NCBI GenBank assembly: GCA_964291285.2
Contig: OZ219786.1
Span: 544,001 to 608,000, forward strand
Length of the DNA: 64,000 bases
Direction of reading: 5' to 3'
Source of the DNA: Alphaproteobacteria bacterium
GTDB taxonomy: Bacteria > Pseudomonadota > Alphaproteobacteria > Bin95
Part shown: piece after piece, positions 1 to 64,000 of the stretch
Layout: each line of letters begins with the position of its first letter
How positions within the stretch are numbered: the stretch's first letter is position 1
The notes under the pieces: model-generated
What the model was told of the DNA's origin: nothing
Databases searched by the model: none
Seen by the model: the letters and a program-made list of their open reading frames with translations, nothing else
Position numbers and translations under genes: made by a program

Positions 1-1180
1 ACAACTGATCCCGGCTGTTCGACTGCCCTTGCAACTCGGCCAATCGACGCCACAGCCTCTTCAGCCGGCGCCGGCGCATGCCGCGTTCCTTCACCTGCCG
101 CCCCTCGCTGCGCACCAGGACGTAGAGCTCGCCATCCTCGACCAGAAGCTTGACAGTCACGGACTGGCGCACCTCCTGCCAGGGCAGGCCCAGGAACACC
201 TTCTCGAGCCGCGTCAGCCGGCCCTTGGGCGTGCCCACCAGGTAGCGCACCGGCGCCTCGCCCTCGCGCATCGCGGCCAGCGTCTCCTCGGTGGGGATGC
301 CGCGGTCCATGATCCACACCCGCTCGGAGCGGCCATACTGATCCTCGATCTTCTTGAGGAACGCCGCCAGCGTGGTGTCGTCGGAGGTGTTGCCCGGCAT
401 CACCTCATAGGCCAGCGGAAAGCCCTGCGGCGTAACGATCAGGGCGATCACCACCTGCACGCAGTCGGGCCGCTTGTCCCGGCTGTAGCCGAAGCGGCGC
501 TTGTCATCGAACGGCGGATCGCTCTCGAAGTAGGTCGAGGTCAGGTCGTAGAGCAGCACGTCGAAGCGCGCCTCGAACAGCGTCGCCCAGCGGTCGCGCA
601 GAAACGAGAAGAAGCCCTGCTTGTGCGCCAGCAGCTTGTCGAGACAGCGATAGAGTGTGTCGTCGGCGATCGCCCGCTCGCCACCCAGAAGATCGCGAAG
701 CGCGCTGTGCTCATACCAGTGACGGTGAAGGCGCCACTCGCTGCCCGGGTCGATCAGCCGGTAGCAGACCTGGATCTTCAGGATGTCCAGCCACCGCGTG
801 CCTTGCCGGCTCGCCGGCAGCCGCTCTTCCCAGAAGCGGTCCAGGTCCAGGCGGTCCCACAAGGACAGCGCCAGCCAGCACGCCCCCCACTGGCGCGGGT
901 CGTGAAGCGCCACCTGCGAGAGGTCGATCTTCACCACTTCGCAAGTCAGCGCCGGCGCCTCCCGGTCCTCGGGAAACAGCGCCATCTGCCGTGATCGCGA
1001 CTTGCCCTCCACCACCTCGATCGAGCGGCACCACGCCGCTCGCTGGCTGTCGTTGATCTCCCCGAGATAGAGCACCTGACGCTGAACAACCCGACCGCCG
1101 TGGACCCGGACGTTCTCCACAACGCTCCAGTAGCGGTGCTCCTTGCCGTCCTTGAAGCGTCTCTTGCAGCGCACGAACAT
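1..1180 (-). CDS. IS1634-family DDE transposase, 3' part runs off the window
   Basis: Not in ORF track because it has no stop in the window. Minus strand from ATG at 1180 reads MFVRCKRRFKDGKEHRYWSVVEN...QVLYLGEI, then DVLLYDLTSTYFE, FGYSRDKRPDCVQVVIAL, YEVMPGNTSD and WIMDRGI, typical IS1634 motifs. Confidence 0.9.
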   Translation of the reverse strand, partial: MFVRCKRRFKDGKEHRYWSVVENVRVHGGRVVQRQVLYLGEINDSQRAAWCRSIEVVEGKSRSRQMALFPEDREAPALTCEVVKIDLSQVALHDPRQWGACWLALSLWDRLDLDRFWEERLPASRQGTRWLDILKIQVCYRLIDPGSEWRLHRHWYEHSALRDLLGGERAIADDTLYRCLDKLLAHKQGFFSFLRDRWATLFEARFDVLLYDLTSTYFESDPPFDDKRRFGYSRDKRPDCVQVVIALIVTPQGFPLAYEVMPGNTSDDTTLAAFLKKIEDQYGRSERVWIMDRGIPTEETLAAMREGEAPVRYLVGTPKGRLTRLEKVFLGLPWQEVRQSVTVKLLVEDGELYVLVRSEGRQVKERGMRRRRLKRLWRRLAELQGQSNSRDQL

Positions 1181-1331
1181 CAGCGCAGCGTCCGGATCTT
1201 CGCCAGCCCGATCAAGGGGGTAGGTCGGCACTACAAGCCGGTCCCGAGAGGTACTGCACCGAAATCCGACACTTCTCGCGCCGGAAAACCGTCAAATCAG
1301 TCGATTCTCAAGCCGAGTTGCGGAAGTCGGG
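1..1331 (-). mobile_element. IS1634-family insertion sequence, one end visible
   Basis: Transposase plus ~150 bp upstream ending in CCGAGTTGCGGAAGTCGGG, after which composition turns AT-rich. Exact end inferred; the other end is outside the window. Confidence 0.65.
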
Positions 1332-1700
1332 CTAATGTAGTTGCCGGCCGGATGAATTCAAACCAATTTCAGATATAATTCCAAATTATAGAACAAAATA
1401 AGATTTGAAATCATGAGTCCGGTCAGGCGGGAAGACCGGCAGCTGTTTCCCCAAGGTCCTTAGTTTACAGGCTTTCTGCATGTCCGGACCCCGTCCAAAA
1501 CTGGCCGTTCCCGACTCAGGGCAACATCGTTCGCGCGCTTCCAGATGCCGTTCCACAAGGGCGATACACCCTCGATTTAGTAAGTCCGACTTAAAGTCAT
1601 CCACAAGACGAAAGCGAATATCCTAAGTCAATACGCTTTTTGTTCCATTACGGCACGGAGAGGGCCAATTCGCATTGGTAGATTTTTTACTGCGCAAGGC

Positions 1701-1763
1701 TTGACGAGTGGCAGCAAAGTGGAAGAAAGTGGCGCTAAGTGGTAGCGAAGTGGCTGAAAGGGG
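1701..1763 (+). promoter_or_regulatory. dcw promoter region with MraZ-type direct repeats
   Basis: TTGACG at 1701, then AGTGG at 1707, 1718, 1728, 1738, 1749 and AGGGG at 1759 (10-11 bp period), directly upstream of mraZ. Confidence 0.75.
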
Positions 1764-1790
1764 CAATGCCTCTCGCCTAAAACACGAAAG

Positions 1791-2300
1791 GTGGAGTCTC
1801 CGGTGCGGGTCTCGGGCCAATACGACGCGAAACTGGATGCCAAAGGTCGGGTGATCGTGCCTGCGGCCCATAGGCGTGCGATTCCCCAGGATGCCGAAAT
1901 GCGGTTGCTGGCCGCGCCCGTTTTCGACGACCGCGACGCCATCTTTTTCTGCGAAGAGAGATATTTGCAGAATTGGGCTAAAGACATCCATGAAAAACTG
2001 CAGGATGCCAGAACCGCGAGCGGCAAGCCGATCGACTCCGGCAAGATCGTCAGCCTCTTCGTCGGCGGCTCGCGCGACGCGCAAATCGACGGACAGGGCC
2101 GCCTGCTGCTGCCGCAGGATTTCCGTCAGGCCTGCAAGATCGAGAATGAAGTCCGCTTCATCGGCAATGTCGGCATTATCGAGATCTGGAAGCCGGCCGC
2201 CCATGACACCTGGGTCGGAAACGTAACGGCCGAACTCGACGAAGACACGAAGGCGCTCATCCGCTTCGGCGGGTTCCTGCAGTCGGAGTCCGGGTCATGA
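1791..2300 (+). CDS. mraZ: Transcriptional regulator MraZ
   Basis: Two DxxGR motifs (LDAKGRV, IDGQGRLLLP) and IEIW; first gene of the dcw cluster. Start approximate. Confidence 0.9.
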   Translation: MESPVRVSGQYDAKLDAKGRVIVPAAHRRAIPQDAEMRLLAAPVFDDRDAIFFCEERYLQNWAKDIHEKLQDARTASGKPIDSGKIVSLFVGGSRDAQIDGQGRLLLPQDFRQACKIENEVRFIGNVGIIEIWKPAAHDTWVGNVTAELDEDTKALIRFGGFLQSESGS

Positions 2301-3223
2301 CCGCCGGCGGGCATGTCCCGGTCATGGCTTCGGAGGTCGTCGCCGCCATCGGGCCGCGAGCCGGCGGGCGGTATGTGGATGCTACTTTCGGCCGCGGCGG
2401 CTATTCGCGCGCGCTGCTGGCTTCGGCCCCTTGCCGCGTGCTCGCGCTCGACTGCGACCCGGCAGCCGAAGGCGCAGCCGCTGCGCTCGGCCGGGACTGC
2501 GGAGACCGTTTCCGTTTCCGTCGGGCCCGCTTTTCCGAGATGGAGGGCATTGCCGCCGACGAGGCCTTTGCGCCGGCGGACGGCATCGCGTTCGACCTCG
2601 GCGTGTCCTCCGCGCAGCTTGACGATCCCGCAAGAGGCTTTTCCTTCGCGTCCGGCCCGCTCGATATGCGGATGAGCGGCGAAGGTCCAAGCGCGGCCGA
2701 TCTCGTCGCCGGCCTGGATGAGGGCCGTCTGGCCGACCTTATCCGCCGCTATGGCGAGGAGCCGCGCTCCCGCCGGGTGGCACGCGCAATCGCTTCCGCG
2801 CGAAGCGAAGCGCCGATCCGCACCACGGACCGCCTCGCCGCCATTGTCGCGCGCGTCGTGCCTGCCGACGGACGCATTCATCCGGCAACCCGGACCTTCC
2901 AGGCGCTGCGGATCGCCGTCAATGACGAGCTCGGAGAGCTCGACCGCGGCCTCGCGGCCGCTGAGAGGCTGCTTGCCCCGGGCGGGCGGCTTGCCGTGGT
3001 TTCCTTCCATTCGCTGGAGGACCGCGCGGTGAAGCGCTTCCTGCGCGAGCGCAGCGGCGCGGTTCCGGGCCCCTCCCGCCACCGCCCGCCGAAGGCTCCG
3101 CCTCCACCGGCATCCTTCCGGCTCCTTCACCGGCGCGCCGTCGGTCCCAGCACCGCCGAAGTCGCCGACAATCCCCGTGCGCGGTCCGCACGGATGCGCG
3201 CCGCCGAGAGGCTCGCAGCATGA
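2297..3223 (+). CDS. rsmH: 16S rRNA m4C1402 methyltransferase
   Basis: HVPVM, VDATFGRGGYS, DLGVSSAQLD, HPATRTFQALRIAVN, SFHSLEDR, NPRARSA. Confidence 0.97.
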   Translation: MTAGGHVPVMASEVVAAIGPRAGGRYVDATFGRGGYSRALLASAPCRVLALDCDPAAEGAAAALGRDCGDRFRFRRARFSEMEGIAADEAFAPADGIAFDLGVSSAQLDDPARGFSFASGPLDMRMSGEGPSAADLVAGLDEGRLADLIRRYGEEPRSRRVARAIASARSEAPIRTTDRLAAIVARVVPADGRIHPATRTFQALRIAVNDELGELDRGLAAAERLLAPGGRLAVVSFHSLEDRAVKRFLRERSGAVPGPSRHRPPKAPPPPASFRLLHRRAVGPSTAEVADNPRARSARMRAAERLAA

Positions 3224-3621
3224 GCGCCAGGACGACATTCTTCTGGTGCATCGGCGCAGCGGCCATGGCGGCCGGCCTGTTCGCGGTCGGCGACCATGTT
3301 CGCGACCGCAAGGACCGCCTTGCCGAACTCAACCGCCTGGTTCTCGCCGAGCGCGAGCGCATCCAGGTGCTACGCAGCGAGCTTGCTTTCCTCACGCAGC
3401 CGCAAACCCTCGAATTCCAGAATGCGCGCGCCCTGGGCCTTGTCCCCATCGAGGCGGATCAGCTTCACCGGCCGAGTTTCCTCCCGGCTCGCCCGGCCAG
3501 CTCTCCCGAACCGCCTCTGACCGGGGCGCGCGCCGGGCGGGACGGCAATTCCGGCTCCGGACTCCCGACGGAGCCGCCGTCCCGCCTGTCTTTCGCCACC
3601 GGGACGGGAGGTCGACAATGA
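3220..3621 (+). CDS. ftsL: Cell division protein FtsL-like
   Basis: N-terminal TM then coiled coil (ERIQVLRSELAFLTQP); lies between rsmH and ftsI with ATGA overlaps. Confidence 0.75.
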   Translation: MSARTTFFWCIGAAAMAAGLFAVGDHVRDRKDRLAELNRLVLAERERIQVLRSELAFLTQPQTLEFQNARALGLVPIEADQLHRPSFLPARPASSPEPPLTGARAGRDGNSGSGLPTEPPSRLSFATGTGGRQ

Positions 3622-5291
3622 ACCCGCACCGTTCGGCGGCGCCGGCCCTTGCGCTGGCCCGCACCCGCCTCGCATTCGGCGTACTCGCCTTCGTGGTGAG
3701 TCTCGCCGTCCTGTCGATCAAGCTTGTCGAACTCGGCACCCTGGCTGAGGAACGCCCGCCGCCCGCCCGGACGGCTGCTTCGGAACATCCGGTGAAACGC
3801 GGCGACATGCTGGACCGCAACGGACAACTGCTGGCCACCAGCGTCGTGTCGCGAGCACTGGTGGCCTGGCCGCCGGAGATCGACGATGTCGAGGCCGCTG
3901 CCGCGCAGCTTTCTACCGCCTTGCCCTGGCTCAGTTTCGAGGAGGCACGCCAACGCCTGTCGCTCAAACAGAAATTCGTCTTCGTCACGCGGCGCCTGAC
4001 GCCGCAGGACCAGAAGGCGGTGCTCGACCTCGGCCTGCCGGGCATCGGCCTCAGGTCCGAAGACATGCGCATCTACCCCCATGGGCGTCTCGCCGCCCAT
4101 GTGCTCGGACGCACGGAGCCGAGCGACGGCGGCCTTGTCGGCAATGCCGGCGCGGAGCAGCGCTTCAACGAGATTCTCTCCGACCCGACGCAGAGCGTGC
4201 AGCTCTCCATCGATATCCGCATCCAGCACATCATCCGCGAGGAGTTGACGCGCGCGGTCGAGCATTTCTCCGCCATCGGCGGCGCCGGCCTGGTGCTCGA
4301 CATCCGCACCGGCGAAGTGCTGGCGATGGTTTCATTGCCCGATTTCGACCCCAATCGGAAGGCAAAGATGGACGAAGCGCGGGCCAACCGGGCCTCGCTT
4401 CTGGTTGCCGAGATGGGTTCGACGTTCAAGCTTCTCACGCTTGCCACAGCGCTGGACCGGGGCATTTCGCGGCTGACCAGCCGCTTCGATGCAACCGCGC
4501 CGATCAAGGCGTTCGGGCACAGGATCCGCGACTATCGCGGCCAGGACCGCGTGCTTTCGGCCGCCGAGGTCGTCGTCCACTCGTCCAATATCGGCGCCGC
4601 GCGGATGGCCGAGAAAATCGGCGCGGAAACCTTCAAGGAATATCTCGACGGGCTGGGCCTGCTGAGCCGCCCGGCGCTTGAGCTGCCGGAAGTCGGCCAT
4701 CCGATCGTGCCGCGAAGTTGGCATCCGCTGACGACGATGACGGTCGGCTTCGGCCACGGCCTTTCCGTGAGCCCGCTTCAGACCGCATCGGCCATCGGGG
4801 CGCTGGCGAATGACGGCATGGCGGTGCCGGTTACCCTGCTGAGGCGTACCGTGCCGCCGACGGCCCGGAGAGTCTTTTCTTCCGAGACCTCCGACAAGAT
4901 GCGCTGGATGATGCGCCAGGTCGTGCTGCGCGGAAGCGGGTCCAGGGCGGACAATGCCTCCTATCCCGTCGGCGGCAAGACCGGTACGGCCGAAAAGGTG
5001 GTGAACGGCCGCTACGACCGCAGCAAGCGGCTGAGTTCCTTTGTCGGCGTCTTCCCCATCGCCGACCCGCGCTTTGCGGTCATCGTCATGCTCGACGAGC
5101 CGAAGGCCGTCGAAGGAACTTATGGTTTCGCGACCGCCGCCTGGAATGCCGTTCCGGTGGCCGGGGCCGTGATCCCGCGCATCGGATCGATTCTCGGCGT
5201 CCCGGTGGCCGGTCCGGACTCGGATGCGTGGATGCAGCGCGTCGTCCCCGACCGGCTTCTGTCGCGGCTGTTCCTGGACGAAGAAGCCTGA
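3618..5291 (+). CDS. ftsI: Septal transpeptidase PBP3
   Basis: RGDMLDRNG, GSTFK (SxxK), SSN, KTGT. Start at ATG 3618 within ORF 3177..5291. Confidence 0.95.
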   Translation: MNPHRSAAPALALARTRLAFGVLAFVVSLAVLSIKLVELGTLAEERPPPARTAASEHPVKRGDMLDRNGQLLATSVVSRALVAWPPEIDDVEAAAAQLSTALPWLSFEEARQRLSLKQKFVFVTRRLTPQDQKAVLDLGLPGIGLRSEDMRIYPHGRLAAHVLGRTEPSDGGLVGNAGAEQRFNEILSDPTQSVQLSIDIRIQHIIREELTRAVEHFSAIGGAGLVLDIRTGEVLAMVSLPDFDPNRKAKMDEARANRASLLVAEMGSTFKLLTLATALDRGISRLTSRFDATAPIKAFGHRIRDYRGQDRVLSAAEVVVHSSNIGAARMAEKIGAETFKEYLDGLGLLSRPALELPEVGHPIVPRSWHPLTTMTVGFGHGLSVSPLQTASAIGALANDGMAVPVTLLRRTVPPTARRVFSSETSDKMRWMMRQVVLRGSGSRADNASYPVGGKTGTAEKVVNGRYDRSKRLSSFVGVFPIADPRFAVIVMLDEPKAVEGTYGFATAAWNAVPVAGAVIPRIGSILGVPVAGPDSDAWMQRVVPDRLLSRLFLDEEA

Positions 5292-6733
5292 TGTCCGCTG
5301 CCGGGTGCCGGATCGATCTCGATGCGCTCGGCATCTGCGGCATGACCGCCGACTCCCGCCAGGTCCGGCCGGGATATCTGTTCCTGGCCGTTCCCGGCGC
5401 CAATGCGGACGGCCGGGCCTTCATCCCGGACGCACTCGCCAGGGGCGCCAGTGCAATACTCGCGCCTGTCGGCACCGCCGTCGGCTCGCTGCCGGCCGGC
5501 GTCGCCGTCATTCTGGACGAGGCCCCGCGCCGGCTGTTCGCCCGGCTGGCGGCGCGGTTTTTCGGCGTGCAGCCGGCAAGGGTCACCGCCGTGACCGGCA
5601 CCAGCGGCAAGACCTCGGTGGTGGACTTCATCCGCCAATTGTGGCGCCTGCTCGGCCTGCCGGCGGCCAGTCTCGGCACGCTCGGCCTCGTCGCGCCGGG
5701 CGATTGCCGCGCGGGCGCGCTCACCACGCCCGACCCCGTCGAGCTGCACCGCGAGCTGGCCCGGCTGGCGGACGCCGGCATCGACCGGGTGGCGCTGGAG
5801 GCGTCCAGCCACGGCCTCGACCAGCACCGCCTCGACGGCGTGGAGGTCTCGACGGGCGTGTTCACCAATCTCTCGCGCGACCACCTCGACTACCATCCGG
5901 ACTTCGAGAGCTATCTGGACGCCAAGCTCGGCCTGTTCCGCAGGGTCATGCCGCCGGGCGGGCTCGCCGTGGTCAATGCGGACGACCCGGCCGGCATGGC
6001 GGCGGGCGAGACGGCCCGCGCCGCCGGGCACGATGTCTGGCATTTCGGGCGAACCGGGCCGGCGCTGGAGATCGCAATCGAGCGGCTTGAGCCCGCCGAA
6101 GACGGACAGATTGCGGCGTTCCGCTTCCTCGGCCGCCGCCACCGCGTGCGCATGCCCTTTATCGGCACGTTCCAGGCGGAGAACGCGCTCGCGGCGCTTG
6201 GAGCCGTTGCGGGCGAACGCGAAGACCCCCATTCGGTCGTGGCCTGCCTTGAGGGGCTCAGCGGCGTTCGCGGCCGGCTCGAACTCGCGGCGCGCGCATC
6301 TTCGGGCGCGCCGGTTTATGTCGATTACGCCCACAAGCCGGGGGCGCTCGCCGCAGTGCTGGAGGCGCTCCGTCCTTTCGTGCGCGGCCGCCTCGTGCTG
6401 GTCTTTGGCGCCGGCGGCGACCGCGATGCCGGCAAACGGCCGGAGATGGGCGCCGTGGCGGAGCGGCTGGCCGACCGGGTCATCGTTACCGACGACAACC
6501 CGCGCACCGAGGACCCGGCGGCGATCCGGGCCGCAATTCTCGCCGCCTGCCCCGGCGCAGCGGAAATCGGCGACCGGAAGGCGGCCATAGCCGCAGGCAT
6601 GGACGACGCCGGCCCCGGGGACGTCCTGCTGATCGCCGGAAAGGGACACGAAACCAGCCAGACCGTCGGCGCGGAGGTTCATCCGTTCGACGACCGGGCC
6701 GTCGCGCGGCAACTGGCGGAGCAGGCGGCATGA
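5291..6733 (+). CDS. murE: UDP-MurNAc-tripeptide synthetase (meso-DAP type)
   Basis: VTGTSGKT, LTTPD, EASSHGL, DYAH, GGDRD, DDNPR, AGKGHE. Confidence 0.96.
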   Translation: MSAAGCRIDLDALGICGMTADSRQVRPGYLFLAVPGANADGRAFIPDALARGASAILAPVGTAVGSLPAGVAVILDEAPRRLFARLAARFFGVQPARVTAVTGTSGKTSVVDFIRQLWRLLGLPAASLGTLGLVAPGDCRAGALTTPDPVELHRELARLADAGIDRVALEASSHGLDQHRLDGVEVSTGVFTNLSRDHLDYHPDFESYLDAKLGLFRRVMPPGGLAVVNADDPAGMAAGETARAAGHDVWHFGRTGPALEIAIERLEPAEDGQIAAFRFLGRRHRVRMPFIGTFQAENALAALGAVAGEREDPHSVVACLEGLSGVRGRLELAARASSGAPVYVDYAHKPGALAAVLEALRPFVRGRLVLVFGAGGDRDAGKRPEMGAVAERLADRVIVTDDNPRTEDPAAIRAAILAACPGAAEIGDRKAAIAAGMDDAGPGDVLLIAGKGHETSQTVGAEVHPFDDRAVARQLAEQAA

Positions 6734-8097
6734 CGCTCTGGACCGCCAGCGAAGCCGCCGCCGCCACCGGAGGCGCGCCGCAGGGCGGCTGGGAGGCCTC
6801 GGGCGTCGCCATCGACAGCCGCACGATCACGGCCGGCGACCTTTTCGTGGCCGTGGCCGGGCCGAACCATGACGGGCACTGCTTCGTCGGCCAGGCGCTG
6901 GAAGGCGGAGCGGCGGCGGCGATGGTGAGCCGCGACTGCGGCAGGGACGTGCCCTCGCTCCATGTTCCTGACACGCGCGCGGGCCTGTATGCGCTCGCCC
7001 GCGCCGCGCGCGCGCGCTCGACGGCGCGCATTGCAGCCATCACCGGCAGCGTCGGCAAGACGGGCTGCAAGGACCTGCTGTTTCACCTGCTTTCCCGCGC
7101 CGGCGCGACGGAAGCCAGCCGGGGCAATCTCAACAATGAGTGGGGCGCGCCGCTGTCCCTCGCCCGCCTGCCGCGCGAAGCGGCCTTCGCCGTCTTCGAG
7201 CTCGGCATGAACCATGCGGGCGAGATCGCGCCCCTCTCCCGCCTGGTCCGCCCCCATGCGGCGCTGGTGACCGCCATCGCCCCTGCGCACACGGCGTTCT
7301 TCTCCAGCCTCGCCGAGGTCGCCGACGCCAAGGCGGAGATATTCGCGGGGCTCGAGCCGGGCGGCACTGCCGTGCTCAATACCGACACGCCGCATGTCGA
7401 ACGCCTCGAAGCCGCGGCCGCGCGCGCCGGTGCGGATATCCTGCGGTTCTCCCGCCGGGCGGGCGATGCGGTGTTGCTCCATGCCTCGCTCGATGGCTCC
7501 GGCAGCGACATCGCGGCGGAAATCCGGGGCCGGCGGTTCGAGTTCCGACTGGGCGCTCCAGGCGCGCATTGGGCGCTCAATGCGCTCGGCGTTCTGCTGG
7601 TGCTGGATGCGTTCGGCGTCACGCCGGACCCCGAGGTCCTGGCCGATTTCCGCCCGCCCGCCGGCCGCGGCGCCCGCAGGGACCTGGGCGGCTGGACGCT
7701 GATCGACGAGAGCTACAATGCGAGCCCGGCCGCGATGAACGCCGCCATCGGCGTGCTGGGGCTCTGCAAACCCGGTCCCGGCGGGCGGCGGATCGCGGTT
7801 CTGGGCGACATGCTGGAGCTGGGCGCGGATGCGGGCCCCGCCCATGCCGGACTCGCAGCGCCGCTCGAGGCGGCCGGGGTCGATCTCGTCTTCGCCGCCG
7901 GGCCCGAGATGCGCCGGCTGTTCGACCGCCTGCCGCGCGTCCGGGGCGGCGCGCACCGGCCCGATGCCGCGGCCCTCGCTCCCCTGGTCGCGGACGCGGT
8001 GGCGCCGGGCGACATCGTGCTCGTCAAGGGCTCGCTCGGCATGGGCATGAAGCCCGTGATCGAGGCGCTGGAGCGCCGCGCAGGGGAAGGAGGTTGA
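6730..8097 (+). CDS. murF: UDP-MurNAc-pentapeptide synthetase
   Basis: ITGSVGKT, NLNNEWG, ELGMNHAGEI, DESYNASP, GDMLELG, VKGS. Confidence 0.96.
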   Translation: MTLWTASEAAAATGGAPQGGWEASGVAIDSRTITAGDLFVAVAGPNHDGHCFVGQALEGGAAAAMVSRDCGRDVPSLHVPDTRAGLYALARAARARSTARIAAITGSVGKTGCKDLLFHLLSRAGATEASRGNLNNEWGAPLSLARLPREAAFAVFELGMNHAGEIAPLSRLVRPHAALVTAIAPAHTAFFSSLAEVADAKAEIFAGLEPGGTAVLNTDTPHVERLEAAAARAGADILRFSRRAGDAVLLHASLDGSGSDIAAEIRGRRFEFRLGAPGAHWALNALGVLLVLDAFGVTPDPEVLADFRPPAGRGARRDLGGWTLIDESYNASPAAMNAAIGVLGLCKPGPGGRRIAVLGDMLELGADAGPAHAGLAAPLEAAGVDLVFAAGPEMRRLFDRLPRVRGGAHRPDAAALAPLVADAVAPGDIVLVKGSLGMGMKPVIEALERRAGEGG

Positions 8098-8103
8098 GGA
8101 GCC

Positions 8104-9192
8104 GTGCTTTACAACCTCCTCACGCCACTGGCCGAAGACTTCCAGCTCTTCAACCTGTTCCGCTACATCACCTTCCGGTCCGGGGCGGCGACGCTGACCG
8201 CGCTTGTGCTGAGCTTCCTGCTCGCGCCCGGCATGATCGCCTGGCTGCGCGCCAGACAGGCCGAAGGGCAGCCGATCCGCGAAGACGGCCCGAAATCGCA
8301 TCTGGAGACCAAGCGCGGCACGCCGACCATGGGCGGCACGCTGATCCTCTCGGCTCTCATCGCCAGCACGCTGCTCTGGGCCGACCTTGCCAATCCCTAT
8401 GTGTGGATCGTGCTGGCGGTGACGCTCTGCTTCGGCCTTGTCGGTTTTGCGGACGACTATCTGAAGCTCGCCCGCCGCAGCAGCCGCGGTCTTTCGGGCA
8501 AGACCAAACTCGCGGTCCAGATTGCAGTGAGCGCGGCGGCCGCCATTGCGGCGGCGGAAATTGTCGGCGAGCCGCTCGGTTACGGGCTTGCCATCCCCGT
8601 CTTCAAGGACCTCGTGATCGACCTTGGCTGGTTCGCCGTGCCCTTCGCGGTGCTGGTGATGACCGGGGCGTCGAACGCGGTCAACCTCACCGACGGCCTC
8701 GACGGCCTCGCGATCGTGCCGGTCATGATCGCCGCCGGCTGCTTCGGCATCATCGCCTATCTGGCCGGCCACACCGTGTTTGCGGAGTATCTGCAGATCC
8801 ACCCGGTCCCGGGCGCCGGCGAGCTTTCCGTGCTGTTGGGCGCGCTGGTGGGCGCATCCCTCGGCTTCCTCTGGTACAACGCGCCGCCGGCCATGGTCTT
8901 CATGGGCGACACGGGCTCGCTCGCCTGCGGCGGCACGCTCGGCTCGGTCGCGGTCATCACCAAGCACGAACTGGTGCTCGCCATTGTCGGCGGGCTTTTC
9001 GTGCTCGAGGCGGTCTCGGTGATCGTTCAGGTGGCCTCGTTCCAGCTCACCGGCAAGCGCGTGTTCCGCATGGCGCCCCTGCACCACCACTTCGAGCAAA
9101 AGGGCTGGCGGGAGCCGACCATCGTCATCCGCTTCTGGATCATTGCCGTCGTGCTCGCGCTCGTCGGCCTCGCAACATTGAAGCTCCGATGA
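8104..9192 (+). CDS. mraY: Phospho-MurNAc-pentapeptide transferase
   Basis: [42 protein letters not shown]. Confidence 0.98.
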
Positions 9193-10448
9193 TCCCGCTG
9201 CCGGCATGTCGCGGCGCCGAGGTGGGCGTCATGGGGCTCGGACGGTCCGGCCGGGCGGCAGCGGCTGCCCTGGCGGCGGCCGGCGCGAGTCTGCATGTCT
9301 GGGACGACCGCGAGGAGTTGCGCCGGGACTTCGGCGATGTGCAGCCCCTCGACCCGTCCGGCCTGGATCGGCTGGTCTGGAGCCCCGGCATCCCTCATCT
9401 CCACCCGCGGCCGCATCCGCTTGCGGTCAGGGCGGACGCCGCCCGCGTACGGCCGGAGGCGGACATCTCCCTGCTCGTCGAAGCCATGCCGGACTGCCGT
9501 TTCGTCGGCATCACCGGCACCAACGGCAAATCGACGGTGACGACCCTGATCGGGCATGCCCTCGACAGGCTGGGGCTGCCGCATGCGGTCGGCGGCAATC
9601 TCGGGCCGGCGGCGCTCGGTCTGCCGGCCCTCGGGCCCGGCGGCGTCTATGTGCTCGAGCTCTCCTCCTACCAACTCGCGCTGATGGCGCGCCCGGCCTT
9701 CGACGTCGCCGTGCTCCTCAATATCGCTCCGGACCATCTCGACCGGCATGGCGGGATGCATGGCTATGCCGCCGACAAGGCCCGTATTTTCCGGAACCGG
9801 GCGAGCGCCATTGTCGGCGTATCGGACCCCTGGTGCTGCCGGCTGGCAGCGCGTTTGCGGGCCGAAGGCCGGACTGTCGTCGCAACGGGAGACGACGGCC
9901 CGGCGCTCCCCGCCCTGCCCGGCCTCCACAACCGCCGCAATGCAGCCGCCGCGCTGGCGGCGCTCGGCGCGCTCGGCATCGACCGCCGGGATGCGCTCGA
10001 AGCCATGGACGGCTTCCGGGGCCTGCCGCACAGGATGGAAACCGTCGGCGAGGTCGCCGGCGTCCGCTATGTGAACGACAGCAAGGCGACCAACCCGGAG
10101 TCGGCGGCCTTTGCACTCGCCAGCTTCGAGCGGGTCCGCTGGATCGCCGGCGGACAGGCCAAAACCGACAATCTCGACGCGGTCCGGCCGTGGTTCGAAC
10201 GGATCGCGAAGGCCTATCTCATCGGCGCGTCCGAGGCCCCGTTCGCAGCGGCGCTTGCCGGCCATGCCGCATGCGAGTGCCTGGGCAGCCTCGACGCGGC
10301 GCTGGCGGCCGCCCATCGCGACGCGCGGCCCGGCGAAGTCGTGCTGCTGGCGCCCGCCGCTGCATCCTTCGACCAGTGGGACAGTTTCGAGGCGCGCGGC
10401 GATGCCTTTCGCGAGGGCGTGCGCGGGCTTGCGGGAGGTGCGGCATGA
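9189..10448 (+). CDS. murD: UDP-MurNAc-L-Ala:D-Glu ligase
   Basis: [41 protein letters not shown]. Start ATG 9189. Confidence 0.96.
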
Positions 10449-11569
10449 GCTTCCTGCCCCGCACCGACCGAAGCTGGACAGCCCAATGGGTCTGGACGGT
10501 GGACCGGATGACGGTCGGCGCCGCAGCGGCGCTGATCGTATTCGGCGTCATCCTGATCGCGACAGCCGGGCCCGCTGTCGCCGAGTTGAACGGCGACCAC
10601 CGCTTCCACTTCCTGTTCAAGCACGCCCTGTTCCTGCCGGTCGCAATCTGCATCATGGCCGGCTGCGCACTGCTGAGCCCGGTCCAGGTGCTCCAGACCG
10701 CCTGCCTCGTATGCGCCGGCGCTCTGCTGCTGACGCTTGTAACCGCTCTTGTCGGACTGGAGAACAAGGGCGCCCAGCGCTGGCTCTCGCTTGGCGTCAT
10801 CGGCCTGCAGCCTTCGGAGTTCCTGAAACCGGGCATGGCCGTGGTGTCCGCCTGGCTGTTCGCCCATTACCGCATCGTCGTCGGCTCCCGCGCGCTTGTA
10901 ATCGCCGCCGGACTGCTGGCCGTCGTCTCCGCCGCCCTGCTGCTGCAGCCCGATGTCGGCATGACCTTCATGGTCGTTTCGGTATGGTTCGGGCAATTCG
11001 CGCTGGCCGGCATGCCGGCGCTGGCGCTGGCCGGCCTCTTCCTGGCGGCAGGAATGGGCGGGGTCGTAGCCTATTTCGGCTTCGACCACGTTTCGAACCG
11101 CGTCAACGCCTTCTTCGACGGCAGCGGCGGCGACCGCTACCAGATCGGCCGGTCCCTCGAATCCTTCAAGCAGGGCGGCCTTGTCGGCCAGGGACCCGGT
11201 GAGGGCACCGTCAAGGACACCCTGCCGGACGCTCATGCGGACTTCATTTTCGCCGTGCTGGGCGAGGAGTTCGGTCTCCTGGTCTGCATCGCCGTGGTCG
11301 GGCTCTACGGCCTCATCGTCTGCCGGGGTGCGCTCCGGCTGATGGCGGAGGAAAACCTGTTCGTCTTCCTGGCCGTCTCCGGCCTGCTCGCGAGCTTCGG
11401 CCTTCAGGCGTTCATCAACATGGCGTCGGCGCTGGAGGTCATCCCGACCAAGGGCACCACCCTGCCCTTCCTCAGCTATGGCGGCTCGTCGCTGTTCGCC
11501 GCCTCGATCACGCTCGGCTTCGTCCTCGCGCTCAACCGGCGCCGGGACGGGCAGGCGGAAGTGCTGTGA
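10445..11569 (+). CDS. ftsW: SEDS glycosyltransferase FtsW
   Basis: GAQRWL, QPSEFLK, QPDVG, DAHADFIF, PTKGTTLPFLSYGGSS. Confidence 0.95.
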   Translation: MSFLPRTDRSWTAQWVWTVDRMTVGAAAALIVFGVILIATAGPAVAELNGDHRFHFLFKHALFLPVAICIMAGCALLSPVQVLQTACLVCAGALLLTLVTALVGLENKGAQRWLSLGVIGLQPSEFLKPGMAVVSAWLFAHYRIVVGSRALVIAAGLLAVVSAALLLQPDVGMTFMVVSVWFGQFALAGMPALALAGLFLAAGMGGVVAYFGFDHVSNRVNAFFDGSGGDRYQIGRSLESFKQGGLVGQGPGEGTVKDTLPDAHADFIFAVLGEEFGLLVCIAVVGLYGLIVCRGALRLMAEENLFVFLAVSGLLASFGLQAFINMASALEVIPTKGTTLPFLSYGGSSLFAASITLGFVLALNRRRDGQAEVL

Positions 11570-12606
11570 TGGCCGGCCCCATCGCCATCGCCGCCGGCGG
11601 CACCGGAGGCCATGTCTTTCCCGCCCGCGCCTTCGCCGCCTGCCTCGCCGCCCGCGGCGAAGCGGCCATTGCCGTCACCGACCGGCGGGGCGCCGCCTTC
11701 ACGGGCGATGCGCCGGTGCATACCATCCGGGCCGGAGCGCCCCGCAGCCTGCGCGGCCTCCTGCAGCTCGGGCTCGGCGTGTTCGACGCCCGCAAGGTGC
11801 TTGCCAGGACGCGCACCTCCGCGGTCGTCGGCTTCGGCGGCTATCCCTCCGCGCCGACCGTGCTCGCGGCCCGCTGGCTCGGCCTCACGACCGTGCTGCA
11901 CGAACAGAACGCACTCCTCGGCAGGACCAACCGGCTGCTTGCGCGCGGCAGGGTCAAGGTCGCCGCCAGCTATCCCGGTGTGGGAGACCGCCTTGTCGGC
12001 AATCCCGTCAGGCCGGAGATCGCGGCGCTCCGCGACCGGCCCTACGCGCCCCCTCAGACCGGCGAGCCCCTGCGGCTCCTGGTCTTCGGCGGCAGCCAGG
12101 GCGCGCGCATCTTTTCCGAAGTGCTGCCGGAGGCGCTCGGCCCTCTTGCCGGCCGGGTCGTCGTCCGCCAGCAATGCCGCGCGGAAGACCTGGAGGCGGC
12201 GCGAGACGCCTATCGCAGGCAGGGCGTCGAAGCATCCCTGGCGCCCTTCATCGAGGACATGGCAAGCGCGCTCGGCGAAGCGCATCTGGTCGTCGCCCGG
12301 GCGGGAGCCTCTACCGTGGCGGAACTCGCGGCTGCGGGCCGGCCCGCCGTCTTCGCGCCCTATCCCCATGCGACCGACGACCACCAGAGCGCCAATGCCC
12401 GGGCCGTCATCGAGGCGGGCGGAGGCTGGCTGCTCCCCGACCGCGACTTCACCCCGGACCGGCTGCGCGACCTGGTGGAAGCCTGTCTGACAGAGCCCGA
12501 CCGGCTTGCGCGCGCCGCAGCGGGCGCACGGCAATTCGGCAGGCCCGACGCGGCCGACGCCCTCGTGGACTTCGTCCTTTCGGAAGTCCGGGAGGCCGGG
12601 CCATGA
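11569..12606 (+). CDS. murG: Lipid I GlcNAc transferase
   Basis: GGTGGHVFPA, GFGGYPS, HEQN, GNPVR, GGSQGA, RAGASTVAE. Confidence 0.97.
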   Translation: MAGPIAIAAGGTGGHVFPARAFAACLAARGEAAIAVTDRRGAAFTGDAPVHTIRAGAPRSLRGLLQLGLGVFDARKVLARTRTSAVVGFGGYPSAPTVLAARWLGLTTVLHEQNALLGRTNRLLARGRVKVAASYPGVGDRLVGNPVRPEIAALRDRPYAPPQTGEPLRLLVFGGSQGARIFSEVLPEALGPLAGRVVVRQQCRAEDLEAARDAYRRQGVEASLAPFIEDMASALGEAHLVVARAGASTVAELAAAGRPAVFAPYPHATDDHQSANARAVIEAGGGWLLPDRDFTPDRLRDLVEACLTEPDRLARAAAGARQFGRPDAADALVDFVLSEVREAGP

Positions 12607-13988
12607 GTCCGCTCCCGCTTCCCTTCGGGCCGCTCCATTTCATCGGGATCGGGGGCATCGGCATGAGCGGCATCGCCGAGCTGCTGCACCGGCTCGGTTG
12701 CCCGGTCGGCGGAAGCGATGCGCAGGCGAGCGCCAACACGGCCCGGCTGCAGGCGCTCGGCCTGACCGTCCGGATCGGCCATGACGCCGGCAATCTCGGC
12801 GAGGCGGCGGCGGTCGTGGTCTCGACGGCCGTTCCCGAGGACAACGCCGAACGGCAGGAGGCGCTCCGGCGGGGTATTCCGGTCCTGCATCGCTCGGAGG
12901 CGCTGGCCGCCATCGCCTCGCTCTCATGGCCGATCGCGGTCTCCGGCACGCATGGAAAGACCACGACCACCGCGATGATTGCCGCAGTGCTCGAAGCCGA
13001 CGGGCTGGATCCGACGGTCGTCAACGGCGGCATCCTCGAAGGCCTCGGCTCCAATGCAAAACTGGGCCGGGGCGACTGGGCGGTTATCGAGGCGGACGAG
13101 AGCGACAGGTCGTTCCTCAACCTGCCGGCGACGCTTGCCGTGGTCACCAATATCGAAGCCGAGCATATGGAGCACTACCGCGACCTTGCCGAGATCGAGG
13201 CGTGCTTCGCCCGGTTCGCGGACTCGGTGCCGCCTTTCGGCAGCGCCATTCTGTCCGCGGACAATGAAGGCTCGCGCCGGCTGATGGAGCGGTGCCGGCG
13301 GCCCGTGCTTCGCTACGGCTTTGCGCCCGACGCCGATATTCGCGGCGGCGGGCTGGTGCTGGAGCCCGCAGGCAGCCGGCTCAATGTGTCGGGACTCGCG
13401 GAGATCGAGGACCTGAGGGTCGGCGTGCCCGGCCGCCACAATGCGGAGAACGCGCTCGCAGCCGTTTCGGTCGGCCATCTCCTGGGCATCTCCGAGGACG
13501 CCATTCGCCGGGCGCTCGCGGAGTTCCGGGGCGTGCAGCGCCGGTTCACGCTGGCGGGCGAGGTGGACGGCGTGCGCATCATCGACGACTACGCCCATCA
13601 CCCGACGGAGATCGCGGCCGTGCTGGCCACGGCCCGGCTGGCCGGATGCGGGCGGGTCATGGCGGTCATGCAGCCCCATCGCTACACCCGCCTGAACGCG
13701 CTGCTCGACGAATTCGCGCACTGTTTCGCCCAGGCCGACAAGGTATTGGTCGCCCCGGTCTATGCTGCCGGAGAGTCCCCCATCGCCGGTGCGAACCGGG
13801 ATGCGCTGGTAGCCGCGGCCCGCGCCAGCGGGCACCGGGATGTGAAAGCGATCGACGGCCCCGACGACCTGGCGGCCTGCGCAGGCCGATGGGCGGCCCC
13901 CGGAGACATCATCGTCTGCCTCGGTGCGGGCTCGATCACCGCATGGGCGCACGCCCTGCCGGAATCGCTCCGGGAGGCCCGCAAATGA
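12603..13988 (+). CDS. murC: UDP-MurNAc:L-Ala ligase
   Basis: GIGGIGMSG, GTHGKTTTT, EADESD, DDYAHHPTE, QPHRYTR. Confidence 0.97.
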   Translation: MSPLPLPFGPLHFIGIGGIGMSGIAELLHRLGCPVGGSDAQASANTARLQALGLTVRIGHDAGNLGEAAAVVVSTAVPEDNAERQEALRRGIPVLHRSEALAAIASLSWPIAVSGTHGKTTTTAMIAAVLEADGLDPTVVNGGILEGLGSNAKLGRGDWAVIEADESDRSFLNLPATLAVVTNIEAEHMEHYRDLAEIEACFARFADSVPPFGSAILSADNEGSRRLMERCRRPVLRYGFAPDADIRGGGLVLEPAGSRLNVSGLAEIEDLRVGVPGRHNAENALAAVSVGHLLGISEDAIRRALAEFRGVQRRFTLAGEVDGVRIIDDYAHHPTEIAAVLATARLAGCGRVMAVMQPHRYTRLNALLDEFAHCFAQADKVLVAPVYAAGESPIAGANRDALVAAARASGHRDVKAIDGPDDLAACAGRWAAPGDIIVCLGAGSITAWAHALPESLREARK

Positions 13989-14893
13989 CCCCGCGCTTCC
14001 CCCTTCCCTGCATCCGGGGGCGCGTGAGCGCGGCCGCCCCGCTCGACCGGATTACCTGGTTCCGGGTCGGCGGTCCTGCGGAGGCGATGGCCCGCCCGTT
14101 GGACCGGTCCGACCTGCAGGCCCTGCTGATCCAACTGCCCGAGGATGTGCCGCTCACCGTTCTCGGCGTCGCGTCCAACACGCTGGTCCGGGACGGCGGC
14201 ATTGACGGGCTCGTGCTGAGGCTCGGCCGCGGTTTCGCCGATATCCGAGCAGAGGGCGAGACGGTTTTCGCCGGGGCCGCCGCCCTTTGCGCCAATGTCG
14301 CCCGCACGGCCGCGGACGCCGGACTCGGCGGGCTCGAATTCCTTTCCGGCATACCGGGCACGGTCGGCGGCGCACTCGCCATGAATGCCGGCGCCTATGG
14401 CCGCGAGACCGCCGATGTGCTGCTGGATGCCGATGCGATGACGCGCCAGGGCGAAGTCGAACGCCTCTTCAATGCCGATTTCGGCTTCCGCTATCGCGGC
14501 AACGAGGTGGGCAAGGATCGCATCTTCCTCTCGGCACGTTTCCGGGGCGTGAAGCGGCCCGCCGAAGAGGTGCGCACCGCCATGGCCGAAATCGCGGCGG
14601 CGCGCGAAGCGAGCCAGCCGATCCGCTCGCGCACGGGCGGCTCCACCTTCCGCAATCCGGCCGGCGCCAGCGCCTGGGAGTTGATCGACCGGGCCGGCTG
14701 CCGTGGATTGAAGCGCGGCGGCGCGATGGTCTCCGAGATGCACTGCAATTTTCTTGTGAACACCGGCTCGGCGAGCGCCGCCGATCTCGAAGACCTGGCC
14801 GAGGACGTGCGCGCCCGCGTGCTTGCCGCCACAGGCGTCGGCCTCGACTGGGAGATCGAGCGCGTCGGCCGCCGGGGAGCGCCGCCGGCATGA
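13985..14893 (+). CDS. murB: UDP-N-acetylenolpyruvoylglucosamine reductase
   Basis: WFRVGGPA, GIPGTVGG, MNAGAYG, TGGSTFRNP, HCNFLVN. Confidence 0.97.
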   Translation: MTPRFPLPCIRGRVSAAAPLDRITWFRVGGPAEAMARPLDRSDLQALLIQLPEDVPLTVLGVASNTLVRDGGIDGLVLRLGRGFADIRAEGETVFAGAAALCANVARTAADAGLGGLEFLSGIPGTVGGALAMNAGAYGRETADVLLDADAMTRQGEVERLFNADFGFRYRGNEVGKDRIFLSARFRGVKRPAEEVRTAMAEIAAAREASQPIRSRTGGSTFRNPAGASAWELIDRAGCRGLKRGGAMVSEMHCNFLVNTGSASAADLEDLAEDVRARVLAATGVGLDWEIERVGRRGAPPA

Positions 14894-15792
14894 ACAGGAT
14901 CGCAGTGCTCATGGGCGGCGTGTCCGCAGAACGGGAGGTTTCGCTGACCACGGGCCGGGCCGTGTGCGAGGCTCTGACCAAGCTCGGTTACTCGGTCGAT
15001 CCCATCGATGTCGGGGCCGACATTCCCGCGCTTGCGGCACGGCTGACCCCGGCGCCCGACGCCGCCTTCAACGCCCTTCACGGGCGCTTCGGCGAGGATG
15101 GCTGCATCCAGGGTCTGCTCGAACTCATGGGCATTCCCTACACCCATTCCGGCATACGCGCCTCGGCGCTCGCCATGGACAAGGCGGCGTCGAAGGCGGT
15201 GTTCAGGACGGCCGGCATCGCCGTGCCCGACGGCAAGGTGGTGTGCTGCGGGGACGCGCATGACTCCATGCCGCCGCCCTATGTGGTCAAGCCGGTCTCG
15301 GAGGGCTCGAGCGTCGGCGTTATCATCGTCGAGGAAGGCTCCAACGCCGTTCCCCTCTCGCCCGAGACCTGGCCTTTCGGCGGCAGGGCCCTGGTGGAAC
15401 GCTATATTCCCGGCCGTGAACTCACCGTCGCCGTAAATGACGGCCGGGCACTCGGCCTGCTGGAAATCCGGCCCTACCAGGGCTTCTACGATTACGACAC
15501 GAAATATACCGAAGCGCGCGCGGAGCATCTGGTTCCGGCGCCGGTCGATGAGGATGTGGCGGCCCAGGCGCTCGACATGGCTGAACGGGCGCATGCGGCG
15601 CTCGGCTGCCGGTCGGTCACGCGCGCCGACTTCCGCTATGACGAGCATGGCGGCGGGCTTTACCTGCTGGAGGTCAACACCCAGCCGGGGCTGACGCCGC
15701 TCTCCCTCGTGCCGGAAATCGCCGCTTGGGCAGGCATCGATTTTCCGAGCCTCGTCCAGTTGATGACGGAGGCGGCCCGATGCGATTTCTGA
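14890..15792 (+). CDS. ddl: D-Ala-D-Ala ligase
   Basis: GGVSAEREVS, LHGRFGEDG, EGSSVG, YDYDTKY, LEVNTQPG. Confidence 0.97.
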   Translation: MNRIAVLMGGVSAEREVSLTTGRAVCEALTKLGYSVDPIDVGADIPALAARLTPAPDAAFNALHGRFGEDGCIQGLLELMGIPYTHSGIRASALAMDKAASKAVFRTAGIAVPDGKVVCCGDAHDSMPPPYVVKPVSEGSSVGVIIVEEGSNAVPLSPETWPFGGRALVERYIPGRELTVAVNDGRALGLLEIRPYQGFYDYDTKYTEARAEHLVPAPVDEDVAAQALDMAERAHAALGCRSVTRADFRYDEHGGGLYLLEVNTQPGLTPLSLVPEIAAWAGIDFPSLVQLMTEAARCDF

Positions 15793-16565
15793 AGCTCCGG
15801 CCGCGCAGGCGGTGGCTTCTGCGCCTGGGAGCGGTGCTGCTGCTGGCGACAGGAACGGCCGCCGCTGTCCGCACCGGCGAATCCGAATGGGCCGCCCGCC
15901 ACTTCCGCGCCGCCATGGAGCGGGCCTACGCCTTGTCCGTTCGCGCCGGTTTCGAGGTCCGCGAAGTGATGGTGATCGGCCGCAAGCAGACGACGCGGGA
16001 AGAGGTCCGGAGCGCTCTCGGGGCCGTCGCCGGCTCGCCCATCCTCGGTGTGGACATCCGCGCCGCGCGCAGGCGCGTCGAGGCCTTGCCCTGGGTGCAG
16101 CAGGCGGAAGTGGAACGGGCGCTTCCGGACCTGCTGGTCGTGCGGCTGGTCGAGCGCGAGACGCTCGCTGTCTGGGACCGCGGGCGGGACTTCGCGGTCA
16201 TCGACAGGACAGGCCGCGAAATCCCCGGCCTCGACCCGCGCGACTTTGCCGACCTGCCGGTCGTCCGCGGCGAGGGCGCCGCCGCAGCCGCTCCCGCCAT
16301 TCTCGCCACGCTCGGACAGGAACCGGACGTCGCGTGGCGCGTCACCGGACTCACCTATGTGTCGGGCAGGCGCTGGAACGTCCATCTGGACTGGCGGATC
16401 GAGATAAAGCTGCCCGAAGAAGGCGCCGAGGCCGCCTGGGCCCGCCTTGCGCAGATCAACCGGGAACGCCGTCTGCTCGACGGAGACATCGCCCATATCG
16501 ACATGCGTTTCGACGGCCGGATGGTCCTTCGCATGGCCCGAAACGAGACCGCGGAACGGAGCTGA
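15780..16565 (+). CDS. ftsQ: Cell division protein FtsQ
   Basis: TM followed by POTRA-like region (LPWVQQAEVER), RRWNV, IDMR; between ddl and ftsA. Confidence 0.88.
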   Translation: MRFLKLRPRRRWLLRLGAVLLLATGTAAAVRTGESEWAARHFRAAMERAYALSVRAGFEVREVMVIGRKQTTREEVRSALGAVAGSPILGVDIRAARRRVEALPWVQQAEVERALPDLLVVRLVERETLAVWDRGRDFAVIDRTGREIPGLDPRDFADLPVVRGEGAAAAAPAILATLGQEPDVAWRVTGLTYVSGRRWNVHLDWRIEIKLPEEGAEAAWARLAQINRERRLLDGDIAHIDMRFDGRMVLRMARNETAERS

Positions 16566-16569
16566 ACCC

Positions 16570-17808
16570 ATGGCGCGGGAGAACATCGTCGCAGCGCTGG
16601 ATGTCGGCAGCACCAAGGTCTGCTGCTTCATCGCCAGGGTCCTGGAAGAAGGGCCCCTCGATGTCATCGGCATCGGCGACCGCGCCTCGCGCGGCATCCT
16701 CGAGGGCGCCGTTGTCGATATCCATGCCGCCGGCCAGGCCATCGCCACGGCGATTTCCCATGCCGAACGCATGGCCGGCGTCGAGGTTCAGCAGATCTAC
16801 GTGGCGACCGGCGGCGGGCGTCCGGCGAGCCAGCGCATCCGCGTCGAGCTTCCGGTCCCAGGTCCGAGGATCGTCCCTGCCGATATTCGCGGGATCCAGA
16901 ACACTGCCTATGCGCGCATCGAGACCAGGGACCGCCGCCTGCTTCTGGTCCGGCCGCTGGACTATGTGGTCGACGGCGTGGACGGCATCGAAAACCCGCT
17001 CGGCATGTATGGCAGCCGCATTGGCATCGACCTCCATGCGGTCACCGCCGAAGCCGGGCCGATCGCCAATCTGGAAGCTTGCGTCAGGGCGGCGCATGTC
17101 GAGGTCGCCGGCATTCTCCCCGCCCCCTACGCGGCGGGCCTGGCCGTGCTCAGCGAAGAGGACCGCGAGCTCGGCATAGCGGTGGCCGACATGGGCGGCG
17201 GGACGACGGGAATCGCCGTCTTCAACAACCGCGGCGTGACTTTCGTGGACGTATTGAAGAAGGGCGGCGCGCGGCTGACCGAGGATGTCGCCTACGCCTT
17301 CTCCATGAACTTCCGCGAGGCCGAGGAGATCAAGGTCAAGGAGGCGAGCTGCCTTAGCGGCTCACCCTTCGAGACGGACCCGCTGCCGGACGCAAATGCG
17401 GAAGAGAGTTACGGGAAGAACGGCCGCCATGTGGTTCCGCCCTATCTGAGGCAGATCGTTACGCCGCGAACGGAACAGACCTTTGAGCGCGTCCGCGCCC
17501 GCCTGGACGAGACCTACGCCCAGATGGAAGCGGGACGGCGGGTCGTTCTTGCCGGCGGCGCCAGCCAGCTGGTCGGCGCCGCCCGGCTGGGCGAGCTGAT
17601 CCTGGAACGCCAGGTCCGCACGGGAAGCATCGGACCCGCCTTCCGGATCGCCGACTCCCGCACCGGCCCCGCTTATGCCGCCTGCGCCGGCCTGCTCGTG
17701 CATGCCCGCGGCGGGGATGCGCCCGCCGCGCTCTCCATGCCGGCGCTCGCGCCCGCCTCCACACATCTCTTCGCCCGCTTCGGCGCATGGATGCGCCAGC
17801 ACATCTGA
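16570..17808 (+). CDS. ftsA: Cell division protein FtsA
   Basis: [23 protein letters not shown] and C-terminal amphipathic helix ([12 protein letters not shown]). Confidence 0.93.
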
Positions 17809-17851
17809 CGAGGAACCCCAAGCCAGGACGTTGCCCAGACAGGAGAACCCG

Positions 17852-19387
17852 ATGAGCACAATCAACTTCCACTCTCCGCCCGACTATGTCGAGATGAGGC
17901 CGCGAATCACGGTCATCGGCGTCGGCGGCGCGGGAGGCAACGCGGTCAACAACATGATCCGCTCCGATCTCCAGGGCGTCGAATTCCTGGTGGCCAACAC
18001 CGACGCGCAGGCGCTGGGCCTGTCGGACGCGCCCAACCGCATCCGGCTTGGCGCCAACCTGACCAACGGCCTGGGCGCCGGCGCCGAACCCGACATCGGA
18101 CGGGCGGCCGCGGAGGAAGCGCTCGACGAAGTCATGGCGGAGATCGAAGGCTGCCACATGCTCTTCATCACCGCCGGCATGGGCGGCGGCACCGGCACCG
18201 GCGCCGCCCCGGTGATCGCCCGGGCGGCGCGGGAGCGCGGCGTGCTGACCGTGGGCGTCGTCACCAAGCCGTTCAACTTCGAGGGCACGCGCCGCATGCG
18301 CGCCGCCGAGAACGGCATCGAGGAGCTGGCCAAGTTCGTCGATACGCTGATCGTCATCCCGAACCAGAACCTGTTCCAGGTGGCCGACCCGCGAACCACC
18401 CTCGCCGAAGCCTTCCAGATGGCGGACGAGGTGCTGCAATCGGGTGTGCGCGGCGTGACCGACCTGATGATCAAGCCGGGCCTTGTGAACCTCGACTTCG
18501 CCGACATCCGCTCGGTCATGCGCGAAATGGGCAAGGCGATGATGGGCACCGGCGAGGCGGAGGGCGAAACCCGCGCCATCGACGCCGCGGAAGCCGCCAT
18601 CGACAATCCGCTGCTCGACGACACCTCCATGCGGGGCGCGCAGGCGGTGCTCATCAACATCACCGGCGGTTTCGACATGGGCCTGATGGAGGTGGACGAG
18701 GCCGCCAACCGCATCCGCCGGGAAGTGGACGAAAACGCCAATATCGTGTTCGGCTCCACGCTCGACGAGAGCATGAACAACAGGATGCGCGTGTCCGTGG
18801 TCGCAACCGGCATCGAGTCGGAGTTCAAACGCGAGACGGATCCCGTCCTGCCGGGCATCGTCGTCGTCGACCGGCCGTCGGAAGACGCGGCGATGGACGC
18901 GGCAGTGCCGGAGGAGACACCGGAAGTCGCCGAAGAGCCGGCCCGCGTCGTCGCGATGACCGAGGCCGCGGAAGAAGAGGCCCCGATGGAGGCCGCTGCC
19001 GAAGCCGCCGAACAGCCCGGGGAAGCGGCGGCGCCGGCGGCAGAGCCTGCAGCGGCCGGGATCGACGATGCCGAGGCCGCGCCGGCCCGCAAGCCGGCCT
19101 ATGGCAAGGCCTTCCTGCCGGACGGCGCGGCCGCGCCGCGCAAGACGCAGCTGTTCCGCGCGCCCCCGGCCGCAGCCATGCCCGAAACCCCGCCGGCTCC
19201 GCCGCCGACGCCGCAGCGCCGCGGATGGTTCGGCCTGCCCGGCCTTCTGGGACGGGAAGCGGACGCGGCCGCCAAGGAGCCCCCGCCTCTCGAAGTGAGC
19301 ATTGGCAGCGGCAACGCGGTGCCGGCCCCGGCTGAGGACGACGAGCAGCTCAACATCCCGGCATTCCTGAAGCGCCAGGCCAACTGA
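17852..19387 (+). CDS. ftsZ: Cell division protein FtsZ with long linker
   Basis: [23 protein letters not shown]-terminal [12 protein letters not shown]; RBS AGGAG upstream. Confidence 0.98.
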
Positions 19388-19393
19388 GAGCGT

Positions 19394-20242
19394 TCAGGCC
19401 GCGAATTCGGCCCTCCTGTAGCCCTGCAGGTAGAGCAGGGCCGCGAGGCCCGCCCGGTCCACCCGGATGCGGGCCTCCGCCGCCACCGCGGGCTTCGCGC
19501 GGAAGGCGACGCCGAGCCCGGCGGCGGCCAGCATGGCGAGGTCGTTGGCCCCGTCGCCGACCGCCAGCGTGTCCCGGGGCGCGAGGCCGAGCGCATTGCG
19601 GCGTTCTTCCAGCGCCCGGCGCTTCGCGTCCTGCCCGAGAACGGGTTCGAGCACGCGGCCGGTCAGCCGCCCGTCCCGCACCTCCAGCCGGTTGGCCTGC
19701 ACCTCGTGGAAGCCGAGGCGCGCGCCTACCGGCTCCGCGAACAGGGTGAAGCCGCCCGACACCAGCATGCAATGGGCGCCCGAAGCGCGCATCGTCGCGA
19801 CGGCCGCGCGCGCCCCCGGCATGAGATGGAGGCGCGCCAGCACCCGGTCCACCGCCGCCAGCGGCAGCCCGGCCAGCAGGCCGACCCGTTCCCGGACCGC
19901 CGCCTCGAAATCGAGTTCGCCATTCATCGCCCGCGCCGTGATCGCGGCCACCCGCCCGCCGATCCCGGCCTCTGCCGCCAGTTCGTCCAGCGTCTCCCCG
20001 GCGACCATGGTGGAGTCCATGTCGGCGATGAGCAGGCGCTTGCGCCGTCCGCGCGCCGGCAGCACGGCCCAGTCGATCCCCGTCTCGCCGGGCTCGGCAT
20101 CGGGCGCGGCCACCGCCATCTCGACCGCATCGGGGCCGAGCCGGCGCACCGGGCCCGCCTTGAGCCGCCCGGCGAGGCGCGCGACAATCGCCTCGTCCAG
20201 CGCCTCGCCTTCCGGCGCCATCGCCACGGCCACCCAGTCCAT
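19394..20242 (-). CDS. serB: Phosphoserine phosphatase
   Basis: ADMDST, AMNGELDF, VSGGF, GDGANDL. Start at 20242 or 20260. Confidence 0.93.
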   Translation of the reverse strand: MDWVAVAMAPEGEALDEAIVARLAGRLKAGPVRRLGPDAVEMAVAAPDAEPGETGIDWAVLPARGRRKRLLIADMDSTMVAGETLDELAAEAGIGGRVAAITARAMNGELDFEAAVRERVGLLAGLPLAAVDRVLARLHLMPGARAAVATMRASGAHCMLVSGGFTLFAEPVGARLGFHEVQANRLEVRDGRLTGRVLEPVLGQDAKRRALEERRNALGLAPRDTLAVGDGANDLAMLAAAGLGVAFRAKPAVAAEARIRVDRAGLAALLYLQGYRRAEFAA

Positions 20243-20258
20243 GACTGCATCCTGCGAC

Positions 20259-21188
20259 ATGCCGCCCATCATCGTCATTGCGGGCCCGACGGCGAGCGGT
20301 AAATCGAAGCTGGCGCTCGAAATGGCGGCCGCGCTCGGCGGCGCGGTCGTGAACGCCGACAGCATGCAGGTCTATCGCGAATTGCGGGTCCTGACCGCGC
20401 GGCCGGGGCCGGCGGAGGAGGAACGCGCGCCGCACCGGCTCTACGGCGTCATGCCCGCATGGGAGCGCTGCTCCGCCGCGCGCTGGCGGGAGATGGCGCT
20501 GGCCGCGCTGGCCGGCGAGGAGGCACATCCCGCCATTCTCTGCGGCGGAACCGGCTTCTATATCGAGGCGCTGCTGCACGGCCTTTCCGACATGCCCGAT
20601 ACGGCGCCCGGCATCGAGGCCGCCGCCCGCGCGCGCCGCGAGGCGCTGGGGGCGGAGGGCTTCCACCGCGAAGTGGCGGCGCGCGACCCGGACCTCGCCC
20701 GGCGCGTGCCGCCCGGCGACCGCCAGCGGCTGCTCAGGGCCTGGGCGGTGTTCGAGGCGACCGGCAGGCCGCTCTCCGAATGGCAGGCCGGGCCGCGCCC
20801 TGCCCCGCTCAGGGCCTGGACCATCCTCCTCGATCCGCCGCGCGAGCGGTTGCGGGCGCGCATCGAGACGCGGTTCCGCGCCATGCTGGCGGCCGGCGCG
20901 CTGGAGGAGGCGGACCGGCTCCGGGGCCTCGACCCGGACCTGCCGGCGATGAAGGCGCTGGGGCTGCCCGAGCTGCATGCCCATCTCGCCGGCGAGATCG
21001 CGCTGGAGGAGGCGGAAAGGCGCGCGGTCTTCGCCACCCGCCGTTTCGCCAAGCGCCAGCGGACCTGGTTCCGCAACCGCCTTCGCGCCGACGCGACCTT
21101 CCGGCAGGACTGGTCTCCCGACCTCCCCGCCGCCGCAATGGCCGGCCTTCCGCAGGACCTTCGCAGCCCGGAGCGGGCAAGCCCGTGA
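20259..21188 (+). CDS. miaA: tRNA dimethylallyltransferase
   Basis: GPTASGKS, NADSMQVY, GGTGFY, AKRQRTW. Alternative start 20241. Confidence 0.95.
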   Translation: MPPIIVIAGPTASGKSKLALEMAAALGGAVVNADSMQVYRELRVLTARPGPAEEERAPHRLYGVMPAWERCSAARWREMALAALAGEEAHPAILCGGTGFYIEALLHGLSDMPDTAPGIEAAARARREALGAEGFHREVAARDPDLARRVPPGDRQRLLRAWAVFEATGRPLSEWQAGPRPAPLRAWTILLDPPRERLRARIETRFRAMLAAGALEEADRLRGLDPDLPAMKALGLPELHAHLAGEIALEEAERRAVFATRRFAKRQRTWFRNRLRADATFRQDWSPDLPAAAMAGLPQDLRSPERASP

Positions 21189-21302
21189 CCGGCTTCGACA
21201 AAAGCAGCGCACCGCGTCCCGATGCCTGCCTGGCACCCTTCCCTTCGGGCCGTTCCTGCGCTCTACTGTCGGGCGACTCCCCGGCAGCAGGGACGGCTTG
21301 CC

Positions 21303-21773
21303 ATGACCGCATACAGGTTCGACGACCGCGCCATCGACTGGGCGCCGTTCAACGGTTTCGAGGGCCTCTACTATTCCATCCAGAGCGTGGACCGGGAGTT
21401 GAACCGGGTCGATATGCTCATGAAGTTCGATCCCGACACCAACTGCGTGCCGCACACCAACTGCGTGCCGCACACCCATGTCGGCGTCACCAAGACGCTG
21501 GTGCTCGAAGGCGAGCACCGCATCTACAAGCCGGGGCCCGACGGCGCGCTGGGAGCGCCCGACATCCGCCCGGCCGGCACCTTCTCCGAGAACCGGGGCG
21601 ACGAAACCCATGTCGAGGGCGGCGGGCCGGAGGGCGCGATCATCCTGCTCTCCATGCAGGCGGTGGAGGGCGACGTCTATGACATCCTTTGCGAGGACCT
21701 CACGCTCGACCGCAAGATCACGCTCGACAATTTCGCCCGCGGCCTGGACCGCCAGCGGGCGAGAGCCGCCTGA
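21303..21773 (+). CDS. Cupin-fold protein (ChrR-like cupin)
   Basis: HTH...TLVLEGEH...ETHVEG cupin metal-binding pattern; carries an in-frame 18-bp duplication. Confidence 0.65.
   Translation: MTAYRFDDRAIDWAPFNGFEGLYYSIQSVDRELNRVDMLMKFDPDTNCVPHTNCVPHTHVGVTKTLVLEGEHRIYKPGPDGALGAPDIRPAGTFSENRGDETHVEGGGPEGAIILLSMQAVEGDVYDILCEDLTLDRKITLDNFARGLDRQRARAA
21436..21476 (+). repeat. 18-bp tandem duplication in cupin gene
   Basis: ACACCAACTGCGTGCCGC twice plus ACACC, giving TNCVPH-TNCVPH-TH. Confidence 0.95.
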
Positions 21774-21833
21774 GGGCCGGGCGTTCCGGGAAGAAGACGT
21801 TACCGAAGCGGTTTTCAGATTGGGCTGACCGAG

Positions 21834-22478
21834 ATGCTGTGCTTTGCCGAAGAGATCATGCTGCTCCTGCTCGACGACCGCGACGGGAGCTTCCTGCCCG
21901 TCCCGCAATCGTCGCTGAGAAGCGCGCTGGCCGGCGCGGTGCTGATGGACCTCGCGCTGCTGGACCGGATCGACACCGACCCCGGCTCGCTCATCCTCGT
22001 GGACGAGAAGCCGACGGGCGACCCGTTGCTCGACCCCACGCTGGAACGCATCGTCGCGGCCAGACACAGCCACGACGCCCACCACTGGGTCCAGAGGTCC
22101 GCCGACCATGCCGACGAGATCCGCGAAACCGCCCTCGCACGGCTCGTCGAAAAGGGCATCCTGACGCGCGAGGAAGACCGGTTTCTCTGGGTCTTCCGGT
22201 CGCGGCGCTACCCGAGCGTGGACGGAAAGGCGGAACGGGAGGTCAAGCTCCGGATCATGGGCGTGCTCCTGTCCGACGAGATTCCCGACCCCCGCGACAT
22301 CGCGATCATCGGCCTCTGCGACGCCTGCGGCATACTCGACCACATGATGGCGCCGCGCGAACTGGGCCAGGCCCGCGCGCGCATCGACCAGGTCAGCAGG
22401 CTGGACCTGATCGGCCAGTCGGTGGCGAACGTGATCGAGCAGACGCGGGAGTTGAGCCGGCTGCGCTCGGACCTGTAG
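21834..22478 (+). CDS. GPP34 (Golgi phosphoprotein 3 / GOLPH3) family protein
   Basis: AEEIMLLLLDD...LAGAVLMDLAL..RI...PTGDPLLD...LVEKGIL...FLWVF.SRRYP pattern. Confidence 0.8.
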   Translation: MLCFAEEIMLLLLDDRDGSFLPVPQSSLRSALAGAVLMDLALLDRIDTDPGSLILVDEKPTGDPLLDPTLERIVAARHSHDAHHWVQRSADHADEIRETALARLVEKGILTREEDRFLWVFRSRRYPSVDGKAEREVKLRIMGVLLSDEIPDPRDIAIIGLCDACGILDHMMAPRELGQARARIDQVSRLDLIGQSVANVIEQTRELSRLRSDL

Positions 22479-22507
22479 CGCCGGGTTCGGGAAGCCGAAA
22501 GCCGGGC

Positions 22508-22924
22508 CTACCCTCCCGGCATGCCCCTGTCCTTGGGGAGGTCGGGGTCCATCGGGCACCAGGGTTGCGCACTGCCGACGAAGATGTCCCGGCTCGGCCG
22601 ATACAGGCCGGGATCGTCAAGGCTGCCCGCGTAAAGCACCCGCACCCCTTCGGACGCCCCGTTTTTCAGGAACACGGGAGAGCCGCATTCGGGGCAGAAG
22701 GCGCGGCGCATCGGGTGGCCCCTGTCGGCCGGCCTCTCGAACCAGGCGGGCTCGCCGCCGAGAAGCCTGAATTCCCGCTCCCGCACCGCCACGGCCGGGA
22801 AGAAGGCGCTGCCCGTGGCCTGCTGGCAGTCCCGGCAATGGCAGTTGCCCATATAGACCGGCGCGCCGGAACATTCGTAGCGTATGGCACCGCAGGCGCA
22901 GCCGCCGCCGAACGGGAGATCCAT
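22508..22924 (-). CDS. GFA (CENP-V/Mss4-like) family protein
   Basis: [24 protein letters not shown]. Confidence 0.9.
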
Positions 22925-23015
22925 GACCCATCTCCTCTCTTGCACCGCGGCGGAGTATAGCCCGTTACTGTCCGGCGCGTTGCAGCGAAGCGGGCGGCGG
23001 GGTATGAGCGGCGCC

Positions 23016-24698
23016 ATGGCTTCATACCAATATGTCTATGTGATGCACGGGCTCGCCAAGGCCTATCCGGGCGGGCGGAAGGTGCTCGACAATATCCGCC
23101 TCGCCTTCCTGCCCGGCGCCAAGATCGGCGTGCTCGGGCCGAACGGCGCCGGCAAATCGACGCTCATGCGCATCATGGCCGGCATCGAGACCGAGTTCGA
23201 CGGCGAGGCGTGGGCGGCGGACGGCGCGCGCGTCGGCTACCTGCCGCAGGAGCCCGAGCTCGACCCCGACCGCGACGTGATGGGCAATGTCATGCAGGGC
23301 GTGGCCGAGACGGCCCGGCTGCTGGAGCGCTTCAACGAGGTGAGCGCGCGCTTCGCCGAAAACCTGACGCCCGAGGAGATGGACGCGCTGATCGAGGAGC
23401 AGGGCGAGTTGCAGGAGCGGATCGACGCGGCGAACGGCTGGGAACTGGAGCGCACGGTCGAGATCGCCATGGACGCGCTGCGCTGCCCGCCGGGCGACGC
23501 CGACACGGCGACGCTTTCCGGCGGCGAGCGGCGGCGTGTGGCGCTCTGCCGCCTGCTGCTCTCCCGGCCCGACCTGCTGCTGCTCGACGAGCCGACCAAC
23601 CATCTGGACGCGGAGAGCGTCGCCTGGCTGGAGCGCTTCCTGGAGCGCTATGAGGGCACGGTGGTGGCCGTCACCCACGACCGCTACTTCCTCGACAATG
23701 TCGCCGGCTGGATCCTGGAGCTTGACCGGGGGCGCGGCGTGCCGTTCGAGGGCAACTACTCCTCCTGGCTGGAGCAGAAGGAGCGCCGCCTCGCGCTGGA
23801 GGAGAAGCAGGAGAGCGCGCGGCGCCGGGTGCTGCAGCGCGAGCTCGAATGGGTGCGCCAGAGCCCGCGCGCCCGGCAGGCCAAGAGCCAGGCGCGCCTG
23901 CGGGCTTACGAGGAGCTTCTGGCGGAGGGCCAGCGCCGGGCGCTCGACACGGCGGAGATCGTCATCCCGCCCGGGCCGAGGCTCGGCGACGTGGTGATCG
24001 AGGCGAAGGGCGTCGCCAAGGCGTTCGGCGACCGGCTGCTGATGGAGGGCGTCTCCTTCCGCCTGCCGCCGGCGGGCATTGTCGGCGTGATCGGCCCGAA
24101 CGGCGCCGGCAAGACCACGCTCTTCCGGATGCTGACCGGCGAGGAGGCGCCGGACAGCGGCGCGCTCCGGGTCGGCGAGACGGTGAAGATCGGCGCGGTG
24201 GACCAGAGCCGCGAGGCGCTCGCTGCCGACAGGACGGTCTGGGAGGAGATTTCCGGCGGCCTCGACATGATCGCGCTCGGAGCGCGCGAGGTGGCGAGCC
24301 GGGCCTATGTCTCCACCTTCAACTTCAAGGGCCCGGACCAGCAGAAGAAGGTCGGCTCCCTCTCGGGCGGCGAGCGCAACCGGGTCCATCTCGCCAAGAT
24401 GCTCAAGTCCGGCGCCAACCTGCTGCTGCTGGACGAGCCGACCAACGACCTCGACGTCGAGACCCTGCGCTCGCTGGAGGAGGCGCTGCTGGCGTTTGCC
24501 GGCTCGGTGCTGGTCATCAGCCACGACCGCTGGTTCCTGGACCGGATCGCCACTCACATCCTCGCCTTCGAGGGCGACAGCCATGTGGAGTGGTTCGAGG
24601 GCAACTACGCCGACTACGAGGCCGACCGCCGCCGCCGCCTCGGCGCGGAAGCCGACAACCCCCACCGCATCCGCTACAAACCGCTGACGCGCGGGTAG
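23016..24698 (+). CDS. ettA: Energy-dependent translational throttle ABC-F protein
   Basis: [17 protein letters not shown], two ABC domains, ELEWVR linker, HRIRYKPL C-terminus. Confidence 0.96.
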
Positions 24699-24710
24699 GG
24701 GGAGAGGACA

Positions 24711-24872
24711 GTGGCTCGGACCGGACGGGAAGAACCCGCTACCAAAGCCGACCTTGCTGCGCTTGCGACCAAAGCGGACCTGGCAGAATTCGAATCGCGC
24801 TTCACAAACAAGCTTTACGCCGTCGCCGGCGTTCTCGCCGCGCTGATCGTCGCCGCCAGGCTCATCCCCTGA
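24711..24872 (+). CDS. 53-aa CCDC90/DUF1640-like membrane-anchored mini coiled-coil protein
   Basis: Not in ORF track (short). GGAGAGG then GTG: MARTGREEPATKADLAALATKADLAEFESRFTNKLYAVAGVLAALIVAARLIP*; two ATKADL motifs and a C-terminal TM. Confidence 0.65.
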   Translation: MARTGREEPATKADLAALATKADLAEFESRFTNKLYAVAGVLAALIVAARLIP

Positions 24873-24887
24873 CCGGCAGCCCCGTCG

Positions 24888-26534
24888 TCAGAGCCCCACA
24901 TCCTCCGGGAAGTATTTCATGGCGCAGCGGAGCGGGTTGGGGGCGGCCTGGCCGAGGCCGCAGATCGAGGCGTCGGCCATGACGGCGGCAAGGTCCTCCA
25001 GCACGCCGCGGTCCCAGGCAGGCTCGGCCATCAGCCGGGCGGCCTTCTCCGTGCCGACCCGGCAGGGGGTACACTGCCCGCAGCTCTCATAGGCGAAGAA
25101 GCGCATCAGGTTGAGCGCCGCCGCGCCCACATCGTCGCCCTCCGCCAGCACGACCACGGCGCCCGAGCCGGTGAAGCAGCCATGCGGCTCCAGCTTGCCG
25201 AAATCGAGCGGGATGTCGGCGAGGCTGGCCGGCAATATGCCGCCCGACGCGCCGCCCGGCAGGTAGGCCTTGAACGCGCAGCCCTCGGCCATGCCGCCGG
25301 AAAACTCCTCGATCAGCTCGCGCGCGGTGACGCCGGCGGGCACGATCTTCACCCCCGGCTCCTTCACCCGCCCGGAGACGGAATAGGCCCGCCAGCCCTT
25401 GCCGCCGTGGCGCCCCGTCTCCGCGAACCAGGCCGCGCCCCGCTCCAGGATCGCGGGCATCCAGTAGAGCGTCTCGACATTGTGGACGAGCGTCGGCCGG
25501 CCGTGCAGGCCCACCTGCGCTACATAGGGCGGGCGGTGGCGCGGCAGGCCGCGCTTGCCCTCGATGCTCTCGATCATCGCCGACTCTTCGCCGCAGATAT
25601 AGGCGCCCGCCCCCCGGCGCAGATGTACCCCGCCGGCCGGTGCAAGCTCGCCGAGCCGTGCGATCTCGGCCGCCAAGATCTCCCGCGCATCGGGATATTC
25701 GTCGCGGAGATAGATGGTGACGGTGTCCGCCTCGACCGCCCAGGCGGCGATCAGCGCGCCTTCCAGCACGGCGCCGGGCGCAGTCTCCAGGAAATGGCGG
25801 TCCTTGAAGGTGCCGGGCTCGCCCTCATCCGCATTGACAGTCAGGTGGCGCGGCTTCGGCCCGGCGCGCACGAAGCCCCATTTGCGCGCACTCGGGAAGC
25901 CCGCGCCGCCCATGCCGCGCAGGCCCGACTCCTCGATTACGCGCGCCACCTCCTCGCGGGTCCGCCGGCCTTCGAGGCAGGCGCGGAATTGCGCGTAACC
26001 GCCTGCCGCCGCCGCCGGAACGGTGTGCTCCGCCTCGTTCGAGACGGCCGCGCGCACCTTCTCCGGCGTCGCTTCGTCCACATGGCCGTGCCCGGCCTCG
26101 ACGACCGGCGCGCGGTCGCAGCGGCCCATGCAGGGGGCGGTGACGACCCGCGCCTCCGGGAAGGCTGCGCGCAGGGAGTCCAGCAGCGCCGGCGCGCCGG
26201 CCAGCTCGCAGGAGAGGCTGTCGCAGACGCGCAGAGTGAGCGCCGGCGGCGGCGCCTCGCCTTCCTTCACCGTGTCCAGATGGGCGTAGAAGGTCGCGAC
26301 CTCCCAGACTTCCGCCATGGCAAGGCGCATCTCTTCCGCCAGCGCCGCCAGGTGCCGGGCGGAGAGGTGCCCGAAACGGCCCTGGACAAGGTGCAGATAT
26401 TCGATCAGGAACTCGCGCCCGCGCGGCGCATCGCCCAGCAGCGCCTGCACCTCCGCCAGCGCCTCCGGCTCGACCTGGCGCCCCTTGGGCTGGGTGCGCC
26501 CGCGACGGCGCTGCTTGACCGCTTCTTCCGGCAC
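24888..26534 (-). CDS. NuoE-NuoF fusion flavoprotein (NAD-dependent formate dehydrogenase beta-type diaphorase subunit)
   Basis: VCDSLSC...CMGRC [2Fe-2S], GLRGMGGAGFP, NADEGEPGTFKD, GAYICGEE, ESCGQCTPCR...SICGLG. GTG start approximate. Confidence 0.88.
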   Translation of the reverse strand: MPEEAVKQRRRGRTQPKGRQVEPEALAEVQALLGDAPRGREFLIEYLHLVQGRFGHLSARHLAALAEEMRLAMAEVWEVATFYAHLDTVKEGEAPPPALTLRVCDSLSCELAGAPALLDSLRAAFPEARVVTAPCMGRCDRAPVVEAGHGHVDEATPEKVRAAVSNEAEHTVPAAAAGGYAQFRACLEGRRTREEVARVIEESGLRGMGGAGFPSARKWGFVRAGPKPRHLTVNADEGEPGTFKDRHFLETAPGAVLEGALIAAWAVEADTVTIYLRDEYPDAREILAAEIARLGELAPAGGVHLRRGAGAYICGEESAMIESIEGKRGLPRHRPPYVAQVGLHGRPTLVHNVETLYWMPAILERGAAWFAETGRHGGKGWRAYSVSGRVKEPGVKIVPAGVTARELIEEFSGGMAEGCAFKAYLPGGASGGILPASLADIPLDFGKLEPHGCFTGSGAVVVLAEGDDVGAAALNLMRFFAYESCGQCTPCRVGTEKAARLMAEPAWDRGVLEDLAAVMADASICGLGQAAPNPLRCAMKYFPEDVGL

Positions 26535-26744
26535 GACCCCCGCATCCTTCCCGCCGACCCGTCGGCCCCGATATACAGGCCGGGGCGCGGCATGCCCATA
26601 GCGCGCCGGCGGGAAAGGGGGAGAGAGGAACCCGCGCAAGCCCCCCAACCGTCGCCCCGCCCCCGCCTGCCCCCGCAAAGGAGCGTGTGAAGGAATCGGA
26701 GCGGCATCCGACCGTGTCGAAACAGAACGAGGACGGACAAACAT

Positions 26745-26873
26745 CGTCACCCCGGACTTGATCCGGGGTCCATCCCTGACCGTCTGCGGTTGCCGCCTCC
26801 GGTGGAGGGCAAGTCAACCGCCGAGGCTGCGGAGAGAGCCGGAGATGGCCCCTGGATCAAGTCCGGGGTGACG
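26745..26873. repeat. REP-like palindromic doublet
   Basis: CGTCACCCCGGACTTGATCCGGGGTCCATC (26745-26774) inverted against GATGGCCCCTGGATCAAGTCCGGGGTGACG (26844-26873). Confidence 0.85.
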
Positions 26874-26911
26874 GTTGTGGGCCATGCCACAGGGCGCACG
26901 GCCGCAATTCC

Positions 26912-27066
26912 CCTCTCCCCGCTTGCGGGGAGAGGCCGGGGCGACGCAAGAGAGGCCGCCTGCCTCCCTCCGGCCGGTTGCTCAGGATGAGGGACTCCCC
27001 GGCCTCCCCGCGCCCGCCGCCGTCCTTCGATACGCCTCCCTCCGGTCGGCTACTCAGGATGAGGGA
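26912..27066. repeat. Further REP-like units
   Basis: Hairpin CCTCTCCCCGC-TT-GCGGGGAGAGG (26912-26935); 33-bp direct repeat GCCTCCCTCCGG..GG...CTCAGGATGAGGGA at 26962 and 27034. Confidence 0.75.
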
Positions 27067-27099
27067 ATCAGCAGCCCGCGGCAGGGCCTGCCGCCGGCC

Positions 27100-28980
27100 T
27101 CAGCCGATCTCGCCGCCGTCGTCGCGGGTGACGGCGATGACGGTGGAGCGCGGCACGGTCCCGCCGCCGCCGGGGAAATGGCTGCCGCCCTTCTCGCCCG
27201 GATGCTGGAGGCCGACGAACATGGTCCTGCGGTCCATTGACCAGCAGAGCCCCGTCACCTCGCACTCCCTCGGGCCGACAAGGAAACGGTTTATCCCGCC
27301 CGTGTCGGGGTCGGCATAGAGCATCTGGTTGTTGCCCTGGCCGGCGAAACCGCCCTCGTTCGTGTATTTGCCGTCGGTCTGGATCCAGAGGCCGCCCCTG
27401 CTGTCGAACACCAGCCCGTCCGGTGAGTTGAACATGTTGTCCGGGGTGACATTGGCGGAGCCGGCGCGGTCGTCGTCATGCACCGCCGGGTTGCCGGCCA
27501 CCACGAACAGGTCCCACTCGAAGCCGGCGGCCGTGTGGTCGCCGCCCGCAGGCCGCCAGCGCACGATCTGGCCGTATTCGTTGCCGGCGCGCGGGTTGGG
27601 GCCGCCGACCGGGGTCGGGTCGCCGCCCGCGTTCGGCTTCCTGCCGCGGTTCCTGTTGTTGGTGAGGCAGCAATAGACCTCGGCGCGCTTCGGGTGCGCG
27701 GCGACCCACTCCGGGCGGTCCATGGTGGTCGCGCCGACCGCCGAGCCGGCCATGCGCGTCAGCACCGCAATCTCGGCCGCCGAGGCCATGCCGGTCGTCT
27801 CCGGCGTCAGCGCCAGCCACTCGCCGCCGCCGTCCTCGTCGAAGCGCGCCACCGACAGCACGCCCCGGTCCAGCAGGCCGGCATTGTCGCCGCCCTCGAC
27901 ATAGCGGCCTTCCGAGACGAAGCGGTAGAGGAACTCGCCGCGCTTGTCATCGCCCATATAGACGACGACATGCCCGTTGGCGGCCACGACGACCTCGGCG
28001 TTCTCATGCTTGAAGCGGCCGAGCGCGGTGCGCTTCTTCGGCATGGACTCCGGGTCGAGCGGGTCGATCTCGACGACATAGCCCGCCCGGTTCGGCTCGT
28101 TCGGGTGCTTCGAGATGTCGAAGCGCTCGTCCGCGGTGGCCCAGGCATAGCCCCAGTCCTTCAGGCCGACGCCGTAGCGCTTCATCGCATCCGGCACGGC
28201 ATAGCCGGGGTCCGAGGAGGAGAAATAGCCGTTGAAATTCTCCTCGCAGGCCAGATAGGTGCCCCAGGGCGTCCTGCCGTTGCCGCAATTGTTCCAGGTG
28301 CCGAGCGCGGTCGCGCCGGCGGGATCGGCCGCCGTCTTCAGCAGGTCGTGGCCGCGCGCCGGGCCGGTGATCTCCACCGGCGTGTCCGCGGTGATGCGCC
28401 GGTTGAAGGGCGAGTCGACCACCGGCCGCCAGCCGCCGTCCGCCATTTCGATCTCGAAGACGCTGACGCCGTGGCCGGCCTTGCCCTTGCGCACGTCGTC
28501 GGCGGTCTCCGGCAGGCCGGAGGCGCGGTTGCCGTAGATGACCCGCCGGTTCACATATTCGTTGTTGACGGCGAGCACGGTCCTGCCCCCGGCGTCGAAC
28601 GAGGACATGCCGTCATTATTGTCGCCGAAGGCGCGCTCCTGGCTGGCGCCGGTGCCGCGCGTGGCGTGGTCGAACGGCTTGCCGTCGGACCAGAGCGGGT
28701 CGCCCCAGGCGATGACATTGCGCCAGGAGAAGCCCGGCGGCACGGTCACCGTGTCCAGCCCGTTGGCGGCGACGGGCTCGAAGCCGAGGCCGCCCGTGCC
28801 GACCGCATGCGCGGGCCGGAACGCGCCCAGGCCGAAAAAGGCGCCGGCCGCGCCGAGCGCCGCCGCGCCGCCCAGAAAGCGGCGGCGGGAAACCGCGCGC
28901 TCGAAGCCGGTCGGCTCGCCGCGGGGGTCGTTCAGTTCGTCGAATTCGTCGAACGAGAGTTCGCTGGCATGGTCGGGCAT
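27100..28980 (-). CDS. phoX: PhoX-family alkaline phosphatase, Tat-exported
   Basis: SRRRFL signal, GDNNDG, NNEY, NNCGNGRTPWGTYLACEEN, GRFKHE, MDRPE, SPDG, QTDG, QHPG. Confidence 0.95.
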   Translation of the reverse strand: MPDHASELSFDEFDELNDPRGEPTGFERAVSRRRFLGGAAALGAAGAFFGLGAFRPAHAVGTGGLGFEPVAANGLDTVTVPPGFSWRNVIAWGDPLWSDGKPFDHATRGTGASQERAFGDNNDGMSSFDAGGRTVLAVNNEYVNRRVIYGNRASGLPETADDVRKGKAGHGVSVFEIEMADGGWRPVVDSPFNRRITADTPVEITGPARGHDLLKTAADPAGATALGTWNNCGNGRTPWGTYLACEENFNGYFSSSDPGYAVPDAMKRYGVGLKDWGYAWATADERFDISKHPNEPNRAGYVVEIDPLDPESMPKKRTALGRFKHENAEVVVAANGHVVVYMGDDKRGEFLYRFVSEGRYVEGGDNAGLLDRGVLSVARFDEDGGGEWLALTPETTGMASAAEIAVLTRMAGSAVGATTMDRPEWVAAHPKRAEVYCCLTNNRNRGRKPNAGGDPTPVGGPNPRAGNEYGQIVRWRPAGGDHTAAGFEWDLFVVAGNPAVHDDDRAGSANVTPDNMFNSPDGLVFDSRGGLWIQTDGKYTNEGGFAGQGNNQMLYADPDTGGINRFLVGPRECEVTGLCWSMDRRTMFVGLQHPGEKGGSHFPGGGGTVPRSTVIAVTRDDGGEIG

Positions 28981-29139
28981 GATGCTCCTCCGGTTCCGTC
29001 GCCATCTGCGGCGGCAACACACCCGACCCGGATTACGGCCCGTTATCGTTTCGATGACAACCGCATGTCGCGAACCATCCGCCGCGCCGTCTCGGCCACG
29101 CGGGCGCTACTCGGGAAGAGGGACGGGAGGCCCCTCAAC

Positions 29140-29221
29140 CGTCGCCCCGGACCCCGATCCGGGGCCTTGGGCGGCAGGGGCGGCGTTGCGGGGAGGCCCC
29201 GGATCGGGGTCCGGGGCGACG
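29140..29221. repeat. REP-like palindromic doublet with 28-bp perfect inverted repeat
   Basis: CGTCGCCCCGGACCCCGATCCGGGGCCT ... AGGCCCCGGATCGGGGTCCGGGGCGACG. Confidence 0.9.
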
Positions 29222-29223
29222 CA

Positions 29224-29700
29224 TCAAGTAAGCGGGCGCACTCCCCGGCCCTTATCCCGAGTGGCGCGCCGGCCCTTCCGCTTGCGGCGGAGGCGGAGGT
29301 CGCGCTTCAGGCCGTGGCGCTTCAGGAAGCGATGCACCGTGGAAGCGTCGAACACCAGGCCCTCGGCGGCGAGCGCATCGCGCAGCTCCCGACCGAAAAT
29401 CGCCGGGCGCGCCTTCAGGATGCGGAAAATGCGCTCCCGCTCCTGCTCGATCCGCGAAGCGCTGCCGCCCATCGGATCGGGCCGCACATGGCCGCGCTCG
29501 CGGAAACGCCGCACCCAGAGGCGGACGCTGGATTCCCCGAGGCCGAAATGCCGCGCCGAAGCGGCGGCGGTCATGCCCCGCTCCACCACGGCCGCCACCG
29601 CCGCGCCCCGCAGGTCCACGCCGACCGGGCGGCCCTGCCTCAATTCCGGCAGCCCGCCCGCCGCGCCGCCCTTCGTTTCGCTTGCCGATTTACTCGTCAT
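29224..29700 (-). CDS. Solo HTH protein resembling the IS630 transposase N-terminal DNA-binding region
   Basis: DLR..AVAAV..GMT....ARHFGLGESSVRLWVRRFRE.G...P...GG; ELRDAL..EG......STVHRFLKRHGL; RBS AGGAGG; no DDE domain follows. Confidence 0.75.
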   Translation of the reverse strand: MTSKSASETKGGAAGGLPELRQGRPVGVDLRGAAVAAVVERGMTAAASARHFGLGESSVRLWVRRFRERGHVRPDPMGGSASRIEQERERIFRILKARPAIFGRELRDALAAEGLVFDASTVHRFLKRHGLKRDLRLRRKRKGRRATRDKGRGVRPLT

Positions 29701-30028
29701 CGTTCCTCCTGCGCCGCGCTCACGCGGCTTTCATAAACGACTGCACCCCTGCGGCTTCCTTAAACGACCGCGTTGCCGCCGCCGCTTCAACGCCTAACCC
29801 GAATGCAACGCTGCGCCCTGTCCGCTGCCGCCGCACCGTCCTCCGACCGCAAACCTGAGCGCCACAATGCGCCGCGCGCACGCACGTCCCCTGTTCAGCG
29901 CCCCGGAGAAATTGGCCGGCTCCCGTTCCCTGCGGCACGACCGGTGCGGGGCTTGCGCGCGCCGCAGCGGTCCGCCGGATTGTCAGGTCCAGATCATGTC
30001 TCTTTTCGTTTCCCGAAAGGGTAATCAG

Positions 30029-30061
30029 AAACAAATATAGAACATATGCGGACAATGTCAA
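30029..30061 (-). promoter_or_regulatory. Sigma70-type promoter with overlapping LexA-like box
   Basis: Minus strand TTGACA-N16-TATATT; GTTC-TATATTT-GTTT overlaps the -10, one mismatch to the alphaproteobacterial GTTC-N7-GTTC. Confidence 0.6.
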
Positions 30062-30081
30062 GCCCGGAACGGGGCCGGCCT

Positions 30082-31257
30082 TTACATGCCGCCGTCCCGG
30101 CCCTGCGCCGGCGGCCCGGCCTCGCGGACGATCCGCCGCACCGTCTCCGCCGCGCGGAGACTGGGCTGCCCGCCGCCGCCGAGCTTGCCGGCCAGCTCCC
30201 GGAAGGCGGACAGTTGCGCCGCGCGCGCCTCGCCGTCGATGAGCAGAGGCCGGAGCGCCTGCGCCAGCGGCCCCGGGCGGCAGTCCCCCTGGATCAGTTC
30301 CGGCACGACCTGGCGGTCGAGCAGAATGTTGACGGGACAGAACCGGCGCTTGCGGATCAGGGCCCGGCCGACCAGCGCCGTTGCCGTGTTGAGCCGGTAG
30401 GCGGCGACCTGCGGCACGCCGGCGAGCGCGAGTTCGAGCGCGACCGTGCCCGACGCCGCGAGCGCCGCCCGGCTGGCCGCGAAGGCGCCCTGTTTCTCCT
30501 CCTCGCCGAGGGTGACGGCGGCCGGCCATGGCCAGCCCGCCACCATGTCCCGCACCCGGTCGGCCACCGTTCCGACAGTCGGAACCGCCAGATGCAGGCC
30601 GGGAATTTCGCCCGCCAGCCGGTCCAATGTCTTCCGGAACACCGGCAGCAGCCGGCGGACCTCGAACGCCCGGCTCCCCGGCAACACGACCAGGACCGTG
30701 CTTTCCGGCCGGATGCCGTGCCGGGCGCGGAAGGCATCCGCGTCGCCCGCTTCCGCCTCGACCAGCGAATGGCCGACGAATGTCGCCGCGAGGCCCCCGC
30801 GCTCGAACAGCGGCGGCTCGAAGGGCCAGAGCGTCATCAGATGGTCGAAGAGCCCGGCCATGCGGCGCGCGCGGCCGGGCGCCCAGATCCAGACCATCGG
30901 CGCGACGTAATGGATGCGCGCCGCCGGAGAGCCTGCCGCGATCAGGCGCCTCGCAAGGCCCTTGTTGAACCCGCCCGAATCGATGGTGATGACGGCGTCC
31001 GGCCGGAAACGCAGGATGTCGGCGGCGGTCTCGTCCATTCGCCGCAGCAGCCTCCGGGCGCGGGGCAGCACCTCGAAGAGGCCCATCACGGCGGTCTCCG
31101 CCTGCGGGAACAGGCTGGCGACGCCTTCCCCCGCCATGAGTTCGCCGCCGACGCCCGCCGCCTCCACCGGCCCGCCTTCCCGCAAGGCCCGCAGCAGCCG
31201 GGCGCCAAGCGCATCGCCCGACGGCTCGCCCGCGACGATATAGACGCGCAGGGTCAC
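30082..31257 (-). CDS. lpxB: Lipid-A-disaccharide synthase
   Basis: AGEPSGD, HYVAPMVW, PFE, FVGH, LPGSR..EV, ASGT..LE, PELIQ. Confidence 0.95.
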   Translation of the reverse strand: MTLRVYIVAGEPSGDALGARLLRALREGGPVEAAGVGGELMAGEGVASLFPQAETAVMGLFEVLPRARRLLRRMDETAADILRFRPDAVITIDSGGFNKGLARRLIAAGSPAARIHYVAPMVWIWAPGRARRMAGLFDHLMTLWPFEPPLFERGGLAATFVGHSLVEAEAGDADAFRARHGIRPESTVLVVLPGSRAFEVRRLLPVFRKTLDRLAGEIPGLHLAVPTVGTVADRVRDMVAGWPWPAAVTLGEEEKQGAFAASRAALAASGTVALELALAGVPQVAAYRLNTATALVGRALIRKRRFCPVNILLDRQVVPELIQGDCRPGPLAQALRPLLIDGEARAAQLSAFRELAGKLGGGGQPSLRAAETVRRIVREAGPPAQGRDGGM

Positions 31258-31322
31258 GATGCCCGGCCTCCCGCCGGGGCTTGCAGACCGTTGATCGGAA
31301 ACCGTGCCGACAGCCGCCGGAA

Positions 31323-31430
31323 ACCCCCTCCCGCGCTTGCGGAGGAAACCGGCCGGCTTGCCTGCGGCGCGCCGCGTTCGCCGTCCCCTTCGGCAAGCTC
31401 AGGGCAGGCTCTTTCGTCACCCCGGCCCCC
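31323..31430. repeat. Degenerate REP-like units
   Basis: CCCCCTCCCGCGCTTGCGGAGGA, CCCTTCGGCAAGCTCAGGGC and CGTCACCCCGGCC; the first and last resemble units at 26745-26935. Confidence 0.5.
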
Positions 31431-31635
31431 GCCGTCCGCAGCCGGCGCCGAACGGGAGGGAGGCATACGGGAACGTCCCCTCGCAAGAGCGCTGCATTGC
31501 GCATCCCGATATCGCGGGGGCGGCAAAAGCGGCGCGGCAGAAGCTGAAATGGCGCTCTGCAAGACCTTTTCCCCCGGCAGGCTGGACGAAGCGGCGGGGC
31601 CGTGCCCTAATGCGGCATCGGCAGCGGGGAGGAAC

Positions 31636-32634
31636 ATGTCGGGTCTGGCGCGCATGGTGGGGCAGCGGCTGGCGCTCGGCGTCTTCACGCTTCTGGTCGT
31701 GAGCATAATCATTTTTGCGGCCATCGAAGCGCTGCCCGGCGACTTCGCCCAGGCGATCCTGGGCCAGGGCGCGACTCCCGAAGCGGTCGCCGCGATCCGC
31801 GAGAGCCTCGGCATGGACCGCTCAGCGGTCGAACGCTACCTGGCATGGCTCGGCGGCGTGTTCAGCGGCGATTTCGGCGTCAGTTTCAGCCAGTTGAGCT
31901 TCCAGTCCCAATACGGCCGGACCGGCGAGCGCGATATCGTGACCGTCGCCGACCAGCTGGCGCCCCGCTTTGCGAACACCATCTTCCTGGCGGCCACGGC
32001 GGCGGCCGTGGCGGTGCCGCTTTCGCTTGCGCTCGGCATTCTGGCGGCGCTCTACCGGGGATCGATCTTCGACCGGGCGGCGAATGTCGGCACGCTCACC
32101 TCCATCTCCAGCCCGGAATTCTTCGTCGCCTATATCCTGATCCTCTTCCTGGCGGCGGCGAACCCGATCTTCCCCTCGATCTCGAAGATCCATGCCGATC
32201 TGGATTTCTGGGAACGGCTCTACCGCACCGTGCTGCCGGCGCTCACGCTCACCCTCGTCGTCACCGCCCACATGATGCGCATGACGCGCGTCGCGATCAT
32301 CAACCTCATGGCCTCGCAATATATCGAGATGGCGCGCCTCAAGGGAGTCCCGCGCTGGCGGGTGATCGTGCGCCATGCGCTGCCCAATGCGCTGGCCCCG
32401 ATCATCAATGTCATCGCGCTCAACCTCGCCTACCTGGTTACCGGCGTGGTGGTGGTCGAGGTGGTGTTCGTCTATCCGGGCATCGGGCAGATGTTCGTCG
32501 ATGCCGTGAAGCTGCGCGACATGCCGACCGTGCAGGCCTGCTGCCTGGTCTTCGCCGCCGCCTATATCCTGCTCAACCTGCTGGCGGACGTGCTGTCGGT
32601 GCTGACCAATCCGCGCCTCCGGCACCCGAAATAG
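31636..32634 (+). CDS. Peptide/nickel-type ABC permease (DppB-like)
   Basis: LPGD..., YIEMARLKG, RHALPNA, YPGIG; RBS GGAGG. Confidence 0.92.
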   Translation: MSGLARMVGQRLALGVFTLLVVSIIIFAAIEALPGDFAQAILGQGATPEAVAAIRESLGMDRSAVERYLAWLGGVFSGDFGVSFSQLSFQSQYGRTGERDIVTVADQLAPRFANTIFLAATAAAVAVPLSLALGILAALYRGSIFDRAANVGTLTSISSPEFFVAYILILFLAAANPIFPSISKIHADLDFWERLYRTVLPALTLTLVVTAHMMRMTRVAIINLMASQYIEMARLKGVPRWRVIVRHALPNALAPIINVIALNLAYLVTGVVVVEVVFVYPGIGQMFVDAVKLRDMPTVQACCLVFAAAYILLNLLADVLSVLTNPRLRHPK

Positions 32635-32643
32635 GCGGGCGCG

Positions 32644-33582
32644 ATGGGGTTCCTCACCTATGTCGTCCTGCCGCTGGCGGTCCTGACCGGGCTCGCCTGG
32701 ACGGCCCGCGCCGGCTTCCGCGGCATTGCCGGGCCCTTCGGCGCCGTCTTCCGCGCCATGCCGCTGACCGCGGCTTTCGGGCTCACCGTGGTCCTGCTCT
32801 ACGTCCTGGCGGCGCTGGCGGCGCCGGTGATTGCGCCCTATGGCGAGTCCCAGGTCTTCGACGAGTTCAACCTCTTCCCCGGCGAGAACCCGGATTTCGT
32901 GCTCGGCACCGACCAGCTGGGCCGCGACCTGCTCACGCGCCTGCTATACGGCGGGCGCAACACCATCGGCATCGCCTTCGTGACCACGGCGCTCGCCTTC
33001 CTCATCGGCGCGACCTTCGGCTTCATCGCGGCCGTGCTCGGCGGCTGGCTGGACCAGGTGGTGTCGCGCACGGTGGATGTGCTGATGGCGATTCCGCAGC
33101 TCATCTTCGCGCTGCTGCTGCTCACCATTTTCGGGCAGTCCACGATCAACATGATCCTGGTGATCGCCGTGCTGGACTCGACGCGCGTGTTCCGCCTCGC
33201 GCGCGCGGTCGGCGGCAATATCGTGGTGATGGACTATATCGAGGCGGCGAAGCTGCGCGGCGAAGGGATCGGCTACCTGATCTTCAGGGAAATCCTGCCG
33301 AATGCCGCAGCCCCCCTGCTGGCGGAGTTCGGGCTGCGCTTCTGCTTCGTGTTCCTGCTGATTGCGGCACTGAGTTTCCTCGGCATCGGCATCCAGCCGC
33401 CGCTGGCCGACTGGGGCACGATGGTGCGCGAGCTTTCCATCTATATCGGCTATGCGGAATACGGCGACTGGCAGGCGGCGTCCCTGCCGCTGCTGCCGGC
33501 GGCGGCCATCGCGCTGCTCACGGTCGCGATCAATTTCACCGTGGACTGGATGCTCGACCGCTATTCGGGCCTGAAGGACTGA
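32644..33582 (+). CDS. Peptide/nickel-type ABC permease (DppC-like)
   Basis: LGTDQLGRD, YIEAAKLRG, LSFLGIGIQPP..DWG. Confidence 0.92.
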   Translation: MGFLTYVVLPLAVLTGLAWTARAGFRGIAGPFGAVFRAMPLTAAFGLTVVLLYVLAALAAPVIAPYGESQVFDEFNLFPGENPDFVLGTDQLGRDLLTRLLYGGRNTIGIAFVTTALAFLIGATFGFIAAVLGGWLDQVVSRTVDVLMAIPQLIFALLLLTIFGQSTINMILVIAVLDSTRVFRLARAVGGNIVVMDYIEAAKLRGEGIGYLIFREILPNAAAPLLAEFGLRFCFVFLLIAALSFLGIGIQPPLADWGTMVRELSIYIGYAEYGDWQAASLPLLPAAAIALLTVAINFTVDWMLDRYSGLKD

Positions 33583-33601
33583 GACCGAGGAGACTGGGAC
33601 G

Positions 33602-35260
33602 ATGAGCAGCGGCCGCCCCCTGGTAACGATCCGGGACCTCAAGATCGAAGGCCTGGCGGGCGAGGACTGGCTGCCGATCGTGAACGGCATCGACCTCGAT
33701 CTCGCCCGTGGCGAGGTGCTCGGCCTCATCGGAGAATCGGGCGCCGGAAAATCCACGGTCGGTCTCGCTGCCATGGGCTTCACGCGCGACGGCTGCCGCA
33801 TCGCCGGCGGCTCGATCGAGTTCGACAACATCGACCTGGTCGCGGCATCCGAAGAGACCAGGCGCAGCCTGCTCGGCCGGCGCATCGCCTATGTCGCGCA
33901 GTCGGCGGCGGCGAGTTTCAACCCCGCGCACCGGCTCATCGACCAGCACACCGAAGGGCCGGTGCTGCACGGCGTCTCCTCGCAGCAGGAGAGCCAGGAA
34001 GACGCGATGGCGCTCTACGCCCGGCTCCGGCTGCCGGAGCCGGAAAGCATCGGCTTCCGCTATCCGCACCAGGTCTCCGGCGGGCAGCTGCAGCGCGCCA
34101 TGACCGCAATGGCGATGTCATGCCGCCCGGACCTCATCATCTTCGACGAGCCGACCACGGCGCTCGATGTCACCACGCAGATCGAGGTGCTGGCCGCCAT
34201 CCGCGACATCGTGGAGCAATTCGGCACGGCGGCCATTTACATCACCCACGACCTCGCCGTGGTGGCGCAGATGGCGGACCGGATCAAAGTGCTGCTGAAG
34301 GGCGACGAGGTGGAGGAGAGCGACACGCGCTCCATGCTGTCCGACCCGCAGGAGGACTACACGAAATCGCTCTGGGCGGTCAGGAGCTTTCGGCGGCCGG
34401 AGCAGCCGCCGGCAGGCGGGGGCGCGCAGCCCGTGATCGCCGTGTCCGGCGTGACGGCCGGCTACGGCGCGGCCGCCGATGTGCTGCACGAGGTGTCCTT
34501 CGACATTCACGCGGGACGCACCGTGGCTGTGGTGGGCGAGTCCGGCTCCGGCAAATCGACCGTCGCGCGCTGCATCACCGGCCTGCTGCCGCCGCGCAGC
34601 GGGGAGGTGCGGTTCAACGGCGAGGCCCTGCCCGCCGGCTACCGGGACCGCAGCAAGGACCAGCTCCGCCAAGTCCAGATGATCTACCAGATGGCCGACA
34701 CGGCATTGAACCCGAAGCTTCGCATACGGGACATCATCGGGCGCCCTGTGCAGTTCTACCGGGGGCTCCGGGGCGCCGGATTGCGCCGGCGGGTGGAGGA
34801 GCTGCTGGAGCAGATCGAGATGGAGCCGGACCGCTATATCGACCGCCTGCCATCGGAGCTTTCGGGCGGGCAGAAGCAGCGCGTCGGCATAGCCCGCGCG
34901 CTTGCGGCGGATGCGCAGTTCATCATCTGCGACGAGGTGACCTCCGCACTGGACCAGCTTGTCGCCGAGGGCATCCTGAAACTGCTCGACCGGCTCCAGA
35001 ACGAGCTCGACCTCGCCTACATGTTCATCACCCACGATCTGGCGACGGTGCGCGCCATCGCCGATGAAGTGGTGGTGATGAAGGACGGCCATGTGGTGGA
35101 AGCGGGGCCGAAGACGGAAATGTTCACCCCGCCGCACCACGACTACACCGACCTGCTGCTGAGCTCCGTGCCGGAAATGGACCCGGACTGGCTCGACCGG
35201 CTGCTGGAACAGCGCGGCGTGGACAATATCGGAGAGGCGGCGCGCGTCAGGATCGACTAG
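33602..35260 (+). CDS. Fused double ABC ATPase (DppD/F-like)
   Basis: GESGAGKS, YPHQVSGGQ, GESGSGKS, LSGGQKQR. Confidence 0.93.
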   Translation: MSSGRPLVTIRDLKIEGLAGEDWLPIVNGIDLDLARGEVLGLIGESGAGKSTVGLAAMGFTRDGCRIAGGSIEFDNIDLVAASEETRRSLLGRRIAYVAQSAAASFNPAHRLIDQHTEGPVLHGVSSQQESQEDAMALYARLRLPEPESIGFRYPHQVSGGQLQRAMTAMAMSCRPDLIIFDEPTTALDVTTQIEVLAAIRDIVEQFGTAAIYITHDLAVVAQMADRIKVLLKGDEVEESDTRSMLSDPQEDYTKSLWAVRSFRRPEQPPAGGGAQPVIAVSGVTAGYGAAADVLHEVSFDIHAGRTVAVVGESGSGKSTVARCITGLLPPRSGEVRFNGEALPAGYRDRSKDQLRQVQMIYQMADTALNPKLRIRDIIGRPVQFYRGLRGAGLRRRVEELLEQIEMEPDRYIDRLPSELSGGQKQRVGIARALAADAQFIICDEVTSALDQLVAEGILKLLDRLQNELDLAYMFITHDLATVRAIADEVVVMKDGHVVEAGPKTEMFTPPHHDYTDLLLSSVPEMDPDWLDRLLEQRGVDNIGEAARVRID

Positions 35261-35314
35261 AATGCCCGGCAACGGGTTTGCACGACCGACGGAAATATCT
35301 GAGGGAGGATTCCC

Positions 35315-36859
35315 ATGAATCTCAAACTTGACAGACGAACGCTGTTGAAGGCGAGCGCCGCCACGGCGCTGGCGGCAGGCGTGGGACCCGGGGCAGCGTC
35401 GGCCGCCGGTCCGAAAGCGGGCGGCACCCTGCGGCTCGGCCTGTCGGGCGGCAATACCACCGACAGCTGGGACGGGCGCACCCATTCCGACGTGTTCATG
35501 CAGGTTGCGGCCCAGGGCGCCGTATTCGACTGCATTACCGAGGTTGCCGCCGACGGCTCGCTGGTCGGCGAACTGGCCGAGAGCTGGGAATCCTCGGCCG
35601 ACCTCGTGACGTGGACCTTCAACCTGCGCAAGGGGGTTGAGTTCCACAACGGCAAGAGCTTCGGCGCCGACGATGTGATCGAATCGCTGCAACTGCATGT
35701 GGCGGAAGGCGCGAAGTCGCCGGCCAAGCCGCTGGTCGAGCCCATCGTCGAGATGAAGAAGATGAACGACCACCAGATGCAGTTCGTCCTCGACGCCGGC
35801 AATGCTGACTTCCCCTACCTGCTCGCCGACTACCACATCCTGATCCACCCGGCCGGCATGGTGGACGAGAGCATCCGCGACGGCATCGGCACGGGCGCCT
35901 ACCGCAATCTCGGCTTCGATCCGGGCGTGCGCCTGCAGCTTGAGCGCAACCCGAACGCCCACAAGAAGACCTGGTTCGACGAGGTCGAGGCGATCTCGAT
36001 CACCGACCCGGCGGCGCGCGTCAGTGCGCTGATGACCGGCGAGGTGGACGCGATCAGCCGCATCGACGCCAAGTCGGTGCGCCTGCTGGACCGCAATCCC
36101 GGCGTGGAAGTGTCGGAGGTAACCGGAAACCAGCACTACACCTTCCCGATGATTACGACGGCGGCGCCCTTCGACAACAACGATGTGCGCCTCGCGCTCA
36201 AATACCTCTTCGACCGCGAGGACCTGGTCCGCAAGATCCTGCTGGGGCACGGCAAGGTCGGCAACGACCATCCGATCGGGCCCGCCAACCGCTTCTACCA
36301 TGCGGATCTGGAACAGCGGGTTTACGACCCCGACAAGGCCAAATTCCATCTGAAGAAGGCCGGGGTGGACAGCCTGCAGCTCGACCTCTCCGCCTCCGAC
36401 GCCGCCTTCGCCGGTGCGGTGGACGCCTCGCAGCTCTTCCAAGAATCGGCGCGGGCCGGCGGAGTTTCGATCAATGTCATCAAGGAACCGGCGGACGGCT
36501 ACTGGTCCAATGTGTGGATGAAGAAGCCGTTCTGCGCCTGCTTCTGGTCCGGTCGCGCGACCGAGGACATCATGTTCTCGACCGCCTATGCCGCCGGCAA
36601 GCCATGGAATGACAGCTACTGGGAGCATGAGCGCTTCAACAAGCTGCTCGCCGAGGCGCGGACCGAAGTCGACGAGGCCAGGCGCCGGGAGCTCTATTAC
36701 GAGATGCAGGTCATCGTCCGCGACGAGGGCGGCACGGCCGTGCCGATGTATGCCAACTGGATCGACGCCAAGTCCAAGAAGCTGGCCCACGGCGAGCATC
36801 TGGGCAACGTCTGGGCGCTCGATTCGGCACGCATCATCGAGCGCTGGTGGTTCTCCTGA
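35315..36859 (+). CDS. Family-5 ABC solute-binding protein with Tat signal
   Basis: DRRTLLK, LAESWE, LRKGVEFHNG, GTGAY, DVRLALK. Confidence 0.93.
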   Translation: MNLKLDRRTLLKASAATALAAGVGPGAASAAGPKAGGTLRLGLSGGNTTDSWDGRTHSDVFMQVAAQGAVFDCITEVAADGSLVGELAESWESSADLVTWTFNLRKGVEFHNGKSFGADDVIESLQLHVAEGAKSPAKPLVEPIVEMKKMNDHQMQFVLDAGNADFPYLLADYHILIHPAGMVDESIRDGIGTGAYRNLGFDPGVRLQLERNPNAHKKTWFDEVEAISITDPAARVSALMTGEVDAISRIDAKSVRLLDRNPGVEVSEVTGNQHYTFPMITTAAPFDNNDVRLALKYLFDREDLVRKILLGHGKVGNDHPIGPANRFYHADLEQRVYDPDKAKFHLKKAGVDSLQLDLSASDAAFAGAVDASQLFQESARAGGVSINVIKEPADGYWSNVWMKKPFCACFWSGRATEDIMFSTAYAAGKPWNDSYWEHERFNKLLAEARTEVDEARRRELYYEMQVIVRDEGGTAVPMYANWIDAKSKKLAHGEHLGNVWALDSARIIERWWFS

Positions 36860-36888
36860 CCGTGAGGCTGCACGGCAGCCGGTAACGG

Positions 36889-36918
36889 GGGCCGCCGCGC
36901 ACTGCGCGGCGGCCCTTT
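36889..36918 (+). terminator. Intrinsic terminator-like hairpin between convergent genes
   Basis: GGGCCGCCGCGC-ACT-GCGCGGCGGCCC followed by TTT. Confidence 0.7.
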
Positions 36919-36929
36919 CCTTCGGTCCG

Positions 36930-37397
36930 TTACTCCAGCGGGGCGTCGACGCAGTCGAGCGCCCAGATGTCGTAGACCGGGTGCTCCAGCGCCGACATGG
37001 CGGGGCTCGACGCGAACATCCAGCCCTGGAAGAGGCGGACCGGCGGGGCGTCCCGGCGGCGTTCGACGATGGTGAGGAAAACCGCGCTTTCCGGCGGTTC
37101 CTCGGGCGGGCGCTTCCGGCAGGCCCAGACGCTGACCTCCAGCGTGCCGAAGCGTTCCGTGCGCTCCAGCGGAATCGTCAGGGTGGAAATCCGCGCGGTG
37201 ACCTTGTCGAGCCCCTGGAGCACCGCCATCCCCATCTCGCGATAGGTGAAGGTCCCCCCGTCTGTCGCCGCTGCTGCCCCGGCGGCGAACAGCAACGGAA
37301 GCGCCAGGGCCCCGCTCAGGCAGGAGCGCCACGAACCGGAAATCCTGCGGCCGGAAACGGCCGGCCTCGCGCGCCGGGCCTCAGCCCTTCTCGTCAT
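36930..37397 (-). CDS. DUF2155 family protein
   Basis: LQGLDKVTAR, FGTL, C...PPEE, FQGWMFASSP..SALEHPVYDIW..DC. Start uncertain. Confidence 0.88.
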   Translation of the reverse strand: MTRRAEARRARPAVSGRRISGSWRSCLSGALALPLLFAAGAAAATDGGTFTYREMGMAVLQGLDKVTARISTLTIPLERTERFGTLEVSVWACRKRPPEEPPESAVFLTIVERRRDAPPVRLFQGWMFASSPAMSALEHPVYDIWALDCVDAPLE

Positions 37398-37836
37398 CGG
37401 CGCCGCCGAAGATGAAGCGGCCGATCAGGTCCTCGATGCTGACCGAGGACTGCGCGAAGCGGAAGCTGCCGCCGGGCGGGATGGTGTCGTCCTCGGCGCC
37501 CGGCGTCACCTGTGCATACTTGCCGCCGAGCAGGCTTTCGCTCGCGATCTTGACGGAGCTGTCGGTCGGCAGCCTGACGGACGGGTCGATGGAAAAGGTG
37601 ACCAGCGCGGCGAAGGTCTCAAGGTCGAGATGCTGGCCCGAAACGGTGCCGATCCTGATGCCGCTCATCCGCACATCGTCGCCGACGGCGAGCCCGCCGA
37701 TATTGTCGAACTCGGCCGTGACCTCATAGCCGCCGCCGCGGCCGAGATCGGCGGTCGAATAGGCGAAGAACACGAAGGCCGCCGCGGCCAGCAGCACCGC
37801 CGCTCCGGTTATCGTCTCCAGCAGGCTGCGCCGCAT
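37381..37836 (-). CDS. mlaD: MCE-domain lipid asymmetry protein MlaD
   Basis: ETITGAAV TM, FDNIGGL..G.DV.MSGI.IG.V, SLLGGKY. Confidence 0.88.
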   Translation of the reverse strand: MRRSLLETITGAAVLLAAAAFVFFAYSTADLGRGGGYEVTAEFDNIGGLAVGDDVRMSGIRIGTVSGQHLDLETFAALVTFSIDPSVRLPTDSSVKIASESLLGGKYAQVTPGAEDDTIPPGGSFRFAQSSVSIEDLIGRFIFGGADDEKG

Positions 37837-37838
37837 CG

Positions 37839-38192
37839 CTAGGGCGTCCAGGCCTCGTAGTCGCCCGTCGCCGACGCCCGGCGCCCGCCGGCGAAATCGT
37901 GTCCGGGGGGGCGGTAGGCCTCCGGCGTGCCCGTCAGGTTCGGCTCGTGCGGCCGCTGCCAGGGATAGCGCGGCCGGTCCGCGGCCGGCGGCTCGTCGGC
38001 CATGCGGTGCAGCCAGGCGTGCCATTCCGGCGGCACGCGCGAGGCCTCGACCCGCCCGTCATAGACGACCCAGCGCCGCTCGCGCCCGTGCAGGCGGCCC
38101 CGGCGGCTGCGGTAATAGCGGTTGCCCTGCTCGTCCTCGCCGACGAACTCGCCCTGCATCCAGGTGTAAAGCCGCGTTCCGATGGAAGTCAC
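37839..38192 (-). CDS. NADH:ubiquinone oxidoreductase accessory subunit NDUFA12-like
   Basis: [40 protein letters not shown]. Confidence 0.92.
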
Positions 38193-38327
38193 AAGCCGGG
38201 TCCCTCCAGAACTCGGACCCTTATCGCACTACCCGGTTGGCCGGGTCAATGTCCGGAGAAAACAGGCCGTTTCGATTGGTGCACCACGAACTAACGATAC
38301 CGCCAATAGTGTTTTTCTCAAGTTTGG

Positions 38328-38343
38328 CTACAAAATCTTGCGG
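38328..38343 (+). promoter_or_regulatory. Putative NrdR box
   Basis: CTACAAAATCTTGCGG resembles acaCwAtATaTwGtg, ~60 bp upstream of nrdJ; a weaker half-site lies ~31 bp further upstream. Confidence 0.55.
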
Positions 38344-38400
38344 TTTTCGGTTAGGCTGGTCGTCTGTTTGCGGCTTAACCGATTCGAGGGGAGCGTCGCG

Positions 38401-41400
38401 TTGCGTTTCCAGCGTCACCACACCGGCGGATGCGCCTCAGCCTATGACGGCGTTGCGTTCGTTCGCAGAAACAGCGAAATCCGTAACCCCGACGGCACTC
38501 CCGTTTTCATTGCCGACGACATCATGGCGCCGCAGGAATGGTCGCAGGTGGCCGTCGATGTGCTCGCCCAGAAATATTTCAGGAAGGCCGGCGTCCCGGA
38601 CCGGACCGAACCGGTTGCCGAGGAAGGCGTGCCGGAGTGGCTCCGACGCCGCCGACCGACCGAAGGCGCGACGCTCGGCGGGGAGCGCGACGCGCGCCAG
38701 GTCTTCCACCGGCTCGCCGGCGCCTGGACCTACTGGGGCTGGAAGGGCGGCTATTTCTCCGCCGAGGAGGACGCGCGCGCCTATTACGACGAAATGCGCG
38801 CCATGCTGGCCCGGCAGATGGCGGCGCCGAACTCGCCGCAATGGTTCAACACCGGCCTCAACTGGGCCTACGGCATAGACGGGCCGGCGCAGGGCCACTA
38901 TTTCGTCGATCCCGCCACGGGCGAATGCCGCGCGTCGGAGTCGGCCTATGAGCGCCCGCAGCCCCATGCCTGCTTCATCCAGTCCGTGACCGACGACCTC
39001 GTCAACGAAGGCGGCATCATGGACCTCTGGCAGCGCGAGGCGCGGCTGTTCAAATACGGCTCCGGCACCGGCACCAACTTCTCCAGGCTGCGCGGCGAAG
39101 GCGAGCCGCTCTCCGGCGGCGGGCGGTCCTCCGGGCTGATGAGCTTCCTGAAGATCGGCGACCGGGCGGCGGGCGCCATCAAGTCCGGCGGCACCACGAG
39201 GCGGGCCGCCAAGATGGTCACGCTCGACATCGACCACCCGGACATCGAGGACTATATCGACTGGAAGGTAGTGGAGGAGCAGAAGGTCGCAGCCCTGGTG
39301 GCCGGCTCGAAGGCCTGCGAGAAGCATCTGGGCCGCGTCATCACCGCCTGCATGCCGGACGGCGAGATCGGCGAGGCGGACGAGGCGGACCGCTTCGACC
39401 CGAAGCGCAACAGGGCGCTGCGCAAGGCGGTGGCGGGCGCGCGCGAGGCCGCGATCCCGGAAAGCTATATCCAGCGCGTGATCCAGTTCGCCCGCCAGGG
39501 GTTCACGGCCATCGACTTCCGCATCTACGACACCGACTGGGACAGCGAGGCCTACCGGACCGTCGCCGGCCAGAATTCCAACAACTCCGTGCGCCTGACC
39601 GACGAGTTCCTCCGGACCGTCGAGACCGGCGGCGACTGGGCGCTCACGCGGCGCACGGACGGCGCGGTTGCGAAGACCGTTTCCGCGCGGGCCCTCATGG
39701 ACAAGGTGGCCCATGCCGCCTGGGCCTCGGCGGACCCCGGCGTCCAGTTCGACACGACCGTCAACGACTGGCACACCTGCCCGGCGGAAGGACGGATCGA
39801 AGCCTCGAACCCGTGCTCGGAATACATGTTCCTGGACGACACGGCCTGCAACCTGGCATCGATCAACCTGATGGCGTTCCGGCAGGAAGACGGCGAATTC
39901 GACATCGAGGGCTTCCGGCACACCGTTCGGCTGTGGACGGTCGCGCTCGAAATCTCGGAATCGATGGCGCAGTTCCCTTCGCGGCGCATCGCCGACCGCT
40001 CCTACCGCTACCGCCCGCTGGGCTTGGGCTTCGCCAATGTCGGCGGGCTGCTGATGGCATCCGGCATCGCATATGACAGCGGCGAGGGCCGCGCGGCGGC
40101 CGGGGCCATTACCGCGCTGATGACCGGCACGGCCTACGCCACATCGGCGGAAATCGCGAGCGAGCTCGGGCCCTTCGACGGCTACGCCGCGAATGCCGGA
40201 TCCATGCTGCGGGTCATCCGCAACCACCGCCGCGCGGCGCATGGCTGCACGGAGGGCTATGAGGGGCTGAACACGAAGCCGCAGCCGCTAGATGCCAAGG
40301 CGTGCCCCTTCGACGGCCTCGCCGGGGCCGCCGGCGCCGCCTGGGACGACGCGCTCGCCTCCGGCGAAAGGCACGGCTACCGCAATGCCCAGGCCACGGT
40401 CATCGCGCCCACCGGCACGATCGGCCTGGTGATGGACTGCGACACCACCGGCATCGAGCCGGATTTCGCGCTGGTGAAGTTCAAGAAGCTCGCGGGCGGC
40501 GGCTATTTCAAGATCATCAACAGCCTGGTGCCGGCGGCGCTCGCCGCGCTCGGCTACGACTCCGCGCGGATCGAGGCCATTGAACGCCATGCGGTCGGCC
40601 GGGGCACGCTGAAGGACTCGCCCGCCATCGGCCATGACGAGCTGGCCGCGAAGGGCTTCACGCCGGAGATGATCGATGCGCTGGAGGCCGCGCTGCCGGG
40701 CGCCTTCGACATCCGCTTCGTCTTCAACCGCTGGACGCTCGGCGAGGAGGCCTGCCGCGAGGCGCTGGGCCTGACGGACGAGCAGCTGGAGAGCGGCGAC
40801 CTGCTGGACGCGCTTGGCTTCTCGAAAGAGGAGATCGAGGCCGCCAACCTCCATTGCGGCGGCGCGATGACCGTCGAGGGCGCACCGGACCTCCGCGAAG
40901 AGCATCTGGCGGTGTTCGACTGCGCCAATCCCTGCGGCCGGAACGGCGTCCGCCACCTCTCGACCGAGAGCCACATCCGGATGCTGGGCGCGGTGCAGCC
41001 TTTCATCTCAGGCGCGATCTCCAAGACCGTGAACATGGCGAACGGCGCGACCGTGCAGGACTGCATCGAGGCCTACCGGCTCTCCTGGAGCCTCGGCCTC
41101 AAGGCAAACGCGCTCTACCGCGACGGATCCAAACTCTCGCAGCCGCTGGCGGCGACGGCGCTCGGCGGAGACCTTGCCGAGGAGGTCGCGGAGGAGCCGG
41201 CCGCGGCCCGCGCAGCCGTGCTGGCGGAGCGCATCGTCGAGCGCCGCCTGATCGAGCGCAAGCGCCTGCCGGACCGCCGCAAGGGCTACACGCAGAAGGC
41301 CACGGTCGGGAACCACAAGGTCTATCTGCGCACCGGCGAATATGACGACGGCAAGCTCGGCGAGATCTTCATCGACATGCACAAGGAGGGCGCGGCCTTC

Positions 41401-41982
41401 CGCAGCCTGATGAACAATTTCGCCATCGGCATCTCCATCGGCCTGCAATACGGCGTGCCGCTGGAGGAATATGTCGAGGCCTTCACCTTCACGCGCTTCG
41501 AGCCTTCGGGCCTTGTGGAGGGCAATGACGCGATCAAGATGTCCACCTCGATCCTGGACTATCTCTTCCGCGAGCTAGCGATCTCCTATCTCGGGCGCGG
41601 CGACCTCAGCCACGTCATGCCGGACGATGTCCGGCCGGACAGCCTGGGCGGCGGCGAGAACGAGGCGGCGCTGGCGGAACGCGAGATGGGCCAGCCGATC
41701 CCGACGGCGGCCAGCCGCGGCTTCGTGCGCGACAACCTCTATGTGCTCTCAGGCGGCCGCACCGAAACCGTGTCTCTCGCACAGGAGGCCGTGGAGGCGT
41801 CGTTCGTCGAAGCGCCCATGCCGGCGGCGGTGGCAGGCGGCTCACACGACGCGGCGGTCCGCCATGCGCGGATGCTCGGCTACGAGGGCGACGCCTGCGG
41901 CAGCTGCGGCAATTTCACCATGGTCCGCAACGGCACCTGCATGAAGTGCATGACCTGCGGCCATACGGACGGATGCAGCTGA
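38401..41982 (+). CDS. nrdJ: Vitamin B12-dependent (class II) ribonucleotide reductase
   Basis: [42 protein letters not shown]-terminal CxxC...CxxC; TTG start after GAGGGGAG. Confidence 0.96.
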
Positions 41983-41999
41983 GCGGACGGGAGGCGCGG

Positions 42000-42290
42000 C
42001 TACCGCTTCGAGAACACCGGCTTGCTGCTTGTCGACGAAGGCCTTTGCGGCTTCGAGAGGGTCTTCGGTCAGGCCGGAGCGGGAATGTTGCTGGCTTCCA
42101 TGTCGAGCGTCTCGGAGAGCGAGGCGGTGACGGCGCCGTTCAGGGTCTGCTTCATGTAGGCGAGCGTGATGCGCGGGCCGGCGGCGAGGCTTTCCGCCAG
42201 GCTCGCCGTCTCCGCCTCCAGCGCCTCTTCCGCGCCCAAGCACGCAGCCGTCATGTAGAGCTCCTTTGCCTTTGCCGGGCCGCTTTTGCA
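42000..42290 (-). pseudogene. Enoyl-CoA hydratase/isomerase C-terminal remnant
   Basis: GPAKAKELYMT...LAAGP...AYMKQTLN...LDMEA, then in shifted frames TEDPLEAAKAFVDK and KPVFSKR*; N-terminal part missing. Confidence 0.7.
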
Positions 42291-42399
42291 GGGGTGACCG
42301 ATGAGGTGCGGAGTCCGACGTAGCTGAGCCGGCGAGTGCGCCGGTTATGGACCGGAACTCAATATACGAATCCGGAAGCCGGCCGGTGCTGCAGCAAAT

Positions 42400-43017
42400 C
42401 GTTCCTGAAATTTATGTAATAATTCTCTATTCGTGGCTTGCATTTTCAGAAATTGTGATATGATGGGTTCGAGGTAAGCGGCATCCGGAGCCGCTTCCCG
42501 CCCGCGCCGGCCCGGTGCGGAACGACCCCGATTCAGCCGACAGGCGAAGTGCGTCCTGCGCCTGCCCCGCGCACGCGCAATCAGGCGCGCGAACCGCGCC
42601 GGCGCCGACACCCGCCCGCGCCGGCACAGGCGCCCGCGCAGGATACGCGCGAATAGGGGTCGCTCCGATGCCGGGACGGTATGGCCATCGAACCGAAGCG
42701 GAATGTAAGGAGCCGTGCATGACCTTTCCCGACCCGACCGTCGCCCTCACTACCCGCCGGGAAGCCTTCTGCCGCCACTACACAGCCTCGACCGGCTCCA
42801 GAGGACCGGCTTCTTCAACCCGCCCGGAGACACGGAGTTCGCCCCCGACCATGACAAAACATGACATTCCATGACACATCGGATGGGGGCGCTTTCCGAA
42901 GCACAGCCGTCACCCCGGCCCTGAGCCGGGGGCCAGCCCTGACTCTCGCGGCAGCCTCGGCGGTTCCACCCTCTTTCCACCGGCCGCGGCATCATCGCGA
43001 GCCATGGATGGACCCCG
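42400..43017 (+). repeat. Repeated cassette, copy 1 (promoter, leader, TerS-like ORF, CATGACA repeats, REP)
   Basis: Aligns by eye along its length with the reverse complement of 55232-55968. Confidence 0.9.
42719..42874 (+). pseudogene. Internally deleted terminase-small-subunit-like ORF
   Basis: MTFPDPTVALTTRREAFCRHYTAS after AAGGAG; 114 bp shorter than the copy at 55380-55649, including a 97-bp deletion that removes most of the HTH. Confidence 0.65.
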
Positions 43018-43255
43018 ATGGTGTGGACGCCTCCTTCCGCCGGCATCGCAATGTGCCAGGGCAGCGGTGTCGAAACAGTGCTACGGGAAGGAGGCATCCA
43101 ACAAAGGAGGTTAGCCTCATCGGGACCGGCCTGTCGAAGAACAGCTTTCAGATGCACGGCGCGTATGCGAACGGTTCGGCGGCGTTCCGTCGCAAGCTGA
43201 CGCGGGGGAAGGTTCTGGCGTTTCTGTCGTCTCAGCCTCGTTGTACGATGGCGGG
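43018..43255 (+). mobile_element. IS110-family (IS1111-like) left end and truncated transposase
   Basis: Inverted repeat TGGACGCCTCCTTCC (43024) / GGAAGGAGGCATCCA (43086); from 43101 TKEVSLIGTGLSKNSFQMHG...RRKLTRGKVLAFLSSQPRCTMA, matching the IS110 N-terminus with start codon and first catalytic Asp apparently lost. Confidence 0.75.
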
Positions 43256-43274
43256 CCCTCCAACGACCGTCCGT

Positions 43275-43925
43275 TCATCCGGAACGGCTCGCGCCCCGGA
43301 ACAGCGGATGGCCGAGGGCGGCTTCCAGATCGGCCAGCGCCTGCGCCTCGGTCTCGACCTTGATGGTCGCCATGCCCATGGCGCGGGCCGGCTTGAGATT
43401 GATGCCGAGATCGTCGAGGAAGACGCAGGCCGCCGGCTCCACGCCAAGGCGCTCGCAGGCGAGGCGGTAGAAGGCCGGCTCCGGCTTGCGAACCCCCACC
43501 TCGCGCGACTCGACCACCGCGTCGAACAGCGCCATCGCGTCTGCGATCTCGCGGGCCCCGGGGCCGTCCTCGCCCGGCGCGCGCATATTGTTGGTGAGGC
43601 AGGCGGTCCGGTAGCGGGCCGCGACCGCGCGCAGCGCCGCCACCATGCGCGGCCGCACCGGGCCCTGGATGAGGTCGAGGATTTCGCCGGCGTCCAGCCT
43701 GTAGCCGAGCGCCGCCGCCTCGGCCTCGAAGCGCCGGCGGAATTCGGCCCGGTCGATGTCGCTGCGTTCGAACAGCGCCCAGGCATTGCTGTCCGGGTTG
43801 CGGCTGTTGATACGCCGGACCGCGCCTTCAGGCAGGCCGTTGGCGCGCTCGTAGCGGGCGAAGGCGTCGAAGGGGCTTTCCGTCAGCACGCCGCCGAAAT
43901 CCCAGAGCACCGCCTCGACCGTCAC
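43275..43925 (-). CDS. HAD-IA family hydrolase
   Basis: WDFGGVL, LTNN, RKPEP, FLDDLGINLKPARAMGM. Confidence 0.9.
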   Translation of the reverse strand: MTVEAVLWDFGGVLTESPFDAFARYERANGLPEGAVRRINSRNPDSNAWALFERSDIDRAEFRRRFEAEAAALGYRLDAGEILDLIQGPVRPRMVAALRAVAARYRTACLTNNMRAPGEDGPGAREIADAMALFDAVVESREVGVRKPEPAFYRLACERLGVEPAACVFLDDLGINLKPARAMGMATIKVETEAQALADLEAALGHPLFRGASRSG

Positions 43926-45031
43926 AACGCGCCTCCCTGGCAGCGGGCCGGGCTCAAAGCGGACTCTTCGAGGCCGAGGTCCCGGATTTCCTGCGGCAGA
44001 CCTTTGCCCGCCGCCAGCGCCGCCACCGTCATCCCCATCGCCGGCGCGGTCTGGATGCCGTAGCCGCCTTGACCCGCGCACCAGAAGAAGCCGGGAACAT
44101 CGGCATCGAAACCCGCCACCAGCGTCTTGTCGGCGACGAAGCTGCGCAAGCCCGCCCAGCGCCGCTCGATGCGGCGAATTTGGAAGACCGTCGCGCGCTC
44201 GATCCGGTCCACCGCCATCGCCACGTCGATCTCCTCCGGCTGCGCATCGCAGGGTGGCGAAGGCGTCTCGTCGGCGAGCGAACCCAGCACGCGGCCCGAT
44301 TCCGGCTTGAAGTAGAATTGCTCATCGACATCGACCGCCATCGGCCACGCGCCGGTTTCCGCCTCGAAGGTGAAGGCGGTGCGCCGCTTGGGCACGAGGC
44401 CGATGGGGGCCGCGCCGGCCAGCGCCGCCACCTCGTCGGCCCAGGCGCCGGCGGCGTTCACCACGATGCGCGCCTCGACCTCTTCCCCGCCCCGGAGCGC
44501 CACCCGCCAGCCGGCCGGTGTTTGCACAAGCGCTTCCACCTCCGCATTGCGCCGGAGCGGCACGCCGCTGAGGAAGCCCCGGTGCAGGGCGTGAATGTCG
44601 ATGTCCGAAGCCTCCGGCTCGAAGACGCCCCCGGCCACGTAGCCTGGCCGGAGCGCGGGTATCAGCCGGCAGACCTCGCCGCTGTCCAGCATCCGGATCT
44701 CCGGGACGAACCGCCGGCCGTCGCGGAAGGCGCCTTCCAGCGAGTCCGACTGGTCGGCGCGCCCGAACAGCACCAGGCCGCGGGGCGTCAGCAGCGGCAC
44801 GTCCGAGAACCCCTCGGGGGGCTTGTCGAAGAACGGCTCCGAGGCGACCGTCAACGCCCGGATCGCAGCATTGCCGTAGGCCTGCGTGTAGAGCGCCGCC
44901 GACCGGCCGGTGGTGTGGTAGCCCGGCTGGTCCTCGCGCTCCAGCAGCAGCACGTCGAAACGCCGGGCGAGGAAATGCGCGGCGGACGCCCCGGCCATGC
45001 CGGCGCCGATGACGACGATGTCAGGCATCAT
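43922..45031 (-). CDS. FAD-dependent D-amino-acid dehydrogenase-like oxidoreductase (DAO family)
   Basis: IGAGMAG, HTTGRSAA, VNAAGAWAD, WAGLRSF, GQGGYGIQ. Confidence 0.9.
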   Translation of the reverse strand: MMPDIVVIGAGMAGASAAHFLARRFDVLLLEREDQPGYHTTGRSAALYTQAYGNAAIRALTVASEPFFDKPPEGFSDVPLLTPRGLVLFGRADQSDSLEGAFRDGRRFVPEIRMLDSGEVCRLIPALRPGYVAGGVFEPEASDIDIHALHRGFLSGVPLRRNAEVEALVQTPAGWRVALRGGEEVEARIVVNAAGAWADEVAALAGAAPIGLVPKRRTAFTFEAETGAWPMAVDVDEQFYFKPESGRVLGSLADETPSPPCDAQPEEIDVAMAVDRIERATVFQIRRIERRWAGLRSFVADKTLVAGFDADVPGFFWCAGQGGYGIQTAPAMGMTVAALAAGKGLPQEIRDLGLEESALSPARCQGGAL

Positions 45032-45650
45032 CTTCCTTTCCGGGCGCGTCGAGGCGCATGGCAACGCGCGGCACCCAGTTTCGGGGCAGGCCCTCCAGGG
45101 GCCCGCGAACGACCCGGAAGCCGGCCCGGCGGAACAGCGGCTCGGTGCCGAAAAATGCGTTGTCGGCGCCGGTGCGCGCCTCGCCGGCGCGGGGATAGGC
45201 CTCGACCGCCGGCGCGCCGCACTCGAAGGCGTATGCCGCCGCCGCCCGAATCAGGGCCACGGCGACGCCGCGCCCGCGGGCCGTCTTCCGCACGGTGACG
45301 CAGGGTATCGCCCAGACCGGGACCGCATCGACCGCCGGCGTCGCCCTGGAGGCGCAGACCCGGGCGAACGCCGGGCGCGGCGCGACGGCCGCCCACCCGA
45401 CCGCCTCCTCCCCTTCGAAGGCGACCAGCCCCGGCGCCGGGGCGGCCCGCGCAAGTCCGGTCATGGCGGCGCGGCGGCGCGGGCCCAGGGGCCCCGTGCC
45501 CGGCAAAGCCTCGAATTCCTTTGCCGACAGCCTCGGATACATGCACCAGCAGGTCCTGCCCCAGCTCCCCCGGAGGACGCTTCCGAGCGCATTCATCAGC
45601 GCCGGCTCCAGCGGACGGAAAGTCAGCGGCGGGCGGTCATCCTGCGGCAT
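45021..45650 (-). CDS. GNAT-family acetyltransferase
   Basis: CWCMYPR, VGWAAVAPR, RGRGVAVAL, VEAYP, FRRAGF. Confidence 0.85.
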   Translation of the reverse strand: MPQDDRPPLTFRPLEPALMNALGSVLRGSWGRTCWCMYPRLSAKEFEALPGTGPLGPRRRAAMTGLARAAPAPGLVAFEGEEAVGWAAVAPRPAFARVCASRATPAVDAVPVWAIPCVTVRKTARGRGVAVALIRAAAAYAFECGAPAVEAYPRAGEARTGADNAFFGTEPLFRRAGFRVVRGPLEGLPRNWVPRVAMRLDAPGKEDDA

Positions 45651-45653
45651 TGA

Positions 45654-46799
<1,146 letters not shown>

Positions 46800-46812
46800 G
46801 GGAGCCACCTTT

Positions 46813-47679
46813 TTGCAGGAACAACGCGCAGGGCCGGAGGTCAAGGCCGAAACGCCGGTCCAGGCGACCCTGCGCCGGGCCGTGTTCGCCCTTCTCGTTA
46901 CCGTGTCCCTGGTCGCGCTGGTCGTCGGCAAGGCGGAAGTCTATGTCTTCGACTGGGTCAAGAGCGGTGTGGGAGATCTACTGGCGCCCGTTCTGCAGAC
47001 CGTGACCCTGCCAGTGCGGGCCGCTCGCGATATCGGCAGCAATCTCGGCCGGGTGGCGGCATTGACCGAAGAAAATGCCCGGCTCCGGGACGAGAATGCG
47101 CGCCTGCGCCAATGGCAGGCGCTCGCGCTGCGGTTGGATGGACAGAACCGCGAATTGCGCCGCCTGCTGCGTTTCGATCCGGGCGAGGAGGTTCACACGG
47201 TTGCTGCGCGGGTGATCGCCGACACAGGCGGCCTCTACGCCCGCAGCATGCTGATGGACGCCGGCAGCCGCCAGGGCGTTCGCGCGGACCAGGCGGTGAT
47301 CTCCGGCGAGGGACTGGTCGGACGGGTGGTGTCGGCAGGCGCGCGCAGTGCGCGGGTGCTGCTGATTACCGACCGGCGCTCGCATATTCCGGTGCTGGCG
47401 GGTCCGGACCGTGTTCATGCCATCCTTGTCGGCAATAACGGCGCCCGGCTCAATTTGCGTTTCCTGCCGCGGAATGCAGCTCTGGCAGCCGGAGATGTGA
47501 TCGTCACGTCCGGTCGCGGCGGGGTATTTCCTCCCGGCCTTCCCGTTGGCGATGTCAGCGCCGCCGCGCGCTCCGGCGGCGGCGTGGAAGTTGTGCCGCA
47601 TGTGGACTGGACGCGGCTGGAGTTCGTTCGGGTCATCGACCGGAGCGCGCCGGACGTCGCCGCGCTTGCCGAGGAATAG
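46813..47679 (+). CDS. mreC: Rod-shape protein MreC
   Basis: TM, coiled coil EENARLR, GLVGRV, TSGRGGVFPPGLPVG; TTG start inferred. Confidence 0.9.
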   Translation: MQEQRAGPEVKAETPVQATLRRAVFALLVTVSLVALVVGKAEVYVFDWVKSGVGDLLAPVLQTVTLPVRAARDIGSNLGRVAALTEENARLRDENARLRQWQALALRLDGQNRELRRLLRFDPGEEVHTVAARVIADTGGLYARSMLMDAGSRQGVRADQAVISGEGLVGRVVSAGARSARVLLITDRRSHIPVLAGPDRVHAILVGNNGARLNLRFLPRNAALAAGDVIVTSGRGGVFPPGLPVGDVSAAARSGGGVEVVPHVDWTRLEFVRVIDRSAPDVAALAEE

Positions 47680-48177
47680 ATGCTGACGCATCTTGACCGG
47701 GCAGCGCGCGCCGCGGTTCCCGCAGCAAGCATTGTCGTGCTGCTGCTCATCTCGCTTGTGCCCTGGATCGGCGACCGCGCCGCGCCGGCCCTCGCCCTTG
47801 CGGCAGTGCACTACTGGGCCGGAAGGCGCCCGGACCTTGTGCCGGCGCCCTTCGTCTTTGCTGTCGGCCTTACGCATGACAGCGTCGCAGACGCGCCGTT
47901 CGGACTCATGGCGCTCGTCTATCTGTTCGTGCTTGGGGCTGCGCGCAGCCAGCGCTTTCTGGTCGTCGGCCAACCCTTCGTCGCCGGTTGGGCAGTATTC
48001 ACCGTCGTGGCGTGCGCGGCCAGTGCGATCGCGTGGATCGGCGCTTCCCTCTATTACGGCGCGGCGCTCTCGGTCGGCGCGCCCGCGGCCGTGCTCCTGC
48101 TCACCGTGCTCACCTTCCCTGCTGTCGCGGGGGCGCTGGCCGTTCTGGATTTCGCGGCGTTGAAGCGAAGCGCCTGA
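47680..48177 (+). CDS. mreD: Rod-shape membrane protein MreD
   Basis: Multi-TM with HYW...RP and GL..D; between mreC and mrdA. Confidence 0.8.
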   Translation: MLTHLDRAARAAVPAASIVVLLLISLVPWIGDRAAPALALAAVHYWAGRRPDLVPAPFVFAVGLTHDSVADAPFGLMALVYLFVLGAARSQRFLVVGQPFVAGWAVFTVVACAASAIAWIGASLYYGAALSVGAPAAVLLLTVLTFPAVAGALAVLDFAALKRSA

Positions 48178-49988
48178 TGACGGGCGTTCGCAGCAGGACC
48201 CAATTGATCCGCCGCCGCGCCCTGCTCGTCGGCGGCGTCCAGGTCGGCCTGATCGGGTTGCTGGCAGGCCGCCTGGTGCAACTGCAGGTGCTGGAAGGCG
48301 ACCGCTATTCGCGTCGCGCCGAGGACAATCGCACCGCCGAACGCCCGCTGGCTCCGGAGCGCGGCGAGATTCTGGACCGACGGGGCCGGCCGCTGGCCCG
48401 CAACCGGGAGACCTACCGCTTGCTGCTGGTCCCGGAAAAGGCGGGCCCGATCGATGTCGCGCTCGATGAAATCGGGCGCCTCGCGGCACTCGGCCCGACG
48501 GCGCGCGAGCGGGTTCGAAGAACAGTGCAAAAGCAGCCGGGCTTCGAGCCGGTCGTCGTCCTCGACGACATGTCATGGGAGGAAATGGCCCGTCTTTCGC
48601 TGGCAATTGCAGAACGCGAGGGCATTTTCACGAATGCCGCGCAGCGCCGGATCTATCCGCTCGGACCGGCGGCTGCCCACGCCATCGGCTATGTCGGCCG
48701 CGTGTCGCAGAAGGACCTGGAGCGGTCCGACGACGCCTCGCTGCTGCGTATGCCCGATTTCCGTATCGGGAAAACGGGCATCGAGCGCACCCAGGATGAA
48801 ACATTGCGGGGCGCGGCCGGTACACGCCTGATGGAGATTACCTCCACCGGCCGCCAGCGGCGGGAGTTGGGGCGGCAGGAAGGCCTGTCCGGCGAAACGC
48901 TTCGCCTCACGCTCGACGCCAAGCTCCAGCGATTTGCAGCCGGACTGTTCGGGGAGGAGACCGGCGCGGCCGTGTTGATGGATGTGCGGAGCGGCGGCCT
49001 GCTGGCCACCGTGTCGGCGCCCAGTTTCGACCCCGGCGCATTCCACGACGGAATCGCAGACCGGCAGGAGTGGCTGTCTCTCGCCGGCGACCCCCTGCAT
49101 CCGCTCAGCAATCGCGCCGTTTCCGGCCAGTATGCACCGGGATCGACCTTCAAGATTGTCGTCGCGCTGGCGGCGCTCGAAGCGGGGGTGGTGTCGGCGG
49201 AACAGTCCTTCTTCTGCAACGGCGTCCACGAGCTTGGCACCGGGCGGTTCCACTGCTGGCGCCGTGGCGGGCACGGGCATGTCGATCTGTTCAAAGCGCT
49301 CCAGCAGTCCTGCGACATCTACTTTTACGAGATCGCGCAGCGGACGGGCATCGACCGGATCGCGGCAATGGCGAGAAAGCTCGGTTTCGGGGCGGCGACC
49401 GGGATTGAACTTCCCGGAGAGCATAGCGGGCTCATTCCCACCAAGGCGTGGAAGCACGAGGCGCGCAACGAATCCTGGCAGGTCGGAGAGACGCTGCTCG
49501 CCGGAATCGGCCAAGGCTATGTGCTCGCCACGCCGATGCAGTTGGCGACCATGACCGCCCGGCTCGCCAATGGGGCCTATGCAGTCCTCCCCAGGCTGAT
49601 CGGCGGCGAGAACGCCCCCGAGCTCAAGATCGACAGGCGATTTCTGAGGGTTGTGCGCAAGGGTCTGGCCGCCGTCACCGGCTCGCGGCGGGGCACCGCC
49701 TGGAATGCCCGGATCGAGGAAGACGGGTTCGAGATGGCGGGCAAGACCGGCACCTCACAGGTCAGGCGCATCTCCAGGCTCGAGCGCCGGCTCGGCGTTC
49801 GCAAGAACGAGGACCTGCCGCGGGAACAGCGCGACCATGCGCTCTTCGTCGGCTACGCACCTGCCGACAAGCCGCGCTACGCTGCCGCCGTCGTCGTCGA
49901 GCATGGCGGCAGCGGGTCCAAGGCGGCCGCGCCCATTGCGCGCGACCTGCTGCTGGCCGCCCAGAAGGCGGAGACCGTCGCATCATGA
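48177..49988 (+). CDS. mrdA: Elongation transpeptidase PBP2
   Basis: RGEILDR, PGSTFK, SCD, KTGTSQ, DHALF. Confidence 0.95.
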   Translation: MTGVRSRTQLIRRRALLVGGVQVGLIGLLAGRLVQLQVLEGDRYSRRAEDNRTAERPLAPERGEILDRRGRPLARNRETYRLLLVPEKAGPIDVALDEIGRLAALGPTARERVRRTVQKQPGFEPVVVLDDMSWEEMARLSLAIAEREGIFTNAAQRRIYPLGPAAAHAIGYVGRVSQKDLERSDDASLLRMPDFRIGKTGIERTQDETLRGAAGTRLMEITSTGRQRRELGRQEGLSGETLRLTLDAKLQRFAAGLFGEETGAAVLMDVRSGGLLATVSAPSFDPGAFHDGIADRQEWLSLAGDPLHPLSNRAVSGQYAPGSTFKIVVALAALEAGVVSAEQSFFCNGVHELGTGRFHCWRRGGHGHVDLFKALQQSCDIYFYEIAQRTGIDRIAAMARKLGFGAATGIELPGEHSGLIPTKAWKHEARNESWQVGETLLAGIGQGYVLATPMQLATMTARLANGAYAVLPRLIGGENAPELKIDRRFLRVVRKGLAAVTGSRRGTAWNARIEEDGFEMAGKTGTSQVRRISRLERRLGVRKNEDLPREQRDHALFVGYAPADKPRYAAAVVVEHGGSGSKAAAPIARDLLLAAQKAETVAS

Positions 49989-51160
49989 AGGCTTGGGAGG
50001 TGCGCCAGCCGGGCCTTGGAGTCGGCGGACTGCTGCTCCGGATAGACTGGGTGCTGGTCATTCTTCTGGCGCTCACGACCGCAGTCGGGTTCGCCATGCT
50101 CTATTCGGCCGCCGGGGGGAATATCCGGCCCTGGGCCGGCCCGCATGCCCTGCGTTTCGGCGCCGGCATGGTGGTCATGATGGCCATTGCGCTGATCGAC
50201 ATCCGCTTCTGGCTGCGTTGCGCCTATCCGATCTATGCCGCCTCCCTCCTGCTCGTCATCGGGGTGGAATTTCTGGGGGAGGTCGGCATGGGGGCCCAGC
50301 GCTGGCTGAAGCTCGGCCCGCTGTCGGTCCAGCCGTCCGAATTCATGAAGATCGCGTTGGTGCTGGCGCTCGCCCGCCACTTCCATGCCCTCGACGACAG
50401 GGAGGCGAACAACTGGCCCTGGCTGCTGCTGGCGTTGGCGCTGATTGCGGTCCCGGCCCTGTTGGTCGCGCGGCAACCGGATCTCGGGACGGCGGCCATG
50501 ATCGGGGCCGGCGGCATGGCCCTGCTTTTTCTGGGCGGCATCTCCTGGCGGCTGTTCGCGCTTTTCGGCATCGCGGCAGGGGCGCTGGTGCCGGCGGTCT
50601 GGTACGGGCTGAAAGACTATCAGCGCGACAGGGTGCTCACCTTCCTCGATCCCGGGCGCGACCTTACCGGCGCCGGCTACCACGGCTACCAGTCGAAAAT
50701 CGGCATCGGTTCGGGCGGCGAGTTCGGAAAGGGCTATCTGGAGGGCACGCAAAGCCATCTGGGCTTCCTGCCGGAAAGCCACACGGACTTCATTTTCGCC
50801 GTCATTTCCGAGGAATTCGGCCTTGCCGGCGGCCTCTTCGTCCTCGCGCTCTATCTGTCCGTCATGGGCTACGGTTTCGCCATCGGCTTCATGGCGCGGA
50901 ACGATTTCGCCCGGCTGCTCGCTTTCGGCGTCACCTTCACCTTCTTCCTGTTCGTGTTCGCCAATGTCGCCATGGTCGCCGGCCTGATCCCGGTGGTCGG
51001 CGTGCCGCTGCCGTTCATCTCCTACGGCGGCACGGCGATGCTGACGCTCCAGATCGGCTTCGGCCTCGTGCTCTCGGCCAAGGTTTACCGGGATGTCGAA
51101 ATGGCGGAGGAAGCCTCCGGCCGGCCGGCGGGGCCGGGGTCGATCGCCGCGATGCGCTGA
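49985..51160 (+). CDS. rodA: SEDS glycosyltransferase RodA
   Basis: GAQRWL, QPSEFMK, QPDLGT, PESHTDFIF, GVPLPFISYGG. Confidence 0.95.
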   Translation: MKAWEVRQPGLGVGGLLLRIDWVLVILLALTTAVGFAMLYSAAGGNIRPWAGPHALRFGAGMVVMMAIALIDIRFWLRCAYPIYAASLLLVIGVEFLGEVGMGAQRWLKLGPLSVQPSEFMKIALVLALARHFHALDDREANNWPWLLLALALIAVPALLVARQPDLGTAAMIGAGGMALLFLGGISWRLFALFGIAAGALVPAVWYGLKDYQRDRVLTFLDPGRDLTGAGYHGYQSKIGIGSGGEFGKGYLEGTQSHLGFLPESHTDFIFAVISEEFGLAGGLFVLALYLSVMGYGFAIGFMARNDFARLLAFGVTFTFFLFVFANVAMVAGLIPVVGVPLPFISYGGTAMLTLQIGFGLVLSAKVYRDVEMAEEASGRPAGPGSIAAMR

Positions 51161-51621
51161 ACCATCTTCGGGCCTTCCACCCGGCCGTGCTCATAGGCCA
51201 GCACGACAAGGCGGCCGCCGACCGCCTGGAGCAGTTCGCCCGGCTGCAGAAGGAAGTCCGGATTGCGGGGACGCCCGAAGGCCTCCTGACCTCGGGCGAA
51301 TGTCTCGTAAAGCAGCAGGCCGCCCGGCGCGACGAGTGAAATCGCGGCGGCGAGCGTCGGGCGGTGCAGGTAGTTGACCACCACCACCGCCCCGAACCGC
51401 CGATCGGCGAAAGGCCAGGGGCTGCCGTCCTCGAGGTCCCACGCAAAGCCGCCCGGCAGCCGGGAGATATCCCTGTCCACCGCAAGCACCGGGTGGCCGC
51501 GGGCGGCGAAGAACCGCGTATGGCGGCCTTCGCCGGCGGCCAGGTCGAGCACGGGCGCGGCAGGCGGCACGAGATGGGCGAAACGCGCGATCCAGGCCGA
51601 GGCTGGCATCGGTCCCTTCAT
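51085..51621 (-). CDS. Class I SAM-dependent methyltransferase
   Basis: VLDLAAGEGRH, VVNYLHRP, YETF, P.NPDFLL; overlaps the rodA 3' end by 76 bp. Confidence 0.85.
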   Translation of the reverse strand: MKGPMPASAWIARFAHLVPPAAPVLDLAAGEGRHTRFFAARGHPVLAVDRDISRLPGGFAWDLEDGSPWPFADRRFGAVVVVNYLHRPTLAAAISLVAPGGLLLYETFARGQEAFGRPRNPDFLLQPGELLQAVGGRLVVLAYEHGRVEGPKMVQRIAAIDPGPAGRPEASSAISTSR

Positions 51622-51638
51622 GGCACTATATGTAGCGC

Positions 51639-52061
51639 ATGATCGTTTACCGGCTCACCTGCAAGAACGAGCACGAGTTCGAGGTCTGGTTCCGCGACAG
51701 CGCCGCCTGCGACGCGCAGATCGCGGAGGGCAAGGTGATATGCCCGCATTGCGGAGACAGTTCGGCGCGCAAGAGCCTGATGACGCCCAATGTCGCGCCC
51801 AAGGGAACGGACAGCGCCGCCGACAAACTCTCGGCGCGCCGGGCCGTCATGATGCGGGAGCTCCGGGAACTGCGCCGCAAGGTCGAGGAAAACTGCGACT
51901 ATGTCGGTCCCCGCTTTGCGGAGGAAGCGCGCCGCATTCATTACGGCGAGGCCGACAGCCATGCCATCTACGGCGAAACGACGCCCGAGGAGGCCCGGGC
52001 GCTGACCGACGAAGGCATCGAGTTCGGGCGCATCCCCTGGGCGCCCAGGCTGGACAGCTAG
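51639..52061 (+). CDS. DUF1178 family protein
   Basis: L.C...HEFEVWF, CPHCG, YVG.RFAEEARRIHYGE, IYGE. Confidence 0.92.
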   Translation: MIVYRLTCKNEHEFEVWFRDSAACDAQIAEGKVICPHCGDSSARKSLMTPNVAPKGTDSAADKLSARRAVMMRELRELRRKVEENCDYVGPRFAEEARRIHYGEADSHAIYGETTPEEARALTDEGIEFGRIPWAPRLDS

Positions 52062-52082
52062 GGCGGGCGGCCCGCCTTTTCT
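52062..52082 (+). terminator. Short terminator-like hairpin
   Basis: GGCGGG-CGG-CCCGCC then TTTT, between convergent genes. Confidence 0.5.
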
Positions 52083-53420
52083 TCAGCGTCCCCCGACCGT
52101 CATGGCCTCAACCCGCAGGGTCGGCGCGTTCGCCGTGCCGCGGAATACCAGATCGTCGGCGGCGTCGAGGCCGAGCAGCATGTCGCGCAACTCCCCGGCT
52201 ATCGTGATCTCGCTCACCGGCTCGGCGAGCTTTCCGCCCCGAATCGCGAAACCCGCCGCGCCCTGGCTGTAGCGTCCGGCGACGAGATCGACGCCGTGCC
52301 CCATGAGCGCGGTCACGAACAGGCCGTTCTCGATCTCGCCGATCAGCTCTTCCGGCGAGAGGCGGCCCGGCTCGAGGTAGAGATTGGACGATGAGGGGCC
52401 GGGCGCGGACCCGGCGCTGCGGGAAGCGTGGCCGGTCGGCGGAAGGCCCAGCTGGCGGGCGGAGCGCAGGTCCAACAGCCATGAGCGGAGCACGCCGCCC
52501 TCGACCAGCGCACGGCGCCTGCAGGGCAGACCTTCGCCGTCGAACGGGCGCGAGCCGAGTCCCCGCCCGCGCCCCGGATCGTCGATCAGGTTCATGCCGT
52601 CCTTCAGCACCGCCTCGCCCATGGCGTCCTTGAGGAAGCTCGTGCCGCGCGCAACGGCGGCGCCGTTGATGGCGCCGGCAAGCGCGCCGACCAGCCCTCC
52701 GGCCAGGCGCTGCTCGAAGACCACCGGCATCACGGTCGTGTCGGGCTTGACGGGCCCCAGCCGCTTCACCGCGCGCTCGCCCGCGCTCCGGCCCACCGCC
52801 GCCGGCTCCGCAAGGTCCGACGCGTGGACGGCGCGGGACCAGTCATATCCGCTCTCCATCGCCGTGCCCTCGCCCGCCAGAACGGACACGGACAGCCCGC
52901 ATCCCGACCTCCGGTAGCCGCCCGCGAACCCGTTGCTGGAGACGAGCGCGACATGGGCCTCGCTGCGGCTGGCCCCGGCGCCCTCGGAATTGGTGACGCC
53001 CGCGACGTCGAGCGCCGCCGCCTCGGCTTCCAGGGCCTTTCCGACAAGGTCTTCCGAAGCCGGCCGGGCGTCGTCATAGAGGTCGAGTTCCGGCCATTCC
53101 TCCGCAAGGAGCGCCGGCTCCGCCAGCCCGGCATGGGGATCTTCAGGCGCGGCCCGCGCCATGGCGACCGCCCGCTCGACCAGCGCGGACGCCGTTTCCG
53201 CCTGCCGGTCGGCGGTCGCGACAATCGCCTGGCGGCGCCCGACCAGCACCCGCAGCCCGGTCTTGCGCAGCTCGGAGCGCTCCATATGCTCGATCTTGCC
53301 GAGCCGCACCGCCGCATCCAGCGAGCGGCTGTCGATATCGACGGCATCGGCCTCGTCGGCGCCCCGGGCGCGGGCTTCGCGCACAAGGTCGCCCAGGAAG
53401 TTCAGGACATCGTTTGCCAT
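52083..53420 (-). CDS. pmbA: TldD/PmbA family protein, PmbA/TldE type
   Basis: RGTSFL, SRPFDGEG, TGHA, SNLYL, VSEITIAG; no HExxH seen. Confidence 0.88.
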   Translation of the reverse strand: MANDVLNFLGDLVREARARGADEADAVDIDSRSLDAAVRLGKIEHMERSELRKTGLRVLVGRRQAIVATADRQAETASALVERAVAMARAAPEDPHAGLAEPALLAEEWPELDLYDDARPASEDLVGKALEAEAAALDVAGVTNSEGAGASRSEAHVALVSSNGFAGGYRRSGCGLSVSVLAGEGTAMESGYDWSRAVHASDLAEPAAVGRSAGERAVKRLGPVKPDTTVMPVVFEQRLAGGLVGALAGAINGAAVARGTSFLKDAMGEAVLKDGMNLIDDPGRGRGLGSRPFDGEGLPCRRRALVEGGVLRSWLLDLRSARQLGLPPTGHASRSAGSAPGPSSSNLYLEPGRLSPEELIGEIENGLFVTALMGHGVDLVAGRYSQGAAGFAIRGGKLAEPVSEITIAGELRDMLLGLDAADDLVFRGTANAPTLRVEAMTVGGR

Positions 53421-53507
53421 GGCGGTCCGAACATAGCCCACGGTGCGGCTCCCGTCTCGCCGCCGACATGTCCCGCACGGCGCGGGCGCGGCATATCGCA
53501 ACGCAAC

Positions 53508-53539
53508 AAAAAAGGGCCGCCCCCTTTCGGGAGCGGCCC
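53508..53539 (-). terminator. Intrinsic terminator of the phasin gene
   Basis: Minus strand GGGCCGCTCCC-GAAA-GGGGGCGGCCC-TTTTTT. Confidence 0.85.
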
Positions 53540-53564
53540 GGCGCGAAGGGGAGGAACTACGCGC

Positions 53565-54020
53565 CTATGATTTCGCGGGCGCGGCCTTCTCCGCGGGCTT
53601 CGCCGGCGGGACGACCATCGCGGCCGTCTCGTCCATGGCCTCGCGAACGCGCTTGTCGATCAGGCCGAACACCTCGCGGCCGGTTTTGGCCGACATGTCC
53701 GCAAGTTCGCCGGCGCCCGCAACCGCCGATTCCCAGGCGCCTCTGGCGAATGCCGCGCTGCGCTCCGCCTTGTCCTCGAAGCTCGCATCGCCGAAGAACA
53801 GGTTCATGTTGGCGGCGGAGGCCTCGACCGCCTCGCGCGCCAGCTCGCCCTGCCGGCGCATGAAGGCGCCTGCGCCCTCGAACGCCGTCTGGCCGGCGGC
53901 AGTCATGGCCTCGACATTCTTGCGGTGCAGCGCCATGGCGCCCTCGGCGTCGAAGGCCGGGATCCTGAAATCGGCCATGAACCGGGCCGGATCGAAGTCG
54001 GCGAAAGGCATCTTGTACAT
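53565..54020 (-). CDS. phaP: Phasin (PHA granule protein)
   Basis: HRKNVEAMTAA.Q.A.EG.....RRQ.E, F.LI.KRV.E; upstream PhaR-type sites. Confidence 0.8.
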   Translation of the reverse strand: MYKMPFADFDPARFMADFRIPAFDAEGAMALHRKNVEAMTAAGQTAFEGAGAFMRRQGELAREAVEASAANMNLFFGDASFEDKAERSAAFARGAWESAVAGAGELADMSAKTGREVFGLIDKRVREAMDETAAMVVPPAKPAEKAAPAKS

Positions 54021-54091
54021 CGGTCTCGTGGTCTCCGTTCCAGTCTCGCGAGCCGCCTGCCGTAGAGGCGTGCGACTGTTGTCTCGCAACG

Positions 54092-54145
54092 CAATATGAT
54101 TATGCTGCGATGCAGCGTCAAGTCTTTTTTTGTGCGCCGCACAAA
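54092..54145 (-). promoter_or_regulatory. Phasin promoter with PhaR-type operators
   Basis: Minus strand TTGACG-N17-CATATT; palindromes GCTGC-GAT-GCAGC in the spacer and TTTGTGCG-C-CGCACAAA upstream. Confidence 0.65.
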
Positions 54146-54149
54146 TTTT

Positions 54150-54707
54150 TTAGCAGCGCCGCCCTTCCAGCATGGGCGCCCAGCGCTTCAGGGCCTTGTC
54201 GAGGCTGGCCATGGTGCGGCCGAGATCCTCGCTGTCGTCCTGCAGCCAGACCCGCATGACGGACAGGTGGATGCCGGCCAGCAGCTTTACCCTCAGGAGA
54301 TCGAAGGGCCTCCGCGCCGGCGCGCCGGCGGCTTCCAGCATCCAGGCCATGGACCGGGCGAGCGCCGGCGCCAGCGGCGCGCCGGACAACGGGTCGCGCC
54401 GAAGATCGCGCCAGTACGCTTCGATAACCGCCCGATGCGGCTTGAGCGCGTCATAACGGCGCATCAACAGGTCGAAGAGCCGGTCGCGGAACGATTCGTC
54501 CTCGGCCCCGGCATCGGTTTCCGACAACACCGCCGCGTCGATGCGCGCGACCGCCGCTCTCATGACCGCACCCTTCGACGGGAAGTGGCGATAGACGTCC
54601 GCGAGCCCGCATCCGGCATGCGCGGCAATATCGGAGAGCGTCGCGTGGCGCCAGCCGCGTTCGGCGGCCACCGCGAGCGCCGCGTCGAGAATGGTATCGG
54701 CATCCAT
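54150..54707 (-). CDS. TetR-family regulator
   Basis: ILDAAL...GW...LSDIA...HFPSK HTH; RDRLFDLLMRR, TMASLDKAL. Confidence 0.88.
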   Translation of the reverse strand: MDADTILDAALAVAAERGWRHATLSDIAAHAGCGLADVYRHFPSKGAVMRAAVARIDAAVLSETDAGAEDESFRDRLFDLLMRRYDALKPHRAVIEAYWRDLRRDPLSGAPLAPALARSMAWMLEAAGAPARRPFDLLRVKLLAGIHLSVMRVWLQDDSEDLGRTMASLDKALKRWAPMLEGRRC

Positions 54708-54768
54708 GACATATCCTCCTTCAGGCCCCAATATGGGGCGCAGCAGCGGCCAAGGGGAGGGCGGGGCC

Positions 54769-55164
54769 ATGAGTTTTCATATCCGTCATCTGGACCATGT
54801 CGTGCTCCGGGTCCGCGACATGGACGCGGCAATAGCCTTCTACACCGGCGTGCTCGGCTGCCGGGAGGAGCGGCGGCTGGAGGAAATCGGCCTCGTGCAA
54901 CTGCGCGCCGGCGCCAGCCTGATCGACCTCGTGCCGGGCGAGCCGGACGCCTCCGGCGCCAATATGGACCACTTCGCGGTCCGTATTGCGCCCTTCGAGG
55001 AAGCAAGCCTCCGCGCCTGGCTGGCGGAGCACGGCATCGAGACGGAAGCGGCGCTCCCGCGCTACGGCGCCGAAGGCACCGGCCCGTCGATCTATATCCG
55101 CGACCCGGACGGCAACACCGTCGAGCTGAAGGGGCCGCCCACGGGCCTGGGCACTGCTGCATAG
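54769..55164 (+). CDS. VOC/glyoxalase family protein
   Basis: LDHVVLRV.D, FYTGVLG, RYGAEG.G.S.Y.RDPDGN.VEL. Confidence 0.9.
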   Translation: MSFHIRHLDHVVLRVRDMDAAIAFYTGVLGCREERRLEEIGLVQLRAGASLIDLVPGEPDASGANMDHFAVRIAPFEEASLRAWLAEHGIETEAALPRYGAEGTGPSIYIRDPDGNTVELKGPPTGLGTAA

Positions 55165-55231
55165 GGCCCCTGCCCCTGTCTCGACCCGGCCCCGCCGCGC
55201 TCCGCGCCCCGCCTGCCCCCGCGAAGGCGGG

Positions 55232-55968
55232 GGTCGCCCCGGCCCTGAGCCCATCCATGGCCCGCCATGCTGCCGCGGCCGGTGGAAAGAGGGTGGAACC
55301 GCCGAGGCTGCCGCGAGAGTCAGGGCCGGGGTGACGGCTGTGCTTCGGAAAGCGCCCCCTTCCGATGTGTCATGGAATGTCATGGAATGTCATGTTTTGC
55401 ATGGTCGGGGGCGAACTCCGTGTCTCCGGGCCCGTCCGGCCGCCGGGGCGCATTGAAGGGTCCGGCCCTCTGGAGCCAGTCGAGGCTGTCCCGGCGGCGC
55501 TGCTCGATGTTCTCCACGATCCAGGGCCGCTCCAGGAGCGCGCACCCTGTCTGCCTTGCGGCGTGTGCGGCATTGCCGGAGGCGGTGTAGTGGCAGCAGA
55601 AGGCCTCCTGGCGGGTGGAGAGGGCGACGGTCGGGTCGAGAAAGGGCATGGCGGCTCCTTCATTCCGTTTCGGTTCGACGGCCATGCCGCCCTGGCATCG
55701 GAGCGACCCTTATTCGCGCGTATCCTGCGCGGGCGCCTGTGCCGGCGCGGGCGGGTGTCGGCGCCGGCGCGGTTCGCGCGCCTGATTGCCCGCGCGCGAG
55801 GCAGGCGCAGGACGCACCTCACCTGTCGGCTGAATCGGGGTCGTTCCGCACCGGGCCGGCGCGGGCGGGAAGCGGCTCCGGATGCCTCTTCCCTCGCACC
55901 CATTATACCACTATTTTCTCAGATGCAAGCCCTGAACAGAGAAATATTGCTTAATTTTTAGGAACAAT
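55232..55968 (-). repeat. Repeated cassette, copy 2 (inverted relative to copy 1)
   Basis: Reverse complement matches 42400-43017; adjacent extra hairpin CCCCCGC-GAAG-GCGGGGG at ~55216-55233. Confidence 0.9.
55380..55649 (-). CDS. Solo terminase-small-subunit-like HTH protein, 89 aa, possibly degenerate
   Basis: LSTRQEAFCCHYTASGNAAHAARQTG..LLERPWIVENI resembles the TerS N-terminal HTH pattern (LT.KQ..F...Y....NAT.AA..AG...LL..P.I); RBS AAGGAG. Confidence 0.6.
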   Translation of the reverse strand: MPFLDPTVALSTRQEAFCCHYTASGNAAHAARQTGCALLERPWIVENIEQRRRDSLDWLQRAGPFNAPRRPDGPGDTEFAPDHAKHDIP

Positions 55969-56043
55969 TCACTATACACGCCGGTTGGACCCAAGCTTCC
56001 CTGCCCGGGGGCCGAGGCGATGGAGGGGGTATCCGGCGTCCGG

Positions 56044-57759
56044 TCACCGCCCCATGGCCCGGCCGGACCGGCGCGGGTCGGCACCGCCGCAGATCAGGCC
56101 GGTCTCGAGATTCGCGCTGATCGCGCAGACGCCGGCAACCAGATCGGAACGGACGCCGTGCCATTCCACATCGTGGCCCCGCCGGGCGAGATCGGCGCCA
56201 ACCTCGGGCGCGATCCCCTCCTCGACGACCAGGCGCCCCGGCTTCGCTTCGTGCGGCTCGAAGGAGTTCGGGTGGCTGTGCGTTGAAAAGCGCGGCGCCT
56301 CGACCGCCGGCTGAATGTCCATGCCGAAGACCAGATGGTTCAACAGCACCTGCAGCATGCCTTGCGGCTGCGCGTCGCCGCCGGGTGCGCCGAACGGTAT
56401 GGCCAGACGGCCCGGCGCCAGCGCGAGAGCCGGGTTCGGCGTCAGGCGCGGCCGCTTGCCGGGCGCAACGGCCGAGGCGTGCCCGGCTACGGCGAAGGAC
56501 TGCGAACCCCGCGATGACGGGCAGAAGCCGAGGCCGGGAATGGCCGGCCCGTCGAAGGAGACGTCGCTCGGCGTGGCCGAAAAGACATTGCCGGCGCTGT
56601 CCACCGCGCAGGCATAGGAGGTGTCGGCCGCGGCAATCGAGGCCGACCGGTCGACGGGAGGAATGAAGCAGAGCCCTCCATATCCCTCGATGTCGCCGGG
56701 CGGCGGCATGCCGGGCCAGGCGCGGGCCGCGTCGATGTCCATCCGGCGCTCGGCGGCATAGTCCTCCGAGAGCAGACGGTCCATGGGCACGTCGATGACG
56801 TCCGGGTCGCCGAAGAACTTCTCGCGGTCGGCGAAGACCAGCTTGATCGCCTCGGCCAGCGTGTGGATGTAGCCGGCCGAGTTGTGCCCGAGGCCGGCGA
56901 GGTCGAACCCTTCCAGAATCCGCAACATCTGCAGCAGGGTCGGTCCCTGGCACCATGGACGGCAGCTATAGACCTGCACATCCCGGAACCCGATGCTGAC
57001 CGGCGCTTCCACGGGCGTGCGGTAGCCGGCAAGGTCGGCAGCGGAGAGCAGGCCGCCGTTCTCTTCGTGATAGGCGGTGATTTTTTTCGCTATGTCACCG
57101 ACATAGAAGGCGTCGCGGGCCGCCCGGAGCCCATCCCGGCGCCCGCCGGAGGCGGCCCCTTCCTCGTCCGCCACGTATTGCAGCGTGGCGGCGAGATCGG
57201 TCTGCACGAGCAGGTCGCCCACCGCCGGCGGCTCGCCGTCCCTCAGCCAGATCGCCGCGTTGCCCGGCCACATCCGGTAGCGGTCCCGGTAGCGTTCGAT
57301 GAATGCCGCCATCACCGGATGGACGGTGAACCCCTCGCGGGCATACCGGATGGCGGGCGCGGCGACTTCGGCAAAGGACATCGTGCCGAACGTCGCCAGC
57401 GCGGTGATCCAGGCATCGGGCGCGGCCGGCACCACGGTTCGCAGAAGCCCGATGGGAATGCCTCCGCCATGGCGGTCGCGAAACAGCTCGAGGCTCGCCG
57501 CCCGCGGCCAGTATCCGAGACCGGCGATGCTGAACACCTCACCGCGCTCGGCGGAATAGACGAGCATCGGGGCCACGCCGGAGAACTGGACCTGGTCGCT
57601 GTGGACCACGCCGAGCGCAATCCCCGCCGCGACGCCGGCATCGACTGCATTGCCGCCGGCCTCCAGCATGGCCGCGCCCGCCTCGGTCGCCAGATAGTGG
57701 CCCGCGACGCACATATGGCGCCGCGCCGTGACCATGGGCTGTTGCGGCAGGACCGGCAT
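56044..57759 (-). CDS. ggt: Gamma-glutamyltransferase family protein
   Basis: GGNAVDA, VPAAPDAW, FADRE, DTSY nucleophile region, PGKRPR, PGGDAQPQ, GADPRR. Confidence 0.9.
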   Translation of the reverse strand: MPVLPQQPMVTARRHMCVAGHYLATEAGAAMLEAGGNAVDAGVAAGIALGVVHSDQVQFSGVAPMLVYSAERGEVFSIAGLGYWPRAASLELFRDRHGGGIPIGLLRTVVPAAPDAWITALATFGTMSFAEVAAPAIRYAREGFTVHPVMAAFIERYRDRYRMWPGNAAIWLRDGEPPAVGDLLVQTDLAATLQYVADEEGAASGGRRDGLRAARDAFYVGDIAKKITAYHEENGGLLSAADLAGYRTPVEAPVSIGFRDVQVYSCRPWCQGPTLLQMLRILEGFDLAGLGHNSAGYIHTLAEAIKLVFADREKFFGDPDVIDVPMDRLLSEDYAAERRMDIDAARAWPGMPPPGDIEGYGGLCFIPPVDRSASIAAADTSYACAVDSAGNVFSATPSDVSFDGPAIPGLGFCPSSRGSQSFAVAGHASAVAPGKRPRLTPNPALALAPGRLAIPFGAPGGDAQPQGMLQVLLNHLVFGMDIQPAVEAPRFSTHSHPNSFEPHEAKPGRLVVEEGIAPEVGADLARRGHDVEWHGVRSDLVAGVCAISANLETGLICGGADPRRSGRAMGR

Positions 57760-57848
57760 GGCAGTCACTCCCTCGCTGGAATTGCCGGCGCATATCGAAG
57801 CGGGAACCCGGCGACTCGCGACAGGGCGCGCGCGCCGGAGCCGGGAGA

Positions 57849-57924
57849 TGGTGCCGCAGGAGAGACTTGAACTCCCGACCCGCGCATTACGAATGCGCTG
57901 CTCTACCGGCTGAGCTACTGCGGC
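57849..57924 (-). tRNA. tRNA-Thr(CGT)
   Basis: GCCGCAGTAGCTCAGCCGGTAGAGCAGCGCATT-CGT-AATGCGCGGGTCGGGAGTTCAAGTCTCTCCTGCGGCACCA; 76 nt cloverleaf with encoded CCA. Confidence 0.97.
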
Positions 57925-57970
57925 ACGGGCGCGCAAGATAGGCAACGCGCCGGGGGCTGGCAAGGCGCTC

Positions 57971-59323
57971 TCAGGGCTCCAGCTTGCGGCGCAGCGCCTC
58001 GACTTCCTCTTCCAGCGCCTTGTCGTCTTCCATCAGCTTTTCGATCTTGCGCACGCCGTAGAGCACCGTCGAATGGTCCCGCCCGAACTTGCGGCCGATG
58101 TCCGGCAGCGAGAGCGAGGTGAGCTGCTTGGCGAGATACATCGCCACCTGGCGCGGCCGCGCGACGGCCCGGGCGCGCCGCGGCGAGTCCATCTCCGCGG
58201 GACGGACATTGTACCGGTCGCAGACGAGCTTCTTGATCGCCTCGACGGTCGGCGTGCGGTCGTTGACCGGCAGCAGGTCCACCAGCACCTTCTCCGCGCG
58301 GTCCACCGATATCTCCCCGCCGAACTGCCGGTAATGCGACTCCAGCCGGTTCATGGCGCCCTGCAGCACGCGCATGTTGGAGGTGATCCGCTCGGCCAGG
58401 AAGACCAGCACCTCCTGCGGGGCCGGCAGCGTCGTTTCGAACGCCTTGCGCTCGAGGAAGGCGAGGCGCAGCGGATAGTCCGTCTCAAGCGGCAGGATCG
58501 GCGCCGACACGCCGGTGCTCAGCCGCGAGCGAATCCGCTCGTCGATCCCCTCCAGGCCGACAGGCGAGGCGTTCCCCGAGATCACCATCAGGCGGCTCCG
58601 GCTCGCGAAGGCGTTGATCGTGTGCAGCAACTCGTCCTGGGTGCCCGAATTGCGGCTCAGAAGATGCACATCGTCGATCATCAGCACATCGAAGGACCGG
58701 ACCCTGCTCTTGAACGCCGCGACGCTCTTGGCATTCACCGCGTCGATGTAGTGCTGGCGGAAATCGTCCGAACTGAAATAGACGACCGGGCGGTCCGGAC
58801 GGTCCCGGCGCAGCCTGAGCGCAAGCGCCTGCATCAGATGGGTCTTGCCGAGGCCGACGCCGCCGAACAGGTAGAGCGGACCGGACGGGCGCACATTGCC
58901 GTCCGCGACGCCGAGGCAGAGGCCGTGAGCAAGCGCGTTCGACTCGCCGGTGATGAAGTTCTCGAAGGTGAGGAAGGACTGGAACGGCGTGGCGAAGTCG
59001 TCGAGGCTGCCATTGCCGGCCGGCGCCGGGCGCTGCGCCGGCGGGGCGGGTGCGCCCTGCAGCAGCGGCTTCACCACGAAGCCGATTTCGGACAGGGCCG
59101 GGTCCGCCTCGAACCAGAGCATGCGGATGCGCTCGCCATAGCTGCCCTGGACCCGGTCGCGCATGAAGCGCGTCGGAAGCTGGATCGCGATGCCCTGCGC
59201 CCCCTTGTCCACCAGGGTCATCGGCTTCAGCCAGCTTTTGAAGATTCCGTCCCCGAATTCGGCCTGGAGCTGGCCGCGGATCCGCATCCATTCGACCTGG
59301 CGGTCGGGTTTCGCGCCCGCCAT
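57971..59323 (-). CDS. dnaA: Chromosomal replication initiator
   Basis: TFENF..G..N, GGVGLGKTHL, LMIDDV, RIRSRL, RPRQVAMYL, SLPDIGRKFGRDHSTV. Confidence 0.95.
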   Translation of the reverse strand: MAGAKPDRQVEWMRIRGQLQAEFGDGIFKSWLKPMTLVDKGAQGIAIQLPTRFMRDRVQGSYGERIRMLWFEADPALSEIGFVVKPLLQGAPAPPAQRPAPAGNGSLDDFATPFQSFLTFENFITGESNALAHGLCLGVADGNVRPSGPLYLFGGVGLGKTHLMQALALRLRRDRPDRPVVYFSSDDFRQHYIDAVNAKSVAAFKSRVRSFDVLMIDDVHLLSRNSGTQDELLHTINAFASRSRLMVISGNASPVGLEGIDERIRSRLSTGVSAPILPLETDYPLRLAFLERKAFETTLPAPQEVLVFLAERITSNMRVLQGAMNRLESHYRQFGGEISVDRAEKVLVDLLPVNDRTPTVEAIKKLVCDRYNVRPAEMDSPRRARAVARPRQVAMYLAKQLTSLSLPDIGRKFGRDHSTVLYGVRKIEKLMEDDKALEEEVEALRRKLEP

Positions 59324-59328
59324 GCCGG

Positions 59329-59739
59329 TTACTCCTGCTTCCAGGGCAGGCCGGCAGCTTTCCAGCCCCAGGCCCAGCCGCGATGGCCTTCACCGTCCCG
59401 GTCGCCTTCGAACCCTTCCGAGACGTTGTAGCAGGGGCCGAGGCCGCGTGCCGTTGCCGCCGTCGCCGCGTGGGCCGAGCGGACGCCGGACCGGCAGATG
59501 AACAACAGCGGCCCGCCCCGCGCGGCCGCCGCCACCTCATCCACGAAATTCGGGTTTATCCCCATTCCCGGCCAGACCTGCCAGGACACCAGCGACGTTT
59601 CGCGCCCGAGCGGCGCCAGATCCGGCAAGCCGACAAACTGCCATTCCGGCAAGGTGCGGACGTCCACGAGGATGGCGTCCCCGGTCGACTCCAGCATGTC
59701 CCAGGCTTCTCGCGGCGACACGTCCCCCGCATAGGTCAT
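59329..59739 (-). CDS. Single-domain rhodanese/sulfurtransferase
   Basis: LVDVRT..EW, ICRSGVRS active-site loop, GFEG, GWK..GLPW. Confidence 0.9.
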   Translation of the reverse strand: MTYAGDVSPREAWDMLESTGDAILVDVRTLPEWQFVGLPDLAPLGRETSLVSWQVWPGMGINPNFVDEVAAAARGGPLLFICRSGVRSAHAATAATARGLGPCYNVSEGFEGDRDGEGHRGWAWGWKAAGLPWKQE

Positions 59740-59973
59740 CGGCGCTGCTCCTCCTCCCGACGCCCCGCCGAACAACCGGCCGACCGGACCCTTGGGGCGG
59801 CAGGAGGCGGCCGCTCCCGACAACCGCTCCCGTGCGCCCCGGTCCGGCCGGAAGGCCGACTTGGTGGGACGGAAAAAAGGCTACCCGCCTCCAGCCCCGC
59901 CGCAAGAGGGCCAAGCAGCGAACCCCGCCCCCGGACTCCCTAAGGCGTTAGCGAGGCGTAACAATTTTGCCAT

Positions 59974-60002
59974 AAAAAAAATCCGCCGCTCGGAAGCGGC
60001 GG
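59974..60002 (-). terminator. Intrinsic terminator after rpsT
   Basis: Minus strand CCGCCGCT-TCCG-AGCGGCGG-ATTTTTTTT. Confidence 0.8.
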
Positions 60003-60028
60003 CGCAAGGTCTCTGTACAGGTCGTATG

Positions 60029-60295
60029 CTAGGCGTGCATGTCTTTGATTTTCTTGGATAAACGCGAAAGCTTCCGCTGCATGGTATTGCGATGAAATTT
60101 TCCCTTCTGAGCGCCCCGCGCCATCTCCGGTTCGGCATTCCTGAGTGCGGCGCGCGCGCCTTCCCTGTCGCCGCCCTCTATGGCGGCCTCGACCTTCTTT
60201 ATGAAGGTCCGCACGCGGCTGGCGCGGGCGCGGTTGCGGTCGGCGCGGCGCAGGTTCTGGCGAACGCGCTTCCTAGCTTGATTCGAATGGGCCAT
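60029..60295 (-). CDS. rpsT: 30S ribosomal protein S20
   Basis: MAHSNQARKRVRQ...NR...SRVRTFIKKV...KG.FHRNT..RK.SRL, 88 aa. Confidence 0.95.
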   Translation of the reverse strand: MAHSNQARKRVRQNLRRADRNRARASRVRTFIKKVEAAIEGGDREGARAALRNAEPEMARGAQKGKFHRNTMQRKLSRLSKKIKDMHA

Positions 60296-60360
60296 GGTGT
60301 CGTCGGGTTTCCGTTCCGGTCGAGTTTGCGCCGGCTTATAGGACCGCCGTCCGGTCCCCG

Positions 60361-61473
60361 TCAAGCGGGCTCCGGCGCGCCGAGGCGGCCCGCTGTCCAT
60401 CTGTGGAAAGCGTGGCTCGGCCCGTCCATGACCGGCGAGAAGCAGCCGCCGTCGAAAGCGGGCGACCGGCGCCCCTGCTGCATCCGCTCGACGACACCCA
60501 CATCCTCCCCGAACACGTCTTCCCAGCGGGCGCGAAGCCGGTCCCGCGCCCCGGCATAGGCGGGCGCCCCGGCCGCCTCCTCCAGGCACCAGAGCCGCGC
60601 ATCCTCCGCCGTCAGGTCCGGGGCGAGCGGGTCGAGGCGCATGGCGAAGAAATGGTCCATATGCACGCCCAGCAGCAGGTTGGGATAGAGGGCTACATAT
60701 TCGGCGACCGGGCGGTCGTCGGCTGCGGGCAGTTCGCCACGGGCCGCATAGCAATGCGACCCCTGGCCGGAGAAGGACGCCTCGACAATGGGATAGTGGT
60801 CGGCGAGCGGGGAAATGCGGTTCAGCTCCGGGTGGATCCAGGGCAGGTGGTAGGCCTCGCAATAGTTCTCGACCGCAAGCTTCCAGTTGGCGTCCAGCCG
60901 GAGGCGGATCGGCTCTATGTCCGCCGGCCGGTAGCGCGCCAGCGGGAAATGCCGCCACCGGGCCAGCAACGGCGCGAGGCAGTCCTCCAGCGCGGGCGCG
61001 GCGCCGGACAGGTCCGCGAACACCATGTCGAGCCACACGGCGGCGCGCACCGGCACCAGCCCGCGTTCGCTCTTGCAGAAGCCCGGCGCCTCATGGCGGC
61101 CGACGCCGCCGATATGCGGCGTGGCGCGCAACCGGCCCTCCAGGTCGTAGGTCCAGCTGTGATAGGGGCAGCGCACGGCCGTCCTGCCGCGTTGCGGCTC
61201 GTCCACAAGGCGGACGCCGCGGTGGCGGCAGACATTGTGGAAGCAGCGGATTTCGCCCTCCCCGGTCCGCACCAGCAGCAGCGCCACGCCCATCGCATCC
61301 ACCGGCATGAGATCGCCGGGCGCGGCGAGATCGCTCGCAAAGGCGATACAGAACCAGCCCCGGCCGAAGATGCGCCGGCGCTCCTCATCCAGGGCCGAGG
61401 CTTCGGTGTAGCAGCGCCCGGGCAGGCCGCGCGCTGTCTCGATGGGCCTCAGGACGCTTGCCAGGTCGTTCAT
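60361..61473 (-). CDS. Rieske non-heme iron oxygenase alpha subunit (choline monooxygenase-like)
   Basis: NVCRHRG...CPYHSW, NWKLAVENYCEAYH...IH, EDV. Confidence 0.9.
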   Translation of the reverse strand: MNDLASVLRPIETARGLPGRCYTEASALDEERRRIFGRGWFCIAFASDLAAPGDLMPVDAMGVALLLVRTGEGEIRCFHNVCRHRGVRLVDEPQRGRTAVRCPYHSWTYDLEGRLRATPHIGGVGRHEAPGFCKSERGLVPVRAAVWLDMVFADLSGAAPALEDCLAPLLARWRHFPLARYRPADIEPIRLRLDANWKLAVENYCEAYHLPWIHPELNRISPLADHYPIVEASFSGQGSHCYAARGELPAADDRPVAEYVALYPNLLLGVHMDHFFAMRLDPLAPDLTAEDARLWCLEEAAGAPAYAGARDRLRARWEDVFGEDVGVVERMQQGRRSPAFDGGCFSPVMDGPSHAFHRWTAGRLGAPEPA

Positions 61474-61591
61474 CTCGGGGCCGCTCCGCCGGATTCGGGC
61501 AGGCTCGAGTCTGCCGCGTCCGGAGGGAAGTCCTGCGCCCGGATGCGACGTCGAAGGGGCGGGAATGCGACGGGACAGCCCCGGTCACCGC

Positions 61592-61975
61592 TCAGATGTC
61601 GCCCTCCGCTCCGGCGAGGACCACGACATAGCCGTCCGGGTCGCGCAGCCAGCATTCGCGGTGGCGGGCATTGGGGTTCACATGCGGCTGCTCGAGAATG
61701 TCGGCGCCGAGCGCGTGTGCCCGCGCGACCGCGGCGTCGAACGCATCCGTCCGGAACCAGAGCAGCACGCCGTTGCCGTGTGGCTTCGACGCCGGGTCGC
61801 CCATATGGGGATGGTCATGCGCATCCCAGCGGTGAAGCTGGAGGACGAGCCGGCCGCCGGAAAGCAGCCGTTCGTAATCCGGCCCGCCATGCCCGCTTTC
61901 GCATCCGAGCAGCTGTCGGTACCAGAGGCTGCTCGCCTCCACGTCCGCCACGGCGATCAGAGGCTGCGGTTCCAT
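61592..61975 (-). CDS. VOC/glyoxalase family protein
   Basis: V.DVEAS..WY..LLG, GNGVLLWF, RDPDGY. Confidence 0.85.
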   Translation of the reverse strand: MEPQPLIAVADVEASSLWYRQLLGCESGHGGPDYERLLSGGRLVLQLHRWDAHDHPHMGDPASKPHGNGVLLWFRTDAFDAAVARAHALGADILEQPHVNPNARHRECWLRDPDGYVVVLAGAEGDI

Positions 61976-62017
61976 GCGCCCTCCTTGCACGGGAACCGGC
62001 GGGTCCCGTCGCTTCCC

Positions 62018-63610
62018 TCAATCGCCCGTCAGGATCATCTCCGCGGCCTTCTCGCCGATCATGATGGAGGGGGCGTTGGTGTTGCCGGAGGTGAGGGTGG
62101 GCATGATCGAGGCGTCGGCAACGCGCAGGCCCTCCATGCCGTGGACGCGGAGCCGGTCGTCCACCACGGCCATCGGGTCGGAGCCCATCTTGCAGGTGCC
62201 GACCGGGTGGTAGGTGGTCTCGGCGTTCTCCATCACCCAGGCGATCAGCTCACCGTCGCTCTCCAGCTTCTCTCCGGGCGCGATTTCCTCGCCGACGATG
62301 CCTTCCAGCGCCGGCGCGCCCATCAGTTGGCGGGTCATGCGCATGCCGCCGAGCGTGATCTCCCGGTCGATCTCGGCGGAGAGGAAGTTGAAACGGATCT
62401 CCGGCGGGGCGGCCGGGTCGGCCGAGGCCGCATGGATGCTGCCCGTGCTCTCCGAGCGCAGCGGATGGGTGATGGCCGTTATCCCCGACTCCTTCGCCAG
62501 CTTGAAATTCGGCGTGGCGAGGAAGGGAATGAACGAGATCATGGCGTCCGGGCTCGCCAGCCCCGGCCGGGTGCGGATATAGGCGCGGACCGGCGAGGCC
62601 GGCAGGCTCAGCAGGCCCGATTGAGCGCCCGCGAATTTCAGCGCCTGCCAGACGAGCCCGAGGCCGCGGGCCTTGTCATTGTAGGTCAGGCCCTTCGCCG
62701 GGATGGGCCATTTCATGCGCGGCGCGTAATGGTCGCGCAGGTTCTCGCCGACGCCCGCGAGCTCGTGGACGACGGGAATGCCGAGCGCCTTCAGCCGCTC
62801 CGGCTGGCCGATGCCGGAGACTTCCAGCAATTGCGGCGAGGCGACGGCGCCCGCGCTTACCACGACCTCGGCGTCGGCATGGGCCTCATGCACCTCGCCG
62901 CCGCGCCGGTAGCGCACGCCGGTGCAGCGCCGGCCTTCGAAGAGCAGCGCCTCCGTCGGCGCATTGGCGCGGATGTCGAGGTTGGGCCGCGAGCGCACCG
63001 GGTCGAGGTAGCAATGCGCCGTGCTCATGCGCCGCCCGCCGGAGATTGACGCCTGCGTCATGCCGATGCCGTCCTGCGAGGCGCCGTTATAGTCGGCATT
63101 CCAGGCGAGGCCGATCTCCTGCCCCGCGCCGATGATCGCGTCGTAGAGCGGGCCGCTCTCGTCGAGGTCAGAGACCCTGAGCGGGCCGTCGCGGCCCCGG
63201 TATTCGTCCTCGCCGCCGGCATAGCTTTCCATCTTGCGGAACAGCGGCAGCACGTCGCGGTAGGACCAGCCGCGGTTGCCGAGTTGCGCCCAGCCGTCGA
63301 AATCCTCCGCCTGGCCGCGCACGAACACCATGCCGTTGATGGCCGACGAGCCGCCGAGCAGCCGCCCGCGCGGCACGGGGATGCGCCGCCCGCCGGTGCT
63401 CTCCTCGGGCTCGGAGGAATAGAGCCAGTTGGCGGCGGGGTTGTCGATCAGCCGCGCGAAGCCGACGGGGATGCGCGACCAGGGATGGCTCGGCCGGCCC
63501 GCCTCCAGCAGCAGCACGCGCTTCGCCGGGTCCGCCGAGAGCCGGTTCGCCAGCGCCGACCCCGCAGACCCCGCCCCCACGACGATATAGTCGAAACGCT
63601 CTTCCGCCAT
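62018..63610 (-). CDS. GMC oxidoreductase (choline dehydrogenase-like)
   Basis: VGAGSAG, GGSSAING, GENLRDH, YHPVGTC, DASIMP, GNTNAP. Confidence 0.93.
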   Translation of the reverse strand: MAEERFDYIVVGAGSAGSALANRLSADPAKRVLLLEAGRPSHPWSRIPVGFARLIDNPAANWLYSSEPEESTGGRRIPVPRGRLLGGSSAINGMVFVRGQAEDFDGWAQLGNRGWSYRDVLPLFRKMESYAGGEDEYRGRDGPLRVSDLDESGPLYDAIIGAGQEIGLAWNADYNGASQDGIGMTQASISGGRRMSTAHCYLDPVRSRPNLDIRANAPTEALLFEGRRCTGVRYRRGGEVHEAHADAEVVVSAGAVASPQLLEVSGIGQPERLKALGIPVVHELAGVGENLRDHYAPRMKWPIPAKGLTYNDKARGLGLVWQALKFAGAQSGLLSLPASPVRAYIRTRPGLASPDAMISFIPFLATPNFKLAKESGITAITHPLRSESTGSIHAASADPAAPPEIRFNFLSAEIDREITLGGMRMTRQLMGAPALEGIVGEEIAPGEKLESDGELIAWVMENAETTYHPVGTCKMGSDPMAVVDDRLRVHGMEGLRVADASIMPTLTSGNTNAPSIMIGEKAAEMILTGD

Positions 63611-63648
63611 GCCGATTTCCTCCCCCGTTACCCGTCTGTCCTCCGATT

Positions 63649-63683
63649 GTTGCCCCGGAGGCGGCCCGGGGTCCAGCCCTGCC
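63649..63683. repeat. Half REP-like unit
   Basis: GTTGCCCCGGAGGCGGCCCGGGGTCCAGCCCTG resembles the first arms at 26745 and 42908. Confidence 0.5.
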
Positions 63684-63690
63684 GCCCCGT

Positions 63691-64000
63691 CTAACCGCCG
63701 CGGTCGCGGTGCCGGGCGAGGAACGCGAGCAGGGCTGCGTTGAAGGCCTCGGGCCGTTCGATGTTGGTCAGATGGCCGGCGCCCTCGATCTCCACGAACT
63801 CCGAGCCGGCGATGCGTTCGTGCAGCGCCTTTCCGATGGCGGGCGGGGTGAGGCTGTCATGCTCGCCGTAGATGAGGAGCGTCGGGACCCGGATGCGGTC
63901 GATTTCGGCGGAGCGGTCGAAGGTGAGCGAGGCCTCGATGGTCTTCAGGTAGGACTCCTTGTGGAGCGCGGCGATGCTCTCCCACAGCTTCCGGCGCGCG
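63691..64000 (-). CDS. Alpha/beta hydrolase, C-terminal part (5' end outside window)
   Basis: IRVPTLLIYGEHD.LTPP...IEGAGHLTNIERPEAFN. Confidence 0.85.
   Translation of the reverse strand, partial: ARRKLWESIAALHKESYLKTIEASLTFDRSAEIDRIRVPTLLIYGEHDSLTPPAIGKALHERIAGSEFVEIEGAGHLTNIERPEAFNAALLAFLARHRDRGG

Follow-up and report, generated by a model that had tools for sequence, protein, structure and literature searches.

Two loci in the window, the 64,000-nucleotide stretch of alphaproteobacterial DNA analyzed here, are tentatively interpreted as deletion derivatives of an undescribed family of small dispersed units of 0.4–1.4 kb, autonomous and non-autonomous, in which a protein resembling the small subunit of phage terminases (TerS) would recognize short repeats beside its own gene. 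We assign this joint reading a probability of roughly 45%. The unit has been seen only in one group of sponge-associated bacteria, and searches in Rfam, Pfam, NCBIfam and PADLOC matched no described RNA, insertion sequence (IS) or defense family, in keeping with the suggestion of an earlier note on this DNA that the element was undescribed.

The two copies in the window, A (approximately 42400–43010, + strand) and B (approximately 55968–55250, − strand), present their common parts in the same order, as read from the sequence. In copy A, an AT-rich block (CGTTC at 42400–42404, AATAATTC) and a promoter-like part occupy 42400–42464, a position conserved across 84 units; the promoter-like part consists of TTGCAT (42438–42443), a 15-nt spacer, TG at 42456–42457 and a TATGAT −10 hexamer at 42459–42464. 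The predicted leader RNA (42471–42718, with a start site deduced from the −10) contains a covarying 5′ hairpin, P1, at about 42473–42498 and a 26-nt core, GCAATCAGGCGCGCGAACCGCGCCGG, at 42577–42602. A Shine-Dalgarno (SD) sequence, AAGGAG (42707–42712), precedes the ATG (42719) of a 51-aa, internally deleted remnant of the TerS-like ORF (42719–42874), whose stop codon (TGA, 42872–42874) lies within the third of three CATGACA repeats spaced exactly 10 nt apart (42850–42876). The last repeat marks the 3′ limit of the conserved unit.

Copy B repeats this arrangement on the − strand: AT-rich block and promoter-like part at 55902–55967 (TTGTTC at 55967–55962, TTGCAT at 55928–55923, 15-nt spacer, TGgTATAAT at 55910–55902 with its −10 at 55907–55902), predicted leader RNA at 55650–55895 with the 26-nt core at 55789–55764, AAGGAG at about 55660–55655, and an ATG at 55649 that opens an internally deleted 89-aa TerS-like ORF (P0001, 55380–55649). 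Its stop codon (TGA, 55382–55380) also lies within a CATGACA repeat, and the array (55368–55403) is made of one degenerate repeat (CATGCAAAA) followed by three exact ones at 10-nt spacing. The leaders, about 248 nt long, align with near-identity, and three stretches of the copy B ORF, 97, 18 and 9 nt long, are missing from copy A. Hence, the earlier description of AAGGAG followed by a TerS-like start, and of CATGACA repeats spanning the stop codon, proved accurate for both copies. A REP-like sequence does adjoin each copy, as a doublet beside A (42899–43010, +) and as a unit beside B (55250–55345, −). However, this sequence is a member of an independent repeat family, with more than 25 solitary occurrences and a tandem arrangement at C4:55549–57315; it falls outside the unit, and the idea that the element spread with REPs is not upheld.

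The proposal of a dispersed, mostly non-autonomous element was borne out at genome scale. A profile of the promoter and leader yielded 111 matches in the 6.1-Mb genome (G000), 84 of them near full length, distributed over all five contigs at about one per 60 kb; local duplication does not account for them, and the statement that the element is present twice holds for the window only. A full-length “master” form, for which the earlier note had proposed a search, was found as ten units of 1.3–1.4 kb that share 82–97% identity with one another and have unrelated flanks. Eight of them encode a protein of exactly 329 aa, and dN/dS has a median of 0.31 (45 pairs); judged by this ratio, the 329-aa protein is under purifying selection. 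The contrast between eroded ORFs and well-kept non-coding parts is thus real in the window copies and does not extend to the family, given the eight intact copies and their dN/dS of about 0.3. Copies are more alike within one genome than between genomes. Close full-length pairs have unlike promoter halves, and part of the pattern may thus stem from copies recombining with one another instead of transposing.

The order of the parts is fixed throughout the family (AT-rich promoter block, covarying 5′ hairpin, GC-rich RNA core, SD and ATG, phased CATGACA), and the stop codon is found inside the repeats at their exact 10-nt spacing. A phased CATGAC array lies on the same strand within 2 kb downstream of 93 of the 111 leader matches. 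Neighboring CATGAC motifs are separated by exactly 10 nt in 275 cases, compared with at most 8 cases at 9, 11 or 12 nt; among 166 runs, 102 have three or more repeats (92 of three and 10 of four). At this spacing, three repeats supply every reading frame with ATG and TGA, overlapping as ATGA.

Comparison between genomes offers an indication of what the repeats may do. Twelve genomes with the TerS-like gene carry 33–171 triple arrays each. G008, the sole complete genome with RNA cores (45) and no TerS-like gene, retains only nine exact triple arrays, and a triple array is found at only 4 of 30 inspected loci. Array decay in the absence of the gene suggests, at the sequence level, a link between protein and repeats, which would make the repeats candidate binding sites. 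G009 shows a different picture, with 112 triple arrays, 114 cores and only fragments of the TerS-like gene in an assembly of 280 contigs: either this pattern weakens the argument drawn from G008 or it reflects the fragmented assembly. Most copies in G008 have one lineage-specific base change in common, and the short units may therefore have multiplied, or been homogenized, without the protein.

Gain and loss of copies distinguish the species, and certain copies occupy orthologous sites in more than one of them. Of four loci tested, three lack the unit in one or more of the relatives compared. Two of these loci are empty in G009 and G004 and filled in G000 and others; at the third, a small gene is intact in G009, whereas in G000 the unit stands in place of its 5′ part, an arrangement that fits insertion accompanied by deletion. 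No terminal inverted repeats were found at the unit ends, where alignments stop at scattered positions, and no clear target-site duplication was detected, the overlap at empty sites being 6 nt long and GC-rich, or lacking. Nor is the left boundary well defined, as 30–66 nt of dissimilar DNA precede TTGTTC in the inserted blocks. At L069/L059, the intergenic regions were too different for boundaries to be read.

Two leads on how units might move were rejected. The single apparently clean insertion, in a relative (L090), showed inverted ends of 26 bp plus a direct repeat of some 22 bp; these ends are those of a different 3.1-kb IS, and the unit there may simply have hitch-hiked. In one relative (L108), the tail that follows the last repeat, TGGAGTGGGCCCC, is identical to the opening codons of a P4-like integrase that is truncated. 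In G000, however, some 50 integrase pairs exist, and none lies within 1.5 kb downstream of an array; the integrase link was discarded on that ground. Units are co-oriented with the local GC skew in 47 cases and anti-oriented in 51, in proportions similar to those of genes; the skew of this genome is flat, so orientation relative to replication cannot be judged from it.

The assignment of the ORF to the small terminases, made earlier from its first residues, gained support from its full-length relatives, which score 42.6 bits against the Pfam Terminase_2 profile (cut-off, 26.1); the 89-aa ORF of the window alone scores 15.3 bits, below the cut-off. The match (PF03592) covers residues 11–70 of the 329-aa protein and positions 2–61 of the 141 in the profile, and PHROG 51, a terS family, also matches. 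Profile searches against the PDB retrieved the DNA-binding domains of SF6 and SPP1 G1P (4zc3, 2cmp and 3zqp; E about 1e-5). In an AF2 model, residues 10–110 have pLDDT values above 80, with predicted helices at 52–90 and 93–106. All top Foldseek matches are small terminases, namely 3zqq, 4zc3 (TMt 0.85; 39% identity over 56 aligned columns, rmsd 1.5), PaP3 and NV1. For the central helical domain through which small terminases oligomerize into a ring, the comparison with full-length TerS (3zqq) gives a probability of 0.98, but with an E value of 7e-3 and a TMq of 0.17. According to profiles and model, the N-terminus is a helix-turn-helix DNA-binding domain of the SPP1/SF6 small-terminase type followed by long helices. 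The remainder is, by sequence comparison, confined to this family: a search with residues 112–300 matched just 35 of 1.84 billion representative clusters, and the C-terminal part of 200 aa has an acidic, variable tail. Terminase_2 is the sole Pfam match of the protein, and no catalytic domain was found with Pfam, NCBIfam or PADLOC; hence, the protein cannot move DNA alone by any known chemistry.

A tentative model can be outlined from these observations. The full-length unit would be a self-contained expression module with five parts in fixed order: an AT-rich promoter-like block; a leader RNA of about 200–250 nt with a stabilizing 5′ hairpin and a GC-rich core; an SD sequence with its ATG; the 329-aa protein; and an array of two to four CATGACA repeats, each a helical turn from the next, that extends over the final codons and the stop. 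The protein would bind the phased repeats adjacent to the gene that encodes it, in the manner of a small terminase at a pac site, and the resulting complex might serve as a label on the 3′ end of the unit, read by the agent of copying or movement. A nuclease or recombinase of host or phage origin might play this part, or else recombination among copies, and copies that lose the ORF would survive as non-autonomous units.

Comparison with known systems helps to delimit the family. With the SPP1/SF6 G1P small terminase it shares the N-terminal helix-turn-helix domain followed by long helices, and the short phased repeats at the gene recall, by analogy, a pac site. Unlike small-terminase genes, the gene of this family has no large-terminase (TerL) gene beside it or elsewhere in the genome searched for three TerL families, is present in 10–12 copies per genome with unrelated flanks, and encodes a family-specific C-terminal part of 200 aa, the Pfam profile being matched at positions 2–61 only. 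The population resembles an IS accompanied by MITE-like derivatives in that a few full-length coding copies coexist with many internally deleted ones that keep both ends, copies are more alike within a genome, and presence or absence varies between species. It differs from IS and MITE families in having no known transposase domain (Pfam, NCBIfam and PADLOC), no terminal inverted repeats, no clear target duplication and no sharp left boundary, and in retaining about 300 nt of its 5′ end instead of a short terminus. Elements of the IS110 group are about 1.3 kb long and have, 5′ of a single ORF of about 330 aa, a bridge RNA, which is non-coding, structured, some 200 nt long and expressed from a promoter; inverted ends are lacking. 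This layout, as generally known for IS110, is similar to that of our family; however, the 329-aa protein has neither a DEDD/RuvC-like nor a Tnp domain in Pfam, and its RNA has no Rfam match. Complementarity between RNA loops and unit ends was limited to matches of 5–7 nt, which may be fortuitous. A phage satellite of the PICI, P4-like or PLE type, which would be an island of several kb with an integrase, att sites and genes for replication and regulation, was also considered and rejected: the unit is 1.3–1.4 kb long, has one ORF, and no integrase pair lies within 1.5 kb downstream of an array.

Populations of short intergenic repeats that persist for long periods within genomes, some of them promoter-bearing and some inherited vertically, have been described for REPIN/RAYT, Correia elements and “mobile promoters” (PMC8049555 and PMC3575422). 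The units described here are alike in forming long-lived intragenomic populations with some vertical inheritance. They differ in being much longer, in not being palindromic doublets, in carrying a structured RNA with SD and ATG, in deriving from a different protein-coding unit, and in showing no bias toward downstream genes. Within the accessible portions of the open-access and bioRxiv literature, neither a multicopy solo TerS-like gene nor the repeat reported here turned out to have been described.

A doubtful but serious alternative is that the units are domesticated, multicopy small-RNA genes: the selected product would be a structured regulatory or sponge RNA expressed from the promoter, and the gene and the repeats would be ancestral baggage of the vehicle by which it formerly spread. 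This explanation overlaps in part with the element reading. The 26-nt core, nearly invariant, has 83 matches in G000 (none with the reversed control) and 3–115 in 13 of the 16 other genomes of the genus; orthologous copies in six species differ in their middle part but have conserved the promoter, P1, the core and the arrays; and the gene-less G008 keeps its cores while its arrays decay. P1 shows compensatory changes; in 57 sequences, two of its pairs have 6 and 11 double changes, respectively. Across predicted pairs, G·U variants outnumber A·C variants by about 111 to 17 cells, the cells not being independent, and C>T changes outnumber G>A changes in the core hairpin by 39 to 14. GGA-rich tracts precede the SD sequence in many copies. 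On the other hand, structure beyond P1 rests mostly on invariant GC palindromes. The core is found in one genus only: in other sponge-associated MAGs, relatives at 44–58% identity retain promoter, ORF and phased (C)ATGACA/CTGACA repeats but only a short leader, so that gene and repeats exist without the RNA, a depth of conservation that favors the element reading. Moreover, three species of the genus (G001, G003 and G013) lack copies altogether, which argues that the RNA is not essential.

The promoter described earlier can be recognized in both window copies as TTGCAT, a 15-nt spacer and an extended −10 TG; a consensus scan, however, returned no site, as TTGCAT agrees with TTGACA at only three of six positions and the spacer is short. 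Across the family, 39 of 84 units reach a promoter score of at least 9/12, compared with 9 of 2000 random genome segments (spacers of 15–18 nt allowed), and 48 of 84 have the extended TG. No intrinsic terminator was found by scan in either window copy, and a T-run occurs within 80 nt of the array in only 9 of 73 units, which does not favor a small-RNA gene. Rfam identified only a tRNA in the whole window; with E values up to 10, its best match in the region was dauA, with 20.4 bits of the 45 required. In the RNA library X22, depth over the units is about ten times that of their flanks and not above the 12–25-fold seen in DNA runs; there is, hence, no excess over copy number. The RNA data consist of one sponge run and one coral run, available as contigs, which cannot show starts, ends or strand. 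The promoter and RNA part seem to be kept in this genus by selection on their own, and for this reason they probably also constitute a small RNA, with a role that we infer.

A more daring extension of the element reading, which we consider rather unlikely, is that the family represents a new class of mobile element whose sole protein derives from a phage TerS and cooperates with the 5′ structured RNA of the unit. An RNA–protein–repeat complex would recruit a host or phage copying enzyme, and the short RNA-only derivatives would later have been adopted by the host as about 100 small-RNA genes.

The resemblance to small terminases also raises the possibility, improbable in our view, of a packaging decoy. 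By analogy, the protein would bind the CATGACA arrays as pac mimics and recruit the TerL of an infecting phage or gene transfer agent (GTA), so that host DNA beside some 100 sites would be packaged instead of phage DNA, with defense, gene transfer or both as the outcome. The true TerS-type DNA-binding N-terminus with its helical core and the spread of units over all five contigs would suit this role. Pac sites lie in terS genes in SPP1 and P22, and the phased repeats beside or within the gene of this family recall that arrangement. Known TerS proteins contact TerL through their C-terminal region; that of the 329-aa protein is unrelated to those of phage TerS proteins, which counts against a decoy. 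Profiles for three TerL families (PF03354, PF03237 and PF04466) gave no match in the 100%-complete genome, while control genomes did give matches; any packaging partner would thus have to come from outside. Also unfavorable to the decoy is that no PADLOC defense model matches and that phage records contain no full-length relative (25 of 50,697 give a match, none of them extending beyond 36% of the protein). Packaging would leave unexplained both the arrival of units at new loci and the retention of promoter and RNA in short units that lack the gene.

Less probable still is that the unit is kept as a mobile promoter and start-codon donor, that is, as the driver of the downstream gene and the source of its ATG. 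The block is promoter-like, the array offers ATG and TGA in all three frames, and the next ORF starts at a repeat ATG in 17 of 73 units according to a crude gene caller based on GC3, whose calls span 76% of the genome. Such starts are, however, expected, because the caller takes the first start after a stop and the array stops all frames. With the same caller, 40 of 73 units are followed by a gene on their own strand and 33 by one on the other strand (34 and 31, respectively, within 300 nt), and hence show no downstream bias; a mild excess of same-strand genes is seen upstream (45 against 28; 37 against 18 within 300 nt). Both window copies face convergent or broken genes, and full-length units encode a protein of their own. 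Lastly, an ordinary prophage remnant or local duplication, to which the only annotation in public sources (“terminase small subunit”) might point, can be dismissed in view of the 111 dispersed copies, the unrelated flanks of the full-length ones, the assignment of all 12 Terminase_2 matches of the genome to this family, the lack of a TerL match in the genome and the multicopy state of the family in 12 of the 16 other species of the genus.

For the reading of these genomes, the units matter because they break assemblies and sit at rearrangement points, and the public label “terminase small subunit” would mislead predictions of prophages and GTAs. The folded RNA under its promoter-like block, which most species of one genus carry in 45–115 copies per genome and which is conserved at orthologous sites, would constitute a very large bacterial small-RNA family in symbionts that are not yet culturable. 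If the element reading is true, a DNA-recognition protein of phage packaging would be the signature gene of a self-spreading unit without a recognizable transposase, which would reveal a further route by which bacterial DNA multiplies inside genomes and extend the small-terminase fold to a new role.

Both of the loci described in the earlier note exist, and they can be aligned over ~700 nt: copy A (~42400-43010, plus strand) and copy B (~55968-55250, minus strand). Their parts follow the same order, namely an AT-rich block, promoter-like hexamers, a leader of ~248 nt that is near-identical between the two, AAGGAG and an ATG, an ORF, CATGACA repeats and a REP-like unit. The hexamers are TTGCAT and, after a 15-nt spacer, TG-n-TATGAT in copy A or TG-n-TATAAT in copy B. 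A consensus promoter scan flagged no site in either copy; the spacer is 15 nt in both, TTGCAT agrees with TTGACA at three positions only, and both copies carry an extended -10 TG. The ORF has a small-terminase-like start and its stop codon lies within the repeats, which have a 10-nt period. It encodes 51 aa in copy A and 89 aa in copy B, and segments of 97, 18 and 9 nt of the copy B ORF are missing from copy A.

When a full-length master copy was sought, as the earlier note had advised, ten units of 1.3-1.4 kb with a long ORF were found in the source genome, G000 (6.13 Mb, 68% G+C, five contigs, C1-C5), of which the window is C2:544001-608000. Eight of the ten encode exactly 329 aa, and the remaining two, of 336 and 331 aa, have a different C-terminus. 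Among themselves the ten units are 82-97% identical, and their similarity ends at unrelated flanks. The window copies and ~90 others are internal-deletion derivatives of this full-length unit, and even divergent short subfamilies retain vestiges of this ORF's start and of the PANDL block. Across 45 pairs of full-length ORFs, the median dN/dS was 0.31 (0.22 for the first 115 codons, 0.35 for the rest). In the closest pairs, the last CATGACA(C) is the exact point at which similarity stops; their promoter halves can differ, which shows mosaicism by recombination.

A profile search of G000 with promoter and leader yielded 111 places, 84 of them near full length, and in all of them the parts are arranged alike. 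There are 115 phased CATGAC arrays; for 93 of the 111 leader matches, such an array follows on the same strand no more than 2 kb downstream. Neighboring CATGAC motifs are spaced 10 nt apart in 275 pairs, compared with at most 8 at 9, 11 or 12 nt; 40 further pairs lie exactly 60 nt apart. Runs of two, three and four motifs occur 64, 92 and 10 times, respectively. With a 10-nt period, three repeats supply each reading frame with an ATGA, in which a stop and a start overlap. Sigma-70 hexamers matching at 9 or more of 12 positions (spacers 15-18 nt) are present in 39/84 units, against 9/2000 random segments, and 48/84 have the extended -10 TG; the promoter block is 64% A+T, against 32% in the genome. 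No intrinsic terminator was found after the arrays. Of 73 units, 40 have the next downstream gene on their own strand and 33 on the opposite one; as a rule, the units are not promoter donors to downstream genes.

The REP-like doublet included in the original description does adjoin both copies; however, it is a separate repeat of ~130 nt (GTCACCCCGGCC...GGCCGGGGTGAC type) that also stands by itself at more than 25 places in G000. It further occurs within units of the family and, at C4:55549-57315, as five copies in tandem. Five units (C2:1256600, C2:731300 and C2:1315720 on the plus strand, C2:1109900 and C1:691030 on the minus strand) have more than 800 nt of identical sequence in common, starting ~40-50 nt past the last CATGACA. 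Tandem pairs of P4-like tyrosine integrase genes are also scattered across G000 (~50 pairs, 108 tblastn segments; examples at C1:52410-54550 and C2:209003-211313).

Directly 3' of copy A, a stretch (43006-43262, plus strand) is multicopy in relatives, with at least 12 places in the congener G003. A truncated frame from 43116 (plus strand) presumably resembles the N-terminus of IS110-family transposases; its 49 aa had no Pfam match. At 42069-42254 (minus strand) lies a 61-aa fragment similar to an enoyl-CoA hydratase C-terminus (ECH_1, E 0.037, under the cut-off), and a 230-nt piece containing this fragment borders a full-length unit on both sides in G015. Within 41300-44200, copy A coincides with a break in gene order: its flanks lie on C1 and C5 in G016, ~1 Mb apart on C3 in G007, and on separate contigs or at distant coordinates in the remaining relatives.

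The protein matches Pfam Terminase_2 above the curated cut-off at residues 11-70, covering profile positions 2-61 of 141 only, and its PHROGs matches are terS families; NCBIfam and PADLOC searches gave none. In the PDB, a profile built from 31 relatives matched SF6/SPP1 small-terminase DNA-binding domains. The AlphaFold2 model (mean pLDDT 62) is confident only for residues 10-110, folded as three short and two long helices, and the top Foldseek matches are small terminases without exception, none at E ≤ 0.001. Residues 112-300 are well conserved inside the family; a search of 1.84 billion proteins retrieved just 35 representative clusters for them, which either share the layout of the protein or are fragments. 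The acidic tail varies and in some members includes a run of lysines, and in every member the first CATGACA repeat encodes the C-terminal PDHD(K/R)T. Of 50,697 phage records, 25 had a match, none covering more than 36% of the protein or reaching 60% identity.

As regards a packaging partner, all 12 Terminase_2 matches in G000 are members of this family, and three large terminase (TerL) families searched in this 100%-complete genome gave no match, with control genomes positive. The only HK97-type capsid match (C2:88158-88493) is weak (28.9 bits) and lies in a 467-aa open frame; it could be an encapsulin, a remnant or part of a gene transfer agent.

Comparison across the genus shows gain and loss of units, whose predicted leader RNA contains a 5' hairpin (P1) and a near-invariant 26-nt core. 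At C1:517992 of G000, a unit occupies the same site in G012, G015, G007, G010, G002 and G014, with promoter, P1, core and arrays conserved and a variable middle; G009 and G004 have a 17-nt intergenic gap in its place. A second locus is empty in the latter two species and filled in G006, G002 and G016. At a third, a small gene intact in G009 has its 5' part replaced in G000 by a unit and ~400 nt, a pattern that fits insertion with deletion. At a fourth, each of the five relatives compared has a unit, but the one in G009 belongs to an unlike subfamily. Upstream of TTGTTC, inserted blocks include 30-66 nt of dissimilar, GC-rich sequence; neither inverted ends nor clear duplications were seen at them, and one case has a 6-nt overlap. 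Separately, a 3.1-kb IS with inverted ends GGTAGTGTCTCACTTTGAC is present at C3:12088-15226 and C3:1268788-1271925 of G000, and in G011 a full-length unit (locus L090) lies inside a 1.68-kb derivative of this IS, with a direct repeat of ~22 bp.

Of 16 other species of the genus, 12 carry the 329-aa gene in multiple copies. With up to two mismatches allowed, the core was found 83 times in G000 and 3-115 times in 13 of those 16 species, with no match in 20 genomes of the family's two other genera or in 300 sampled across the class; the reversed core, used as a control, gave 0 in every genome searched. The relatives in public records belong to MAGs of uncultured Alphaproteobacteria, including two with Rhodospirillaceae bin titles, one from Spongia, and the gene, where named, is called 'terminase small subunit'. 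Contigs from a sponge metagenome and a sponge metatranscriptome cover neighboring host genes at ~86-95% identity. Relatives from other lineages, at 44-58% identity, keep the promoter, the ORF and phased (C)ATGACA/CTGACA repeats with a leader of only ~40 nt; hence, gene and repeats are older than the long leader. In G033, from another family, a second, distant multicopy TerS-like gene (~290 aa; loci L130, L132 and L133) shows ~32% identity over the first 110 residues; it has at least five copies ~95% alike and its own promoter-like CTTGTA...TATAAG, and no CATGACA arrays were seen at its loci.

RNAalifold predicted 25 pairs from 57 copies of several species. P1 has compensatory support from 6 double changes at one pair and 11 at another. 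The remaining helices are almost invariant GC palindromes, and a long-range UGCGY/RCGCG pairing shows one-sided changes only, every one pairing-compatible. At 23 predicted pairs, G.U variants fill ~111 cells against 17 for A.C, and in the core hairpin C>T exceeds G>A by 39 to 14; in both counts the copies are related and the events are not independent. Such strand asymmetry fits constraint at the RNA level.

G008, a single-contig, 100%-complete congener, has no match to the protein. It retains 45 cores, most with one common C>T change that preserves a G.U pair, and has 9 exact triple arrays (three CATGACA at 10-nt spacing), versus 33-171 in the 12 species with the gene; of 30 loci inspected, three exact repeats were present at 4 and at most one at 18. 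Where the protein is missing, the repeats thus decay, whereas the RNA core persists. This contrast is the best indirect support for a partnership between protein and repeats and for a separate role of the RNA. A counter-case is G009, which has 112 triple arrays and 114 cores with gene fragments only, in a 280-contig assembly.

Local duplication and a prophage remnant were rejected as identities of the units, as were any Rfam family, a known IS family, a satellite with integrase and a REPIN. The earlier note proposed a dispersed non-autonomous element or domesticated module acting on phage packaging, or an RNA-plus-HTH regulator; its observation is confirmed and extended, and its interpretation finds partial support. 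At slightly under even odds (about 0.45), we read the units as a previously undescribed family of autonomous and non-autonomous elements, organized around a DNA-binding protein of TerS origin and the phased repeats that go with it. Within this genus, the unit has gained a predicted, promoter-driven structured RNA that seems to be selected on its own.
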